A stretch of DNA of 64,000 nt, from the NCBI GenBank assembly GCA_015063845.1, contig SVTJ01000010.1, positions 9,846 through 73,845 on the forward strand, read 5' to 3'. The translations under genes were made by a program, and so were the position numbers. Positions 1 to 64,000 of this stretch are shown here, in pieces (the stretch's first letter is position 1; each line of letters begins with the position of its first letter). The notes beneath the pieces are model-generated. The model saw only the letters and a list, made by a program, of their open reading frames with translations, was not told the origin of the DNA and searched no databases. This DNA comes from Oscillospiraceae bacterium. GTDB lineage: Bacteria; Bacillota; Clostridia; Oscillospirales; CAG-272.

Positions 1-282
1 GTTCTCCTGCAAGAACTGAGAATAGGTGGTCTGGAAGTAATATTTCATCATATTTCCGTTTACGCGGAAGTTTTCCGACTTAGCGGCGGTCTGCCAACGC
101 GAGAATACGCCGTTTGCGGACATAAGGCTGAGTGCAACAGCCGCGAGAATAACGACCGCGACCGTGATAGTGATAAGGTTAACCGCCCAGTTAGGCATTC
201 CCTTCTTCTTTTTAGCGGGCTTTATTCCGAAAGCTACGGCATCGCTCGCCTTTTTTGTTTTGATTCTGTTAGACTTTCCCAT
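1..282 (-). CDS. Partial membrane-anchored protein running off the window edge; possibly PrsA/SurA-like foldase N-terminus
   Basis: Manual translation MGKSNRIKTKK...NLITITVAVVILAAVALSLMS...MMKYYFQTTYSQFLQEN; GAGG SD upstream; basic N-terminus plus one TM helix. Not in the ORF track. Confidence 0.6.
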   Translation of the reverse strand, partial: MGKSNRIKTKKASDAVAFGIKPAKKKKGMPNWAVNLITITVAVVILAAVALSLMSANGVFSRWQTAAKSENFRVNGNMMKYYFQTTYSQFLQEN

Positions 283-453
283 TTTGGGTTACCTCTTTTC
301 TGACTTTATATGTTTTATGATAGCAGTCACTTCAATTATTATACAATCATAGAGTGATAAAACATTGAATTTAATTTAAACAATCTATGAATTCGCCAAA
401 AAAGCTTATTTTTTGGCGAAAAAACCGAAAAATTCTCCGTGTATTTATTGATA

Positions 454-2130
454 TTAAACATCAACAATGACGGGTAATACCATCGGTTTGCGCTTGGTCT
501 TAGAGTAGAGGAAGCGAGAAAGGTCGTCCTTGACGCTGTTTTTGAGGTGCATTCTGTCAACGACGTCGCCCGCGTCTATACATCTGTTGATGGCGATAGC
601 GGCAATGTTTCTTACCTCGTCCATAAGCTCCTCAGACTCGCGCACATAAACGAATCCTCTCGATACTATATCGGGCCCCGACACGAGCAAGCCCTCGTCG
701 GCATCTATCGCCGCAACGACTATTATAATACCGTCCTGCGCGAGATGGCGGCGGTCGCGAAGCACGATGTTTCCAACGTCTCCTACGCCATATCCGTCAA
801 CAAGTATCTTTCCCGCAGGAACAGTGCCCGAAAATCTTGCGCCCTTGCTGTCTATCTCAAGCACCTTTCCTATATCGGAAATGAAGATGTTGCCGTCCTC
901 TACGCCCATATCAAGAGCAAGCTCTCTGTTTGCCGCAAGATGGCGGTATTCACCGTGTATGGGCATAAAATATTTAGGTCTGGTAAGAGCCTGCATGAGC
1001 TTGAGCTCCTCTTGGCAGGCGTGACCCGAAACGTGGACCTCTACCACAGCATCGTGAAGCACGCTCACTCCGTTCTTGGATAGCTCGTTTATGATTCGTC
1101 CAACAAGCTTTTCGTTACCCGGTATCGCGCTCGAGGACAAAACGACAAGATCGTTTCTGCCAAGCGTTACCTGAGAGTGGTCTCCAAACGCCATTCTGTA
1201 AAGAGCGGACATAGGCTCGCCCTGGCTTCCCGTGGTCACGAGCGTCAGCTCCTCGGGCTTGTAGCGTCTTATCTCGTTTATGTCAACGAGCACTCCCTCG
1301 GGCACGTTCATATATCCGAGCTCCACAGCCGCTCCGACTATGTTGAGCATACTGCGTCCCGTGATAGCCACCTTTCTGCCGTGGGCGGCGCTTACGTTGA
1401 TTATCTGCTGTACGCGATGCACGTTCGAGGAAAAGGTAGCTATTACTATCCTCTTGTCCTTGTTCGAAGTGAAAATATACTCAAGCGACTTTCCGACCTT
1501 GCGCTCAGAGGGGGTAAAGCCCGCTCTTTCCGCGTTGGTCGACTCGCACATAAGCAAAAGAACTCCCTTTCTGCCTATCTCGCCAAGACGGGTAATGTTC
1601 ATCATATCTCCGTCGATAGGGGTAACGTCCAGCTTGAAGTCACCCGTGTGAACTATAACGCCGAGAGGCGTTGTTATCGCGAGACAGCAGGCGTCCGCGA
1701 TAGAATGGTTTGTGTGGATGAACTCAACGGCAAATGAGCCAAGTCTCACCGTTTGTCCCGCCTTGACACAGTTGAGCTGAGGCTCAAAGGGCAAAACGTG
1801 CTCCGCGAGCTTGTTCTTTATGATGCCGAGAGTAAGGTTGGTACCGTATATCGGCACGTTCATCGCACGCAAAAAGTAGGGGATCGCGCCGATATGGTCC
1901 TCGTGTCCGTGAGTGAGCACCATACCTCTTATCTTGTCGCAGTTTTCCTCAAGATAGGTAAAATCGGGTATGACTATATCGATACCCGGCATATCTTCGT
2001 CAGGAAAGCCAAGACCGCAATCCACGATAATGATATCGTCCGCATATTCAAGCACGGTAAGGTTCTTACCTATTTCGTTAAGACCGCCGAGCGCGATTAT
2101 GCGAAGCTTGCCTTTTTCTTTCTTTGGCAT
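454..2130 (-). CDS. rnj: Ribonuclease J
   Basis: GGLNEIGKN start, THGHEDHIG MBL motif, TGSQGEP, HVSGH, PIHGEYRH. Confidence 0.97.
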   Translation of the reverse strand: MPKKEKGKLRIIALGGLNEIGKNLTVLEYADDIIIVDCGLGFPDEDMPGIDIVIPDFTYLEENCDKIRGMVLTHGHEDHIGAIPYFLRAMNVPIYGTNLTLGIIKNKLAEHVLPFEPQLNCVKAGQTVRLGSFAVEFIHTNHSIADACCLAITTPLGVIVHTGDFKLDVTPIDGDMMNITRLGEIGRKGVLLLMCESTNAERAGFTPSERKVGKSLEYIFTSNKDKRIVIATFSSNVHRVQQIINVSAAHGRKVAITGRSMLNIVGAAVELGYMNVPEGVLVDINEIRRYKPEELTLVTTGSQGEPMSALYRMAFGDHSQVTLGRNDLVVLSSSAIPGNEKLVGRIINELSKNGVSVLHDAVVEVHVSGHACQEELKLMQALTRPKYFMPIHGEYRHLAANRELALDMGVEDGNIFISDIGKVLEIDSKGARFSGTVPAGKILVDGYGVGDVGNIVLRDRRHLAQDGIIIVVAAIDADEGLLVSGPDIVSRGFVYVRESEELMDEVRNIAAIAINRCIDAGDVVDRMHLKNSVKDDLSRFLYSKTKRKPMVLPVIVDV

Positions 2131-2324
2131 AATTTCTCCTATTCTGTTTTATTTATTTGGTTTATGAATATCGGGCGCGCGCCAACGTCCCCGCGCGACC
2201 GTGACATACTGATTTGATAATGCTTTTTATAAAATGAGCATAAGGATACGACCTCTTTCAAGACGCACAGCACCGCTCCCTATGCGCTCAAAGAGGTGAG
2301 AATATCAAATTTTGACCCAGAAGT

Positions 2325-2353
2325 ATTATACCACACTTCCCTCTTCTTGTCAA
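2325..2353 (-). promoter_or_regulatory. Sigma-A promoter for rnj
   Basis: TTGACA-17 bp-TATAAT on the minus strand. Confidence 0.75.
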
Positions 2354-2386
2354 CACGTTTTTGTCGTCGCGCACCGACAGCGAGCG

Positions 2387-2647
2387 TCATAAAAACGCCA
2401 AAAGACACACCAAAAGCGACAGTACCGCGCCAAGTATCGCCGAGCACGCGACAAGCAGAGCCGTGCGAAGCCCTCGCCGCACATATCTCTTGTGCGCGCC
2501 GCTGTCATTGATTATTTTGTTTGCCTCTTTCACGACGTCCGCTCGCTCAGATGCCCCACCCTTTCTCAACACAAAATACACCGCCTCGAATTTGCTGTTC
2601 GGCTCGGTCCTGACAACTATTACGTTTCTGTTTATTCCCTTTAACAT
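2387..2647 (-). CDS. Small hypothetical protein with C-terminal TM helix
   Basis: 86-aa ORF; hydrophobic C-terminus; GGCGGTG SD-like sequence. Confidence 0.65.
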   Translation of the reverse strand: MLKGINRNVIVVRTEPNSKFEAVYFVLRKGGASERADVVKEANKIINDSGAHKRYVRRGLRTALLVACSAILGAVLSLLVCLLAFL

Positions 2648-2711
2648 TTACACACCGCCCAAATACTCTCTTTCTTTGCTTAGTATTGCCAAATATCACT
2701 AAAATAAACAC

Positions 2712-2741
2712 AAAAAGGAGCAGCCGAAGTTCGGCTGCTCC
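2712..2741 (-). terminator. Intrinsic terminator
   Basis: GGAGCAGCCGAA/TTCGGCTGCTCC inverted repeat with minus-strand U tract, after the lipoprotein gene. Confidence 0.75.
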
Positions 2742-2758
2742 CCATCTATTGCTTTGAT

Positions 2759-4210
2759 TTAGTTGAACTGAACGTCCATTGTCTGAACAAGCTTCAGCTT
2801 GTATCCGCTGTCGGTGTAATTGAGAGTTACGGTATAAACGTAGCTCTTGATGCTGTCTCCGTTCATTGTAACGGTAAGAACTGCGGACGTGGACGTCACC
2901 TTTGCTCCCGTTTCGGTTATAGCCTCTTTGAGCTCGTCTGCCGCGGACGGGAAGAAAGTAAACTCATAAACGCCGTCGCTCTTCTGCGCGATGCTCTGTA
3001 TCTTGCCCGATGAGAAATCCGGGTAGTTTACAAAGTCGGACATAAAGGCCTTTGCCTCAAGGTCGGTGCAGATAGTCGCAGTGCCCACGGTACTGCCCTC
3101 CTGCATCACACTCTGTTTTCCGTTGGAATACGAGTATACGGTTATATCTTTCGTAGAAGGATTGCTGACATCTCCGTTTTGCATCTTTACGTTGTATTTG
3201 AACTTATTACCCTCATAATACGCGGAGCCTGTGTATTTATAGGAAGCGCGGCTGTAGCTTGTGCCGTTGTCAGCGTCGGATACACGGGTCAAAAGGCCCG
3301 CTGTGAAATTAACGCGCTCGTTATACTCCTCGCGTGCTTCAAAAGCATCGGCTACCTTGTCGATAACAGTAAGATCCTTTGTCTCGGTATAGCTGCCAAG
3401 GTCGGGCTCATCCACCTCAGTCTCACCGTAATCGTCGTATTCTATCTCTATACAAAGAGTAGGAACAGAGCTTGCCGTCTTTCCGCTTATAACAGCGAAA
3501 ATATAGTTAGCTTCTATGTACTGAGGATAATACTTCTTGTCGTACTCTATGGTGACCTCGACGTCCTTGAGATAAAAGGTCGACTCGAATATATCCGCAA
3601 CACCGCCAACCATCTTTTTCATATTCTTAAGGCCTTCTTCGCTCGCGCCCGACATAGTGGTGGTCCAAGAGCCGTCGTCCTCATCGCGCTCCGCTTCCTT
3701 GTTGGAGAAGTACTCAACCTTGAAATCCGTATTGTCATCTTCTTTGCTCTCAAGGTATTCTCTGTATTGGTCCGCGCTTGAGGGAGCCCAAAGCTTCTGG
3801 TCTACCTTATTATCCTTATACGATATATACATCTTGCCGTCGTAATAACCGTTTACCGTGGTGGCGATGTTTGTCTCCTCAATTCCCTCTCCGCTCACCT
3901 TGGCATTTGTATACGTGGTCTCATAATACGCCATATCCTCACCGTGGATGTCATAAAACTTTATCTCACCGTTTCCGCTTGCGGAAACAGACATACCGTC
4001 AACGTTACCGGATACCTTCATAGTCATCTCAGCAGTATAAGAATCGACCTCGCCAATAACCTCGTCCGCAAGCTCATAAAGCTTTTCCGCGCGCTCGTCC
4101 TCGTCCATCTCAAGGAGCTCCTTTATCTGTCTGCGTCCGCAGGAAGCAAGACACGCAGTCAGCATAACAAGTGCCAGAACAAGGCTCAAAACTCTAAAAT
4201 ACTTTTTCAT
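2759..4210 (-). CDS. Acidic lipoprotein of unknown function
   Basis: Signal peptide with lipobox (LAS-C); beta-rich mature part. Confidence 0.85.
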   Translation of the reverse strand: MKKYFRVLSLVLALVMLTACLASCGRRQIKELLEMDEDERAEKLYELADEVIGEVDSYTAEMTMKVSGNVDGMSVSASGNGEIKFYDIHGEDMAYYETTYTNAKVSGEGIEETNIATTVNGYYDGKMYISYKDNKVDQKLWAPSSADQYREYLESKEDDNTDFKVEYFSNKEAERDEDDGSWTTTMSGASEEGLKNMKKMVGGVADIFESTFYLKDVEVTIEYDKKYYPQYIEANYIFAVISGKTASSVPTLCIEIEYDDYGETEVDEPDLGSYTETKDLTVIDKVADAFEAREEYNERVNFTAGLLTRVSDADNGTSYSRASYKYTGSAYYEGNKFKYNVKMQNGDVSNPSTKDITVYSYSNGKQSVMQEGSTVGTATICTDLEAKAFMSDFVNYPDFSSGKIQSIAQKSDGVYEFTFFPSAADELKEAITETGAKVTSTSAVLTVTMNGDSIKSYVYTVTLNYTDSGYKLKLVQTMDVQFN

Positions 4211-4337
4211 AACAGTTCTCCTTTCGGTCGTGCTTGTAAAATCGCTATAAATATTATATCATATTCAGCGCGCTTTGTCAATAAACCGACGGATGTGCTG
4301 TTGCACAAAAATATTGAATGTTTTTTAAAAAAAGTGC

Positions 4338-4366
4338 TTGACAAAGCGAAACGTTTGTGATATAAT
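4338..4366 (+). promoter_or_regulatory. Sigma-A promoter of tRNA gene
   Basis: TTGACA-17 bp-TATAAT. Confidence 0.85.
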
Positions 4367-4382
4367 ACGCTTTGTCAGTCAA

Positions 4383-4458
4383 TGGGGCATCGCCAAGCGG
4401 TAAGGCAACGGACTCTGACTCCGTCATTACCTAGGTTCGAATCCTAGTGCCCCAGCCA
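4383..4458 (+). tRNA. tRNA-Gln (anticodon CTG)
   Basis: TGGGGCA...TGCCCCA acceptor stem, D loop AAGCGGTAA, anticodon arm ACGGA-CTCTGAC-TCCGT, GGTTCGAATCC, encoded CCA. Confidence 0.97.
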
Positions 4459-4495
4459 AAAAGAAACACCACCCTGTTGGGTGGTGTTTCTTTTT
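4459..4495 (+). terminator. Intrinsic terminator after tRNA
   Basis: AAAGAAACACCACCC/GGGTGGTGTTTCTTT hairpin plus T tract. Confidence 0.8.
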
Positions 4496-4651
4496 GGCTG
4501 CGACGCTATCGCGTCGAATCGAGCCCCGTAACGCTTGCGTTACGGGATTAGGTTCGCATTTTGCGAGCAAGGCGATGGGAGCTCGCTCACAAGAGCCGCG
4601 AGCAAAAATCTTCATATTTGCGGAGCAAATGTGAATACCCTAGTGCCAAAC

Positions 4652-4681
4652 GAACGGGGCGTCGGGGACGTCGCCCCCTAC
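4652..4681 (-). repeat. GTAG-type REP-like palindrome
   Basis: Minus strand reads GTAG-GGGGCG-ACGTCCCCGA-CGCCCC. Confidence 0.55.
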
Positions 4682-4748
4682 AAGTTTTTCTTTACATTCC
4701 CGCAAAGATATGCTATAATAAACGCAGAAAAACTTACGGGGGGAAGTT

Positions 4749-5504
4749 ATGATACATTCTGTTTTAATTATCGGACAATCGAATATGGCGGGTAGAGGAT
4801 TTGCTTCCGAAGTAGAGCCAATTCAAAACAAGGACGTCGTTATCGCGAGAAACGGAAGATGGCGACCTATGTACGTACCCGTCAACCCCGACAGAGCGAC
4901 CTCGGGTGTCAGTCTTGCGGAGAGCTTTGCGGACATCTACTCCAAAGAAAAGGGTGTGAGGGTCGGTATAATTCCCTGTGCTGACGGCGGCACTTCTCTT
5001 GACCAATGGGCAGTTGGCGGTCTTCTTTTTGACCACGCGTGTTATATGGCAAAATTGGCACAGCGCACTTCTACTATCGCGGCGGTGCTCTGGCATCAGG
5101 GAGAATCCGACTGCAACGATGATCGCTATCCATTTTACGAAGAAAAGCTTCTTAGAATAATAGACGGCTTCAGAGAAAGACTTGATCTTTATGACGTTCC
5201 GTTTCTTGTCGGCGGCCTTGGAGATTTTTTGAAGGACTGCAAGCATTCAAGTGCAATTCCCGCAAATTTTGCTCACATCAATGCTGCATTGCAAAGAATT
5301 CCCGAAAGGAGAGAACGTGTTGGCTTTGTGTCGGCAGAAGGTCTTGGCGCAAATCCCGACAATCTTCATTTCTCCGCGACGGCGCTGAGAGAGTTTGGCG
5401 CGCGTTATTACACCGAATTCTTAAAGCACGAGGACAAAAACAAGGTATTTGAGGAAAAGCCAAGCGCAGATCTCGCTATCGTCAACAACATTGAGCTGCT
5501 TTGA
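4749..5504 (+). CDS. SASA/CE6-type acetylesterase (SGNH superfamily)
   Basis: GQSNM, WHQGESD and DNLH motifs. Confidence 0.9.
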   Translation: MIHSVLIIGQSNMAGRGFASEVEPIQNKDVVIARNGRWRPMYVPVNPDRATSGVSLAESFADIYSKEKGVRVGIIPCADGGTSLDQWAVGGLLFDHACYMAKLAQRTSTIAAVLWHQGESDCNDDRYPFYEEKLLRIIDGFRERLDLYDVPFLVGGLGDFLKDCKHSSAIPANFAHINAALQRIPERRERVGFVSAEGLGANPDNLHFSATALREFGARYYTEFLKHEDKNKVFEEKPSADLAIVNNIELL

Positions 5505-5585
5505 CCTACCGCTCATGCGTTAAATGAGAGTGCCCACCTACCAAGAATAACAAAAGACCTTTGTGTATTCTTTACACAAAGGTCT

Positions 5586-5786
5586 TTATTTATCTTCTGT
5601 TCTTCCGAGCAAATAATCAAGGGATACATCAAAATAGTCCGCAAATTTTATGAGCACATCATAATCTGCTTGACGCTCCATGTTTTCGTATCGGGATATC
5701 GTGTTTTGATTCATATTCAAGTCAAGCGCAAGCTTTAATTGAGATATATTTCTTTCTTTTCGCAATTTTTTGAGCCTAAATTCCAT
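5586..5786 (-). CDS. XRE-family HTH regulator
   Basis: RLKKLRKERNISQ...TISRYE...ADYFDVSLDYLLGR. Confidence 0.93.
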   Translation of the reverse strand: MEFRLKKLRKERNISQLKLALDLNMNQNTISRYENMERQADYDVLIKFADYFDVSLDYLLGRTEDK

Positions 5787-5813
5787 ATTTTTCTCCTTTT
5801 TTCAACAAAGCTC

Positions 5814-5867
5814 TTGACTTTATTATACCAATTTGGTATAATAATTATATCCCGTTTCGGGATATAA
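5814..5867. promoter_or_regulatory. Divergent promoter with two palindromic operator candidates
   Basis: TTGACT-17-TATAAT; palindromes at 5821-5843 and 5845-5867. Confidence 0.6.
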
Positions 5868-5887
5868 CAACAATAAGGAGATTTACT

Positions 5888-6175
5888 ATGGGATTGAATC
5901 GTAAGTGCCCCAAATGTGGCAGCGAAAAAGTACAGTTATCAGATACCACCAAAAAACACGGTTGTTTGTGGTTTATTTTGCTGGGATGGATCTATATCCT
6001 TTGGATGTTCTTCAAATGGATGATCGGCTTTATGGTCTTGATTTGCCTTGATTGGTGGATGGCAATTATAAAAAAATCGCAGAACAAGGGATATGTATGG
6101 AAATCCAAGAGATGGTTTTCAGGAAAGACCCAATACTACTATTGCCATGATTGCGGACACAATTTCAAGGCATAA
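5888..6175 (+). CDS. Small membrane protein with split zinc ribbon
   Basis: CPKC at the N-terminus, CHDC at the C-terminus, Trp-rich hydrophobic core; AAGGAG SD. Confidence 0.8.
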   Translation: MGLNRKCPKCGSEKVQLSDTTKKHGCLWFILLGWIYILWMFFKWMIGFMVLICLDWWMAIIKKSQNKGYVWKSKRWFSGKTQYYYCHDCGHNFKA

Positions 6176-6387
6176 ATTTGGATACACCGCAAAGGACACC
6201 TTCGGGTGTCCTTTTTGCTTTGTTTTCACCGCGTTGTATTCGCTAAAGGAGCGTAACATTTACGTCTCCAACAAAGATTCGACAAAAAATCGACACAAAA
6301 ACTTGACACATTTGCCGTTTGGTGATAAAATTAATCAAGGAAAGGCGAACGTCTTTACATATTGCTTTTGAAAGAAAGGACAAGATC

Positions 6388-7062
6388 ATGAGCAAAAATT
6401 TATCCAACATTTTAACTGTGTTCAAGGTGGTAAAGGTCCTTGCGCAGGTAGTTTTCGTTTTCAGTATAATCGGCTGTGCGGGCTGCGTGCTCGGACTTAT
6501 GACGCTTCCTATGGCAGGCGCTATGATACCTACGGGACTGCTTTCCGAGGTGGGACTTGACCTGCTGTCCGCTTATCAAGCTTGCATCGTAGGCGCAATA
6601 GTCTGCGTGGGCGAGCTCATTTTCGCGATATTCGCAAAGCGTTATTTCAAGAACGTTCTGGATGCGGGAACGCCCTTTACGTTTGACGGAGCAAAGGAAA
6701 GCTTCAGACTTGGAATCGCTTCTATCATAATCTCGGCAGCAACCTCGGTGATAGCGGGAATAGTTTCTCTCGGATTTCTTGCGTTCTCGTCTCCCCTCTC
6801 CACTGAATCCGATGCGAGTGTGACCTTCTCGCTCACGACAGGACTTATCTTTTTGTTCCTGTCCATGGTATTCAAGCACGGAGCGGAGCTGAGAGAAGCA
6901 AACGCACAGCAAGCAGCTCAAATGGTGGCTCAGCAGCAAGCATTCGCAGAGCAAGAAGCAGCACGAGCTAAGGCAGAGCAAGAAGCGGCACGCGCTCAGA
7001 CGGAGCAGTCCGAAGAGCAGCCCGAGACCGACGCGCAGAGCGCGGATAGCGAAGCGGAATAA
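6388..7062 (+). CDS. Four-TM membrane protein (DUF2975-like) with Ala/Gln/Glu tail
   Basis: Four hydrophobic segments; GTPFT and VFKHGAEL motifs; start moved to the ATG after AAGGA. Confidence 0.7.
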   Translation: MSKNLSNILTVFKVVKVLAQVVFVFSIIGCAGCVLGLMTLPMAGAMIPTGLLSEVGLDLLSAYQACIVGAIVCVGELIFAIFAKRYFKNVLDAGTPFTFDGAKESFRLGIASIIISAATSVIAGIVSLGFLAFSSPLSTESDASVTFSLTTGLIFLFLSMVFKHGAELREANAQQAAQMVAQQQAFAEQEAARAKAEQEAARAQTEQSEEQPETDAQSADSEAE

Positions 7063-7122
7063 TTTGTTTTTACGTTTATAAGAAAAAGCAGAGTAGCAAT
7101 GCTACTCTGCTTTTGTTCTTTC

Positions 7123-8148
7123 TTATTCGAAGCTGACAACGTACTTTCCGAGTGCTCTCTGCTTTTTGTCTGCGAGAACTGCGGGGAGCTCTTCAACGGG
7201 TATCTTTTTATAAACCATCGAGGAGACGTCTATCTTGCCGCTGTCGATAAGGTCAAGCGCTCTTCTCTGCGTGTAAGGATTGATAAACGACGCCTTGAGA
7301 ACTATCTCCTTTTTGAAAAGCTCGAAGGGCTTTATCTCTATCTCGTCGTCGGGCTTGGAAAGTCCGAACAGCATTACTGTGGACTTCTTTCCCGCGATAG
7401 CGATAGCCTGCTTCATTGTAGCGGTCTTTCCGACGCACTCAATGACAGTACTAACTCTGGTTATGCCGTTCTCACGGAGCTTGTCGAATACGTTCTCGGT
7501 CAAGGGATCTATTGTGATATCCGCGCCGAGCTTCTCTGCGATCCTTCTCTTTTCCTCGATAGGCTCGATAAGTATAAGCTTTGCAGCGCCGCTAAGCTTT
7601 GCAAGCTGGAGCATAAGCAGACCTATCATTCCGCCGCCTATGACCGCAACGGTGTCGCCTGCCTTGACGTCGCTCATATCTATTCCGTGCAAGCAGCAAG
7701 CAACGGGCTCTGTCATTGCCGCCTCGGCATATGAGAGCTTATCGCTGAAGCGATACACCTGGCTCTCGGGAACAACGCAATACTCGGCAAATCCGCCGTG
7801 CATAGTCGTTCCTATTCCCTTCATGCTCTCGCAGAAGTGTCCTATTCCGCCTCTGCAATAATCGCAGGTGTTGCACAGCCAGTTGGGGTCAACGCAAACT
7901 CTGTCTCCCACCTTAACGCTCTTGACTGCCGCGCCGACCTCTATGACCTCACCCGCAAACTCGTGTCCGAGTACTGTTCCCGCAGGTGTTGCCGCCGCGC
8001 CCTCGTCACCGTCGAAAATATGCATATCCGTTCCGCATATTCCACACGCCTTGACCTTGAGGACTACGTCGTCCTTGCCAACAACACGAGGCGTTTCGAT
8101 CTCCTCAACTCTCAAATCGTACTTTCCGTAAAATACCGCCGCTTTCAT
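7123..8148 (-). CDS. Zinc-dependent (sugar) alcohol dehydrogenase, MDR family
   Basis: CGICGTD, GHE, structural-Zn Cys cluster, GGGMIG. Confidence 0.93.
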   Translation of the reverse strand: MKAAVFYGKYDLRVEEIETPRVVGKDDVVLKVKACGICGTDMHIFDGDEGAAATPAGTVLGHEFAGEVIEVGAAVKSVKVGDRVCVDPNWLCNTCDYCRGGIGHFCESMKGIGTTMHGGFAEYCVVPESQVYRFSDKLSYAEAAMTEPVACCLHGIDMSDVKAGDTVAVIGGGMIGLLMLQLAKLSGAAKLILIEPIEEKRRIAEKLGADITIDPLTENVFDKLRENGITRVSTVIECVGKTATMKQAIAIAGKKSTVMLFGLSKPDDEIEIKPFELFKKEIVLKASFINPYTQRRALDLIDSGKIDVSSMVYKKIPVEELPAVLADKKQRALGKYVVSFE

Positions 8149-8171
8149 AAAAATCCCCTTTCATTTGCTTT

Positions 8172-9875
8172 TTATATTTTATATGAATTTGCAATTCTAT
8201 TTTTATAATAATAGCACTTTTCAAAGCCGCATCTCTTAAGGACTTCTATCGCCTTATCAAAGTTTTTGCCAACATTTTGCGATACGTGCGCATCCGAGCC
8301 GAGGGTGACAAGCTCACCGCCAAGCTCTTTATATCTCTTTATTATCCATTCCTCAGGCATAAGAAAATCGTCACAAGAAGTGTTCACCTCAAGCGCGAGC
8401 GACTTTTCAACGATAAGCCTTAGCACCCTTTCTATCTTGCTCTCAAATCGGGTAACGTCAACGCCTCTGCCGAATTTGGAGTTTATGTATCTGAGCGGAC
8501 ACGTCAGATGCGACACTACGTCGCACGGCACGCTCTCTATCATTTCAACGACCTCGTCAAAATATTTATCGAGATATTCGTATATCACGTCTATGCTCAA
8601 CTTGCCGAAATCTATCTTTGAATACGGCATGCTCAGCTCCTTATATCTCACGGCGTGGACCGAGCCGAGAACAACGTCGAAGCTGTGCTTGCTCATAACA
8701 GCGCTCACGCTCTCGCCGTGCCAGATGCCCTCTCCTATCTCTATTCCGCGAAGCGCGTCTACTCGTCCCTCATACTCACTTGCCACAGTCTCGCAATCGC
8801 GCACCGAGCCGTCGACAACGCCCATTATGTCGAGTGTGTCGTGATACTGAACGTCAAAATGGTCGGTAACGGCAAAACCAGATATACCCTTTTCCGCGCA
8901 AGCCTCTGCGCTATCTCCGACGGGCGTTGTGCTGTCGTGAGAGTTCGATGAATGAACGTGCATATCGTAAAGCACCGCAGGCACGACGTTTCCGTTCTCC
9001 ACGGTATAATCGGGTATAGCTCCCGTTCTGGACACCACAAATCCGCTAAGGCAAGAGCCGAGCTTCACGGCGTCTTCGACCGACCTTCCCGAAAGATAAG
9101 ACGCTACGAACGCCGCAAAAAAGCTGTCGCCCGCACCAACCGTAGACGCCACCTTGACCTTTTGAGCGTCCTGATAAAAATGCTCTCCCGTCTTTGCCGA
9201 ATAAACGAAGCAGCCCTTTTCTCCGCAAGTGAGCAAGATATGCTTTATCTGCGGATATTTCTCACAAATAGCCTTAGTAATTGCCAAATGAGAATATTGC
9301 TCGCAGGCGAATACTCCCATCTCCCTGAGGGTAGGCTCTTCTTCGTCGCTGACCTTAAGGACTGTTGCCTTGGAGAGACAGAACTCAACGGAGTCTCTGT
9401 CATAGCAGTTGTTTCTGAGGTTGACGTCGCAGACTATCTCCTCAAAAGCGCACCTCTCGCAAAGCTTTCTAAGTGTGGCGCGAGACACAGCGTTTCTTTG
9501 TATGAGCGTGCCGAAATACAGCGCGTCGGGCGCAAGGGCGCAAATCGCCTCAACGTCCTCGTCGGTTATCGTTATGTTGTCATACGCAACGTCATCAAGA
9601 ACTCGGTAATTCGGTACACCGCGCGTGTCCAAAGTGACAAGGCATTTTCCCGTTTGCTTATCCGTCCTTTGAATAAGGTCCGTGCTTACGCCAAAGCCCT
9701 GTGCAAGCTCTACCGCCCTCTCGCCGAGCTCATCGTTTCCTACCGCCGAAAGCAGAAAGCTGTCAAGCCCGCACTTTGAAGCGTGTGCCGCAAAATTGAG
9801 CGCCGCGCCGCCTATGACCGCCTTTTGGTCATAAACGTCCCATATGACCTCTCCAAATGAAAGTATTTTTTTCAT
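8172..9875 (-). CDS. Fusion of PfkB (fructokinase-like) sugar kinase and PHP-family (HisK/HisJ-type) phosphatase
   Basis: N-terminal FGEVIWD, GGAALN, TVGAGDSF; C-terminal DMHVHS, TDH, GSVH, EVNT, GSDAH. Confidence 0.88.
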   Translation of the reverse strand: MKKILSFGEVIWDVYDQKAVIGGAALNFAAHASKCGLDSFLLSAVGNDELGERAVELAQGFGVSTDLIQRTDKQTGKCLVTLDTRGVPNYRVLDDVAYDNITITDEDVEAICALAPDALYFGTLIQRNAVSRATLRKLCERCAFEEIVCDVNLRNNCYDRDSVEFCLSKATVLKVSDEEEPTLREMGVFACEQYSHLAITKAICEKYPQIKHILLTCGEKGCFVYSAKTGEHFYQDAQKVKVASTVGAGDSFFAAFVASYLSGRSVEDAVKLGSCLSGFVVSRTGAIPDYTVENGNVVPAVLYDMHVHSSNSHDSTTPVGDSAEACAEKGISGFAVTDHFDVQYHDTLDIMGVVDGSVRDCETVASEYEGRVDALRGIEIGEGIWHGESVSAVMSKHSFDVVLGSVHAVRYKELSMPYSKIDFGKLSIDVIYEYLDKYFDEVVEMIESVPCDVVSHLTCPLRYINSKFGRGVDVTRFESKIERVLRLIVEKSLALEVNTSCDDFLMPEEWIIKRYKELGGELVTLGSDAHVSQNVGKNFDKAIEVLKRCGFEKCYYYKNRIANSYKI

Positions 9876-10015
9876 TTTTCTCTCCGATCAATAAAAATTG
9901 TGTTGTTTTTCTTTCATCTATATGTTATAATAAAATCAACAAAAAATCAATACAAGACGCAAAAAATGATAAAATGAGCATAAAATTGAGCGTTTTGCGG
10001 CAAAAGGGTGAGCAA

Positions 10016-10753
10016 ATGAACAAAGAAAGAGAAAAATTAATACTGCAAAAGCTATTAAAGACGAAAAGCGTGACGGTAAAGGAGCTTGCGCGTGAGCTTT
10101 ACGCGAGCGAGCCGTCGATAAGGCGTGACCTTAAGGGGCTTGAAGAGCAAGGTCTTGTCCGTCGCGTCCACGGCGGCGCTGTGCTTGAGGAGCGAAGCGA
10201 CTCGCTCATGAAAATACCGTTTGCGATGCGCGAGCTTGAGAACTACGACGCAAAGCTCATCATGGCAAAAAAAGCGGCGGAGCTGGTGCGTGACGGAGAT
10301 ACCGTTATGCTGGACGCCTCGTCAAGCGCCTATGCCCTCATACCCTTCCTTGCAAAAAAGTCGGGCATAACCGTCATAACCAGCGGTGTTAAGGCACTTA
10401 TGCTGCTGACCGAATACGGCATCAACACCTATTCGACGGGCGGTCACGTGATAGGGTCGTGTCTGTCGCTCGTTGAGAGCGACGCTTATAATATGCTGCT
10501 TTCCTACAACGCAGACATAGCCTTCTTTTCGTGCAGAGGCCTTTCGTCCGACGGAATGCTGACCGACTTTTCTATCGAGGAAAACATCGTGCGGCAGGCG
10601 ATGATCAAGCGTTCAAAAAAGGCGTATCTGCTTTGCGCGAGCGACAAGCTCGGTAAAGCTTATATGCATAATCTGTGTCACTTAGACAGCATTGACGGTG
10701 TGATATCCGAGGTCGATTTTCAAAAAGACCTGCTTTCGAACAAAAACACGTAA
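10016..10753 (+). CDS. DeoR/GlpR-family regulator
   Basis: SEPSIRRDL...RRVHGGA HTH plus sugar-binding domain; divergent from the kinase/ADH pair. Confidence 0.93.
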   Translation: MNKEREKLILQKLLKTKSVTVKELARELYASEPSIRRDLKGLEEQGLVRRVHGGAVLEERSDSLMKIPFAMRELENYDAKLIMAKKAAELVRDGDTVMLDASSSAYALIPFLAKKSGITVITSGVKALMLLTEYGINTYSTGGHVIGSCLSLVESDAYNMLLSYNADIAFFSCRGLSSDGMLTDFSIEENIVRQAMIKRSKKAYLLCASDKLGKAYMHNLCHLDSIDGVISEVDFQKDLLSNKNT

Positions 10754-10845
10754 GTCGGATATTTACATCAAAAGCAATTTATGGTATATCAAAGCAAAAA
10801 AAGACCGGCTCGATCGAGTCGGTCTTTTCTGTTTTAAAAATTGCC

Positions 10846-11931
10846 TCACAAGCTCTTTTCAATTATATGGCGGATCACAGTACCTATGCCGTCTGCCATT
10901 TTTACAAATCCCACATCGCCGGGGTGGAGCTGGTCAGACATAGTATCATACTGATGAGGAGCGGTCATAAAGCTCATTCCGTCTATAAAATACACGTTTC
11001 TGTCACCCTTTTCGCGTGCTTTAAGATACGATCTCATTATTACGTCGCGCCTTCTCAAAACCTCATCATAAAGCCTCAGGGCTGAATAGTAGTTGGGACG
11101 CGTTACCATTATATACGGCACGTCGGGATTCTTTTCCCTTATTATCTCGTAAAACCTATGATGTGTCTGCTCAAGATGCTCAAGCGTCGGAGCGTTATGG
11201 TCGTAGTCAAACACGAAAACGCTCATAGGAAGCTCGGATAAATATTCTGCCAAGGCGGGCTCGCCCTTGGCGTTGCCTGAAAAGCCTGCGTTCAGAAAAT
11301 CTATATTAAGATCTCGTGACATTATAGCGGGGTAAGTAAGCCCGGGGCGTGATGCCGCTGTACCGTGAACTATCGACGAGCCGTAGATAACCACGGGCTT
11401 GATGTCTCTATACGGCGCAGCCTCTTTTACGGTCGCGCTCGGAGCAAGTCCTATCTCAAGGCTTTCAACCACCGAATGCACGGGGAAATTTATAGTAAAG
11501 GAACGCATTTTCCCGCGGTCAAGATGAATTATCTGCTCATAGGATTTATCCATAGTATTCGGCATTCTGAATTCACGAACGTAGCGACCGCCAAACTCAC
11601 TGTCTATATACAAGTCAAAGCCCGCCGTAGAAACGAGCGTCAAATGAGACGCGCGACTGACGACAAGATATTTTGCGCGTATGGCAATATACGGAGAGTC
11701 AGTCGAAAAACGGACTCTTCCGCCCGTCGATTCACGGCTGAGCCTATCAACCGCTTCGCTTGTATTCTTTGCAACATCGGCAGGCAGACGGCGGAAAAAC
11801 GGCTCGTTTTCGGGATTGAAAAATCCGTGCAATGAAAACGGAGCGCGTCTTACGTCGTGCCACTCTACCTCGTATTCATCTATCGTTGTGTTCACAAGAT
11901 TGTTCTTGTCAAGAGCAATATAAGAATCCAT
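10846..11931 (-). CDS. SGNH/GDSL hydrolase with N-terminal accessory domain
   Basis: YGSSI, GFSG, YDHN and DQLHP blocks; start after AAGGAG. Confidence 0.88.
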   Translation of the reverse strand: MDSYIALDKNNLVNTTIDEYEVEWHDVRRAPFSLHGFFNPENEPFFRRLPADVAKNTSEAVDRLSRESTGGRVRFSTDSPYIAIRAKYLVVSRASHLTLVSTAGFDLYIDSEFGGRYVREFRMPNTMDKSYEQIIHLDRGKMRSFTINFPVHSVVESLEIGLAPSATVKEAAPYRDIKPVVIYGSSIVHGTAASRPGLTYPAIMSRDLNIDFLNAGFSGNAKGEPALAEYLSELPMSVFVFDYDHNAPTLEHLEQTHHRFYEIIREKNPDVPYIMVTRPNYYSALRLYDEVLRRRDVIMRSYLKAREKGDRNVYFIDGMSFMTAPHQYDTMSDQLHPGDVGFVKMADGIGTVIRHIIEKSL

Positions 11932-12113
11932 ATTTTTCTCCTTTTTGTCACCAAGTTTCATTATTAACATAGTATCACAGGATGCCTTGTTTGTCAAGTG
12001 TATGAGGTTATTTTTGAGAGAGCTATGACGAAATCTGCTGCCTAGTTTTTTTCTCTTTACAAATCTTCCAAAATATAGTATAATAATTTCAATATGTATT
12101 TATAGGAGATTTT

Positions 12114-13514
12114 ATGTTTGGACAAATAATAAGTGGAATAAGCACGGCGATGTATAGCTACGTGCTTATAATAATTCTCGTTTTCGGCGGACTTTACTTT
12201 ACATTCCGAACAAAATTCGCACAAATATCAATGCTCGGAGAGCAAGTGCGAGTAGTGGGTGAAAAGCCCGTGGGTGGCAAAGGCACATCCTCTTTTGGTG
12301 CGCTTATGGTGTCCACCGCCTCGCGCGTTGGCACGGGAAACATAATCGGCGTCTCAACTGCGATCTGTCTTGGCGGCTTTGGCTCGGTATTCTGGATGTG
12401 GGTCATCGCTCTTATCGGCGGAGCATCGGCATTCGTTGAGAGCACACTCGCTCAAATATACAAGAAAAAAGGAAAAGACGGCTGCTATGGCGGACCTGCC
12501 TACTACATAGAGACTGCTCTCAAATGTCGCCCATTGGCAATAGTATTTTCCGTTCTTTTGATACTTACCTACGGTATAGGCTTCAATATGCTGGCGTCGT
12601 ATAATCTGCAGTCCACCTTCTCTGCGTATAGCTTTTATAATCCTACGTGGACACCGTGGATAATAGGACTTATACTCGCTGTGCTCGTTGGCTACTGTCT
12701 CTTTGGCGGCGGCTCACGTGTTGTCAAGATAACCAGCTTTCTCGTACCCATAATGGGTGTTGCTTATATTCTCGTTGCGTTTATTATAATTGCGCTCAAC
12801 ATAACCGCTCTTCCCTCTGTTTTTGCCCGTATATTTACAGAAGCCTTTGACCTGCAAGCTATATTTGGCGGATTTAGCGGCTCATGCGTTATGTACGGCA
12901 TAAAGAGAGGACTTTTCAGCAACGAAGCGGGTGTCGGCTCAGCCCCCAACGCTTCAGCATCCGCTGAGGTAAGCCACCCTGTAAAGCAGGGGCTTGTTCA
13001 GGTGCTCTCGGTATTTATCGACACAATGCTCGTCTGCTCCGCAACCGCGTTTATGTGCATGTGCTCGGGCGTTGAGCCCACCGCCGCTATCTCGGGCGCG
13101 CCTTATGTTCAGGCGTCTCTTCGCGCAACACTCGGCGGATTCGGCCCGATATTCATAACCGTAGCTATGATACTCTTTGCGTTTACCACTCTGCTCGGTA
13201 ATCTTTACTATGTAAATCAAGCGTTCTCTCATATTCTCGGTCACGTTCCCGGCAAAAAATTCAACTACGTTTATTACGTTCTCGCATCCGCCGTTATTTT
13301 TGTGGGCGCAGGACTGAGCGCAGGACTTCTTTGGGATATAGCAGACCTTACGATGGGACTTATGGCACTTATCAATATGCCCGTTATAGTCTTCCTTGGA
13401 AGATACGCTTTCCGCGCTCTTAAGGACTACCGCAAGCAAAAAAAGGCAGGACTTACACCTACCTTCCACGCGAAAGATATCGGCATTACGCACGAGCTCG
13501 ATTATTGGAACTAA
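12114..13514 (+). CDS. Alanine/glycine:cation symporter (AGCS family)
   Basis: RVGTGNI, FWMW, GGPAYY, KRGLFSNEAG. Confidence 0.95.
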   Translation: MFGQIISGISTAMYSYVLIIILVFGGLYFTFRTKFAQISMLGEQVRVVGEKPVGGKGTSSFGALMVSTASRVGTGNIIGVSTAICLGGFGSVFWMWVIALIGGASAFVESTLAQIYKKKGKDGCYGGPAYYIETALKCRPLAIVFSVLLILTYGIGFNMLASYNLQSTFSAYSFYNPTWTPWIIGLILAVLVGYCLFGGGSRVVKITSFLVPIMGVAYILVAFIIIALNITALPSVFARIFTEAFDLQAIFGGFSGSCVMYGIKRGLFSNEAGVGSAPNASASAEVSHPVKQGLVQVLSVFIDTMLVCSATAFMCMCSGVEPTAAISGAPYVQASLRATLGGFGPIFITVAMILFAFTTLLGNLYYVNQAFSHILGHVPGKKFNYVYYVLASAVIFVGAGLSAGLLWDIADLTMGLMALINMPVIVFLGRYAFRALKDYRKQKKAGLTPTFHAKDIGITHELDYWN

Positions 13515-13665
13515 ATTAAAGAGACCGCATATGCGGTCTCTTTTTTATACCAAATTTTTAATAAAAAACAAATTTTTTAGCCACACTTGAAAATCTCTAC
13601 GTTTTTATGTTATAATTATACTATATTAAACTTTTAATAAAGAAACATATATAAGGAGACAAAAT

Positions 13666-15456
13666 ATGAACGTAACAAATGACATTAAGTACATTGGCGT
13701 TAACGACCACAAGGTCGACCTTTTCGAGGGACAGTATATAGTTCCCAACGGAATGTCTTACAATTCATACGCTATCATTGACGAGAAGATAGCTATTATG
13801 GACACTGTCGACGCAAACTTCACGCACGAGTGGCTCGACAATCTTCAGAACGCTCTCGGCACAAGAAAGCCCGACTATCTCATAGTCCAGCACATGGAGC
13901 CCGACCATTCCGCAAACGTCGCAAACTTTGTAAAGAACTACCCCGAGGCAAAGATAGTTGCCTCTGCTAAAGCGTTCGCTATGATGAAGAACTTCTTCGG
14001 CACTGACTACGCGGACAACAGAATAGTTGTCGGCGAGGGAGACACGCTCTCGCTCGGCGAGCATACGCTCACATTCGTTACCGCTCCTATGGTGCACTGG
14101 CCTGAGGTAATAGTCACATACGACTCAAAGGACAAGGTGCTGTTCTCCGCTGACGGCTTTGGAAAGTTCGGCGCGCTTGACGTTGAGGAAGACTGGGCTT
14201 GCGAGGCAAGACGCTACTACATCGGCATCGTTGGAAAGTACGGCGCTCAGGTCCAGGCGCTTCTTAAGAAGGCGGCAACTCTTGACATCGAGAAGATCTG
14301 CCCGCTTCACGGTCCTGTTCTCACCGAAAACCTCGGCTACTACATTGGTCTTTACAACACTTGGTCGAGCTACCAACCCGAGGAAGAGGGCATCGTTATA
14401 GCCTACACCTCTGTTTACGGCAACACAAAGAAGGCTGTGCTTCAGCTTGCTGAAAAACTCAAAGCAAACGGTGCGCCCAAGGTAGTTATCAACGACCTTG
14501 CGAGATGCGATATGGCTGAGGCTGTTGAGGACGCGTTCCGTTACAGCAAGCTCGTGCTCGCAACCACCACCTATAATGCAGATATATTCCCCTTTATGCG
14601 CACCTTTATCGACCACCTCACGGAGCGCAATTTCAGCAACCGCACGGTAGCATTTATCGAGAACGGAAGCTGGGCGCCTCTTGCGGCAAAGGTTATGAAA
14701 GAAATGCTTGAGAACTCCAAAAACCTCACGTATACCGACACCACGGTGAGAATTTTGTCCGCTCTTAACGAGGACAGCACAGCTCAGATAAACACTCTCG
14801 CAGAGGAGCTCTGCCGCGACTATCTCGCTCAGCACGACGAGACCGCAAACAAGAACGACCTCACAGCGCTCTTTAATATCGGATACGGTCTGTACGTCGT
14901 TACGTCCAACGACGGCAAAAAGGACAACGGACTTATCGTCAACACCGTAACTCAGGTGACTAACACTCCTAACCGTATCGCCGTTACCATAAACAAAGAA
15001 AACTACTCTCACCACATCATAAAGCAGACAGGCAAGATGAACATCAACTGCCTGACCATTGACGCTCCCTTCAAGGTATTTGAAGCGTTCGGATTTGTCA
15101 GCGGAAGAAACGTTGATAAGTTCAAGGATTGCGAGCCGCTGCGCTCTGACAACGGTCTTGTGTTCCTGCCAAGATACATCAACTCCTTTATGTCGCTTAA
15201 GGTCGAGCAGTATATAGACCTCGATACGCACGGAATGTTTATCTGCTCCGTTACCGAGGCAAGAGTGCTCTCGGATAGAGAGACGATGACCTACGCTTAC
15301 TATCACGCAAACGTTAAGCCCAAGCCCCAGACCGAGGGTAAGAAGGGCTACGTCTGCCAGATATGCGGCTGGGTATACGAGGGGGAAGAGCTTCCCGAGG
15401 ATATCGTTTGCCCCCTCTGCAAGCACGGAGCGGCAGACTTTGAGCCGATAAAGTAA
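13666..15456 (+). CDS. fprA: Flavodiiron protein fused to flavin reductase and rubredoxin domains
   Basis: HMEPDH, HWPE, SADGFG, PLHG; flavodoxin YTSVYGNT; GYGLYVV flavin reductase; C-terminal CQICG...CPLC. Confidence 0.92.
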   Translation: MNVTNDIKYIGVNDHKVDLFEGQYIVPNGMSYNSYAIIDEKIAIMDTVDANFTHEWLDNLQNALGTRKPDYLIVQHMEPDHSANVANFVKNYPEAKIVASAKAFAMMKNFFGTDYADNRIVVGEGDTLSLGEHTLTFVTAPMVHWPEVIVTYDSKDKVLFSADGFGKFGALDVEEDWACEARRYYIGIVGKYGAQVQALLKKAATLDIEKICPLHGPVLTENLGYYIGLYNTWSSYQPEEEGIVIAYTSVYGNTKKAVLQLAEKLKANGAPKVVINDLARCDMAEAVEDAFRYSKLVLATTTYNADIFPFMRTFIDHLTERNFSNRTVAFIENGSWAPLAAKVMKEMLENSKNLTYTDTTVRILSALNEDSTAQINTLAEELCRDYLAQHDETANKNDLTALFNIGYGLYVVTSNDGKKDNGLIVNTVTQVTNTPNRIAVTINKENYSHHIIKQTGKMNINCLTIDAPFKVFEAFGFVSGRNVDKFKDCEPLRSDNGLVFLPRYINSFMSLKVEQYIDLDTHGMFICSVTEARVLSDRETMTYAYYHANVKPKPQTEGKKGYVCQICGWVYEGEELPEDIVCPLCKHGAADFEPIK

Positions 15457-15464
15457 TTAACGCG

Positions 15465-15519
15465 CTTAGGGGTACTTTTCTTGAAAGAAAAGTACCCCTA
15501 AGAACCCCAAAAAGAACTT
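15465..15519. repeat. Intergenic palindromic repeat, copy 1
   Basis: AGGGGTACTTTTC-TTGAAA-GAAAAGTACCCCT plus CCCCAAAAAGAACTT tail; similar to 25224 and 62843. Confidence 0.65.
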
Positions 15520-15633
15520 CCCCAAAAAGAAAGCGATCAGCGGATCTCATTGCCGCTGACTTTTTTCTTTTTTATTGAAAAATTGATCATGGTGTGATAT
15601 AATAGTATCATTAAAACACTTAAGAGGTACATT

Positions 15634-17070
15634 ATGAAAAGAGCAAGCGGTGTGCTGATGCACGTTTCCTCTCTTTGGGGAGAATATTCGATAGGTTCGT
15701 TTGGCGACGAGGCAAAAAAATTCGTTGATTTTCTCGCCGACGGTGGCTTTACCTATTGGCAGGTGCTTCCCTTTTGTATGGCGGACGACCGCAATTCCCC
15801 TTATAAATCTTATGCCGCATTCAGCGGAAATCCATTTTTTATCGACTTACCCACACTACATAATAAAGGCTTGTTAACTAAGACCGAGCTTGAAAATGCA
15901 AAGCAAGCGTCGCCTTATCTTTGCGAGTTTCAAAGACTTGCCGACGAGAGACTGCCTCTTCTGCGCATCGCCGCGAGCCGTGTGGATACAGACACGCTAA
16001 AAGCTGTCAACTCCTTTATGAAAAAGCACCCCGAGCTTGAAAATGCCGCACGCTTTCTATCTCTTAAGACCGCAAACAACGATGCTCCCTGGTGGGAATG
16101 GGCAACGCATACGCCCGACAGCGACGAGCTGTTTTTCTGGCAGTTCCTGCAATACGAGTTCTTCACCGAATGGGCAGAGCTCAAGGAATACGCCAACAAA
16201 AAGGGCATAAAGATAATCGGAGATATCCCGATATATGTCGCTCACGACAGCGCGGACGTATGGGCGAACAGAGAGCAATTTCTCCTTAACGAGGACGGTC
16301 ACCCAACCTGTGTTGCCGGCGTTCCGCCCGACTATTTCGCAAAGGACGGTCAGCTTTGGGGCAATCCCCTTTACAATTGGAAACAAATGAAGTCCGACGG
16401 CTACGCTTGGTGGTGTCGCCGTATTGAATATATGCTCACGCTTTTTGACGGTGTTCGCATCGACCACTTCCGCGGACTTGCGTCCTTCTGGAGCGTCCCA
16501 GCAAGCGCGAAGACCGCAAAGGAAGGAAAATGGGTCAAGGGACCTGGCAGAGCGTTTATCGACAAGATACGTTCTGTTGCGGGCGACAAGCTGATAATTG
16601 CCGAGGATCTCGGAGACATAACGCCCGACGTCATTAGCCTGCTCAAATACAGTAAATTCCCAGGAATGAGAGTTTTTCAGTTTGCATTCCTCGGTGACAG
16701 ACAATCACCTCATCTTCCGCACAATTATCCGAAGAACTGCATAGCCTACACGGGCACGCACGACAACAACACGCTTCTCGGCCACGTATGGGAAGTGACA
16801 CCCGACAACCGCAAGGAAATGTTCGAATACTGCAACTGCGATCACGACGACTGGAGCCGAAGCTGTGAGATGATAATAAAGACCATGCTCGCGAGCCACG
16901 CAGATACGGTCATATTCCCCATTCAGGATATTCTCGTCTTTGGCGCGGACACAAGAATGAACACCCCCGGCACATCCGAGAAAAACTGGGCATACCGCAT
17001 AACCGAGGAACAGCTTAATTCCATTGATAAGCAAAAATACAGCTATCTTAATATGCTTTACGGCAGATAA
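15634..17070 (+). CDS. malQ: 4-alpha-glucanotransferase (GH77)
   Basis: WQVLP, SPY, GVPPDYF, RIDHFRG, AEDLG, YTGTHDN. Confidence 0.96.
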   Translation: MKRASGVLMHVSSLWGEYSIGSFGDEAKKFVDFLADGGFTYWQVLPFCMADDRNSPYKSYAAFSGNPFFIDLPTLHNKGLLTKTELENAKQASPYLCEFQRLADERLPLLRIAASRVDTDTLKAVNSFMKKHPELENAARFLSLKTANNDAPWWEWATHTPDSDELFFWQFLQYEFFTEWAELKEYANKKGIKIIGDIPIYVAHDSADVWANREQFLLNEDGHPTCVAGVPPDYFAKDGQLWGNPLYNWKQMKSDGYAWWCRRIEYMLTLFDGVRIDHFRGLASFWSVPASAKTAKEGKWVKGPGRAFIDKIRSVAGDKLIIAEDLGDITPDVISLLKYSKFPGMRVFQFAFLGDRQSPHLPHNYPKNCIAYTGTHDNNTLLGHVWEVTPDNRKEMFEYCNCDHDDWSRSCEMIIKTMLASHADTVIFPIQDILVFGADTRMNTPGTSEKNWAYRITEEQLNSIDKQKYSYLNMLYGR

Positions 17071-17108
17071 AAAGCAAAGCGTATCTCAAAAGAGATACGC
17101 TTTGCTTT
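17071..17108. terminator. Bidirectional terminator
   Basis: AAAGCAAAGCGTATCTC/GAGATACGCTTTGCTTT between convergent genes. Confidence 0.85.
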
Positions 17109-17840
17109 TTATTGCTTTTTGATCTGGCGCAGAAACAGCAGCACAGCCGCGACAAGTATTACTACTGCATAGCCGAGCACCCAGCAAAGGTGCGGCAAAG
17201 CGGCAGATACGTCTCCCGCCATCACAGCTCTTTGCATATCGACCGCGTGAACGAAAGGCAGCATATATGCGATCTTTTTGAAAGCGCCACCCACAAGGTC
17301 AAGGTCAAACCAAATGCCCGACAGCCACGCCGAGAGATTTGTCAGAAGCGCGCCGCATATTCCACCGACCTGCTTATCGTTGAAGACACTTCCGCACAGC
17401 AGTCCGAGCCCGATGTACAAAAGCGCGATAGGCACGATAAACACAAGCGAGAGAAGTATATTTACGCTTATCTTGAGCCCTAATATCATCGCCACTATAT
17501 AGCACACAACACCCTCTGCTATTGCTATCGGTATCAAGGGAAGCGCATAGCCGAGTATAAAATCAGCAGATGTCATCGGCGTGGTATAAAGGCGATGTAT
17601 AAAGCTGCTTTTTCTGTCCTTTGCTATGATAGTCGCTGAAAACAAGGTCATAAAGGCAAGTCCAAACACCGCGATGCCGGGGGATAGGTGCTGTATTTCA
17701 AACATACTTACAGGAATATTCGCCTGAATTGCGCTGAGCAGCAGTAAAAGCACGACGGGAAATCCAAAAAGGAAGCAAAGATTTAACGGATCGCGCATGA
17801 TCTCCTTAAAATTTCGTTTTGCAAAGGTGAGCATTCTCAT
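17109..17840 (-). CDS. ABC-2 exporter permease
   Basis: Six TM segments, LPFVHAVD motif, follows the ATPase gene. Confidence 0.9.
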   Translation of the reverse strand: MRMLTFAKRNFKEIMRDPLNLCFLFGFPVVLLLLLSAIQANIPVSMFEIQHLSPGIAVFGLAFMTLFSATIIAKDRKSSFIHRLYTTPMTSADFILGYALPLIPIAIAEGVVCYIVAMILGLKISVNILLSLVFIVPIALLYIGLGLLCGSVFNDKQVGGICGALLTNLSAWLSGIWFDLDLVGGAFKKIAYMLPFVHAVDMQRAVMAGDVSAALPHLCWVLGYAVVILVAAVLLFLRQIKKQ

Positions 17841-18565
17841 TCTTGTGTCCCCCTTACAACTTTAATAAACGCCTTTTCTATGCTGTCCTCTCCCGTCTGC
17901 TCTTTTATGCCGCTTGGAGTGTCGCACATAAGAAGCTTTCCGTCCTTCATTATTGCCAAGCGGTCGGAAAGCGCCTCCGCCTCCTCCATATAATGAGTGG
18001 TCAGTATGATAGTCACCTTTCCCTTCAAGGCGCGTATCATATCCCATAGCTCGCTCCTCGCGATAACGTCAAGTCCGAGTGTCGGCTCATCAAGAAAAAG
18101 TATTTTCGGCTCGCTTATAAGTGCCATAGCGATACTAAGTCTTCTCTGCCAGCCACCCGACAGCTTGCCCGCTTTTCTCTTTATAACGCTGTCAAGACCG
18201 AGAAGAGAGGTAAGCTCGTCTATCTTTTTCTCTCGCTCCTTCTTGTCAAAGCCGTGAATACCGCAGATAAGCTCAAGATTTTCCTTGACCGAAAGTCCTG
18301 CCGCTATGGCGGTCTCCTGCGGGGACACGGCTATGAGCGATTTGACATCGGGAATGTCCGTTAGTATGCTTTTTCCAAGCAGATAAGCGTCTCCTTGTGT
18401 TGGCGCTGTTAGGCAGGAAAGCATTTTTATAGTCGTTGTCTTGCCCGCTCCGTTCACTCCGAGCAGCGAAAACAGCTCGCCTTCATCTATGCTGAGAGAC
18501 AGCTTGTCGACTGCGACAACGTCTTTATATTTTTTTGTCAGCTCTTTTATTATAATTGCGCTCAT
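17837..18565 (-). CDS. ABC exporter ATP-binding protein
   Basis: GVNGAGKTT, LSGG, LDEPT, TTH. Confidence 0.95.
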   Translation of the reverse strand: MSAIIIKELTKKYKDVVAVDKLSLSIDEGELFSLLGVNGAGKTTTIKMLSCLTAPTQGDAYLLGKSILTDIPDVKSLIAVSPQETAIAAGLSVKENLELICGIHGFDKKEREKKIDELTSLLGLDSVIKRKAGKLSGGWQRRLSIAMALISEPKILFLDEPTLGLDVIARSELWDMIRALKGKVTIILTTHYMEEAEALSDRLAIMKDGKLLMCDTPSGIKEQTGEDSIEKAFIKVVRGTQE

Positions 18566-18566
18566 T

Positions 18567-19130
18567 TTAATTCTCTCCCGACAAGTGTCTTGTACGTACA
18601 CCCTGGTATACGTCTGTAAGCATATCGCTGATAAGCTCCCATTCGAGCGGCAAAAACGAGGTAGCGAGCATCGTTCCTATTCCGTGAACGCACGTCCACA
18701 TTTCAAGATGCATAAGCCTCGCCTTTTCCCACCCGATGCCGTTAGCCTTCATTATCATTTCGACGGAAGCGTCAAAATCGGGGCCGTGCGTCAGCTCCTT
18801 ACCCTCTCTGTCACACATAAACAGCATCTTAAAAAGGTGCTTTTCCTCGCTGGCAAAGCGGATATACGCCATTCCAAACGACTTATATTGCGGATATTTA
18901 CCGCTCTCTGTCTCGCGCTTCAAAAAACCGAGATACTCCTCGTAAGCGGCGGCATTCACTGCGTCTTGCAGCTCATCCATCGTAGCAAAATTTGAGAACA
19001 CTGGCTGTGTGGAGCAACCGAGCGCCTTTGCTATGCTTCTTGCGTTCAGCGCATCCGCTCCGCTCTCTCTGACTATCTCAAGCGCTGTATTTATTATGTC
19101 CTCTTTACTTATCCTCACTTTAGGCGGCAT
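18567..19130 (-). CDS. TetR-family regulator (WHG-type)
   Basis: N-terminal HTH ARSIAKALGCSTQPVF; WTCVHG. Confidence 0.9.
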   Translation of the reverse strand: MPPKVRISKEDIINTALEIVRESGADALNARSIAKALGCSTQPVFSNFATMDELQDAVNAAAYEEYLGFLKRETESGKYPQYKSFGMAYIRFASEEKHLFKMLFMCDREGKELTHGPDFDASVEMIMKANGIGWEKARLMHLEMWTCVHGIGTMLATSFLPLEWELISDMLTDVYQGVRTRHLSGEN

Positions 19131-19234
19131 ATTTTCTCCTTTATATATCATATGTTATATATCGAATGTTATTTTATCATAAGCAGCTCGACTTGTCAAT
19201 AGCAAAACAAAAAATGGAGAAAAATTTCTCCATT

Positions 19235-19777
19235 TTATGCTTTCATATATTCCTCACCGTTGTCAAGGCGACGGAAGGAAAACTCTCCGTTTTCATACAG
19301 TATAAATCCCTTAGGGGTATTCTCTTTCGGTATAGCCACCGAGCCCGGGTTTATATAGAGATTGTTGTTGCCAAACGGCTTCGCCGCACTTACGTGCGTG
19401 TGTCCGCAGACCAGCACGTCCCCCGCACGCAGAGGTGGCGGATTATCAAAGCCGTTTTTGTGACCGTGTGTCAAAAACAGTCTTTTGCTGTCTGCCTCAA
19501 TAAATGCATACTCCGCGAGCACGGGAAAAGCCAGCACCATCTGGTCGACCTCAGCTTCGCAGTTGCCTCTCACGCACAAAATGTCGTCCTTTAGTGAGTT
19601 GAGAAGCTCTATCACCTTTTTGGGCGCATAGCCTGCGGGCAGGTCGTTTCTCGGACCGTGATACAGCAGGTCGCCGAGAAGCACCAAGCGGTCGGCTCTC
19701 GCCCATTTGTAATGCTCAACAAGAGATTTTGCCGCGTCAAAATCACCGTGTATGTCTGATGCTATTATAAGTCTCAT
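19235..19777 (-). CDS. yfcE: YfcE-type metallophosphodiesterase
   Basis: SDIHG, LGDLLYHGPRN, RGNCE, HGH, GHTH, NPGS. Confidence 0.9.
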   Translation of the reverse strand: MRLIIASDIHGDFDAAKSLVEHYKWARADRLVLLGDLLYHGPRNDLPAGYAPKKVIELLNSLKDDILCVRGNCEAEVDQMVLAFPVLAEYAFIEADSKRLFLTHGHKNGFDNPPPLRAGDVLVCGHTHVSAAKPFGNNNLYINPGSVAIPKENTPKGFILYENGEFSFRRLDNGEEYMKA

Positions 19778-21027
19778 TATCTTACACTTCCGTTTCCGTT
19801 TATCAAATACTTTTCCGTGGTAAGCGCGCTAAGTCCCATCGGGCCTCTGACGTGCAGCTTTTGTGTGGAAATACCTATCTCCGCGCCAAAGCCGAACTCA
19901 CCGCCGTCGGTAAATCTCGTGGATGCGTTGACGTATACCGCCGCAGAGTTTACCTCTTTCTGAAATCTTTCAGCGTTTTCTCCGTTCGAGGTAACTATCG
20001 CTTCGCTGTGCGCCGTGCTGTGCTTATTTATATGAACTATGGCATCGCTGATGGTATCGACCACGCGCACCGCAACGATAAAATCATTATATTCCGTATA
20101 ATAATCCTCGTCAGTTGCCTCTTTTGCCTCGGGAAGCAAAACACACGTCTTGGCGCAACCACGTATCTCGACGCTATACTCACTCATAGCCTTCGCGAAG
20201 GCAGGCAAAAACTTTGCCGCAACGCTTGCGTGAACGAGCACTGTTTCGATAGCGTTGCACACCGACGGGCGAGAGCACTTCGCGTTGACAGCTATTTTGA
20301 CCGCCATATCTATATCCGCGCTGTCGTCAATGTAAAGGTGGCAATTTCCCGCGCCTGTTTCTATGACGGGAACGGTAGCGTTCTCGGTAACGCTTTTGAT
20401 AAGTCCCTTACCGCCACGGGGAATAAGCACGTCTATGCTTCCTCTCATGGTCATGAGCACATTCGCGCTCTCACGCTCGGTATTGGTGATAAGCTCCACG
20501 CAATGAGGATCTAAGCCGCAATCGTCCAAAGCGGACTTTATGGTGTCGACCACCGCCATATTGGTATTTATCGCCTCTTTACCGCCGCGCAGCACCACCG
20601 CGTTGCCCGTCTTAAGGCACAGCACCGCCGAATCCACAGTAACGTTTGGGCGAGCCTCGTAAATAATGCCCACGACACCGAGCGGCACTCTCACTCTTCG
20701 TATGGTAAGTCCCGAAGGACGCGTCCACTCCTCGCCCTTACCTATAGGATCGTCAAGCGCAGCTATATCGCGGATAGAGGCGCATATGGCATCTATTCTC
20801 GCCTCGGTCAGTTTAAGTCTGTCGAGCATAGTTGCGGGAACTCCGTTTTTATCCGCATTTTCAAGGTCAGCCGCATTCGCCGCCATTATCTTATCGGCAT
20901 CGTTCTTTATCGCATCCGCAATTTTGAGCAGCGCCTCGTTTTTGTTTTCCGTGCTTGCGAGCGCAAGTGACGTTGCCGCCGCTGCCGCGTTATCGCAGAG
21001 CATTTTTACCTCTTCGTATAAAGTCAT
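19777..21027 (-). CDS. proA: Gamma-glutamyl phosphate reductase
   Basis: VPLGVVGIIYEARPNVT, SVCNA, NASTRFTDG, GISTQKLH. Confidence 0.97.
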   Translation of the reverse strand: MTLYEEVKMLCDNAAAAATSLALASTENKNEALLKIADAIKNDADKIMAANAADLENADKNGVPATMLDRLKLTEARIDAICASIRDIAALDDPIGKGEEWTRPSGLTIRRVRVPLGVVGIIYEARPNVTVDSAVLCLKTGNAVVLRGGKEAINTNMAVVDTIKSALDDCGLDPHCVELITNTERESANVLMTMRGSIDVLIPRGGKGLIKSVTENATVPVIETGAGNCHLYIDDSADIDMAVKIAVNAKCSRPSVCNAIETVLVHASVAAKFLPAFAKAMSEYSVEIRGCAKTCVLLPEAKEATDEDYYTEYNDFIVAVRVVDTISDAIVHINKHSTAHSEAIVTSNGENAERFQKEVNSAAVYVNASTRFTDGGEFGFGAEIGISTQKLHVRGPMGLSALTTEKYLINGNGSVR

Positions 21028-21029
21028 TT

Positions 21030-21539
21030 TTATTCTCCGTCGTTTTTTGTGTATGCGCGCTCTATCTCCCAGACGTACATTCTGTGATAGTCGCCGTTTT
21101 TATAATTTGAAAGCAAACTCTTGTCAATAAATCCGCTCTCGCAGAGGTCGCCAACGTAAAGCTTTTTGCAGATAAGAACAAGTCTTGCCTCGCTTATCAC
21201 GGGCACGCCGTCCATCTCTTTTGCGCAAAGCCCCGCAAGCATGAGCTTGTCGCAATCGCGTCCGCTTTTTGTTCCGCAAATATTCAAAGCTCCTCTATAC
21301 TGCTCGTCGAGAAAGGCAAGTGACACTCTGTCCTCTGTCTCGGCAAGACCGAACGTATATCTTTGCGGGCGTATAAATCCAACTGCCACGGGTCTGTTCC
21401 AAAGCACGCCCATACAGCCCCAGCTTGCTGTCATTGCATTTGTACGCTCACCGTCTCTCGCGGTTATGAGCATCCAATCCTTGCCTATAAGCTTGAGCGC
21501 ATTTTCAAGCTCATACGGCGATACTTCTTTAAAACTCAT
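21030..21539 (-). CDS. Flavin reductase-like protein
   Basis: WMLITA, NAMTASWG, RPQRYT, GTKSGRD. Confidence 0.88.
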   Translation of the reverse strand: MSFKEVSPYELENALKLIGKDWMLITARDGERTNAMTASWGCMGVLWNRPVAVGFIRPQRYTFGLAETEDRVSLAFLDEQYRGALNICGTKSGRDCDKLMLAGLCAKEMDGVPVISEARLVLICKKLYVGDLCESGFIDKSLLSNYKNGDYHRMYVWEIERAYTKNDGE

Positions 21540-21746
21540 ATATTCTCCCTCCGAAATAAAGGTTATATCTACATAAAATTATATATATATGATAACAAAA
21601 AAATGCCTTTCCGTCAAGTTTTTGCTCACAAGTTATCAAAATGTTACAAGATATATAATAAATATTTAGAGAAAATCAAAAAAATCAATTCAATGCGGTG
21701 ATATAATTTATTTATTCCCAAAACACCAAACGCGAAAGGCATTACT

Positions 21747-22781
21747 ATGGAAAAGAATATCAAATTTATAAGAAAGCTCCCCATTCCTATGGACCTTAAG
21801 GAGCAGTTCCCTCTCAAGGCTGAATATGCCGCAAAAAAGGTCGAGCGTGACGCTGAGATAGAAGACATTTTCACGGGCAAGTCGAACAAGCTCGTGCTTG
21901 TTATCGGTCCTTGCTCCGCAGATAGAGAGGATGCTGTTCTTGATTATATCAACCGTCTTGCCTCTGTCCAGGAAAAGGTAAGCGACAAGATACTTATAAT
22001 ACCGAGAATATATACGAACAAGCCCCGTACAACGGGCGACGGCTATAAGGGAATGCTCCACCAGCCAAACCCCAATGCAGTGGAAGATATGCTTGAGGGC
22101 ATAATCGCTATCCGCCGTCTTCACACAAAGGCAATCGAGGAAACAGGCTTTTTCTGTGCCGATGAGATGCTCTATCCCGAAAATTACAGATATCTCTCCG
22201 ACCTGCTCGCGTACGTTGCTGTCGGAGCTCGCTCCACAGAAAACCAGCAGCACCGCCTCGTTGCGAGCGGTATAGATATTCCCGTCGGTATGAAAAACCC
22301 CACGTGCGGAGACATATCCGTTATGCTAAACTCCATAACCGCAGGTCAGCACCCCCACACCTTCCTTTACCGTGGCTGGGAATGCGTTTCCTCGGGAAAT
22401 CCGCTCACTCACGCGATACTCCGCGGATACGTAAACAAGCACGGCGAATCTCTCCCCAACTACCATTACGAGGATCTTATACATCTCTATGATGAATACC
22501 AAAAGAGAAATCTTCAGAATATGGCGGTCATCGTTGACGCAAACCACGCGAACTCGGGCAAGAAGTACGCAGAGCAAGGCAGAATATGCAAAGAGGTACT
22601 TCATGCGTGCCGCCATTCGAGCGAGGTAAAATCCATCGTCAAGGGCTTTATGATAGAGAGCTATATTGAGGACGGAGCACAGAAGATAGGCGAGGGAGTT
22701 TACGGCAAGTCGATAACCGACCCCTGCCTTGGCTGGGCAAAGACCGAACGCCTTATCTACGATCTGGCTGAGCTTGTGTAA
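21747..22781 (+). CDS. DAHP synthase (type I-alpha, AroF/G/H-like)
   Basis: IGPCS, KPRT, VGARS, GMKN, DANHANS, SITDPC. Confidence 0.95.
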   Translation: MEKNIKFIRKLPIPMDLKEQFPLKAEYAAKKVERDAEIEDIFTGKSNKLVLVIGPCSADREDAVLDYINRLASVQEKVSDKILIIPRIYTNKPRTTGDGYKGMLHQPNPNAVEDMLEGIIAIRRLHTKAIEETGFFCADEMLYPENYRYLSDLLAYVAVGARSTENQQHRLVASGIDIPVGMKNPTCGDISVMLNSITAGQHPHTFLYRGWECVSSGNPLTHAILRGYVNKHGESLPNYHYEDLIHLYDEYQKRNLQNMAVIVDANHANSGKKYAEQGRICKEVLHACRHSSEVKSIVKGFMIESYIEDGAQKIGEGVYGKSITDPCLGWAKTERLIYDLAELV

Positions 22782-22828
22782 AACGATAGGGAAAACTTCT
22801 TTTTACTTGGAAGTTTTCCTTTTTTACA

Positions 22829-22857
22829 TTGACAAATCTACCTATTTGGGGTATAAT
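22829..22857 (+). promoter_or_regulatory. Sigma-A promoter of GH2 gene
   Basis: TTGACA-17-TATAAT. Confidence 0.75.
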
Positions 22858-22893
22858 CAAATCAATGAATGACACTAAAAGGAGACGTAAGAA

Positions 22894-25212
22894 ATGAGCG
22901 AAAAGATCTTCGCCTTGCCAAAAGCTTGGCGGCTTTATATGGCGCCCAACAAAGAGGTGGTAAACTCAAGCATCGCCCCCACCACCGCAAAGGAGCTTGA
23001 GGGCATTGGATACCCCGCTATCCCCGCGACCGTACCGGGTTGCTTCGAGCTCGACCTTATTGCGGCAGGCCTTGCGCCCGACCCCTATTATTCTCAGAAT
23101 TGTTGGGAATTTCAAAAATATGAAAACAGACATCTGTGGTATACCACCAAGTTTTCATATGACGCAAAAGTAACTAAGGATACCTTTATCCGCTTTGAAG
23201 GCATAGATACTATCGCCGATGTCTATATAAACGGCAAGCTTCTCGGAAGAGTGAAGAATATGCTCATCTCTCACGAGTTTTGCGCCGACGGATTTTTAAA
23301 CAAGGGCGAGAACGAGATAGTAGTCCACATAATTCCCGTGACTATTTACGCAAGACGCTTCCCTCTCACGGGTAACACCATAGCGCAGAAATACAACGCT
23401 TCCGCTCTCCATATCCGCAAGGCGGCGTATATGTACGGCTGGGATATCATGCCTCGCTTTGTGTCTGGCGGCATTTGGAAGCCTGTCAGCATAGTTCAAA
23501 AGCCCGCCGAAAGACTTGACGAGGTATATCTTTACACTCAGGCGCTTTCAAGCAGCACCCCCGATGCTTACACTCGCGTTTTTTTCTCCTTTAACACCGA
23601 CGAGGACGACCTTTCCCAGTTCACCGTCGACGTAAGCGGAAAATGCGGAGATTCCGAATTCAAAAAGAGCTACACGCCTTGGCATACCTATGAGTCACAC
23701 AGAATAAGAGTTGTGAACGCAAAGCTCTGGTATCCGAGAAATGCAGGTGAGCAGAATCTTTATGACGTCACCGTGCGTCTTTTGAAAAACGGAGAGCTGT
23801 GCGACGAGAGAACGCTTAAGTTCGGTATAAGGACCGCTGAGCTTATCAGAACGTCCACCACCGACGAGAACGGCAACGGAGAATTTGTTTTTAAGATAAA
23901 CGGCAAAAAGATATTCTGTATGGGCACAAACTGGGTACCGCTCGATGCGTTCCCCTGCCGTCATAAGGACTATCTTGACCGCGGTCTTGAAATGCTCGAT
24001 GACCTCGGCTGCAATATGGTGCGCTGCTGGGGCGGAAACATCTACGAAGCGGACGAATTCTACGACTTCTGCGATGAGCACGGTATTCTTGTATGGCAGG
24101 ACTTCGGCATGGGCTGCGCCGTATATCCGCAGAGCGATGAGTTTGCCGCAAAGATCCGTGACGAGGCGATTTGCGTAGTAAAGAGACTTCGCAATCGCGC
24201 GTCTATCGTACTTTGGGCAGGCGACAACGAAAATGACCTTTTCGGTGGCAAGCTGATAGACCCCAACCAAAACAGACTTACTCGCGAGATACTGCCAAGA
24301 GTAATATACGAGCACGACCCCATAAGACCTTACATCCCCTCGTCTCCGTACGTTGACGAGGAGGCGTTTGCCACCAAGAAAAAGACCACCGAGGAGCATC
24401 TCTGGGGTCCTCGCGACTACTTCAAGGGCAATTTCTACAAAAACAGCGTTTGCCATTTCGCTTCGGAAACGGGATACCACGGCTGCCCCTCTCCCTCGTC
24501 GGTCAAGAGCTTTATCGCGCCCGACAAGGTTTGGCCGTTTACAGATGAGAGCGGCATTCCGAATGACGATTGGATATGTCACGCGGCAGAGATGCAAAAA
24601 GGCACTGACGGTCCTTACGCATACCGCATAAATCTTATGGCAAGTCAGGTAAAGACGCTCTTTGGGTCAATGCCCGACAGCTTCGACGACTTTGCAAAGC
24701 AGAGCCAGATATCTCAGGCAGAGGCAAAGAAGTATTTTATAGAGCGTTTCAGACTTTCCAAGTGGAGAAGAACTGGTATTCTTTGGTGGAACCTTATAGA
24801 CGGTTGGCCTCAGTTCTCCGATGCTATCGTTGACTGGTACGGCACAAAGAAGCTTGCATACCACTATATCAAGCGTTCGCAAGCACCCGTTTGCCTTATG
24901 TTTGACGAGCCGCACGACGGCGTTCTCGACCTCTATGCAGTGAACGACACCGCAAGCGACGCCCATCTGCGCTTCAAGGTAACAAATCTTTCCACGGGTG
25001 AGCAAATAGCCGCAGGAGAAGTAGATGCGCTTGCTGACAGCTCACTTATCGCTACGACTGTTACCACGCCCGAGAGCGGTATGCTCTATATTGAGTGGGA
25101 AGGAGACAAGAGCGGCCGCAACCACTACTCAACGCAAACGCTCGATATCTCCTACGAGCAGTATATCAAGGACATCACCGCAGTAGGCTTTGACGAGTTT
25201 GAAGGATTTTAA
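22894..25212 (+). CDS. GH2 beta-mannosidase-like glycosidase (no signal peptide)
   Basis: FEGIDT, RKAAYMYGWD, GTNWVP, RCWGG, WQDF, WAGDNEN, ASETG. Confidence 0.9.
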   Translation: MSEKIFALPKAWRLYMAPNKEVVNSSIAPTTAKELEGIGYPAIPATVPGCFELDLIAAGLAPDPYYSQNCWEFQKYENRHLWYTTKFSYDAKVTKDTFIRFEGIDTIADVYINGKLLGRVKNMLISHEFCADGFLNKGENEIVVHIIPVTIYARRFPLTGNTIAQKYNASALHIRKAAYMYGWDIMPRFVSGGIWKPVSIVQKPAERLDEVYLYTQALSSSTPDAYTRVFFSFNTDEDDLSQFTVDVSGKCGDSEFKKSYTPWHTYESHRIRVVNAKLWYPRNAGEQNLYDVTVRLLKNGELCDERTLKFGIRTAELIRTSTTDENGNGEFVFKINGKKIFCMGTNWVPLDAFPCRHKDYLDRGLEMLDDLGCNMVRCWGGNIYEADEFYDFCDEHGILVWQDFGMGCAVYPQSDEFAAKIRDEAICVVKRLRNRASIVLWAGDNENDLFGGKLIDPNQNRLTREILPRVIYEHDPIRPYIPSSPYVDEEAFATKKKTTEEHLWGPRDYFKGNFYKNSVCHFASETGYHGCPSPSSVKSFIAPDKVWPFTDESGIPNDDWICHAAEMQKGTDGPYAYRINLMASQVKTLFGSMPDSFDDFAKQSQISQAEAKKYFIERFRLSKWRRTGILWWNLIDGWPQFSDAIVDWYGTKKLAYHYIKRSQAPVCLMFDEPHDGVLDLYAVNDTASDAHLRFKVTNLSTGEQIAAGEVDALADSSLIATTVTTPESGMLYIEWEGDKSGRNHYSTQTLDISYEQYIKDITAVGFDEFEGF

Positions 25213-25223
25213 ATAACAAAAAA

Positions 25224-25253
25224 GAGGGGACTTTCTTAAAAGAAAGTCCCCTC
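25224..25253. repeat. Intergenic palindromic repeat copy 2 / bidirectional terminator
   Basis: GAGGGGACTTTCTT-AA-AAGAAAGTCCCCTC between convergent genes. Confidence 0.7.
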
Positions 25254-25262
25254 AAATTGTTT

Positions 25263-26429
25263 TTATACTTCACCAAACGCCTTGAGCGCTTCGTATGCGG
25301 TAAGAGCCATTGCCTTAGAGCCGTTATAGCTCGGGTGCAGATGGTCTCCGCTATCGAAATCAAGCGTCATATGGCGAGGCATATTGGGATCCTCTACCGA
25401 CTTTTCAAAATCGACGTATCCATCAGCCTCTGTATTTGTTCTTATCCACTCGTTAAGAGCGTCGAATCTCTCTATCTTGCCCTCGTACTGAGTCTCGAGC
25501 GGATAGCAAGGAAGAAGTGTCGCAAAGTATATCTTTATTCCGTACTCGTGCGCCTTTTTTACATAGTATCTATATCCCTCGATGACCTCCTCTGCGGTGG
25601 GCAGTTCATCAACACCGCTGAAGGGATTGTTGGGACGCGGATGCCACAGGTCGTTGATACCCTCAAGCACAACTACCGCGCTGACGCCCGCCGTCTTACA
25701 AACGTCCTGCTCAAATCTCTTTATACCCGCAGGACCGTACGTACGTTTCATAATGCAAGAATACTCTCGGAGCACTCTGTTTCCGCCGATGGCTCTGCGA
25801 ATGACCGCATGCTTGCCGTTTGCGTCTGTGTTGAGATGGCGGTTGACCATATCGGGCCAAGGACGAGCCGTTATAGAGTCGCCGAAGGCAACTATCGCGC
25901 TGTGGTCCTCGTCACAAAGAAAATCTATGGTGTTAAGGAAGAAGTAAGCACAGCCGTCCGCATACTTCTCAAGCGGTATCGACGCCGTATCCGTGTAATT
26001 TCCTCTTACATATATCTTCTGGATAAAGTTTCCACCGTTGGAGTGTCCCGTAGTTCTGTCGGTAGGCTTATCAAAATATATGCTGACGCATATTTTTTTG
26101 TCTGCCGTGACCTCAAAATCTATCTCATCACTTACCGCATCGACCTGATGCGCGCTCATAACGAGACGTCTGCCGCCTCCAAACGTAACGGGTGTTATGG
26201 TATTCGCCTCAACGTTGACCGCATCTATGTTCTGAGCAACAGATACTGCCGCTATCTCGACTGCCTCATTTCCCAAAAGATTGGAGAAGTGCAGTCTTAT
26301 TTTTTTTGTGTTCATCGTGGGAATAATGACGTAACGGCAGGTCGTGTTCTCTATCTTATCGGAAAGTCCGTAAGAGGTGTAAGACGTTGCCGCTCCCCAG
26401 CCTGCTACCCATTTTTTGTTTGCTTCCAT
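25263..26429 (-). CDS. SGNH/GDSL esterase (no signal peptide)
   Basis: FGDSIT, IGGN, LEGIND, DHLHP. Confidence 0.9.
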   Translation of the reverse strand: MEANKKWVAGWGAATSYTSYGLSDKIENTTCRYVIIPTMNTKKIRLHFSNLLGNEAVEIAAVSVAQNIDAVNVEANTITPVTFGGGRRLVMSAHQVDAVSDEIDFEVTADKKICVSIYFDKPTDRTTGHSNGGNFIQKIYVRGNYTDTASIPLEKYADGCAYFFLNTIDFLCDEDHSAIVAFGDSITARPWPDMVNRHLNTDANGKHAVIRRAIGGNRVLREYSCIMKRTYGPAGIKRFEQDVCKTAGVSAVVVLEGINDLWHPRPNNPFSGVDELPTAEEVIEGYRYYVKKAHEYGIKIYFATLLPCYPLETQYEGKIERFDALNEWIRTNTEADGYVDFEKSVEDPNMPRHMTLDFDSGDHLHPSYNGSKAMALTAYEALKAFGEV

Positions 26430-26443
26430 GTTTTGTTCCTCTT

Positions 26444-27742
26444 TTATTTTCCGAGCATTTCCTTAACGATAGGATCTATCAAGCCATTAATGATCTGCGC
26501 GTATCTGGTATATCCTTGATCGTCGGGGTGTAGGCCGTCGGGGTACACAATATCAAAGCTCTTTTGTGTTTCCTTAAACATATTGAGGTGATCAAGTCCA
26601 AGCTTTGTAGCAGCAGCCTTTTGATATCCGCGAATATACGTTGACATTGCGTCTTCAAAAGAATTATACGCTATAGGGCAGTTGAGAAGCGCAATTCTCA
26701 TATTGCCGTTCTTAGCCCTAAGATCGTTTACTATTTCTTCGCAGCTATCTATAAAGGTTTTCTTGTAAGAAGCCGTACCAAAATCATGGCCCGCCTTAGT
26801 TGCTCGTGCTTCATTCGAATCGTTAGTTCCAAGCATTATAAGCGCAAGGTCTATGTTAGGAGCATTGTTCATACAAGGCTGATAGTAATTGCATGCTGTC
26901 CATGCGTGGTTGGTTTCAGGTACACCGTCATTGTTTTCGTCCCATTTAAAATCAGTTATCATCGTTCTTCCGCCAAGACCGTAATTGTAAACGACCATAT
27001 CCTTCCAAGCAATTCTCTGAAGAACTGCGGGATAAGCGACGATATCACGACGAATGCTGTCGGAAACGGAAGACGTATAACCCGAAGGCTTGCTTCCGTT
27101 CGTAAGGCTATCGCCGATACAACCTACAACAAGCATATTGGCCTTTGCTCTTACGAGATATCCGGAGTTCACGTTCGCCTGCTCGGCGTTTTGCGCGAGA
27201 ACGTTGGCAATGAAGTCCTCTGCCGCGTGCCACGTAGCTCCGTAGCTGTTACCGCAAATGACTATCTTTCCGTTGTTTTCTCTGAAAACGTAGTCCTTGA
27301 CCGAGCTGAATGAGCTCAGCAATGTGTCAACAAGACCTCTGTTGGTAGAGCCGATAATTATCTCCTTATTGCCCTTCGGCTGCTCTTCGTCTCTTACCAC
27401 CTTGACGGTAGCGCCGAAGTGTGTCTTTATAAGCGCGGCGAGATTTTCAGCCGTCTGCTTATCATACTCGGTGTCCTGAGTTACAAGAGAAGGGTACTGC
27501 GCATAAACCGCTCTGTCGGGATTATACGCATAAACTATGGTGTACTCCGAAATATCAGTTCCTTTGATCTTAAGCGACGTAGGAATGATAGGGGGAGCTT
27601 CCTCCTCGGAAGGAGGAGTGGTATTATTATCCGTATTGCCGTCCGCAGGAGCATCGGTGACGGGTGCTTCCGTTTTATCGCAAGCAACCGCCATCGACAT
27701 TGCCATAACAAGGACAAGCATAAGTGCTATAAGCCTTTTCAT
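26444..27742 (-). CDS. SGNH esterase lipoprotein, paralog 3
   Basis: Lipobox AVA-C; shared N-terminal module; GDSLT, GLGG, MLGTND, DGLHP. Confidence 0.88.
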   Translation of the reverse strand: MKRLIALMLVLVMAMSMAVACDKTEAPVTDAPADGNTDNNTTPPSEEEAPPIIPTSLKIKGTDISEYTIVYAYNPDRAVYAQYPSLVTQDTEYDKQTAENLAALIKTHFGATVKVVRDEEQPKGNKEIIIGSTNRGLVDTLLSSFSSVKDYVFRENNGKIVICGNSYGATWHAAEDFIANVLAQNAEQANVNSGYLVRAKANMLVVGCIGDSLTNGSKPSGYTSSVSDSIRRDIVAYPAVLQRIAWKDMVVYNYGLGGRTMITDFKWDENNDGVPETNHAWTACNYYQPCMNNAPNIDLALIMLGTNDSNEARATKAGHDFGTASYKKTFIDSCEEIVNDLRAKNGNMRIALLNCPIAYNSFEDAMSTYIRGYQKAAATKLGLDHLNMFKETQKSFDIVYPDGLHPDDQGYTRYAQIINGLIDPIVKEMLGK

Positions 27743-27756
27743 AATCACTGCCTCTT

Positions 27757-29004
27757 TTATTTAGCGAGTATATCTTTTACTATGGGGGCGATCAGACCGT
27801 CAACGATCTGTGCGTACTTTGTATATCCCGTATCCGAGGGATGAAGTCCGTCGGGATAATCTGTACTCGTTGTCTTGTTCATCGTTTCCTTATACATATC
27901 AAGGTGGTGAAGTCCGAGCTTCTGAGCCGCTGCCTTCTGATAAGGACGGATATAAAGCATCATATCCGCCTCAAAAGAATGATAGGATACGGGACAGTTG
28001 AGCAACGCGATCTCCATATTAGAATTCTTTGCCTTGAGCTCGTTTACTATCTTTTCGCAGCTATTAATAAACGTATTCTTATAAGCTGTCGTTCCAAAAT
28101 TGTAGCCTGCATCCTTTGCGCGGCTAGAATTGGAGTCGTTTGTTCCAAGCATTATAAGCGCAAGGTCTATATTAGCCGCGTTATCCATACAAGGCTGATA
28201 GTATGTAGAAGAGGTCCAGCCGTGGTTACCCGAACCGTCGGTCCAAACGAAATTCTCTATCATAGTTCTTCCGCCCTGACCGTAGTTGTATACGACCATA
28301 TCCTTCCACTCGATACGCTGAAGCACTGCGGGATACGAAACTATCGCTCTGCGTGTGCTGTTGTCGGTTATGGTAGTACCCTTCGAGCCGCTTCCGTTTG
28401 TAATGCTATCGCCGATGCAACCGACAACTACCATTTTTGCCTTTGCTGACAAAGAATAGCCTGCTTTTACCTCAGCGACTGCCGCGTTCTGCGTGAGAAG
28501 ATCCGCTATAAAATCCTCTGCCGCGTGCCAAGTAGCTCCGTAGCTCTTTCCGCAAATTACTATTTTTCCACCGTTTTCCTTAACAGCGTAGTCCTTGACC
28601 GATGTAAACGAGCCAAGCGTTACGTCAACAAGACCTCTGTTGGTCATGCCGATAATTATCTCCTTATCGCCCTTTGCCTGCTCCTCGTCTCTTGCCACCT
28701 TAACGGTAGCGCCGAAATTAGTCTTTATGAGAGCGGCAAGGTTTTCAGCAGTCTGCTTATCGTACTCGGTATCCTGAGTTACAAGCTCGGGATACTGCGC
28801 ATAAAACGCTCTGTCGGGATTATACGCATAAACTATTGTATATTCGGAAATATCCACGCCGTTTATCTTAGCCGCGGTGGGGGTTATTGGGGCTTGCTCT
28901 TCCTCTGCCGCAGGAGCATCAGGCTGCGGAGCTTCGCTATCCGCGCATGCTACCAAAGCAAACGAGAGAATAAGCGCGAGCAATATAGAAACAATTTTTT
29001 TCAT
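27757..29004 (-). CDS. SGNH esterase lipoprotein, paralog 2
   Basis: Lipobox LVA-C; GDSIT, GQGG, MLGTND, DGLHP. Confidence 0.88.
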   Translation of the reverse strand: MKKIVSILLALILSFALVACADSEAPQPDAPAAEEEQAPITPTAAKINGVDISEYTIVYAYNPDRAFYAQYPELVTQDTEYDKQTAENLAALIKTNFGATVKVARDEEQAKGDKEIIIGMTNRGLVDVTLGSFTSVKDYAVKENGGKIVICGKSYGATWHAAEDFIADLLTQNAAVAEVKAGYSLSAKAKMVVVGCIGDSITNGSGSKGTTITDNSTRRAIVSYPAVLQRIEWKDMVVYNYGQGGRTMIENFVWTDGSGNHGWTSSTYYQPCMDNAANIDLALIMLGTNDSNSSRAKDAGYNFGTTAYKNTFINSCEKIVNELKAKNSNMEIALLNCPVSYHSFEADMMLYIRPYQKAAAQKLGLHHLDMYKETMNKTTSTDYPDGLHPSDTGYTKYAQIVDGLIAPIVKDILAK

Positions 29005-29020
29005 TGTGTTCTATCTCCTT

Positions 29021-30325
29021 TTATTGTTTGCCAAGCATTTGGTTCACGATAGGAGTTATCATGGAATAAACTCCCTCTGCGTACTTTGCATATCCCTCGT
29101 CCGTAGGATGAAGGTCGTCGGGATAATCTGACTTCTGTGTATTATTCTTTGTATATGTATACATATCAAGAAGGTCAAGACCCAACTGCTGAGCTGCCTT
29201 TGCCTGATACTTACGAATGTATCCTTCTGCGGTAGGCTCAATATTCGAGCTGAATGCTATCGGGCAATTGAGAAGAGCTACGCGAACGTTAGCATTCTTT
29301 GCCTTAAGCTCGTTAACGATGTTTTTACAGCTGTTTATAAATGCCTGCTCATAAGCTCCGCCGAGCTCAAACGTGTATCCTGCCGCGGTACTTCTGGTCT
29401 TACTCGAGTCGTTTGTTCCAAGCATTATAAGAACAAGGTCGAGATTCTTTGCATTTGCCATGCACTTATCGTGCTCTTCGGTCTTTATCCAAGCGCGGTC
29501 ACCATCGAGCTTGCCGTCGCTATTATCGTCCCAGCAGTGGTTCTCGGTCATAGTTCTTCCGCCCTTACCGTAGTTGTAAACGACCATATCCTTCCAAGCC
29601 ATTCTCTGGAGAACTGCGGGATAAGGAACGATATCCGATCTCATACCGCTGTCAACCTTAGATTCATAGTTCTTTGTGGATTTTGTTCCGAACGTAAGGC
29701 TATCGCCTATACAGCCAACAACGATAATATTTGCCTTTGCCTTAAAGGAATATCCGCTCTCTATGTTTACGTCGTTGCTCGACATACCCATACAAAGCTC
29801 AACAAACTTCTCGGCAGCCTGCCATGTAGCGCCGTAAGAAGCGCCTACAATAATGAGCTTGCCGTTCTTCTCCTGAATGCACATATCCTTATCGTTTGCC
29901 GCATTGTAAGCAGCAAGCGCCTGACCCTCAAGGCCTCTGGCTGTATTTCCTATAATTATTTCCTTGTCAGTTGCCGCCTTACCGTCGGTAACGATGCTGA
30001 GCTTTGCGCCGAAATTCTTCTCTATAAGCGCAGCGAGATTTTGTGCTGTCTGCTTATCGTATTCGGTATCCTGCTTTACAAGTCCCTTTGCACTGCTGTT
30101 AACAATGCTATACTTGTATGCATCTGGGTTCTTTGCGTACACGATCTTATATTCGGAAATGTCAACACCGTTGATCTTCAGCGTCTTCTGCTGTACGGGG
30201 GTCTCCTCATTGGTCGTGTCTCCGTTAGCCGCGGGGGCTTCGGGAGCGGGCGTCTCTGTGTTGTTACAAGCAACAAGAGAGAGCATGAATATAAGTGCGA
30301 GTATAAGCGCAATTATTTTTTTCAT
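29021..30325 (-). CDS. SGNH esterase lipoprotein, paralog 1
   Basis: Lipobox LVA-C; GDSLT, GKGG, MLGTND, DDLHP. Confidence 0.88.
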   Translation of the reverse strand: MKKIIALILALIFMLSLVACNNTETPAPEAPAANGDTTNEETPVQQKTLKINGVDISEYKIVYAKNPDAYKYSIVNSSAKGLVKQDTEYDKQTAQNLAALIEKNFGAKLSIVTDGKAATDKEIIIGNTARGLEGQALAAYNAANDKDMCIQEKNGKLIIVGASYGATWQAAEKFVELCMGMSSNDVNIESGYSFKAKANIIVVGCIGDSLTFGTKSTKNYESKVDSGMRSDIVPYPAVLQRMAWKDMVVYNYGKGGRTMTENHCWDDNSDGKLDGDRAWIKTEEHDKCMANAKNLDLVLIMLGTNDSSKTRSTAAGYTFELGGAYEQAFINSCKNIVNELKAKNANVRVALLNCPIAFSSNIEPTAEGYIRKYQAKAAQQLGLDLLDMYTYTKNNTQKSDYPDDLHPTDEGYAKYAEGVYSMITPIVNQMLGKQ

Positions 30326-30345
30326 TTGTTTTGCTTCTCCTAACA

Positions 30346-31683
30346 TTAAATATTAAAATTCAGGTCGAGCCTGTATACTCTTCTTGGATTTGTTTTGCCA
30401 CTGCAATTAAAGCCTGCATAAAAAGCTCCGTCGTACCAAAACACGTTTTCTATCTCGTACGTAAGTGCTATTGTAAACTGCTTTACAAGCGTTCCCGTGG
30501 TCTTATCGTAAACTCGGATCACGTTGTTTTTCAACGACCCCGCGGGAGACTGGGAATAGTAGATGTAAACGTCATCACAGTCAACTCCCTGCGCCGTATG
30601 GCCAACTCCGCCACCGTCAAGGCGCTTTATAAGTCTGAGATTTTCATCAAGTATCAAAAGACCGTATCCGTTGACCTTATAGTTGCTCTCCGCGCAAGAA
30701 TAAGTATTGGATATCGGATCATACGCGATACCGAAGCAACCGATAGTGTGATTCGTAATGGTTCCCGTTCCTGTAACGGCAAGCGACTTAGGGCTGACAA
30801 ACGACACGTTGAAGGTGTTTATCGAGCACCACGCCACCACAAAGCGGTCATGCTTTGAGTCATACGTCATATCATTCGCGTGAGCTACGCTGATTATCGG
30901 GCCTGTCTTTACGACCTCATTGGTCTTGGGATCCACCTTGACCACACGTGTCTGGTCATTCGCATTATCAGTTCCGTCTGTTATAAGAAAATAGAAATAT
31001 TCTCCATCGGTGCAGCCGCCCTGTATAAGTGTAAGCGTTTTTTGTGAGTCTCCGTCACGCTGAGCCTCTAACTCCTGTACCAATGTGGGAGTAAGCACAT
31101 CGGATACTACGTTCTCTCCGAGTGAAAGATAAAGAGCCGCAGAGGGCGTTCCCTTTTGCGAATAACTAAAGTTCTTATCAAGCGTGAACAGCTTTCCCGA
31201 GTCCTTGGCTCCTATACAGTTATCAATAAAATACAGTATACCCTCAAATACGTAGTCGTCGTTGTATCCCTTGATAACTATCTTAGTTCCCTTGGTGCTG
31301 ATTATGAATGATGTCTTGGGGCAGCTGATCTCGGCGGTTTCCGCTCTGTTGGTCTCTCCGAGCAATATCTCATAGTCCTCGTTTGTTGCCGCCGTGCCGT
31401 CATTTATCACACCGACCGTACAGCCCGTTTTTTCAGAAATAGCATTCTTTAGCTTTTCAGCAAACACACCGTACATTGCCTTTGCGTCCTTGGGATAGAC
31501 AATGGTGAACTGCGTAGTAAGAAGCTCAAAAGGATTTACCTGAGGTACATCTGCGCTCTCTTCTTGCTTGGGAGCGTCGCCCGTCGGCTCTGTTCCGTCT
31601 GCTTGTATCGTATCGTCCTTATCGCATGCCGCAAACGAAAGAAGCATCAACAATGCCAATATTAACGACAAAACTTTCTTCAT
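30346..31683 (-). CDS. Lipoprotein: shared N-terminal module plus putative beta-propeller domain
   Basis: Lipobox FAA-C; QGGCTDG, HANDMTYD, QGVDCD, EIEN. Confidence 0.8.
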   Translation of the reverse strand: MKKVLSLILALLMLLSFAACDKDDTIQADGTEPTGDAPKQEESADVPQVNPFELLTTQFTIVYPKDAKAMYGVFAEKLKNAISEKTGCTVGVINDGTAATNEDYEILLGETNRAETAEISCPKTSFIISTKGTKIVIKGYNDDYVFEGILYFIDNCIGAKDSGKLFTLDKNFSYSQKGTPSAALYLSLGENVVSDVLTPTLVQELEAQRDGDSQKTLTLIQGGCTDGEYFYFLITDGTDNANDQTRVVKVDPKTNEVVKTGPIISVAHANDMTYDSKHDRFVVAWCSINTFNVSFVSPKSLAVTGTGTITNHTIGCFGIAYDPISNTYSCAESNYKVNGYGLLILDENLRLIKRLDGGGVGHTAQGVDCDDVYIYYSQSPAGSLKNNVIRVYDKTTGTLVKQFTIALTYEIENVFWYDGAFYAGFNCSGKTNPRRVYRLDLNFNI

Positions 31684-31708
31684 ACGCAGTCCTCCTTATA
31701 AATCAATC

Positions 31709-33199
31709 TCAGTTTTTCTCTACCAGCGTCATCTCATATACGTCGCCCGTTTTTTCGCGACTGTTATCGAAGGTTATAATAAACTTATCGTCCTTTATAA
31801 ACAGATTTGCGCCGGAAGCGACCTTGGGTATCGCGATCTTCTTGACAAAATCGCCGTCCCAATCGTACACCCAAAGCCAATTATGTCTTGTATTGGATTG
31901 CAGGAAATAGATATACTTGTTGTCGCACTCCATTCCGTGTCTTACGTATCCGTCAAGACCGCGAAGTCTCTTTACGTATCCCCAGTCCTTATCGAACACG
32001 TCAGAGTCGTATCCGCTGTTTCCAACGATAAATCTCTCGTTCTTCTTGTCGTAGGCAATACCGTACTGAATCACGCGTATTTCAAGCTCTCTTGTCTCCA
32101 CGACCTCAAGGGTGTCCGCATTTACAAACGATGCGTTCTTATCGCCGTGCGTTACAACAAGCAGATTTTTGTTGGGGTCATACGCGATGTCCGTTGCTTT
32201 TCCTAAGCTGAGCGCCTCGGACTTAGCGACCACCGTCCAGCTCTGCGTATCGACCTTTACAAGCTTTGTTCTCGACTTATCCGCATCGACTCTTTCTGCT
32301 ATCGAGTAGTAAGCGTACGTTCCGTCGCTTGCTCCTCCGCGGATAGCGCAAGTCTCAAAACCCTCAATTGCCGTGGGCAAAACCAGCTTTTTCTCAAGTA
32401 TAGCCTCAAGCTCACGGGATCCTGCGTCTCTGATGATCTCGGGAATAGTTTTGCTCTTCTTGGGTTTTCTCGTAAGCGTCATCTCATAGATGTCGCCCGT
32501 CTGATCTTTGAAATTATTGAATGCCGCGATAAACTTATCACCTCTTATAAAGAGGTTCTCGCTCTCGCCTACCATAGGCACGGTGAACTTCTTAAGATAA
32601 TTACCGTCCCAATCGTATACCCATATCCAATTGTTGCGCTTGCCCGTATGGAAGAAGTAAATAAACTCGTCGTCACACTCCATTCCCTGCTTGGTATATC
32701 CGTCCTGACCTTCATAGGTCTTGATAAGCTCAAAATCGGAATTTGTTATACCGATATCGTAGCAAAGGCTCTTTCCAATGGCGTACTGATCTCTTTTTGC
32801 GTTGTATGCCATACTGTACTGTCCGCCCGTGGTAAGCTCACGTACCTCGAGCTCCTCAAGAGTGTCAGGATCAACGAAGGAAATTCTCTTGTTGCAGTGA
32901 CAAACCACCACAACTCCTCTCTTAGAATCGTAGGTCACGTCATTTGCGTGCGCCCACTTAAAGCCCTGTCTTTGCGCGACTATTTCCCAGGTTTCGAGGT
33001 CTATCTTGTACATTCTGCTAAGCTCCTCGCCTGTGTTGCCGCCCTCGTTGATTATATAGTAGGCGTACTTTCCGTTAGTTCCGCCGCCCTGCATATAGCA
33101 CTTTTTGTAGCCCTCAACGAACGTGGGAATGCTGAGTTTCTTTTCGATAGTCACCTCTATCTCATCGCCGTCAAGCTCTCTTATGATGTCACTTATCAT
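31709..33199 (-). CDS. Protein with two tandem putative beta-propeller domains (no signal peptide)
   Basis: Internal duplication; first copy has intact QG/HAND/QG/ESE motifs, second is degenerate. Confidence 0.8.
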   Translation of the reverse strand: MISDIIRELDGDEIEVTIEKKLSIPTFVEGYKKCYMQGGGTNGKYAYYIINEGGNTGEELSRMYKIDLETWEIVAQRQGFKWAHANDVTYDSKRGVVVVCHCNKRISFVDPDTLEELEVRELTTGGQYSMAYNAKRDQYAIGKSLCYDIGITNSDFELIKTYEGQDGYTKQGMECDDEFIYFFHTGKRNNWIWVYDWDGNYLKKFTVPMVGESENLFIRGDKFIAAFNNFKDQTGDIYEMTLTRKPKKSKTIPEIIRDAGSRELEAILEKKLVLPTAIEGFETCAIRGGASDGTYAYYSIAERVDADKSRTKLVKVDTQSWTVVAKSEALSLGKATDIAYDPNKNLLVVTHGDKNASFVNADTLEVVETRELEIRVIQYGIAYDKKNERFIVGNSGYDSDVFDKDWGYVKRLRGLDGYVRHGMECDNKYIYFLQSNTRHNWLWVYDWDGDFVKKIAIPKVASGANLFIKDDKFIITFDNSREKTGDVYEMTLVEKN

Positions 33200-33212
33200 T
33201 TTTGTTCCTCTT

Positions 33213-33968
33213 TTATTTCTTAGGTGTAACCTTCATTACGTAGATATGTGCCGTTCTATCCTTATGCACGTTGAATGAGCCTATAAGCTCGTCTCCTCTA
33301 AAGAACAGGTGCTCGCTCTCGCCTACCATCGGCACTTTTATCTTACCGTAATACTTGCCGTCCCAATCGTAGACAAATATCCAGTTATAGCGACAGCCTG
33401 TCTGGAAGAAGTAGATAAAATCGTCGTCACATTCAATGCCCTGCTTTACGTGACCGTCCTCACCCTCAATGTCGTAAAGAGGATTGAAATCCTCGTCAAG
33501 AACTGCAAGGTCGTACGTTGCGGTCTTACCAACGACATACTGATTTCTCTTTGCGTTATACGCCATTGCAAAATGTCTTGTGGAGATACTCTTTACCTCG
33601 ATAAGCTTAAGAGTATCGGGATCTATAATGGACATGTCGTGTGCGTCCACGTTACAATGAGAAACGAGCAATCTATGATGCTTTGCGTCATAAGCTACGT
33701 CGTTTGCGTGGCACATATAAAAATCATGCGCCTCTTCAACTATTTCCCACTTATCAAGATCTACTTTTATTATTTTGCTTCTGACTTCCGCGGTAGAGCC
33801 GTGCTCGTTCATTACGAAATAGCCGTACTTTCCGTCTGTTACGCCGCCCTGCAAGCCCATGGTTTTGTAGTGTTCGTCCACGCTGTTAAGTGTCAGCTTA
33901 GGCTCAAGAGTGACCTCAAGTCCGTCACAACCGTATCTCTTAATAAGTTCACTAACTGCTGTACTCAT
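33213..33968 (-). CDS. Single putative beta-propeller protein (no signal peptide)
   Basis: QGGVTDG, HANDVAYD, QGIECD, ESEH; start after GAGG. Confidence 0.8.
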   Translation of the reverse strand: MSTAVSELIKRYGCDGLEVTLEPKLTLNSVDEHYKTMGLQGGVTDGKYGYFVMNEHGSTAEVRSKIIKVDLDKWEIVEEAHDFYMCHANDVAYDAKHHRLLVSHCNVDAHDMSIIDPDTLKLIEVKSISTRHFAMAYNAKRNQYVVGKTATYDLAVLDEDFNPLYDIEGEDGHVKQGIECDDDFIYFFQTGCRYNWIFVYDWDGKYYGKIKVPMVGESEHLFFRGDELIGSFNVHKDRTAHIYVMKVTPKK

Positions 33969-34070
33969 AATATTTTCCTCGTTAAAATTTTTGCTTTCTT
34001 TGTACAAAAGGGCAGCAAAAAACCGTTTCAGTTTTCTGCCGCCCTCCATTCTTTTTATATAAGAATTAAA

Positions 34071-35540
34071 TCAGAATGACAACTGATAAAGAAGTCTCTC
34101 TCCGTTGGAGCAGTTAAATCCTGCCCAGAAGCTGTTGTCATACCAGAATATGTGCTCGATCTCATCAGGAAGATCGATAGTAAGTGTGCAAATGTAATTG
34201 CCGTCATAGTCATACACGTTGACTATATTCATCACGTCTATAACACCGTATGTTTCAGACGTCTTAGCGTTGTTCGGCGATGCGGTATAATAGATGTACT
34301 TGGAATCACAGTGAATACCCTGAGATACGTATCCCATGCTTATTCCCTTGAATTCCTTTACCTTTTGATACGCAGTCGCTGTTTTAGCGTTCTTTGCAAT
34401 GATTATAGGATAACCGTTTATTGCATATTTGCTGCCCGAGAATACCATGCGGTTTCCAACCTCATCATAGTCTATCGCGAAGAATGCCTGCGAGAAAGAG
34501 GGAGAGGATGTAACCTTAAGAGTATTCATATCAATGTACGATACTGTTGTAGCGTCAACCGAGCACCAAGCAACAACGAGTCTGTTGTACTTGGAATCAT
34601 ACGTAAGGTCATTGGAGTGAGCAACGCTTATGATCGGACCTATCTGAACTATTTCCATAGTTTTGGGATCCATCTTTATAACGCGGGTCTCATCTGCCAC
34701 TCCGTATGCCGCATCAGCCGCTCCGTCTTTGGGGTTGGTAAGAAGGAAGTAGAAATACTTTCCGTCGGTACAACCGCCCTGAATATTGGCAATGGTTCTC
34801 GCGTCTTTGCTATCAAAATACTGACCGAACTTATATACCTGCTTAGTGGTGAGAGCTATTGTCTTACCTGCAAAGGTCTTACCTGTGGCTTTAAAAGCAT
34901 CTGCATCACTGGAAGAAGAAAACAGCTGGAACGTCTTATTCTTCTTCTCAAGTCTGTCGATATATGCGAATGCCGCATTCTCGGGAGACTCGGTATAAGA
35001 GTAGTCTGTGTTGATATTGAGAAGAGTTCCCGCGGAAGAACTACCGATGCAATTATCTATGAAATAGAACAATCCCATCGTTGTGTAGTACTGGCTCGAG
35101 CCCTTGATGACGACCTTTTTACCTACTACCTTGATAACAAAGCTATTTTCAGGGCACTCAGTAAGTGCGGTCTCAAGACGGTTGGTGCCACCAAGGAGTA
35201 TCTCATAATTGTCGTTTTTGATCTCAGTAGAGGTGTTACCCTTCTCGAAATCGGTTGCGGCGGAAAGAGTTACTCCCGTCTTGTTGGCGATAGTCTTGAT
35301 AAGAGAAGGAATGTGTTTGTTATAATACGCTTCTTCCGCATCAGGACAAATGATCTTTATCGCCGTGTTATTTATGTCGGCATACAACCCCGGGGGGAGC
35401 TGCTCGACAGTTCTGTCCGTATCGGTCGTTCCGTCTGCCGCAGGTGCATCGGGGGTGATGGTATCCTGAGTACAGGATACCATCATAACAAGCACCAGAA
35501 TAAGGCAAACGATCGCCGAAAATAGTTTCTTGTTTTTCAT
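34071..35540 (-). CDS. Lipoprotein: shared N-terminal module plus putative beta-propeller domain
   Basis: Lipobox MVS-C; QGGCTDG, HSNDLTYD, QGIHCD, EIEH. Confidence 0.8.
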   Translation of the reverse strand: MKNKKLFSAIVCLILVLVMMVSCTQDTITPDAPAADGTTDTDRTVEQLPPGLYADINNTAIKIICPDAEEAYYNKHIPSLIKTIANKTGVTLSAATDFEKGNTSTEIKNDNYEILLGGTNRLETALTECPENSFVIKVVGKKVVIKGSSQYYTTMGLFYFIDNCIGSSSAGTLLNINTDYSYTESPENAAFAYIDRLEKKNKTFQLFSSSSDADAFKATGKTFAGKTIALTTKQVYKFGQYFDSKDARTIANIQGGCTDGKYFYFLLTNPKDGAADAAYGVADETRVIKMDPKTMEIVQIGPIISVAHSNDLTYDSKYNRLVVAWCSVDATTVSYIDMNTLKVTSSPSFSQAFFAIDYDEVGNRMVFSGSKYAINGYPIIIAKNAKTATAYQKVKEFKGISMGYVSQGIHCDSKYIYYTASPNNAKTSETYGVIDVMNIVNVYDYDGNYICTLTIDLPDEIEHIFWYDNSFWAGFNCSNGERLLYQLSF

Positions 35541-35557
35541 ATTTTCCTCAAACCAAG

Positions 35558-37099
35558 TTAAGCAGCCTTCTTAGCCTCAAGTCCCTCGAATGCTGTGTTC
35601 AAGTTACCAACGTTCTTCTTGAGTGCGGTGTTAACAGATGTGATAGCGGTAGAAGCGGGGTTCTGTCCACCTGCGCTCTTACCGTCGATAACGATATTTC
35701 TCAAGAATGTTGTAACACCGCTTCCTATACCCTCGTTAAGAACGCCTGTGTAGATAGCTGTAAGAGGCATGCAAGATCCCTCATAGATGATGTCGAGCAT
35801 TTCCTGAGTATCAACGTCCTGAGCGAAACGGTACTGCATGATGTTGTTGTAGTACTCGTCAACTACGATCTTGTAGGACTCGGAAGCGAGGCACTCGAGA
35901 ACTGCGCCAACCATCTGGATACGATCGTCGGATACAGGCTGGAGAATACCAAGTGCGGATACCTGGTCCTGAACGCCCGTGTAGTAAGCGCCCTGGTCCT
36001 TATTGAGCATAGGCATAGGAACTATACCGTACTCAATATCACCGAGCTGCTGAGTTGTTCTCTCGATGTTGTAGATAACTGTGTTGGACATCGCTGCTCT
36101 CTTGTTGTAGAAGGTCTCGTGAGCAGTAGAGATGTTCGTAAAGCTATCATCATCATATGTTGCTACGAAGCAAGAAGCGTCTGAGTAGAGATCGATTATA
36201 GCCTGAGAAGCAGATACGACCTTACTCTTTGCAGTCTTGTTGTTTCCAACGTACTGGAATGCGTTGTTAGCATCCTTAGCAACGAGAGGCGCGTTAAGGC
36301 TTACCCAATAGGGGTCGATACTTACCTTAAGACCGCCAGCCATACCGTAAATAGCGGTATCGGGGTTAGCAGTACCTGTTGCAAGTCTTCTGGACATGTT
36401 GAGCTGGTACTCCATTGTCCATTCCTTATTTCTGACTACGTCGTAAAGATTAGCCTCCTGCTTATTGTTAAGCATGGTCTTGTTGAATATAGTACAGTTA
36501 AGGCAACGGTAGATAGAAAGAACTATAGAACCGTTAGCGATGTACTGACGGTCAGCGCCGTAGGACAGAGCGGAGTTAAAGCCCTGAGACCAGTACAGCT
36601 TGTTGAGATTAAGGTATGTGCAGTTATGGAGGTTACGGAAGTAACCGTTGTTAACGGAAGCAGTGGTAAGGTATGTAGCTCCAACTGCAACGTCATAAGT
36701 AGCGTCGCCAGCCTCTGCAGCCGTACGGATCATTGTGTTGATCTTGGAAATATCGGACGCAGACTCCTGGTTAAGGATTATGTTGAGGTTAACGCCAAGT
36801 CTGGACTTAACGGTCTCATTTCTCTTGAAAACTGCGCTCTCGATAGCGTTTGCGGAAGCACCCTCTGCGTAGAACTCAGCCTTAACGGTGTCCTTTGCGG
36901 AGCAAAGAATGGTTACCGTCTGACCGCCGTAGTTAAGCTCAGCGGGAAGCTCGTCTCCGTAAGGATCGTTGTTAACAACGGGAGGGGGAGCGTCAGTCGT
37001 TCCGTCATCGTCCTTCTTTTTGCCCTTACATGCAACGAGCATAGCTCCGAGCATGATAATAGCAAGAAGGAGAGACAAAATTCTAAGTGTGTTTTTCAT
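35558..37099 (-). CDS. Extracellular solute-binding lipoprotein (sugar SBP-like)
   Basis: Lipobox LVA-C; AVFKRN...LGVNL, FNK, WT, YGIVPMP and GAVLE segments typical of clostridial family-1 SBPs. Confidence 0.8.
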   Translation of the reverse strand: MKNTLRILSLLLAIIMLGAMLVACKGKKKDDDGTTDAPPPVVNNDPYGDELPAELNYGGQTVTILCSAKDTVKAEFYAEGASANAIESAVFKRNETVKSRLGVNLNIILNQESASDISKINTMIRTAAEAGDATYDVAVGATYLTTASVNNGYFRNLHNCTYLNLNKLYWSQGFNSALSYGADRQYIANGSIVLSIYRCLNCTIFNKTMLNNKQEANLYDVVRNKEWTMEYQLNMSRRLATGTANPDTAIYGMAGGLKVSIDPYWVSLNAPLVAKDANNAFQYVGNNKTAKSKVVSASQAIIDLYSDASCFVATYDDDSFTNISTAHETFYNKRAAMSNTVIYNIERTTQQLGDIEYGIVPMPMLNKDQGAYYTGVQDQVSALGILQPVSDDRIQMVGAVLECLASESYKIVVDEYYNNIMQYRFAQDVDTQEMLDIIYEGSCMPLTAIYTGVLNEGIGSGVTTFLRNIVIDGKSAGGQNPASTAITSVNTALKKNVGNLNTAFEGLEAKKAA

Positions 37100-37225
37100 T
37101 GTTTTTCCTCTCAAATAAATTTGAAATTCGGCATTTATGCCCCGCTTGAATATTCAGCCATGTAGCGAGCACCCAAAGCGGGGCAAAAACGTCAATTATT
37201 TGTTGAGCCTAATTAAAATTGTAAA

Positions 37226-39370
37226 TTAGTCCTCGCGCTTCTTTGCGACAAATCCGCAAGCTGCGCCTGCAACAGCGATGATAGCTACTGCGCCAACACC
37301 GATAGAGTTCTTACAACCCTTCTTCTCAGTGGTTGCATTGTCTGCGGGTGCGTCGTTTGTAGCTGCGTTGTTGTCGGTGGTGGTGTTGTCGGTTGCACCT
37401 GTATCTGTGCTTCCGTCGCCCTCGCCGCCTTCGCCTTCGCCTTCGCCTTCGTCACCGGAGTCGATAACGGGAGCCTGAGGCTCGGGAGCGGTGTAGGTGT
37501 GCGCGATGTTAAGAGCGTTGCCGTTAGCGAGACATCCTGTTGTTGCTACGCTTCCCTCAAGGAAAGGATTGTCAATAACAGGAATAGCTCCTGTAAATGC
37601 GCAGTTCTCGAGCTTGAGAACGAGCTTGTAGGAGTCAACTGTTGCGTTGTAATCCTCGTGATCGGGAGCTACCGATGTGTTGACAGCGGTCTTAGCGATC
37701 TTGAATGCATAGTTGCCCTCAGCAGTACCTGCTACGAGAGTGAGGTTCTTTACTGTGATCTCACCGGAAGAAACGGTAAGTCCGTTTGTTGCGGATGTGA
37801 TTGTCTTGTTGTTACCATCAATAGTCATCTTCTGACCTCTGTTGAGGATCTCGGTGGGAGTGATGGTTATATCCTTAAGAAGTGTTACTGTAGAATCTTT
37901 ATCAGCAACACCGTTGATTGCCTGTGCGAATGCGGGAACAGTAGCTGTTCCGTAAGAACCTGTGCTGGAGTGTGTGTAATCCTGGATGTAGTAGTTCTTG
38001 CCGTTGGAGTTAGTAACCTTAACTGTTGCCTTTGCGGGAGCAGTTGAGGGTTCCTCGTACTCAACAGTCCACTTTGTTACGTTCGTGAAGCTCTTGCCGT
38101 AAAGATCAACATTGGAAACTGTGCTTTCGGTTGTCTTGTACTGGTCAGCGGGAACGTGCTGGATAGAGGTTGTAGACTCGGAAGCAATTGCCGTTATGTT
38201 ATACTCACGGCTGGAATTTGTCGAATAGAAGTTACCGCCGTAGATAGCTGTGTTTACCTTAGAAACGTCAGCGTCGTTTACAGGGTTACCGCTGCTGTAG
38301 TTACCGATAAGCTGAGACTTGTTAGCGTTAACGTCAGCTGTCATGAAGGAGTAGAAGTCTCCGCCAAAGATATTGATAAATCCGTAGTCATTACCCGAGG
38401 AGATACCGCCGAGGAGAACGAAGTCTCTCTGAGTACCGAAAGCAGTACCGTCAGCGAGCTTTGCCTTACCCGAGAAGCAAGCAAACGTACCGCCGTGAAT
38501 GTTAACAAGTCCGCCTGCGTCGCCACGGATAACACAACCGTCGGTGTTAGTGTTTGCCTTCTTGGTTGTATCATCATCATTGTACTGACCTGCTGTCTTG
38601 TTTATGATGGGCTTGATGAACAAACCGCCATAAACGGTAAGAGAAGCGGTTACGTTAGAAAGGTTTGTCTGCTTGGTTTCGTTCTTAACACGTGCAACGA
38701 ACGAGCAGTCCTCACCTACGAAGTTACCGTCATAAACTACCATGTTACCTCTGTCAACTGCGAGAACCTGACCGGAAACGCCGTATGCCTTGTATGTACC
38801 GCCGTTGATGTAAACAGTGGAACGAGTTGTTGCGCTGAGCTGAACTGCAATGGAGTTGAGCTCTGCGGAAGACTTAGCTCTTGCGTAAGGTGCTCTGCCC
38901 TCTGTTGTCTGACCTGCTGCAGTACCGCCGGTGTATACGTTTACGTTGTTAAGGTAAACCTGAGAACCCGACTTTACGCTGATACCGCTACCCATAGTAA
39001 TGAGGGTAAGGTCGTTGATCTCGAGATAGTTGGAAGTTGTTGTCAAAAGATAGTTCTTATTTGCGAGTGATGTAATAGGGGAAGAAATGGTGTGGTTGTT
39101 ACCGTTAATTACCCACTTAGATGTTATGCCTGTTTCTTCACTGTTCTGGAAGATAAGGGCAAAGGTTGAGAAATCCTTAATGACGTTTACTGTACCGCCT
39201 GTAGGGCAAGCAAGAATAACGTCGAGGATGTTTTCTTCAGTTACCTCTACGCCGTTAACTGTTGCAACGGTGTCAGCTGCGTATTCAGCAGCGGAAGCGG
39301 GAACTGAGAAGAGTCCTACGAGTGCTGTAAGAACGAGCACGAGGGACATTACGAATGATAATTTTTTCAT
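37226..39370 (-). CDS. Cell-surface protein, beta-helix-like, with acidic linker and C-terminal membrane anchor
   Basis: Sec signal (ASA-A), repeated I(Y/N/H)GG(T/N/D)F units, GEGEG linker, KKGC-hydrophobic-KKRED tail. Confidence 0.8.
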   Translation of the reverse strand: MKKLSFVMSLVLVLTALVGLFSVPASAAEYAADTVATVNGVEVTEENILDVILACPTGGTVNVIKDFSTFALIFQNSEETGITSKWVINGNNHTISSPITSLANKNYLLTTTSNYLEINDLTLITMGSGISVKSGSQVYLNNVNVYTGGTAAGQTTEGRAPYARAKSSAELNSIAVQLSATTRSTVYINGGTYKAYGVSGQVLAVDRGNMVVYDGNFVGEDCSFVARVKNETKQTNLSNVTASLTVYGGLFIKPIINKTAGQYNDDDTTKKANTNTDGCVIRGDAGGLVNIHGGTFACFSGKAKLADGTAFGTQRDFVLLGGISSGNDYGFINIFGGDFYSFMTADVNANKSQLIGNYSSGNPVNDADVSKVNTAIYGGNFYSTNSSREYNITAIASESTTSIQHVPADQYKTTESTVSNVDLYGKSFTNVTKWTVEYEEPSTAPAKATVKVTNSNGKNYYIQDYTHSSTGSYGTATVPAFAQAINGVADKDSTVTLLKDITITPTEILNRGQKMTIDGNNKTITSATNGLTVSSGEITVKNLTLVAGTAEGNYAFKIAKTAVNTSVAPDHEDYNATVDSYKLVLKLENCAFTGAIPVIDNPFLEGSVATTGCLANGNALNIAHTYTAPEPQAPVIDSGDEGEGEGEGGEGDGSTDTGATDNTTTDNNAATNDAPADNATTEKKGCKNSIGVGAVAIIAVAGAACGFVAKKRED

Positions 39371-39484
39371 TTTGGTGTTCTCCTTTTTTGTTGATTTATA
39401 TTCAAACTCCACGGCAATTCCGACCTTGCCGCAGAACCTAAATCAAGTTTTGGAAAGTGCGCCGTATCGGCGCGGTGGATATCC

Positions 39485-39513
39485 TCCCGCGCCTCGAAAG
39501 CGAGGCGCGGGAG
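39485..39513. terminator. Strong GC hairpin (terminator or mRNA stabiliser)
   Basis: CTCCCGCGCCTCG-AAAG-CGAGGCGCGGGAG; no clear minus-strand U tract. Confidence 0.45.
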
Positions 39514-39526
39514 TTGATTTTAGAAA

Positions 39527-40369
39527 TTACTTGACAATGAGCTGAGCGATGTAGTCAGTGCCTGCATCCCCATTGAATGCCGCGTAGAACGCGCCATCGT
39601 ACCAGAAAATACTTTCTATTTCGTCAACATTGTCAACGTAAAGCAGGCAAACTCGTTCACCACCCCAGGTATAGACCGTGATGATGTTCTTTGCCGCATT
39701 TGTTATTCCCGACTGGGAGTAATAGATATAGTGCGAGTCACAGAATATACCTTGCGCGGTATATCCAAGCCTTACGGTTTCAAACTCACTTGTGCAGGTC
39801 TTAAGCTCTCCGTCGTAGACCATCAGCGCAAAGTTATACTTTGACTGACCTGTCTTAGTAACGACGTATCTGTCTCCGATCTCGCTATAAGCCATACTGA
39901 AAAACGACTTGCTGAGAGTCTTCTGGGACACCGCGTTGAGCGTAGACGGATCTATGAGCGTATACGTAGTACCCATATGAATAGCGTAGAGATAGCCCGT
40001 GTTGGGGTTGTAGGTCAGATCGTTAGCGTGTCCCACGTTAACTATCGGGCCTATCATATCAACCGTCCATGTTTTGGGGTCTATTCTCACAACGCGTGTT
40101 TCATCGTCGTTTCCGTCGGTTTTGAGTGCGTAAACGTAGGTTCCGTCAGTGCAAGAGCCCTGAAGAGACTTCATTGCGCTTCCATCCGCCTGCGTATACT
40201 CACTGTCGACAAACGAGAACTTCGTATCGGTCGTCATATTGACTACCTTGAAGCTTGTCGTCTCGCCCGTTTCGCTGGGCTTCTGCGTGGTATTATCCCC
40301 CGTAGAATCCCAGTCGTAAACGGTAAATGTTTGTTCCTGCGTAGTTTGAGCTTGTGCTAATTCAGACAG
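39527..40369 (-). CDS. Putative beta-propeller domain; frame open up to the TGA of the upstream gene (first ATG at 40237)
   Basis: QGSCTDG, GHANDLTYN, QGIFCD, EIES; 44 sense codons lie between the TGA at 40370-40372 and the ATG. Confidence 0.7.
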   Translation of the reverse strand: MSELAQAQTTQEQTFTVYDWDSTGDNTTQKPSETGETTSFKVVNMTTDTKFSFVDSEYTQADGSAMKSLQGSCTDGTYVYALKTDGNDDETRVVRIDPKTWTVDMIGPIVNVGHANDLTYNPNTGYLYAIHMGTTYTLIDPSTLNAVSQKTLSKSFFSMAYSEIGDRYVVTKTGQSKYNFALMVYDGELKTCTSEFETVRLGYTAQGIFCDSHYIYYSQSGITNAAKNIITVYTWGGERVCLLYVDNVDEIESIFWYDGAFYAAFNGDAGTDYIAQLIVK

Positions 40370-43300
40370 TCATTGAGCAGAGGAGGTTACGATATCCTGT
40401 GCGCATGCTGCCGTTGCATCTATTGTGTAAACGTCAGTGTACTGAATGTGGCCACTGGTCGTCTTTACGTATGCAACTACGTAGAAGTCAACGTCGTTAA
40501 GGTAGTAGTCAGCCTTAAGGTTTGTCAGGTCAAGAACTGCAACAAGCTTGCCGTCCTCGGGAGACCAAGTTGTCTGGTCAGCCTGTCTAACCTTTGTGTA
40601 AAGCTTGTCGGTCGTGCTGGAGGGCGCGCCGTTCTCAACGATGTTCGCAGCAGTGTCAAGATCCTTTGCTATATAGAAGCCAACCTCTGCAAACTCGTCG
40701 TTACCTGCAACTGCCTCGTCAACTACGAAGAGAAGTCTGAGGTCTGTGGAGGTAGAATCGTCAGTTGTACCTGCCTTGATCTGGAAATACTTATCTGTAC
40801 CGAAGTGCTTATCGCCTACGAATACTGTCTGCTCGAAGCCTTCATTTGCAACTATGACCTCTGCCGTATAGTTCTTAACAACAGCCCAAACTGCCTCGGA
40901 AATGCCAAGCTTTGCGTAAGAATCGCTTACGTCGGTCGTGGGAGTCGTAATATTATCAGCGTTCTTGTTGAAGGTACCTCTCTGATATGAGAAAGAGGTA
41001 TCGGTTGAATCAAGGAAGTCATACTTATATGCTCTGATGTCGGTATCGGGAGCTATCCAAATACCGCCGAGTATATTATAGCTATTATTGGAGAATCTGC
41101 TGCTTGTGCTAACTGTAGGAGTTGTCTGAGAGTTCTTGTGTCCTACAATACCGTATCCGCTGGTTGTTTGTTCCGTAGTCTTAACGAATACACCGCCATA
41201 CACTTCCACGTTACCAAGATAACCGTTAGTATTAGAGGTACCTGCCGAGATAGCAGCTCCTGCACCAACTACGAACGTACCGCCGTAGATCTTGAGCGCT
41301 GTGCCATCCTGACCCGCATATGTAGCGGAAACTACAAACGTCTCAGCTGCGATGGTCGTTGCATATCCGTGTCTGATCATCTGAGCATTCTGGTGGGCGC
41401 TATCCATCGTGAATGTACCGCCGTAGATATTAACGTCACATCCGCGAGCCTCAAGAAGTATTTGCTCGCCGGAGTTCTTACGCATGAAGTCACCGCCGTA
41501 AATATTAACGTCAACCTCAAGTCCACGAAGAGTGATCAGCGTATCAGAAGATGTAGTGGTAAGGTTTCCGAACTTACCGCCATAAATGTTTATGTCGGTA
41601 TCGATCGTGTTGTTAGCCTCGGTATTGATATATATGGGTTTATTAGAGCCGGAGAAATCAGCGTCGTAAATATTGATATCAAACGTTCCGCCTGTAATAC
41701 CGGCTGTTGTGTTGAAGCCTGTTGTCGTCTTGAAAGTACCGCCATATACATTTGCGTTCACGGTTCCGCCCGTTATAGTCTTCATGAAATCGAATGCAGT
41801 CGTTCCATTGAACGTTCCGCCGTAGATGTTAGCCGTTGTCGTTCCCGCGGTCGTCGCATCGACAATGAGAAGACTCTTTGTTAAGTTAAACGTACCGTCA
41901 GATATGTCAGCCTTTACCGTTCCTCCGGTGCTTGCATTTACATAGATAAGGCTCTCGGTCAAGTTAAACGTACCGTTCTTTATGGTGATCTCTGTGCTAT
42001 CGCTGTTATCCTGCGCCTTAATATACGCAAACGTGGTAGCGTTAACCTCTCCGCCGTTGAACGTGAACTTTACGGGAGTGCTGTATGTATCTGCACCGTT
42101 GGTGTTGTACATAATGTACGTAGCCCTGAGAACAGAAGTACCGCTTACAGTAATGTTAGCAGCCTTTACAGGATAGTTACCGTTATCGATGTTATACATA
42201 AACATCTTAGAAGTGCCACCACTAAGCTCAACTGTACTGTTGTCTATCTTTATGTTTACTGTACGGGTGTTTTTAGACTGTCTGTTCGCAAACAGGACAC
42301 TCTCAGTAGTTATAACACTACTTCCGTTGAGAATGTTTATGTTATACGTAGACATGCTTCCAAAACTAGCTCCCTTCGTTCCCGAAGGTGCAAACATACC
42401 TCTGGTGTTCAAAGGAGAAGTATCTGTGGAAACATCCGTAGATGCGGTATTGGATACCGACATATAAGTGTTGTCAAGTGTTACCGTATAAGTTGCGGGG
42501 GGAGTAGCTCCCAGACCGATAAGGTTGTTGAAGAAGTCGTTTCTGACTGCTACGCTAGAGCTGTTAACGCCTACGGTCTGACCGAGGTTCATAACGTTCC
42601 TCGTGCCGTTAGCATCGGTAGTCTCGCAATCCTTAAGGTATACGTGCAAGCTCTTAGCCGTGTAGTAAAGCTTGGTACTGAAGAGCTTCGCAAGATCCTG
42701 ATACGTGTTGTCCGTTGTAGAGGTTGCGTGCAATCTCCAACCGTCAAGAGTAAGCTTGACGTCGGTCGTATTCTTGCTTGCATACACGAGGTAGTCAGGC
42801 TTGTTTGCCGTAAAGGTGTTGTTAGGCTTCATGGTAACGTCCAAAGAGGAGTTTGCTCCGGACGAATGAACAAGTCTCGCGGTTGTCTTTGAGCCTTCGT
42901 TTATAATAGTACAACCGTCGAAGGAAAGCTTAATGTTGTCATATTCACATCCAAAAGCCATAATATGCGACGCTGAACCGTGCTTTATAGTTGTGCCAAC
43001 AAAGCTAAGATCCATATGAGCATAGGTAGTTGTGGTCGAATCGGTTGAAGTTCCCCAAGTTCTTACAAGATACTGACCGGAAGCAGTTGCATCCATTTCT
43101 GAATTAGTTACTGTTCCCTTAAGTGTTGCATATATGCTCGAGCTTGAGAAGCCTTGTATATGGAACATCTGTGCGCCTGTGCTCTTGATATATACGTTGT
43201 CGAGATTAACCTCAACAGTTCCTGCTTTAGAAACTACGCCCTCAGAACTAGCTTGCGTAGTACTGTAGAACAGCTTTCCTGAGCCGGTCGACGTAAAGGA

Positions 43301-44209
43301 TGTTCTCTCGTCACCCGTTGCACCTACAGGGCTGGTCGCATTAACAACTACCTTACCGTTACCGCTGTTAAGGAACATAGCACCGTTGCCAACTGTAAGC
43401 TTAGAGCCGTTCGTTACGTTTACGTTAATAACAGTCGTAGCATTATTATTTATCAAGTTAGCAGCTCCGGTATTGATCGTAGCACCGTCAAAGTTTATGG
43501 TGTACTCTTTTCCCTTATAAGTAGCGTTAGGGGCAGCCCAACCCAAGATCCAGGACTTATCATCTTCCGTTCCTCTCTTGAAGCTACACTCACCCTTAAG
43601 GGTTACAGCTCTCGCTATTTCGCTTCTCATTGCGATCGCTGCTGCCGTGTATTTCGTTTCGCTTCCGTTCACATACTCAGGCATCGTTACATTCACGCCA
43701 TCAAGAGTAAGTGCACAGGCTCCACCCATACCGAACAGGGCATTGTTAGCGCCATGGGTATCAGCTACAACAAAATCTACGTTTTCGATCGTGAGATCGT
43801 CACCACCGCCTATCAAACACCAAGCACTCTTAAGAGTTCCTCCGGAAACGTTGATAGTAATTGTGGGATTTCCACTGGTAGCATCGTATGCCTTTATCGT
43901 GGCATTTGCTCTCCAGTTATCGGGAAGAGTTGCTGTCTCCACGATATCATTCAAAATGTAGATCGTGTAATAATCGTCATCATTATCCGTTCCCATTTTG
44001 TATTCGTTAAAAGCTGCCAAAAGCGTGGGGAAAAGCTTTCCGTCTGCTTCTGTGACACCGTCGGGGTATGCACTACCAATGTAAACAGCTATCTGATTGT
44101 CATCTTCAAAAGATGCAGCCGTAGCAGAGAATACACCCGTAGGGATCATGAGTGCGAGCATAACAAACGCAAGTGCAATGCTCAGTACTCTCTTAAATGA
44201 CTTTTTCAT
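40370..44209 (-). CDS. Large secreted Thr/Asn/Gly-rich beta-helix-like surface protein (1279 aa)
   Basis: GGAGG SD, Sec signal MKKSFKRVLSIALAFVMLALMIP...ATA-A, many (V/I)NIYGG(T/D/K)F repeats. Confidence 0.85.
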   Translation of the reverse strand: MKKSFKRVLSIALAFVMLALMIPTGVFSATAASFEDDNQIAVYIGSAYPDGVTEADGKLFPTLLAAFNEYKMGTDNDDDYYTIYILNDIVETATLPDNWRANATIKAYDATSGNPTITINVSGGTLKSAWCLIGGGDDLTIENVDFVVADTHGANNALFGMGGACALTLDGVNVTMPEYVNGSETKYTAAAIAMRSEIARAVTLKGECSFKRGTEDDKSWILGWAAPNATYKGKEYTINFDGATINTGAANLINNNATTVINVNVTNGSKLTVGNGAMFLNSGNGKVVVNATSPVGATGDERTSFTSTGSGKLFYSTTQASSEGVVSKAGTVEVNLDNVYIKSTGAQMFHIQGFSSSSIYATLKGTVTNSEMDATASGQYLVRTWGTSTDSTTTTYAHMDLSFVGTTIKHGSASHIMAFGCEYDNIKLSFDGCTIINEGSKTTARLVHSSGANSSLDVTMKPNNTFTANKPDYLVYASKNTTDVKLTLDGWRLHATSTTDNTYQDLAKLFSTKLYYTAKSLHVYLKDCETTDANGTRNVMNLGQTVGVNSSSVAVRNDFFNNLIGLGATPPATYTVTLDNTYMSVSNTASTDVSTDTSPLNTRGMFAPSGTKGASFGSMSTYNINILNGSSVITTESVLFANRQSKNTRTVNIKIDNSTVELSGGTSKMFMYNIDNGNYPVKAANITVSGTSVLRATYIMYNTNGADTYSTPVKFTFNGGEVNATTFAYIKAQDNSDSTEITIKNGTFNLTESLIYVNASTGGTVKADISDGTFNLTKSLLIVDATTAGTTTANIYGGTFNGTTAFDFMKTITGGTVNANVYGGTFKTTTGFNTTAGITGGTFDINIYDADFSGSNKPIYINTEANNTIDTDINIYGGKFGNLTTTSSDTLITLRGLEVDVNIYGGDFMRKNSGEQILLEARGCDVNIYGGTFTMDSAHQNAQMIRHGYATTIAAETFVVSATYAGQDGTALKIYGGTFVVGAGAAISAGTSNTNGYLGNVEVYGGVFVKTTEQTTSGYGIVGHKNSQTTPTVSTSSRFSNNSYNILGGIWIAPDTDIRAYKYDFLDSTDTSFSYQRGTFNKNADNITTPTTDVSDSYAKLGISEAVWAVVKNYTAEVIVANEGFEQTVFVGDKHFGTDKYFQIKAGTTDDSTSTDLRLLFVVDEAVAGNDEFAEVGFYIAKDLDTAANIVENGAPSSTTDKLYTKVRQADQTTWSPEDGKLVAVLDLTNLKADYYLNDVDFYVVAYVKTTSGHIQYTDVYTIDATAACAQDIVTSSAQ

Positions 44210-44223
44210 TTTTAAAGTCCTCC

Positions 44224-44722
44224 AAATTGTTTTTTTATTAGGAGTCACGTCTCGTTCCCCCCGCGAAACGCCGCCCGCTCCTCGGGCGTTAGCTTTTTCC
44301 GTCTCCAACCGCTATATATAATTATGTAGCGTTCAGACGGACGGGGACTCACGTCTTGTTCACGTGTTAAGGTTTGGATGGGAGAAGCACGTCCTTCCCC
44401 GACAGCGAAATATTATCTTTCGCTGTTCTTCCCTCTTTCAATCACTCGCAGCCGCTTAGTAAAAACACATTTCTACGCCGCCAAGCTCAACACAGGCTCT
44501 ACGCTCAGCCCGCTCTCGCTTATTTGCCGCTCCGTTATTTACTTTTAGGGATCTTTTGCGAAGGATGCTTCATCTTTGTTTAATATGACTCTTTTTCATC
44601 CTTGCCTTTGAGCTTCCATTAAACCTTCTGTAGAAGAAGGACGTACCTCTTCTATCTTCTGCCTTCTCGCCTCTTAAAACACTTGCGCGCTCCAAAAGGT
44701 AAGGTTTAACACGTTAACCTTG
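44224..44722 (-). ncRNA. Candidate large structured RNA / leader (about 500 nt)
   Basis: Nested long-range helices, including an 18-bp helix (44633-44650 with 44383-44400) whose four non-Watson-Crick positions are all G.U on the minus strand. Confidence 0.6.
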
Positions 44723-44726
44723 AAAT

Positions 44727-44873
44727 TTAGAGAATGTCAGATACGTCTAATTTTGCTCCTATCTCGTCCTGACCGATATTACCAGTCTCAAGACTGCTGT
44801 CAATAAGGGAAATCGCTATTTCTTCCGTGGTAAACTTGTCGAAGATTACCTCGGGAGTGCTGTATTCTTTCAT
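44727..44873 (-). CDS. Unannotated 48-aa acidic peptide with N-terminal YxxP motif
   Basis: AAGGAGG 7 nt before ATG; MKEYSTPEVIFDKFTTEEIAISLIDSSLETGNIGQDEIGAKLDVSDIL*. Confidence 0.75.
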   Translation of the reverse strand: MKEYSTPEVIFDKFTTEEIAISLIDSSLETGNIGQDEIGAKLDVSDIL

Positions 44874-45072
44874 TTCAGCGCCTCCTTAAGTTTTTTTATT
44901 AGCCTTACGCTCGGTGCGTATTCCGACCGCTTGACCTATATCTGTTCGCTCGCTCGCGCTTCGCGCTATACGTGCCGCTGGGTTAGGACGGCTCACGGGA
45001 GCATACATGCCCGCTTTCGTTTAGCTCTCTGCACTCACTTGCGTGAACATTCATTCTTTTGTAAAATAACTA

Positions 45073-45101
45073 TTGACATTTGCCTGCCGCTGTGTTATAA
45101 T
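45073..45101 (+). promoter_or_regulatory. Sigma-A promoter of AraC gene, overlapped by a CTGTGTT direct repeat
   Basis: TTGACA-17-TATAAT; CTGTGTT at 45090 and 45104. Confidence 0.75.
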
Positions 45102-45184
45102 AACTGTGTTTTCAAATACGTTTTGCTTGATTTTCGCACCTTTCACGGCGGAAATCTTATAATTTCCAATCATCGGAGGTTTTT

Positions 45185-46027
45185 ATGCACTTTCAATTCA
45201 GAAGCTTTCTCCCCGAGAACACCAACTTCCGCGCTATGCACAAAACCCAGATAAGCGCCGCGTCGCCCGACCACCACGACTATCATCCTCACTACGAGCT
45301 CTATTATTTCGATAAGTTCATAAAGCAGGATGTCGTTATAAACGGCCAACTTATTTGCGTGGACAAGCCTTGCGTTATCATAAGCGCGCCCTTCTCGATC
45401 CACGGAATGTCTCTCACGGATGCCACGACCACCGACTTCGAGCGTTACGTTCTCTACTTCGACGACCGCTTTCTCGCTTCTTTCAGCGACACTTTGCTGC
45501 CACTCAGCGTTTTTCATAAGTCGAGCAACTGCATATACCCGCTCACAAGGGAGCAAAATGAGACAGTCAAGCTCTTGTTCGAGCTGCTTCTCAGTGCCTC
45601 GGAGCACTACCCCGAATGTTGCGCTTATTTCGCCGCAATAGTAAACTCCGTCGTCCGTTTTGTGCCGCCCGAAAAGCGTATCACAAAGGGCTCTGCGAGC
45701 CATTACATAGTCGACGTGCTTAAATACATATATGAAAACAAAAACACGTCGGTCAACGCGGATACCATTTCAGAACAGTTCCACGTCAGCCGTGCAAAGC
45801 TCGACCGAGATTTCCGCAAATTCGTTGGACAATCAATACACAAAACGGTCATTGACTGCCGCCTCAACTACGCATCCGAGCTGCTTATCAGCACGGATAT
45901 GCAGATCCGAGAGATCGCTTCGATCTGCGGCTTTGAAAGCGAATACTATTTCTACGCATTTTTTAAAAGGAACACGGGAAAAACCCCATCAGCGGTCAGA
46001 AAGACCAAGACTTTTGGGCAAATGTAA
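45185..46027 (+). CDS. AraC-family regulator
   Basis: HYELYY cupin sensor; CGFESEYYFYAFFKRNTGKTPS HTH. Confidence 0.93.
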   Translation: MHFQFRSFLPENTNFRAMHKTQISAASPDHHDYHPHYELYYFDKFIKQDVVINGQLICVDKPCVIISAPFSIHGMSLTDATTTDFERYVLYFDDRFLASFSDTLLPLSVFHKSSNCIYPLTREQNETVKLLFELLLSASEHYPECCAYFAAIVNSVVRFVPPEKRITKGSASHYIVDVLKYIYENKNTSVNADTISEQFHVSRAKLDRDFRKFVGQSIHKTVIDCRLNYASELLISTDMQIREIASICGFESEYYFYAFFKRNTGKTPSAVRKTKTFGQM

Positions 46028-46441
46028 CAAATATTACGTAAATACCTTGTCTTTTAGTGACAAAAACCCAGTATTTGAGGATATTTACGATTCTATTATA
46101 ACACAACTCCCTATATATCACAATACGATTTTCACGCATTTTACCTCTCAAAAACTAACATTTTCAATCTATTTTTCAAAAAAACGTCCTTTTTGAAAGC
46201 CTTTTTGCTCAAAATAACATCAACTTTTCAAAAATTGCCATTTTTCATTTAATTTCGCGTTTTTTGATGCGTTTTTGCCCTGATTTTGAGCAACAATTAT
46301 ACAAAATCCAAAGCAGATGTTTCACCGAGCGCGCAAAGCTTTTTGCCTATCCCTTCCCCTGCTTTTGCCCGCACTTGACACTCGGACGATTTTTTGATAC
46401 AATATTTTTCGTTGAATAACCCAACAAAAGGAATACATAAA

Positions 46442-48304
46442 ATGTCAGAAATTACAAAAATTGCCATTATAGGCGCAGGACACGCAGGCATCGAAGCGGC
46501 TCTCGCTTCGGCAAGAACGGGCATAGATACCGTTCTCTTCACCATGTCCCTCGAATCGATAGCCAATATGCCCTGCAACCCCTCAATAGGCGGTACGGGC
46601 AAAGGACATCTCGTCTACGAGATCGACGCGCTCGGCGGAGAGATGGGCAAGGCCGCTGATAAGGTCACCCTGCAATCACGCACGCTGAACCTCGGAAAAG
46701 GCGCTGCCGTTCACTCAAAGCGCGTACAAGCCGACCGCAAGCGCTATCATATAATAATGAAAGAAACCCTCGAATCGACGCCAAATCTGCGACTTGTGCA
46801 GGCAGAGATCGTCGATATAGGTGTAAAAGACGGCCATGTGTGCTCCGTAACCACAAAGCTTGGCGAGGTCTGGGAGTGCGAAGCGGCTATTATTTGCTCG
46901 GGAACCTATCTCGAGAGCCGAATTTTCGTAGGCGACGTCAATTACGAGAGCGGCCCCGACGGATTTCTTGCTTCCAAGGGCCTTTCCGCCTGCCTTGAGA
47001 ATCTTGGCATTAAGCTACTTAGATTCAAAACAGGCACGCCGTCTCGAGTTAAGAGAAGCACCATTGATTTTTCCGAGCTTGAAGTGCAGAACGGTGAGGA
47101 AAGCATCACGCCTTATTCCTCGCAGACCCCCGACGATTATTTTGACACCCTTCAGCAGCTTCCTTGCCACGTAGTATACACCAACGCCCAGACCCACCGC
47201 ATCATTAGAGACAACATCACGCGTTCGGCGATGTATTCGGGCCAAATACACGGCACGGGACCACGCTATTGCCCATCTATCGAGGACAAATTGACACGTT
47301 TTGCAGACAAAGAACGTCATCAGCTGTTTGTCGAGCCCGTCGGAGCAGACACCGAGGAGATGTACATCCAAGGTTTTTCAACATCTCTCCCCGTAGACGT
47401 CCAGCACGAGATGCTCGCATCTCTCACGGGCTTCAAAAACGCACAGATAATGCGATATGCCTACGCTATAGAGTACGATTGTATTGACCCCACTCAACTC
47501 CTTGCAACCCTTGAATTCAAAGCCATCAACGGACTTTACGGCGCAGGACAGTTCAACGGCACATCAGGCTACGAGGAAGCGGCAGCGCAAGGCCTTATAG
47601 CAGGTCTTAACGCCTCTTTAAAGATCAGAAATATGTCCCCTTTGATACTCACAAGAGCCGAAAGCTACATAGGAACTCTCATTGATGACCTCGTGACAAA
47701 GGGCACAAACGAGCCATACCGCATGATGACGTCACGTTCGGAATACAGACTGCTGCTCAGACAAGACAACGCCGACAGACGACTCACGCAAAAAGGATAT
47801 GACGCAGGGCTCGTTACAAAATCGCAATACGATGCATATCTCAAAAAGCAGGAACTCATAGACAAAGAGATCGAGCGTCTAAATACGACCTATATTTCGC
47901 CAAAGGTCGCAAACAAGCTTTTGAATAGACTCGAATTGACACCAATATCCACGGGCTTTTCCTTATCAGAGTTGCTCAAACGCCCACAGCTCACCTACGA
48001 ACAGCTCGCAGAAATCGATGCAAAACGACCCAAGCTGCCAAAAAGAGTTGTGACAACGGTCGAAGTTACGGTAAAATACGAAGGTTACATCAAGAGGCAG
48101 ATCAACGAAGTTGAACGTCAAGAAAAGCTTGAGACAAAGCGCCTGCCCGAAAGCCTCGACTATTCAGCGATCAAAGGTCTGAGAATTGAAGCGGCGCAAA
48201 AGCTTAACTCGATAAAGCCGCTGACGATCGGTCAAGCAACGCGAATCAGCGGAGTTAACCCCGCAGACATATCAGTTTTGCTTATTTATTTAGGAATGAA
48301 ATAA
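46442..48304 (+). CDS. mnmG: tRNA uridine-34 carboxymethylaminomethyl modification enzyme
   Basis: GAGHAG, MPCNPSIGG, GPRYCPSIEDK, AGQFNGTSGYEEAAAQG. Confidence 0.98.
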   Translation: MSEITKIAIIGAGHAGIEAALASARTGIDTVLFTMSLESIANMPCNPSIGGTGKGHLVYEIDALGGEMGKAADKVTLQSRTLNLGKGAAVHSKRVQADRKRYHIIMKETLESTPNLRLVQAEIVDIGVKDGHVCSVTTKLGEVWECEAAIICSGTYLESRIFVGDVNYESGPDGFLASKGLSACLENLGIKLLRFKTGTPSRVKRSTIDFSELEVQNGEESITPYSSQTPDDYFDTLQQLPCHVVYTNAQTHRIIRDNITRSAMYSGQIHGTGPRYCPSIEDKLTRFADKERHQLFVEPVGADTEEMYIQGFSTSLPVDVQHEMLASLTGFKNAQIMRYAYAIEYDCIDPTQLLATLEFKAINGLYGAGQFNGTSGYEEAAAQGLIAGLNASLKIRNMSPLILTRAESYIGTLIDDLVTKGTNEPYRMMTSRSEYRLLLRQDNADRRLTQKGYDAGLVTKSQYDAYLKKQELIDKEIERLNTTYISPKVANKLLNRLELTPISTGFSLSELLKRPQLTYEQLAEIDAKRPKLPKRVVTTVEVTVKYEGYIKRQINEVERQEKLETKRLPESLDYSAIKGLRIEAAQKLNSIKPLTIGQATRISGVNPADISVLLIYLGMK

Positions 48305-48320
48305 AGTTTCACGTGAAACA
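48305..48320. other. parS site 1
   Basis: AGTTTCACGTGAAACA versus consensus TGTTTCACGTGAAACA. Confidence 0.9.
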
Positions 48321-48332
48321 TACGGAGATACT

Positions 48333-49067
48333 ATGGAATTTAATGAATTTTACGAATATTGCCGTGCTGTATTCGAGGCAAACAAGAATTTACCCGCAGT
48401 CGACAAAGAAAAAGCAGACAAGCTATATGTCCTCACCAACAGAATGTTGGAAGTAAACGCACATATGAATTTAACAGCAATAAAGGAAGAAAAAGCAATA
48501 ATTTTGCGCCATTACGCCGATAGCTTGGCGATAAGCGAGCACATCGCTCCCAATGCAAAAGTAATAGACGTCGGCTGCGGCGCAGGCTTTCCGACACTCC
48601 CTTTGGCGATATTCAGACCCGACGTTGACATAACCGCCCTCGACAGCACCGCAAAAAGAATCAATTACGTAGCCGATACAGCGAAACTTTTGGAGCTGAG
48701 CAACGTAACCGCAATAGCAGAAAGAGCCGAAGTTTTGGCAAACAACATCGAATATCGCGAGAAATTCGACTACGCAACCGCAAGAGCAGTCGCAGCGCTC
48801 CCAATTTTGACCGAGCTTTGCATGCCGTTTGTAAAGATCGGCGGAAAATTCGTAGCAATGAAGGCGCAAAAAGCAGACAGCGAGATAAGCCTTTCTATGA
48901 CAGCAATAACAAAATGCGGCGGCAAATTGCAAGAGCGCATCGTATCTCCGCTATACAATCCCAACGGCGAAAGCGAAGAAAGAATGATAATTATATGTTC
49001 GAAAGTGGGCGCCACCCCAAAGGAACTTCCGCGACACTACTCAAAAATCAGCAAAAAACCGCTGTGA
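48333..49067 (+). CDS. rsmG: 16S rRNA m7G527 methyltransferase
   Basis: MNLTAI, HYADSL, DVGCGAGFP, ARAVA; follows mnmG. Confidence 0.96.
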   Translation: MEFNEFYEYCRAVFEANKNLPAVDKEKADKLYVLTNRMLEVNAHMNLTAIKEEKAIILRHYADSLAISEHIAPNAKVIDVGCGAGFPTLPLAIFRPDVDITALDSTAKRINYVADTAKLLELSNVTAIAERAEVLANNIEYREKFDYATARAVAALPILTELCMPFVKIGGKFVAMKAQKADSEISLSMTAITKCGGKLQERIVSPLYNPNGESEERMIIICSKVGATPKELPRHYSKISKKPL

Positions 49068-49083
49068 CACAGATCAACACCAA

Positions 49084-49168
49084 GGTTTCACGTGAAACCT
49101 TGGTGTTTTTTCTTTACATTGTTCCACGTGAAACGTTTGTATCCGTTTTCGACGTTCCACGTGAAACA
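49084..49168. other. Cluster of three parS sites (49084-49099, 49120-49135, 49153-49168)
   Basis: GGTTTCACGTGAAACC, TGTTCCACGTGAAACG, CGTTCCACGTGAAACA; the first is the centre of a terminator-like palindrome (49076-49107). Confidence 0.92.
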
Positions 49169-49193
49169 TTTTCTTAAAATAATCAAAAACATC

Positions 49194-49222
49194 TTGCAAA
49201 AGCAAACTTATTGTGGTATAAT
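49194..49222 (+). promoter_or_regulatory. Sigma-A promoter of par operon
   Basis: TTGCAA-17-TATAAT with extended TG. Confidence 0.7.
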
Positions 49223-49266
49223 TATTGCGTATATTTAGATAATAAAATTAATGAAAGGAAAAATCG

Positions 49267-50028
49267 ATGGCAAAGATCATTTCACTCGCCAACCAAAAGG
49301 GCGGAGTCGGCAAAACCACTTCCTGTGTCAATATCGCCGCTTCTCTCGGTTTACTTGGCAATAGAGTTTTAATAATCGACCTTGACCCCCAGGGTAATAC
49401 CACAAGCGGTGTTGGCATTACAAAGCGCGGCTTGTCGGGCTCTACCAAAGAGCTCCTCAACGGAGAAATGGGAGTAAAAGATATAATACGAGAGACGCCC
49501 TACGAGAATTTGTGGGCTATTCCCGCAAACACAACACTCACAAGTGCAGAATTCGAGCTTTTTGACTTTGATGACAGCGAATATCGCATGAAAAAGGCTC
49601 TTGAGCCTATTATGGATGATTTCGATTACGTTCTTATCGACTGTCCTCCCTCCCTTGGCAGACTGACAGTAAACGCGCTCACGGCAAGCGATGCCGTTAT
49701 AGTTCCAATGCAGTGCGAATTTTACGCTCTTGAAGGACTTTCGCAGTTGATGATAACCGTAAAGCTTATCCAGAAGCACTACAACCCCTCGCTCACGGTA
49801 AGCGGAATACTCGTAACTATGTATAACGGCAGACTTCTGCTCTCTATGCAGGTAATCAACGAGCTCAAGAAGCATTACCAGGACAAGCTCTTTGAAACTA
49901 AGATCTCAAGAAACGTTAAGCTTTCAGAAGCTCCCAGCTTCGGAAAACCCGTTTACTATCACGACAGAAACTCAAAGGGCGCTAAGGAATATCTCGAAGT
50001 TGCAAAAGAAATAATTGCACGCATATAA
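49267..50028 (+). CDS. parA: Chromosome partition ATPase Soj/ParA
   Basis: NQKGGVGKTT, DLDPQGN, DCPPSLG, EAPSFG. Confidence 0.97.
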   Translation: MAKIISLANQKGGVGKTTSCVNIAASLGLLGNRVLIIDLDPQGNTTSGVGITKRGLSGSTKELLNGEMGVKDIIRETPYENLWAIPANTTLTSAEFELFDFDDSEYRMKKALEPIMDDFDYVLIDCPPSLGRLTVNALTASDAVIVPMQCEFYALEGLSQLMITVKLIQKHYNPSLTVSGILVTMYNGRLLLSMQVINELKKHYQDKLFETKISRNVKLSEAPSFGKPVYYHDRNSKGAKEYLEVAKEIIARI

Positions 50029-50037
50029 GGAGGTATT

Positions 50038-50262
50038 ATGGCAAACAAAAACTCAGGACTTGGAAGAGGCCTCGACGATCTGCTGGACGATAACCTTCCC
50101 ACAAAAAGAGTAGGAAAGCCCCTGGTCATTCCAAAAGGCGAGGTATCTCAAGGCACAACCACCGTAAAGCCCGTAAATACGACTATTTACGACACAAAAA
50201 CCAAGCCTCTCTACGAAACCAAGCCACGCACACGCAGCGTAAAATCAAATTTTAAAAAATAA
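50038..50262 (+). CDS. 74-aa basic protein carrying a ParB-type N-terminal motif only
   Basis: AAGGAGGT SD; MANKNSGLGRGLDDLLDDN followed by a Lys/Thr/Pro-rich tail. Confidence 0.8.
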   Translation: MANKNSGLGRGLDDLLDDNLPTKRVGKPLVIPKGEVSQGTTTVKPVNTTIYDTKTKPLYETKPRTRSVKSNFKK

Positions 50263-50274
50263 AGGCGGTATACT

Positions 50275-51165
50275 ATGGCAAAGAAAGCAGCGGGTCTCGG
50301 AAGAGACTTTTACTCGATATTCGACGATAATATACTCGAAGCAAAGAAAGGCGCGGCTGAAAACATTAGAATTTCAGACATAGAGCCAAGACACGATCAG
50401 CCCAGAAAGACATTTGACAAAGAGCCCCTTGAAGCGCTCGCAGATTCAATCGCAACGTATGGAGTTCTTCAGCCGATAATCGTGCGCGAAAGCACGCTTG
50501 TTGAGGGCACGTATGAGATAATCGCAGGTGAGCGCCGTTGGAGAGCATCAAAAATGGCAGGTCTTACAGAAATTCCCGCGGTTATATTTGATGGCGACGA
50601 TCTCAAGGCAGCACAAGTTGCTCTTATTGAAAACATCCAGCGCGAAGACCTCAATGCAGTTGAGGAAGCGGAAGGATACGGTGCGCTTATAGACCGTTTC
50701 GGTCTTACCCAGGATCAGGTAGCAAAGCAGGTCGGAAAAGACCGTTCTACCATCACTAACGCGCTCCGTTTGTTAAAGCTTCCCGAGGAAGTTCGCGAAA
50801 TGCTCAAGGACGGAGATATCTCCGCAGGTCACGCAAGAGCCTTGCTCGCGCTTGACAGTGAGGAGCTCATGATAGAATGCGCACACAAGATAGTTGAGCG
50901 TTCCATGTCGGTCCGCGAGGTCGAAGCTATGGTGCAGCGCATAAAGAACCGCAGAGAAACGATAGTAGAGGATGCAGTACACCCTCAGATCAAGGCACAT
51001 ATGAAGGAGCTCGAGCATAGGGCAATGTCCGCTCTCGGCAGAAAGGTCCGCATCTCCCGTTCCTCTCACAAGAAGGTTCTTGAGCTTACATATTCCGACG
51101 ACGAAGATCTCGAAGCTCTGCTCAAATCCTTGTGCGGAGACGATATATTCGCAGAAAACAATTAA
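50275..51165 (+). CDS. parB: Chromosome partition protein Spo0J/ParB
   Basis: QPRKTF, GVLQP, AGERRWRA, ENIQREDL, HTH RSTITNALRLL, GHARALL. Confidence 0.97.
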   Translation: MAKKAAGLGRDFYSIFDDNILEAKKGAAENIRISDIEPRHDQPRKTFDKEPLEALADSIATYGVLQPIIVRESTLVEGTYEIIAGERRWRASKMAGLTEIPAVIFDGDDLKAAQVALIENIQREDLNAVEEAEGYGALIDRFGLTQDQVAKQVGKDRSTITNALRLLKLPEEVREMLKDGDISAGHARALLALDSEELMIECAHKIVERSMSVREVEAMVQRIKNRRETIVEDAVHPQIKAHMKELEHRAMSALGRKVRISRSSHKKVLELTYSDDEDLEALLKSLCGDDIFAENN

Positions 51166-51207
51166 TTTCCATATTTTTCCATTTTCATAAAGAAAGGTAC
51201 ACACAAA

Positions 51208-52488
51208 ATGTTAGACATCAGATATATTAAGGAAAATCCCGATGAGGTAATAGCAAGACTTGCAAAGAAGGGTAAGGACGCAAAGATAGAGATCGAGCAG
51301 ATACTCGCACTTGACGCCGAAAGAAGAGCTCTTATCGCCGAGACCGAGGCTATAAAGGCAGAGCAGAATAAGATGAACAAGCTCATTCCCCAGTACAAGA
51401 AAGAGGGAAAGGACGTTTCCGCTATCTTTGTACAGATGAAGGAAATGGGCGCTAAGACAAAGGCTATCGACGAAAAGCTTAAGGAAGTTGAGACACAGTT
51501 TACTTCCGTAATGCTTGGACTTCCCAATCTTCCCGATGAGGATCTTCTCGCAGGCGGTAAGGAAAACAACGAGCCCCTGCGTTACTTCGGCGAACCCAAG
51601 CAGTTTGACTTTGAGCCTAAGAACCATGTTGACCTTTGCACCGATCTCGGTCTTATAGACTACAAGAGAGGCGCAAAGCTTTCGGGCGCGGGCTTCTGGA
51701 TCTATCGCGGAATGGGCGCAAGACTTGAGTGGGCGCTCCTTAACTACTTTATCGATACACACCTCGGCAACGGCTATGAGCTCATGCTCGTTCCTCATAT
51801 GCTCGGATACGAGTGCGGACTTACGGCAGGACAGTTCCCGAAGTTTGCAGAGGACGTTTACTGGCTGGAGACGGCAGAGGACGAGAGACACCGCTTTATG
51901 CTTCCCACAGCTGAAACAGCGCTTGTTTCTCTCCACAGAGACGAGATACTCACAGAGGCAGATCTTCCTCGCAAGTATATAAGCTACACACCTTGCTTCC
52001 GTCGCGAGGCAGGAAGCTACCGCGCAGACGAGAGAGGTATGGTAAGAGGACACCAGTTCAACAAGGTCGAGATGGTACAGTACACTCTCCCCGAGAAGAG
52101 CGACGAAGCATTTGAGGAGCTGGTTACAAACGCAGAGAACCTTGTCAAGGGTCTCGGCTTCCACTTCAGAACAGTCAAGCTCGCGGCAGAGGACTGCTCC
52201 GCATCTATGGCGAGAACCTATGATATCGAGATCAATATCCCCTCTATGGACGGCTACAAGGAGGTTTCCTCCGTATCCAACGCGCGTGACTATCAGGCTC
52301 GCAGAGGTATGATGAGAGTAAGACGCGAGAACGGAAAGACCGAATTCGTGCACACCCTCAACGGGTCTGGTCTTGCGACCAGCCGTGTTCTCCCCGCTCT
52401 CGTTGAGCAGAACCAGCTTGCAGACGGATCCGTTGTAGTTCCCGAGGTCCTTCGCAAGTATATCGGCGTAGATATAATCAAAAAGTAA
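51208..52488 (+). CDS. serS: Seryl-tRNA synthetase
   Basis: N-terminal coiled coil, PTAE, FRREAG, HQFNKVE, HTLNGSGLA. Confidence 0.98.
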   Translation: MLDIRYIKENPDEVIARLAKKGKDAKIEIEQILALDAERRALIAETEAIKAEQNKMNKLIPQYKKEGKDVSAIFVQMKEMGAKTKAIDEKLKEVETQFTSVMLGLPNLPDEDLLAGGKENNEPLRYFGEPKQFDFEPKNHVDLCTDLGLIDYKRGAKLSGAGFWIYRGMGARLEWALLNYFIDTHLGNGYELMLVPHMLGYECGLTAGQFPKFAEDVYWLETAEDERHRFMLPTAETALVSLHRDEILTEADLPRKYISYTPCFRREAGSYRADERGMVRGHQFNKVEMVQYTLPEKSDEAFEELVTNAENLVKGLGFHFRTVKLAAEDCSASMARTYDIEINIPSMDGYKEVSSVSNARDYQARRGMMRVRRENGKTEFVHTLNGSGLATSRVLPALVEQNQLADGSVVVPEVLRKYIGVDIIKK

Positions 52489-52551
52489 AAATGCCGATGG
52501 GGCTTTCCTCGGAAAGCCCCATCGCGTCCCACATGAATATAAGGAGTATTT

Positions 52552-53214
52552 ATGGAATACATAGCACTTGACGTCAGCCAACAGGAAATGCCTCTGGCAA
52601 ACGAGCTGTGGCTGTACTTTATGGACAAATATTTCGATGACTCCAAGTTTTATCCCAACTTAAACATCGACGGAGATGACACCTCTTTTATAAGGCTTGT
52701 TATAATAGGTCTGTTCATAGGCCTTTCGATAGCGGGCTTTGCCGCGGTATTCAACAAGCGAGTACTTGGAAACTTTGTGAGAAAGCTCATATCCGAAGAA
52801 GCGCTTTCTCCCGAAAGCGCAAAAACGCTTGAAGAACTTGGATTTGCGGGCAAGGTGACTATTTACAACGCAGTAAGAAAAAGCACAACACTGCGCCGCG
52901 TGGTAAAATGTCGCGAGGAGCAGGAATACGAAGCCGCGCTGAAAGAAAAGCAGGCGGAGTATGAGAACGCCCGTCAAACAGACAAAAAGCTTCCGAAATT
53001 CAAAGAGACAGAGTATAAGGTAGACCCCACAAGGGATAGGTTTTATATTCCCGAGGATATGAAATATATGGCAGACGTAAAATTCGACGCAAAGGGCAAC
53101 ACCTGGGCAAGCGCGATCTTCTGCTGCATATTTATGCTCGTACTTATGGTAGTCGCTATAATCCTGCTCCCGAGTATTCTTGAATTTCTTAACAATCTCG
53201 CAGCTCCAAAATAA
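52552..53214 (+). CDS. Hypothetical two-TM membrane protein
   Basis: AAGGAG SD; two hydrophobic segments; operon position. Confidence 0.75.
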   Translation: MEYIALDVSQQEMPLANELWLYFMDKYFDDSKFYPNLNIDGDDTSFIRLVIIGLFIGLSIAGFAAVFNKRVLGNFVRKLISEEALSPESAKTLEELGFAGKVTIYNAVRKSTTLRRVVKCREEQEYEAALKEKQAEYENARQTDKKLPKFKETEYKVDPTRDRFYIPEDMKYMADVKFDAKGNTWASAIFCCIFMLVLMVVAIILLPSILEFLNNLAAPK

Positions 53215-53250
53215 AGCACGTAAAAATCTTGCGGAAAGGAGAAGACGCAA

Positions 53251-54465
53251 ATGGACAGTACAAGAACAGCCGAGGCGATACGCCCCAAGAGCTTTGACGA
53301 AATAGTAGGTCAGAAGCATCTTTTCGGCGAAAACGGCGTTATAAGAAAAATGCTTGCCGCAGGCCGTATCACCAATATGATATTCTACGGCCCTCCCGGG
53401 ACGGGAAAGACCACTGCCGCCGAGATAATAGCAAAAGAGAGCAATATGGTCTTTCATAGACTGAACGCCACGACCGCGTCGCTCTCCGACGTCAAAAATA
53501 TACTTTCAAGCACTAACACTTTGTTCGCCACAGGTGGAATACTTCTGTATATCGACGAGATACAGTATTTCAACAAAAAGCAGCAGCAGGCGTTGCTTGA
53601 ATACATAGAGGACGGGCGCGTGACGCTCATCACCTCTACCACAGAAAATCCTCATTTTTATATTTACAACGCAATAATCTCCCGCTCCTCGCTTTTTGAA
53701 TTCAAGCCCGTGGCAGCCGAGGACTGCGCAGTTGCCGTAAAGAGGGCGATAAGCTATCTCAATGCGCAAACCGGCCTTGAAAAAACTGTCGATGAACAGA
53801 CAGTGCTTTATATAGCAAAAAGCACGTCGGGCGACGTAAGGCACGCAATAGTTCTCGCGGAGAACGCATATTTTGCCGCAGATACGGTGATAGATAGAGA
53901 GACCGTTGACGGGTTTAACGTGAGAGTAGGCAATTTCGACGACGATACGCACTACGATCTTTTGTCTTGTCTGCAAAAGTCGATAAGAGGCTCAGACCCC
54001 GATGCCGCGGTGTTCTATCTTGCAAAGCTGCTGTCTCTCGGCGAACTGATATCCGTATGCCGCAGACTTCAGGTCATAGCCAGCGAGGACATAGGTCTTG
54101 CATATCCCTTGGCGGCTACTGTGACACGCTCTTGCTGCGAATCGGCAAAGGAGCTTGGAATGCCCGAGGCGGCTATTCCGCTTGCAAACGCCACGGTGCT
54201 TTTAGCTACCGCGCCTAAGTCAAACTCCGCGCACGACGCGGTATTTGCCGCAATGGCGGATGTGGAGCAGGGAATGGGAAGAGAGATACCCACACATCTG
54301 AAAAGCCCCCTCTTCAAAGGATACAAGTATCCGCACGTATATCCAAATCATTATGTCAAGCAGCAGTATCTGCCCGACGACGTAAAGGACAAGCAGTATT
54401 ATCACTACGGAAATAACAAGCAAGAGGACGCCGCAAGGCAATATGCCGAGAAAATAAAGAAATGA
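53251..54465 (+). CDS. rarA: Replication-associated recombination protein A (MgsA)
   Basis: GPPGTGKTT, TTENP, KSIRGSDPDAA, ASEDIGLA, YKYPH. Confidence 0.95.
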   Translation: MDSTRTAEAIRPKSFDEIVGQKHLFGENGVIRKMLAAGRITNMIFYGPPGTGKTTAAEIIAKESNMVFHRLNATTASLSDVKNILSSTNTLFATGGILLYIDEIQYFNKKQQQALLEYIEDGRVTLITSTTENPHFYIYNAIISRSSLFEFKPVAAEDCAVAVKRAISYLNAQTGLEKTVDEQTVLYIAKSTSGDVRHAIVLAENAYFAADTVIDRETVDGFNVRVGNFDDDTHYDLLSCLQKSIRGSDPDAAVFYLAKLLSLGELISVCRRLQVIASEDIGLAYPLAATVTRSCCESAKELGMPEAAIPLANATVLLATAPKSNSAHDAVFAAMADVEQGMGREIPTHLKSPLFKGYKYPHVYPNHYVKQQYLPDDVKDKQYYHYGNNKQEDAARQYAEKIKK

Positions 54466-54472
54466 GGTAAGC

Positions 54473-54991
54473 ATGACTAAGCTCAAAGAACTTTATCAAA
54501 AGCATAAAGAAATATTGCTGTACTTAGTGTTCGGAGTTATCACCACGATAATATCCCTCGCGGTGTGCTTTGTAACTCTTAAGATAGGCGTTATCTTTTT
54601 ACACGACAGCAACGGCGAGCCGACCGAGCTTCTTGATATAATAGGAAGCACGACGCAGTGGATATCGGGAGTAACGGTCGCGTTTATTACAAATAAGATA
54701 TGGGTATTTACCGAAGCCGAAAAAGGCGCGGGCGCTACCGCAAAGCAGTTTTTGGTGTTCTCGGGCTCACGTGTGATAACGTACTTCCTCGAGGTAGCCA
54801 TTAATCTTCTTTCAATAGCAATATTCGAGTGGCTCGGATACTCTCCGTTCGCTATTATCGGAATAGAGATCACCGCTCGCGTATGGGCAAAGGTATTCTC
54901 CTCGATATTCGTAACGGTATCCAACTATTTTATAAGTAAGCTTTTCGTTTTTAAAAAGAGTAAAGATAAAAAAAATAACGCAGACCTTTAA
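54473..54991 (+). CDS. GtrA-family membrane protein
   Basis: YLVFGVITT, AFITNKIWVF, NYFISKLFVF. Confidence 0.88.
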   Translation: MTKLKELYQKHKEILLYLVFGVITTIISLAVCFVTLKIGVIFLHDSNGEPTELLDIIGSTTQWISGVTVAFITNKIWVFTEAEKGAGATAKQFLVFSGSRVITYFLEVAINLLSIAIFEWLGYSPFAIIGIEITARVWAKVFSSIFVTVSNYFISKLFVFKKSKDKKNNADL

Positions 54992-55007
54992 GGTCTGCGT
55001 TATTTTT
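54970..55007. terminator. Bidirectional terminator
   Basis: AAAATAACGCAGACCT/AGGTCTGCGTTATTTT between convergent genes. Confidence 0.8.
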
Positions 55008-55997
55008 TTATGCGATCATTTGCGTAAGACCGACTATTATCGGCATGGTTATCATTGACAGTATCGTCGATAGCGCCACAAGGCGGACCGACAACTCGGT
55101 ATCACGGTTGAACTTTGCCGAGAAAATGGTCGTAGTCGCACCTACGGGCGCGCTCGCACCGATAACAAGCACGGTAAGCACGTTTCCGCGAACGCCGCAC
55201 ACATAAAGCACAGCGAGTGTTATAAGCGGAAATACTATAAGCCGGAGCGCCATACAAAAATATGACCAGCCGTCCTTGAATGCCGCCATTATATCAGCCT
55301 TTCCGAGGTAGTAACCTACCATAAGCATAGGAAGCGGAAGATTGAGGGCAGAGAGTGCGCCGAGAGCATCCATAACAAGGCTCGGAAGCTTTATACCCGC
55401 CGTTTCTCCGATAGTGATATAGAGAGGCGAGGTGAATATGAAAAGTCCTATAACGACGCCGATAATACCTGGGTTAAAGACTATCTTCTTCCAGTTCATC
55501 GCCTTTTTCTCGCCGCTCATATCTACAAGACCCCAAGTCCAAAGCGCGATGTTGAACACGGCAAGGAATACCGCCGCATACAGAGCGCCCTCGTGAGAGG
55601 TGGGGGTATCGATAAGGGCCTGAGCCAAGGGGAGAGCGATAAAGCCTGCGTTGGAGAATACCGCCGCAAAGCGCATAACTCTTCTCCTGTCCTCCGCCTT
55701 AAATCTGAACAGAAAATACACCGCGAGTATCATCACCACGTGCAACAGCACGGAAGCAAGCGCGACGATACCGATATTCTTAAGTATTCCGAGAAGCTCC
55801 GCCTTTGTGTACATAGTCGCGCTAAAGGCGTTGATAATAACACAAGGGGTCACGAAATACATGACGATATCCGCCATACACTTGTTCGCCTCCTCGGTGA
55901 GCAGGCGTATCTTCTGACAGATAAAACCAAGCGCGATTATAATAAACAGTAGTCCTACCTTTTGAGCGACCGCCAAAAAGCTATCTAAAAAACTCAA
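55008..55997 (-). CDS. AEC (auxin efflux carrier) family transporter
   Basis: FSNAGFIALP, about 10 TM segments, STILSMITMP; TTG start after GGAGG. Confidence 0.88.
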   Translation of the reverse strand: MSFLDSFLAVAQKVGLLFIIIALGFICQKIRLLTEEANKCMADIVMYFVTPCVIINAFSATMYTKAELLGILKNIGIVALASVLLHVVMILAVYFLFRFKAEDRRRVMRFAAVFSNAGFIALPLAQALIDTPTSHEGALYAAVFLAVFNIALWTWGLVDMSGEKKAMNWKKIVFNPGIIGVVIGLFIFTSPLYITIGETAGIKLPSLVMDALGALSALNLPLPMLMVGYYLGKADIMAAFKDGWSYFCMALRLIVFPLITLAVLYVCGVRGNVLTVLVIGASAPVGATTTIFSAKFNRDTELSVRLVALSTILSMITMPIIVGLTQMIA

Positions 55998-56009
55998 AAC
56001 GACGCCTCC

Positions 56010-56945
56010 TTACAGCGTGATGCCAAACTCCTTCTCAAGGAGCGCAAGTATCTCGTGACGGTAGGGCATAGAGGGTGACGAGCCAAGACGTGTAACGGAT
56101 ATAGCCGACGTACACGTAGCAAACTTGAGCGCTACGTCCATAGAAAGTCCCTCTGCGATAGCAGTTGAAAGACCGCCGTTGAACGCGTCACCCGCGCCTG
56201 TGGTCTCAACAGCCTTTACCTTGATAGAGGGAACCATTATCTCGGTCTTGCCGTCGGTGTAGTAAGCACCTCTTACGCCAAGCGTAATAATAACGTTCTT
56301 AACACCCATATCAAAGAACTTCTGAGCGGCTGCTCTGCAGTCCTCAACAGTATTTACCGCAATACCCGTAAACTGCTCTGCCTCGGTCTCGTTGGGAGTG
56401 ACATAGTCAACTCCGTCAAAGATCTCAGCGGGTACGTTTATATACGGAGCGGGATTAAGGATAAAGGGCTTGCCATACTTCTTAGCGAGCTCCTTTGTCG
56501 CCACAACCGCCTCTATCGTAGTCTCAAACTGTGTGAGTACGGCATCACAATCCGCAAATTCCTTTTCAGCGGCATAAACGTTTTCCTTTGTTACCTGCTC
56601 GTTAGCGGCAAGTATAACTATAATACGGTTCTGAGCGTTGCTTTCATCTATCTCGATAAGAGCGCTACCTGTCTCTCCCTCGGGATCGACCACTATATAT
56701 TCCTCGCTCATTCCCTCAGTGTCGTAATGCTTCTTCATTATCTGACCGAGAACGTCGTCGCCTCTGCGGCTGATTATCTTGACCTCAGAGCCTGCGCGGT
56801 GAGCGGCGGTGAGCTGATTGCTTCCCTTACCGCCGGGGCCGAAGCGAAGAGTTGTACCCTTTGTTGTTTCTCCTGCAACAGGAAGATGGGGAGCAAATCC
56901 CGTAACGTCAACTACGAGAGAACCGGGACCTATAACCTTTGCCAT
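56010..56945 (-). CDS. Ribokinase-family kinase, probably deoxyribokinase-like
   Basis: GGKGSNQ, NPAP, PNETEA, TTGAGDAFNG; adjacent to deoC. Confidence 0.88.
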   Translation of the reverse strand: MAKVIGPGSLVVDVTGFAPHLPVAGETTKGTTLRFGPGGKGSNQLTAAHRAGSEVKIISRRGDDVLGQIMKKHYDTEGMSEEYIVVDPEGETGSALIEIDESNAQNRIIVILAANEQVTKENVYAAEKEFADCDAVLTQFETTIEAVVATKELAKKYGKPFILNPAPYINVPAEIFDGVDYVTPNETEAEQFTGIAVNTVEDCRAAAQKFFDMGVKNVIITLGVRGAYYTDGKTEIMVPSIKVKAVETTGAGDAFNGGLSTAIAEGLSMDVALKFATCTSAISVTRLGSSPSMPYRHEILALLEKEFGITL

Positions 56946-56964
56946 GATATCTCTCCTTTCGTTA

Positions 56965-57621
56965 TCAGTTCTTGGGAGCGCCGTTGATTATCGCGATACC
57001 TGCGGATGTGCCGAGACGCTCAGCGCCTGCATCAATAAGAGCCTTAGCGTCCTCATATGTTCTGATACCCGAGGAAGCCTTGAGCTTAACGTCTCCGCTG
57101 AGGTTTGCCTTCATGAGCTTGATATCCTCAACCGTTGCAACGCCTGCGGATACACCTGTGCAGGTCTTAACGAAGTGTGCGCCTGCCTCACAAGAGAGAC
57201 GGGTTGCGAGAGCCTTCTCCTCGTCTGTGAGAAGTCCTGTCTCGATAATTACCTTAACGGTCTTACCCTTAGCTGCCTTAACGATAGCGGCGATCTCGTC
57301 GCGTACGTAGTCAACGCAGCCGTCCTTGAGCTTTCCGACGTTGATAACCATATCGAACTCGTCACAACCGAGTGCGTATGCTGCCTCTGTCTCCGCAACC
57401 TTGATCTCGGTAGTATTTCTTCCAAGAGGGAAGCCGATAACAGTGCAGGTCATAACGTCGCTACCTGCGAGAAGGGACTTTGCGAGCGCGATATCGCAGG
57501 GGTTAACGCAAACGGATGCGAAATCCCACTCACGAGCGTCAGCGCAGAGCTTTTCGATGTCTGCCTTTGTAGCAAAGGGCTTAAGATTTGTGTGGTCGAT
57601 GTACTTATTGAGCTTATTCAT
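56965..57621 (-). CDS. deoC: Deoxyribose-phosphate aldolase
   Basis: IDHTNL, VIGFPLG, DMVIN, KVIIETG, FVKTCTG, RLGTS. Confidence 0.93.
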   Translation of the reverse strand: MNKLNKYIDHTNLKPFATKADIEKLCADAREWDFASVCVNPCDIALAKSLLAGSDVMTCTVIGFPLGRNTTEIKVAETEAAYALGCDEFDMVINVGKLKDGCVDYVRDEIAAIVKAAKGKTVKVIIETGLLTDEEKALATRLSCEAGAHFVKTCTGVSAGVATVEDIKLMKANLSGDVKLKASSGIRTYEDAKALIDAGAERLGTSAGIAIINGAPKN

Positions 57622-57674
57622 GATAAAAATTCCTTTCGTTATGTATATAAAATTAATATATTAAGTTTTAACTA

Positions 57675-58100
57675 TCAGTCCTCGTCAACGGTCTTGAAGG
57701 ATTTACCCCAGAGCTTTACACGAGTTTCGTATGCATCGTTAAATCTGTAATCTCTCCAGAAGGTGAGAATGCACATATCCTCGTCGGACATGCTGTTATC
57801 AAGCGCGTGGAAGCAGCCCGCGGGGATAAAAATGACCTGTCCGCCCTCGATATCAACTATCTCGTCGTCGAGCTTGAGCTTGCCCTTACCCGAGAGAATA
57901 TAGTATATCTCATCTTCCTCGTGAGCAGCGCCGCCGAGAGCATAGCCTGCCTTGACAGTTCCGTGGTTTATCTGGATAACGTCGTCTCTACCCGTGATAA
58001 CGTGGTCGAGTATCATCCTGGACTCGTACTCCTCGCCGAATATGAGGGGCTTTACGTTCTTAACGTCCACCTGAAGAGGGGGTAATTTTTTCTTTTCCAT
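57675..58100 (-). CDS. Cupin-domain protein
   Basis: HEEDEIYYILSGKG and IFIPAGCFH cupin motifs. Confidence 0.88.
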   Translation of the reverse strand: MEKKKLPPLQVDVKNVKPLIFGEEYESRMILDHVITGRDDVIQINHGTVKAGYALGGAAHEEDEIYYILSGKGKLKLDDEIVDIEGGQVIFIPAGCFHALDNSMSDEDMCILTFWRDYRFNDAYETRVKLWGKSFKTVDED

Positions 58101-58115
58101 TTTTAATCTCCTTTC

Positions 58116-59177
58116 TCAGTCAAAAGCGATCATCGCTTTGATCTTTGCGCCGTGATATTTTTCCTCGTTCTCAAATATATCGAGCGTATCCTCGAAGGGA
58201 ACGTGGTGTGTGAAAACAGGGGTAAGCTTTATGGGGTTCTTGCTCATTATCTCGCATACCTCGGGGGCGTTGCCGTAGCGGCCTGCCGCGCCAACCATTG
58301 ATATACATCCGAGAACGAGAGGATCTATGGGAAGATCGTCAACGTTTTTCTCATAGAAGCTTACGACCGATATACGTCCGTATCTTGCAGTGCAGCTTAT
58401 GCTGTCGCGAAGAGCGGACTGCGCGCCCGACGTCTCAACCACGAGGTCTGCGCCCTTACCGCTGATAGAAAGCTCCTTGATCCTTGCGATAGCATCTTCT
58501 TTTCTGCCGTTTATTACGTGGTCAGCACCTATCTGAAGACCGATAGCGAGCTTATCGTCGCTTCTTCCGACGAGTATTACCTCGCCCGCTCCATAATACT
58601 TAGCGAGCCATACAGCGACCATACCGATAGCACCCGTTCCGTAAACGACAGCCGTGCTGTTCTTGTCGAGCGTAACTCCTCTGAATGCGTCGTACGCGAT
58701 ACTTGCAGGCTCGATAAGCGCACCCTCGTCCATAGAGAGGTTATCGGGAAGACGGAAAACGTGTCTTTCGGGCATCTGCATATACTCTGCATAGCAGCCA
58801 TCCCAGCAATTTACAGTACCGAGAGACCAGATAGAAGGACAGCTCATATAGTCGCCTCTCTTGCAGGCATCGCACTTTCCACAGGTAACGAAGTTGTCAC
58901 TGTAAATGCGGTCTCCGGGCTTGATATCCTTCACCTCAGGACCGACCGACTCAACGATTCCCGCCCATTCGTGACCGAAGCGAACAGGGTACTTTATCTC
59001 ACCCGAGCGGATAAAGCTGCTGTCACCCGTATAGATGGACTGGTCGGTAGCGCACACACCCGTGCGGCAAACCTTTGCGACCACCATATCGCCCGTTGCC
59101 TCGGGCTTCGGAACTATCTCCATACGAGCATCACGAGGACCGTATACGGTTATCGCCTTCATAGTTTCTTTACTCAT
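58116..59177 (-). CDS. Zinc-dependent dehydrogenase, MDR family
   Basis: GVCATD, GHE, Cys cluster, GTGAIG. Confidence 0.92.
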   Translation of the reverse strand: MSKETMKAITVYGPRDARMEIVPKPEATGDMVVAKVCRTGVCATDQSIYTGDSSFIRSGEIKYPVRFGHEWAGIVESVGPEVKDIKPGDRIYSDNFVTCGKCDACKRGDYMSCPSIWSLGTVNCWDGCYAEYMQMPERHVFRLPDNLSMDEGALIEPASIAYDAFRGVTLDKNSTAVVYGTGAIGMVAVWLAKYYGAGEVILVGRSDDKLAIGLQIGADHVINGRKEDAIARIKELSISGKGADLVVETSGAQSALRDSISCTARYGRISVVSFYEKNVDDLPIDPLVLGCISMVGAAGRYGNAPEVCEIMSKNPIKLTPVFTHHVPFEDTLDIFENEEKYHGAKIKAMIAFD

Positions 59178-59229
59178 ATTTTTCTCCTTGTTTTATACAA
59201 ATTAAAATTACGCGAATATTGCTTTATGC

Positions 59230-59991
59230 TCAAAGCATCATGCCCTCTCCCTGGCGCATAAGCAAGTAGGGAATATCGGGGCAGTTACTTTCCATTTCGG
59301 TCATAAACTCGTAGGGGCTACCGTAATGCTGAGCGAAGTTCCAATAGTGGCAGGGAACAGCGAGCTTGGGAGCAAGTGCCTTTACGACCTTTGCCGCCTG
59401 TGCGGAATCAAGGTTGCCGAAGGCGCCGTTGATGGGAAGTATCAAAAGGTCAACGCCCTTGATAGCCTCGTCGTCGAGCCATTCGGGACGGTACGCCGTG
59501 TCACCCATCATATATATCTTCTTGCCCTCTATCTCAAATAGAAGTCCGAGAGCGTGAGGGGTGTCAGCTCCGTGATCACAGCGAACGGCGGTGAGCTTAG
59601 CTCCGCCCATATCCACCTTGTCGCCAACAGCGATAAACGTGAGGTTATCCTTTATGCCAAGTCTCTCGCATTCCGCTGCGGTGTCCTTTGCTCCGACAAA
59701 CTTTGTCTTGCCGTTTCCGAGAAGCGTGGGAACACTGTCGGGATCAAAATGGTCAAAGTGCGCGTGAGAAGCAACGAGATAGTCAAATATCACCTCGTCA
59801 GCTCCGAGTATGTGCGGCATAAGTCTCTTAAATCCAAAATATCTTTCGCAGCAATCGGAAAGATAAGGGTCGACCGCGATCATCTCTCCCGTCGGTGTCT
59901 TGAGAACAAATCCCGCCTGACCGAGGAAGAACACGCCGACCTCACCAGCCTTTACGGGTGTTGCCATAAGCTTAAGTGCAAAATTTTCCAT
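59230..59991 (-). CDS. MBL-fold hydrolase (UlaG-like lactonase)
   Basis: LGQAGF, DPYLS, SHAHFDH, GDT, LPING, PCHYW. Confidence 0.85.
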   Translation of the reverse strand: MENFALKLMATPVKAGEVGVFFLGQAGFVLKTPTGEMIAVDPYLSDCCERYFGFKRLMPHILGADEVIFDYLVASHAHFDHFDPDSVPTLLGNGKTKFVGAKDTAAECERLGIKDNLTFIAVGDKVDMGGAKLTAVRCDHGADTPHALGLLFEIEGKKIYMMGDTAYRPEWLDDEAIKGVDLLILPINGAFGNLDSAQAAKVVKALAPKLAVPCHYWNFAQHYGSPYEFMTEMESNCPDIPYLLMRQGEGMML

Positions 59992-60002
59992 ATTCAGACC
60001 TC

Positions 60003-60776
60003 TCAGAAGTTTCTTGCGAATCCACCGCAGGTCCAACCGCCGTCAACGGGAATAACCGCACCCGTTATGTAGGAAGCCGCATCGGAAGCTACAAATGCCG
60101 TGGCATTTGCTATCTCGTCGGGCACGCCCTGACGTCCCATAGGAATATGGGAGAGAAGCCCTGCCATTGCGCTGTTTTCCGACCAAAGTTTATTTGTAAC
60201 GGCAATACCTATCGTACCGGGGCAGATAACGTTTGCGCGAATGCCCTTGGGAGCAAGCTCCATAGCGATGGCCTTTGTAAAGTTTATAACAGCCGCCTTA
60301 GCCGCCGTGAAAGCACACTGATTGCGAAGCGGTATCATTCCAACGATAGAGCTGATATTAACTATGCTTGCGCCCTCGCTCATATAGGGAATAGCGAGCT
60401 TTGTGCAGTTATACGTACCGTCAAGATCTACCTTGAGTATAGCATCCCACCACTTGTCGCTGAACTCATCAACGTGCTTTCTCTCGTCGGGTCCTACGTT
60501 GATACCCGCGTTGTTTACGAGCACGTTTATTCCGCCAAGCTCCTCAGCTATCTTCGCCATAGCGACCTTTACAGCCTCTCTATCGGTGATGTCGAAGTCG
60601 TAGCCCTTTGCCACGTATCCGTCCGCTACGATAGCGTCGGCAACTGTCTGTGTTCCTCTGAGATCGCAAACAGCGACCTTTGCTCCGTCCTCAGCGAAGC
60701 GATGAGCCATAGCCGAGCCGATTCCGCCCGCAGCTCCCGTGATAACAACGACCTTGTTCTTAAAATCGATTACCAT
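60003..60776 (-). CDS. Short-chain dehydrogenase/reductase
   Basis: TGAAGGIG, NNAG, NISS; the YxxxK motif appears as FTAAK. Confidence 0.9.
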   Translation of the reverse strand: MVIDFKNKVVVITGAAGGIGSAMAHRFAEDGAKVAVCDLRGTQTVADAIVADGYVAKGYDFDITDREAVKVAMAKIAEELGGINVLVNNAGINVGPDERKHVDEFSDKWWDAILKVDLDGTYNCTKLAIPYMSEGASIVNISSIVGMIPLRNQCAFTAAKAAVINFTKAIAMELAPKGIRANVICPGTIGIAVTNKLWSENSAMAGLLSHIPMGRQGVPDEIANATAFVASDAASYITGAVIPVDGGWTCGGFARNF

Positions 60777-60815
60777 TGTTTTGATCTCCTTTTATTTTTC
60801 AAATAAAATTCTTAG

Positions 60816-61847
60816 TTATATCTCAAGCAAAAGCTTCATTGCTTTGCCCGACTCAAGGTCGGCGAACGCCTGCTCCCATTCGGTAAGAGGTCTTGTGCCT
60901 ATCATAGGAGCGACCTTGAGCTTGCCGCTCGCCATAAGCGAAAGGGCGATGTTCCAGCCGTTGTAGCTTGAGCTCATATTGAATTGAACGTCTATGACCT
61001 TCATCATAGCCTCATTCCACGGCACCTCAACCATAGGCGCGCCCGTCATACCGATAGCGCAGAAGCGTCCCCACTTACGAAGCACCTTTATGCCTGTGCG
61101 TATCGCGCTGCCTGCGCCCGATGCTTCGACCACAAGGTCCGCGCCGATACCCGTCTCTTTCATAATAATATCAACGGCATTCTCTTTGATAACGTCAATA
61201 AACAGATCGTAGCAATCGAGCTCGTCCGCTATTTTCAGGCGGTAATCAACGTCCGCAGTAGTACCGCAAAGAATTATCTTGCCCGCTCCCGCTATGCGCG
61301 CCATCTGAGCGGCAAGAAGAGCGATAGGGCCAACGCCCATAATTACTACGTTGTCACCGGGTGTCACGTGCGCTCTCTCAAGAAGCTGATGAGCCACGAT
61401 AGCTGAGGGCTCTGCCATAGCCGCTTCCTTAAGCGTAAGACCATCGGGGATCTTGTGAAGCAGCTTCTCGGGCATTACAACGTAGGTCGTAAAACAGCCA
61501 TCGATACCCCAACCGATGGATCTCTTGTCCATACAGTTCTGAATATGACCGTTTCTGCAAAGATAGCACTTGCCGCAAGCCTTGTTGTGGGGCTCGCCGA
61601 CAACCGCGTCTCCCTTCTTATAAAGGGTTACCTTACTGCCTACTTCTTCAACCACTCCCGAAAACTCGTGGCCTACGATAACGGGGGGATAATAGGTGAA
61701 CTGATCGTGGAGAATGTGAATGTCTGTTCCGCATATACCGCCATAGACGACACGGACGAGCACCTCGTCATCTCCGTACGTGGGAACGGGGCGGTCCTCA
61801 AGCGAGAAAAAGCCCTCTCCCTTTTGTGTTTTAACCAAAGCTAACAT
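60816..61847 (-). CDS. Zinc-dependent dehydrogenase, MDR family
   Basis: GICGTD, GHEF, Cys cluster, GVGPIA. Confidence 0.92.
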   Translation of the reverse strand: MLALVKTQKGEGFFSLEDRPVPTYGDDEVLVRVVYGGICGTDIHILHDQFTYYPPVIVGHEFSGVVEEVGSKVTLYKKGDAVVGEPHNKACGKCYLCRNGHIQNCMDKRSIGWGIDGCFTTYVVMPEKLLHKIPDGLTLKEAAMAEPSAIVAHQLLERAHVTPGDNVVIMGVGPIALLAAQMARIAGAGKIILCGTTADVDYRLKIADELDCYDLFIDVIKENAVDIIMKETGIGADLVVEASGAGSAIRTGIKVLRKWGRFCAIGMTGAPMVEVPWNEAMMKVIDVQFNMSSSYNGWNIALSLMASGKLKVAPMIGTRPLTEWEQAFADLESGKAMKLLLEI

Positions 61848-62003
61848 AACGCTTCGCCTCCAATATTTTTTGAATTGCCGTATTTACATTTCATTAATTA
61901 TATGCTATAATAGTTACCATAGTAATTATAGCACGACAAAAACAATAATAATATAAATATATTGTCAATAAATATAACTTTCGTGTCACTTACGGAGGAT
62001 AAA

Positions 62004-62834
62004 ATGATATACATACCAACTCTCAAGCCTTTGCTTGAAAATAACGGCAATATTTACACCGAGATCAACTACGACAAACGCTTCACAAGAGTAGACGATA
62101 TAACGCGTGACGAGGAGCATATCCACGACTTTTACGAGATATACATAAACCTCAGCGGCGACGTTTCTTTTCTTGTCGAGGATAATCTTTATTCCATAAG
62201 CAGGGGAGATATCATAGTCACAGCTCCCAACGAAATTCATAGATGTATCTACCACAGCAACTGTATGCACGAGCATTTTTGCATATGGATACGCGAGCTT
62301 CCGTTTGCCACGGACAAGCTAAGAGCGGAATTTGGCAAAAACAAGCTTTTGGTGCTTCCCGACGATGACAAGGACAAGGTCATACGCGCTTGCTTTGATT
62401 TTCACAAAGCGCGCTCTGCCACAGAGCCTCTCTCCTTCGGCGCGATAAAGAGCTTTTTTGAGATACTCGACATAATATGCGCAAAAAGAGAGGATATGAC
62501 CGAGGCTCAGAGCCTGCCGTCAAGCTTTTCGGATATAGTTGAGTATATATCCGCGCACTACACCGAGCCTTCTTGCACGGTGACGCTGATATGCGACAAT
62601 TTCTACATATCAAAGAGCACGCTCTGCCGTCGCTTCCGCCGCTATTTCCAGACAACTCCGTCGGACTATATAGAAGCAAAGCGTTTTTCGGAGGCAAAGA
62701 AGCTGCTCTCTGCGGGGCAGTCGGTGCAAAACGCCTGCCTTAACAGCGGCTTTTCGGATTGCTCGTATTTTATAATGCGCTTCCGCAAAAAATTCGGAGT
62801 AACACCGTATAAGTACCAAAAAGAATTTATGTGA
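62004..62834 (+). CDS. AraC-family regulator
   Basis: HIHDFYEIY cupin; SGFSDCSYFIMRFRKKFGVTP; start after GGAGG. Confidence 0.93.
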   Translation: MIYIPTLKPLLENNGNIYTEINYDKRFTRVDDITRDEEHIHDFYEIYINLSGDVSFLVEDNLYSISRGDIIVTAPNEIHRCIYHSNCMHEHFCIWIRELPFATDKLRAEFGKNKLLVLPDDDKDKVIRACFDFHKARSATEPLSFGAIKSFFEILDIICAKREDMTEAQSLPSSFSDIVEYISAHYTEPSCTVTLICDNFYISKSTLCRRFRRYFQTTPSDYIEAKRFSEAKKLLSAGQSVQNACLNSGFSDCSYFIMRFRKKFGVTPYKYQKEFM

Positions 62835-62842
62835 GATAATTT

Positions 62843-62892
62843 TTGAGGGGTCTTTATTAAAAGAAAGACCCCTCAAGCGCCCCAAAGAGCTT
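62843..62892. repeat. Intergenic palindromic repeat, copy 3
   Basis: TTGAGGGGTCTTT-ATTAAAAG-AAAGACCCCTCAA plus CCCCAAAGAGCTT tail. Confidence 0.65.
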
Positions 62893-62986
62893 AACAAATG
62901 AACAAATGTTTCTGTATTTACATTTTATACATATTTATGTGGTAAAATGTTGAAAACAGAAACTAAAAAACAAAAGGAGAACAAAA

Positions 62987-63727
62987 ATGACCTTTTTTGT
63001 AAATCATCCCATTCTGTTCGTAATCGTGGGACTGATAATCGCGCTTGTGCTCGGTCAGTCGGTCTTCTTCCTCGTTAAGGCGTGGAAGCAGGGCGTACGC
63101 ATCGGAATGGACAAGAAAAAGCTCAAAAAGATAGCGATCAGCGCGGCTATCTTTACTATCGCCCCCGCCGTGGCAATAGTCGTCAGCGTGATCACTCTTG
63201 CTAAGGACCTTGGCATAGCCCTTCCTTGGCTGAGGCTAAGCGTCGTCGGCTCGCTGTCTTATGAAACGATTGCCGCAGCTAACGCGGAAAGAGCTATGGG
63301 ACTGACCTTCGGTCAGACGGCAGGACTTACCGCGCAGCAGTACGTAACCATTGCACTCGTTATGACGATAAGCATTATGGTCGGAATATGGCTCGTACCC
63401 TTAGTTTGCAAAAAGCTTCAGAACGGCATGATATCGCTTGAAAAGCGCGACAAGAAATGGTCGGATATCTTTTCCGCATCAATGTTTATCGGTATGATAT
63501 CGGCATTCGTCGGATTTGTATTCTGCGACGTATCCACCGTTTTTAAGGGAGACCTTTCGGGTCTTATCCCCGTTTGCGTAATGGCAGTATCGGCAGTTCT
63601 TATGCTTGTGTCAGGCCTGCTTGTCAAAATATTCAAGAGAGCAAAATGGATATCCGATTATGCTCTCCCCGTCAGTCTAATAGGCGGTATGGCAAGTGCT
63701 ATACCGATAACGGCTTGGCTGTCGTAA
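62987..63727 (+). CDS. DUF5058-like membrane protein
   Basis: PWLRLSVVGSLSYE motif; multiple TM segments. Confidence 0.75.
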   Translation: MTFFVNHPILFVIVGLIIALVLGQSVFFLVKAWKQGVRIGMDKKKLKKIAISAAIFTIAPAVAIVVSVITLAKDLGIALPWLRLSVVGSLSYETIAAANAERAMGLTFGQTAGLTAQQYVTIALVMTISIMVGIWLVPLVCKKLQNGMISLEKRDKKWSDIFSASMFIGMISAFVGFVFCDVSTVFKGDLSGLIPVCVMAVSAVLMLVSGLLVKIFKRAKWISDYALPVSLIGGMASAIPITAWLS

Positions 63728-63740
63728 GGAGGTGCGCAAA

Positions 63741-64000
63741 ATGAAAAAGAAAACAGATCTTACATATATGGACAGTGTCTATTCTTGGGGCACAAAATGG
63801 AATATCCTCGTTATGATAGTTCTTCTTGCTTTCCCGATAGTGCTTTGTGTCCTCTTTGGCGTTCTGCCCGATTGGAAAGGACTTCTCGGCGGACTTATCG
63901 CGACAGCTCCTATGTATTGGGCGGTCGGTGTCGTTGAGGTGTTCACCTATATTCCCATGCTCGGCGCGGGCGGCTCTTATCTGTCGTTCGTAACGGGCAA
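63741..64000 (+). CDS. Partial membrane protein (truncated by window end)
   Basis: AAGGAGG SD; MKKKTDLTYMD...VEVFTYIPMLGAGGSYLSFVTG, open to the edge. Confidence 0.8.
   Translation, partial: MKKKTDLTYMDSVYSWGTKWNILVMIVLLAFPIVLCVLFGVLPDWKGLLGGLIATAPMYWAVGVVEVFTYIPMLGAGGSYLSFVTG

Follow-up and report, generated by a model that had tools for sequence, protein, structure and literature searches.

A conserved small gene between parA and parB encodes a putative stand-alone derivative of the ParA-binding peptide of ParB

ParABS is viewed as a machine of three parts, whose ParA-activating peptide acts only within parS-loaded, CTP-closed ParB clamps. In Bacillus subtilis the ParA-type ATPase Soj controls DnaA, and in the original Thermus thermophilus work synthetic ParB N-terminal peptides reportedly stimulated ParA. 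According to the accessible part of a study in Myxococcus xanthus, a 20-residue ParB peptide is enough for ParA binding and stimulation, mutations identify L11, R13, L15, L18 and I19 of ParB as required for ParA binding, R13 touches an adjacent acidic patch, and each ParA dimer has two peptide sites; single peptides are much weaker than CTP-closed dimeric ParB clamps, which juxtapose two of them (PMC12462528). The par locus of an Oscillospiraceae bacterium raises the question of whether this peptide can also exist as a gene product in its own right and, if so, what such a product would do to ParA. Between parA and parB lies a third open reading frame, for which it had been predicted that a free ParB-like N-terminus acts as a parS-independent activator or decoy of ParA. 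Here, we describe a computational analysis of this frame, called the mini gene, in the 64,000-nucleotide stretch of DNA that contains it (the window) and in related genomes.

The par locus and its third gene

The genes of this region are all read from the + strand. The ORFs of mnmG (46394-48304) and rsmG (48333-49067) precede parA/soj (49267-50028), whose 253-aa product matches PF13614 (2.3e-63). The mini gene (50038-50262), delimited by ORF translation, begins with ATG, comprises 74 codons plus stop, and is separated by 9 nt from the parA stop and by 12 nt from the parB start. Downstream, parB/spo0J (50275-51165) encodes a 296-aa protein in which Pfam and NCBIfam identify ParB_N, with the CTPase fold and its GERRWRA sequence, and HTH_ParB; the ORF of serS (51208-52488) follows. 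The ParB protein is matched by PF02195 (3.9e-33), PF17762 (2.3e-39) and TIGR00180 (188 bits, cut-off 58), and it scores below the cut-off for Noc (252 bits versus 315).

A motif scan with TGTTNCACGTGAAACA, which we take to be the parS consensus, revealed a parS-like palindrome with one mismatch in the mnmG-rsmG interval (48305-48320) and three parS-like sites in the spacer between rsmG and parA (49084-49099, 49120-49135 and 49153-49168), the first of these three lying within a terminator-like hairpin 3' of rsmG. Across the whole window, nine strand-matches with two or fewer mismatches were found where 0.15 are expected, and none of 100 shuffles reached nine. A promoter-like site on the + strand (49194-49222), recognized by consensus match alone (10/12; TTGCAA, a 17 nt spacer and a TG-extended TATAAT), is located 45 nt 5' of parA, and no terminator-like site was found on the + strand between it and the end of parB. 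Because of this upstream site and the lack of an internal terminator-like site, the three genes look co-transcribed, and parA, the mini gene and parB would constitute one apparent operon behind four parS sites.

The Shine-Dalgarno sequence of the mini gene, AAGGAGG (50027-50033, + strand), overlaps the parA stop codon; TAAGGAGG runs across this codon, and the AGGAGG core ends 4 nt before the mini ATG. Five or six of the six AGGAGG positions are matched in 36 of 40 distinct regions upstream of mini genes; for parA the figure is 6 of 33, and for parB 13 of 34. A search of sequencing runs listed 15 with DNA and none with RNA. The original prediction of a strongly initiated 74-aa ORF is thus borne out, its Shine-Dalgarno sequence being the strongest of the three genes, and the mini gene appears from these signals to be the best-translated gene of the operon.

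Relatives of the mini gene were readily recovered by several searches. A word-indexed protein search returned 40 proteins of 73-79 aa with 53-100 % identity to the mini-protein, none of which is functionally named. Matches were present in 19 of 24 other genomes (species) of the genus, the five genomes without a match being 68-83 % complete, and in all 20 loci from the whole-genome search the gene lay between parA and parB. A scan of GTDB, one genome per species, with the pattern RGL[GD][DE]LLxDN yielded 35 loci. Thirty of these belong to uncultured 'Clostridia', 'Oscillospiraceae' or 'Eubacteriales' MAGs, mostly from ruminant and other animal guts as judged by titles, and the order parA-mini-parB was found in 30/30. 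The other five are from Leptospira. One of them (L090) was inspected and treated as a chance pattern match: it falls within a 300-aa protein whose start resembles a signal peptide, the stretch in common (...RGLDDLLADN) has no LG before the R, and neither ParA nor ParB was found near it. The combined set of 50 loci holds 40 distinct mini sequences, with the frame open throughout. Finally, 1.84 billion representative proteins were searched exhaustively with the family profile, which gave 73 matches at E<=1e-3 and 56 at <=1e-10; 72 of the 73 are 39-160 aa in length, and most align with the profile end to end.

Selection on the gene was estimated from 11 species pairs with ParA dS<1. The dN/dS of the mini gene was 0.046-0.213 in eight pairs, its dS being saturated in the remaining three, and the same 11 pairs gave 0.010-0.086 for ParA and 0.020-0.108 for ParB. 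The dN of the mini gene is several-fold above that of its parA and parB neighbours, yet purifying selection is clear. The survey of parA-parB intervals that had been proposed for this locus therefore found the gene in 50/50 genus loci at dN/dS of 0.05-0.21, and the absence or decay expected of a duplication remnant was not encountered within the genus. The mini gene is a genuine protein-coding gene under purifying selection.

Anatomy of the mini-protein

The first 19 residues of the mini-protein and of the window ParB are identical at 11 of 19 positions in a gap-free alignment. This match, the starting point of the original prediction, is corroborated by BLASTP between the mini-protein and the window ParB (an ungapped alignment with 11/26 identities; E 7e-05 in a single comparison) and by hhalign of the mini family against the ParB family, which aligned 34 columns (mini 1-34 with ParB 1-35) at 96.5 % and E 7.5e-10. 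The sole PDB match of the mini profile is to the N-terminal 16 residues of T. thermophilus Spo0J (1vz0, E 0.012). The block of ParB homology, as delimited by hhalign, alignments and AF2, comprises residues 1-34 (50038-50139, + strand) and has the family consensus M-x-K-K-x-S-G-L-G-R-G-L-(G/D)-(D/E)-L-L-x-D-N-x-P. In the window protein it reads L8-G-R10-G-L12-x-x-L15-L16, followed by D18-N19-x-P21; L8, G9, R10, L12, L15, D18 and N19 are invariant in a 25-sequence alignment, and G7, G11, L16, P21 and V30 are at least 90 % conserved.

Residues 8-12 of the window protein, LGRGL, conform to the ParA-binding motif (L/F/I)G(K/R)G(L/F/I), and LGRGL is found in 38 of the 40 distinct mini sequences. L8, R10, L12, L15 and L16 correspond, in turn, to L11, R13, L15, L18 and I19 of M. 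xanthus ParB. The D18-N19 stretch also occurs in ParBs of the same bacterial family and is thus best regarded as part of an inherited ParB N-terminus rather than as something new. Furthermore, the gene adjoins that of its cognate ParA-type ATPase, lying directly 3' of parA in 50/50 loci. Judged by these alignments, the N-terminus of the mini-protein is a homologue of the ParA-binding peptide of ParB.

Little else of ParB was found. Neither Pfam nor NCBIfam matched the 74-aa protein at E<=1; these libraries placed no CTPase N-domain of the ParB/Srx type (Box I-III, GERRxRA) in it, and the parS-binding HTH and the C-terminal dimerisation domain are also absent, ParB homology ending after 34 columns. 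The domain losses claimed earlier are thereby confirmed, AF2 giving two short helices only. Because CTPase fold, HTH and dimerisation domain were all not found, the mini-protein lies outside the ParB family and is a derivative of the ParA-binding peptide of ParB; for the same reason it can be neither loaded at parS nor paired by clamp closure. In these respects it differs from chromosomal ParB/Spo0J (1vz0; M. xanthus ParB 1-20), which carries the same motif at the same extreme N-terminal place: the mini peptide is the product of a separate gene and has a C-terminal motif of its own.

This second motif is reached through a variable linker. Residues 35-61 (50140-50220, + strand) are predicted from alignments and AF2 to be disordered, and the linker is highly variable in length and composition, with about 20 to >100 residues between the two motifs. 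The last ~12 residues carry the consensus (P)(K/R)x(R/K)S(L/V)KA(N/L/V)F(K/R), often with x(F/Y)K added, found in 48 of 61 representatives by our own pattern; in the window protein alignments and AF2 delimit it as residues 62-74, KPRTRSVKSNFKK (50221-50259, + strand). Both the N-terminal block and this C-motif show amino-acid conservation among sequences that range from about 40 to 100 % identity.

The original prediction had described a basic, probably disordered tail. Its disorder is supported by the linker, which is predicted disordered; its general basicity is not conserved, and the last ~12 residues are a conserved motif. Net charge ranges from +12 to -16 among mini orthologues, and that of the linker between about +7 and -20. 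Family members no longer than 90 aa (28 proteins) have a mean net charge of +5.6 (the window protein +8), and those of >100 aa (29 proteins) a mean of -5.5 due to acidic linkers. The terminal 15 residues at the C-end remain at +4 to +5 in short and long members alike, regardless of net charge, so that what is conserved is a discrete C-motif and not basicity in general.

An AF2 model from a 61-sequence alignment (mean pLDDT 65, pTM 0.19) contains helices only at residues 12-18 and 68-72, coinciding with the two motifs, and is otherwise unstructured. In longer variants of the C-motif (10-11 residues, SLKA(L/V/I)FRxFK type) the hydrophobic moment is 0.5-0.75, with z of 1.3-2.3 versus shuffles; the SVKSNFKK of the window subclade is weakly amphipathic (0.50, z 0.9 versus shuffles). 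Three distinct mini-proteins from five loci (L003/L071, L007 and L070 among them) stop at ...K(S/T)LK and have no ANFKK. A subgroup (P0105-P0111) has an N-terminal extension of 20-30 residues and a different basic end; its sole recovered context (L109) is parA-mini-parB-serS. Conservation of the C-motif would imply at least one further partner of the mini-protein.

Two kinds of known protein resemble the mini-protein in part. ParG of TP228 and omega of pSM19035 have flexible N-terminal tails in which an arginine stimulates the cognate ParA-type ATPase, and they fold as ribbon-helix-helix dimers that bind centromere repeats. At about 70-76 aa they are similar in size to the mini-protein, which likewise has an N-terminal, arginine-bearing peptide; unlike them, it has no predicted fold, a variable linker, no Pfam match and no sign of a ribbon-helix-helix. 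ParG is mentioned in the accessible part of PMC12462528. Noc, in turn, also arose by parB duplication in Firmicutes, with neofunctionalisation, and has a membrane-directed amphipathic helix; it retains the CTPase, HTH and dimerisation domains but no longer the peptide, whereas the mini-protein has kept the peptide alone. The Noc model (TIGR04285) did not match the mini-protein, which has a ParA-binding motif and no ParB body; as far as the accessible part of PMC12704722 goes, Noc is without a ParA-binding motif and binds membrane.

Lineage, origin and the accompanying change in ParB

The mini gene is confined to one genus-level, uncultured lineage of Oscillospirales type. When 301 genomes of the order were searched with the mini-family profile, 63 matched at E<=0.01, and among the matches listed all were in ParB-sized frames (283-374 aa) save the window gene and one 97-aa frame, which is 179 bases from a contig end. 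Four of 17 genomes from the other 12 genera of the same family matched, all four in ParB frames. In the sister-genus loci (L056-L059) the gene order is noc-like, parA, parB, with parA and parB adjacent or overlapping and no ORF between them, and ParB starts ...LG(K/R)GL(G/D)AI(F/L)xDN. No stand-alone mini copy was found outside the genus in the 17 sister-genus genomes and about 280 further genomes of the order, and when 400 genomes of the class were queried with the N-extended subgroup, the matches were likewise to ParB N-termini only.

Several other sources were considered. A mobile origin was rejected, since tblastn of the mini-protein found nothing in plasmid and phage collections at E<=0.01. 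No ParB-length protein, as expected of a fused mini-ParB form, occurs among the 73 profile matches; the sole long match (P0101, 1894 aa) was set aside as a repetitive protein with sub-threshold stretches to unrelated Pfam families. A protein atlas queried with the whole mini-protein returned unnamed small-protein clusters alone, and the score for the C-terminal third of P0041, 0.82, was at chance level.

The simplest history of the mini gene is that, in the ancestor of the genus, some 35 codons at the 5' end of parB were duplicated in tandem and the upstream duplicate then gained a new C-terminal end. The possibility that the mini gene was gained to compensate for loss of Noc was rejected, because a Noc-like gene lies upstream of parA in many mini-bearing species (for example L003, L007, L010, L015-L020 and L070-L072) and only the subclade to which the window belongs is without it.

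ParB itself has an unusual N-terminus in this lineage. Residues 7-19 of the window ParB, GLGRDFYSIFDDN (50293-50331, + strand), contain an altered yet conserved ParA-binding motif: the difference between LGRGL in the mini-protein and LGRDF in ParB is present in the window as claimed, and by the motif definition in the accessible part of PMC12704722 the former sequence qualifies and the latter does not. All 36 distinct ParBs of the genus read xGRxFY, the full form being LGRxFYxI(F/M/Y/L)xDN. The motif glycine is kept in 17 of the 36 (16 LGRGF and 1 IGRGF) and replaced in 19 (12 LGRDF, 5 LGRSF, 1 LGRQF and 1 LGRTF). For comparison, other families of the order were sampled with ParB residues 41-296, a query that excluded the N-terminus; 29 ParB loci were picked, and 26 of these were parsed. 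LG[KR]G[LIF] occurs in 24 of the 26, the other two reading SGRGL and LGSGI, and a residue other than glycine at the motif position was found in none (0/26). The drift of the ParB motif noted at the outset is thus real at the level of the genus, where 19/36 ParBs are without the glycine as against 0/26 elsewhere in the order.

The suggestion that functions are split between the mini-protein and ParB was not supported. The genus ParBs retain the basic arginine and hydrophobic residues at all four key positions, with L8, R10, F12 and Y13 at least 90 % conserved and G9, I15, D18 and N19 invariant. Since these positions are kept and the variant is itself conserved, we read the ParB motif as retuned, not lost, and ParB probably still engages ParA itself, with no helper required.

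Proposed action on ParA and alternative explanations

The explanation we favour, with a little better than even confidence, is that the mini-protein is a two-ended, disordered, parB-derived modulator of the ParA cycle that works independently of parS, and we read it as a lineage-specific fourth component of chromosomal ParABS. The ParB peptide docks in a hydrophobic pocket at the interface of the ATP-ParA dimer. The N-terminal helix of the mini-protein, LGRGL-x2-LL, would be an unchanged copy of this docking peptide, and because of this the mini-protein most likely binds ParA at the ParB site; it would occupy that site on ATP-ParA (Soj) with no need for parS or CTP. Given that single peptides stimulate ParA much less than clamps do, a monomeric mini-protein may do little unless it is abundant or clustered. 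With a single motif per chain it would be a weak activator and, if abundant, would mainly compete with ParB clamps for ParA; its role as a competitor is suggested by this weakness together with the apparently high translation of the gene. The C-motif, in turn, would be a second docking element that puts the peptide on another surface. By raising the local concentration of the mini-protein it would decide where ParA is fired or held, and where it concentrates the protein, ATP hydrolysis by ParA would be triggered and ParA released from the nucleoid. From composition, that surface may be a membrane, the leading if tentative candidate; DNA and a protein such as ParB are less likely and about equal to each other, and other surfaces follow. 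We infer ParA binding, the sign of its effect and the partner of the C-motif from sequence. A complex prediction for two ParA, two ATP and two mini-protein chains, run with its own alignments and no controls, reached a best score of 0.29 against a mark of 0.32 and is taken neither as support for binding nor as evidence against it.

A more specific version, which we regard as possible but rather doubtful, is that the mini-protein is a surface-anchored sink or activator of ParA, many copies of it being fixed by the basic amphipathic C-terminal helix to the cytoplasmic membrane or another immobile surface, where the peptide captures and fires ParA-ATP dimers. Acting from the periphery of the cell and without parS, an anchored mini-protein would shape the ParA gradient on the nucleoid, and the retuned LGRxFY of ParB would keep the two activators non-equivalent. 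If true, a protein of 74 residues would couple chromosome segregation to cell geometry and would be nature's minimal equivalent of PadC or of polar ParA-sequestering scaffolds.

In M. xanthus, ParB is not the only protein with a ParA-binding motif: PadC carries one too, as the mini-protein does, and recruits ParA to a bactofilin scaffold, which places ParA without involving parS. If the mini-protein is anchored through its C-motif, PadC is its closest functional analogue. The two differ in that PadC has a ParB-type CTPase domain and a bactofilin-binding part, whereas the mini-protein has neither and is encoded in the parAB operon. McdB and MinE are ATPase-activating proteins of ParA/MinD ATPases. 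These proteins and PomX/PomY use non-ParB peptides to position division sites or organelles; the mini peptide, in contrast, is ParB-derived and would give the chromosomal ParA a second partner. The accessible parts of the relevant reports state that PadC carries a ParA-binding motif (PMC12704722), that a short, positively charged N-terminal peptide of PomX activates its ParA/MinD ATPase, and that PomZ has two activators (PMC7993993, 10.1101/2025.12.01.691545).

Among explanations that do not involve such an action on ParA, the best surviving, though unlikely, is that the mini-protein is a functional small protein whose N-terminal block serves ParB (its clamp closing or N-peptides), DnaA, SMC, the divisome or some other role. 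The conservation of D18, N19, P21 and V30 reaches beyond the minimal ParA-binding motif, the C-motif points to at least one more partner, and ParA may be fully served by ParB, whose own motif is conserved. However, the most strongly constrained residues are those that bind ParA in characterised ParBs, as reported in the accessible part of PMC12462528, the gene is always directly 3' of parA, and the D18-N19 stretch is inherited from the ParB N-terminus.

It is quite improbable that the mini-protein is a general small basic protein of the nucleoid, coating DNA with its basic body and resembling ParB at its start only incidentally. The net charge of +8 in the window protein, and the average of +5.6 in short members, would suit such a role, but long members average -5.5 with only the last 15 residues staying basic, and neither a DNA-binding domain nor a folded core was identified by Pfam, NCBIfam and AF2. 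The least probable reading takes the mini gene for a remnant of duplication in decay, or for an ORF kept solely so that translation of parB is coupled to parA, with a peptide that has no function in either case: the clear origin in a partial parB duplication, the short distances to both neighbours and the restriction to one lineage would fit it, but dN/dS is low, the frame is open in 50/50 loci despite a length range of 39-160 aa, two motifs are conserved at the amino-acid level, and sister genera couple parA and parB directly without such an ORF. Nor was any overlapping functional RNA or DNA element seen that could lie behind the codon-level constraint on the mini gene.

Literature searches listed no paper on a free-standing protein that bears a ParA-binding motif. 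Sci of SGI1, a small helical incompatibility factor in the accessible part of PMC10954446, is unrelated to the mini-protein. The large ParB survey of PMC12704722, as far as its accessible part indicates, is centred on the ParB-CTPase fold and would for that reason miss stand-alone motif proteins; others may be overlooked as well, since domain-centred ParB surveys need the fold. Throughout the history of this genus, a ParA-activating peptide appears to have been kept as a free, apparently well-translated operon product while the copy in ParB changed. If the mini-protein binds ParA, as we favour, nature would here offer an experiment on how the ParA gradient responds to an activator or competitor that is not tethered, and also a clean case of gene birth by partial duplication, the complement of Noc. 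Its hosts are uncultured.

In the genome of the window, which is 96.7 % complete, no MinD above the family cut-off, no second chromosomal ParA-type ATPase and no Noc-like paralogue were found, and their absence makes a peripheral ParA modulator plausible without proving one. A second ParA-like match in this genome (C8) lies in a capsule-type operon and has no ParA signature; it looks like a P-loop protein of the tyrosine-kinase type rather than MinD. Two further ParB_N matches in the genome are 296-aa proteins without the N-terminal motif, and both adjoin a serine recombinase at a contig end.

Length variants of the mini-protein family

The family of short proteins encoded between parA and parB contains two subgroups that differ in length from the 74-residue product of the gene at window positions 50038-50262 (+ strand). 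In one branch, comprising loci L019 and L020 and the long protein representatives P0054-P0097, the linker is expanded to 60-110 residues and is strongly acidic, its charge falling as low as -20; the motifs at the two ends are retained. The persistence of the end motifs on either side of such long acidic linkers suggests that the middle part of the mini-protein may serve as a spacer or entropic tether. Members of the second subgroup (representatives P0105-P0111, together with the gene at L109:402-590) carry 20-30 extra N-terminal residues (MIIRK... or MAIIYKK...) ahead of the GLGRGL motif and possess a basic C-terminus of another kind (...YVKTPKRSRS or ...KTNK). On the sole contig recovered for this extended subgroup, L109, the order parA-mini gene-parB-serS is unchanged, and the start of the mini gene overlaps the parA stop. 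A 300-residue Leptospira protein with a signal-peptide-like start (L090:2339-3241) also contains ...SRGLDDLLADNKP...; it was rejected as a relative, the match having arisen by chance, and the back-translated pattern is therefore not specific on its own.

The region upstream of parA

Sister genera and some members of the window's genus (L003, L007, L010, L015-L020, L070-L072, L075, L077 and other loci) encode a Noc-like ParB paralogue upstream of parA. It is absent from the window's subclade (L001, L004, L005, L011, L014 and L062-L069), where rsmG lies immediately 5' of parA. Loss of the Noc-like gene was considered as a correlate of the mini gene and discarded, since the distribution of the mini gene among the loci compared does not follow that loss. 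In the window, a cluster of four parS-like palindromes (48305-48320 and 49084-49168) flanks rsmG on both sides. Three of the four reside in the 200-nt rsmG-parA spacer, and the first of these three forms the stem of a terminator-like hairpin 3' of rsmG.

ParA- and ParB-type proteins elsewhere in the genome

No MinD scoring above the TIGR01968 cut-off was found in the whole genome assembly (G000, 96.7 % complete); the top matches were the window's own ParA, at 63 bits, together with a P-loop protein of a capsule-type operon on contig C8 and a short match on C6. Outside the window, two near-identical modules, each pairing a ParB_N-domain protein with a large serine recombinase, occupy the end of contig 17 (L060, G000:C17:77000-79949) and the start of contig 19 (L061, G000:C19:1-2500). 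The ParB_N protein is 296 residues long in each and lacks the LGRGL motif. A single integrative mobile element present in more than one copy probably accounts for both modules and for the break in the assembly.
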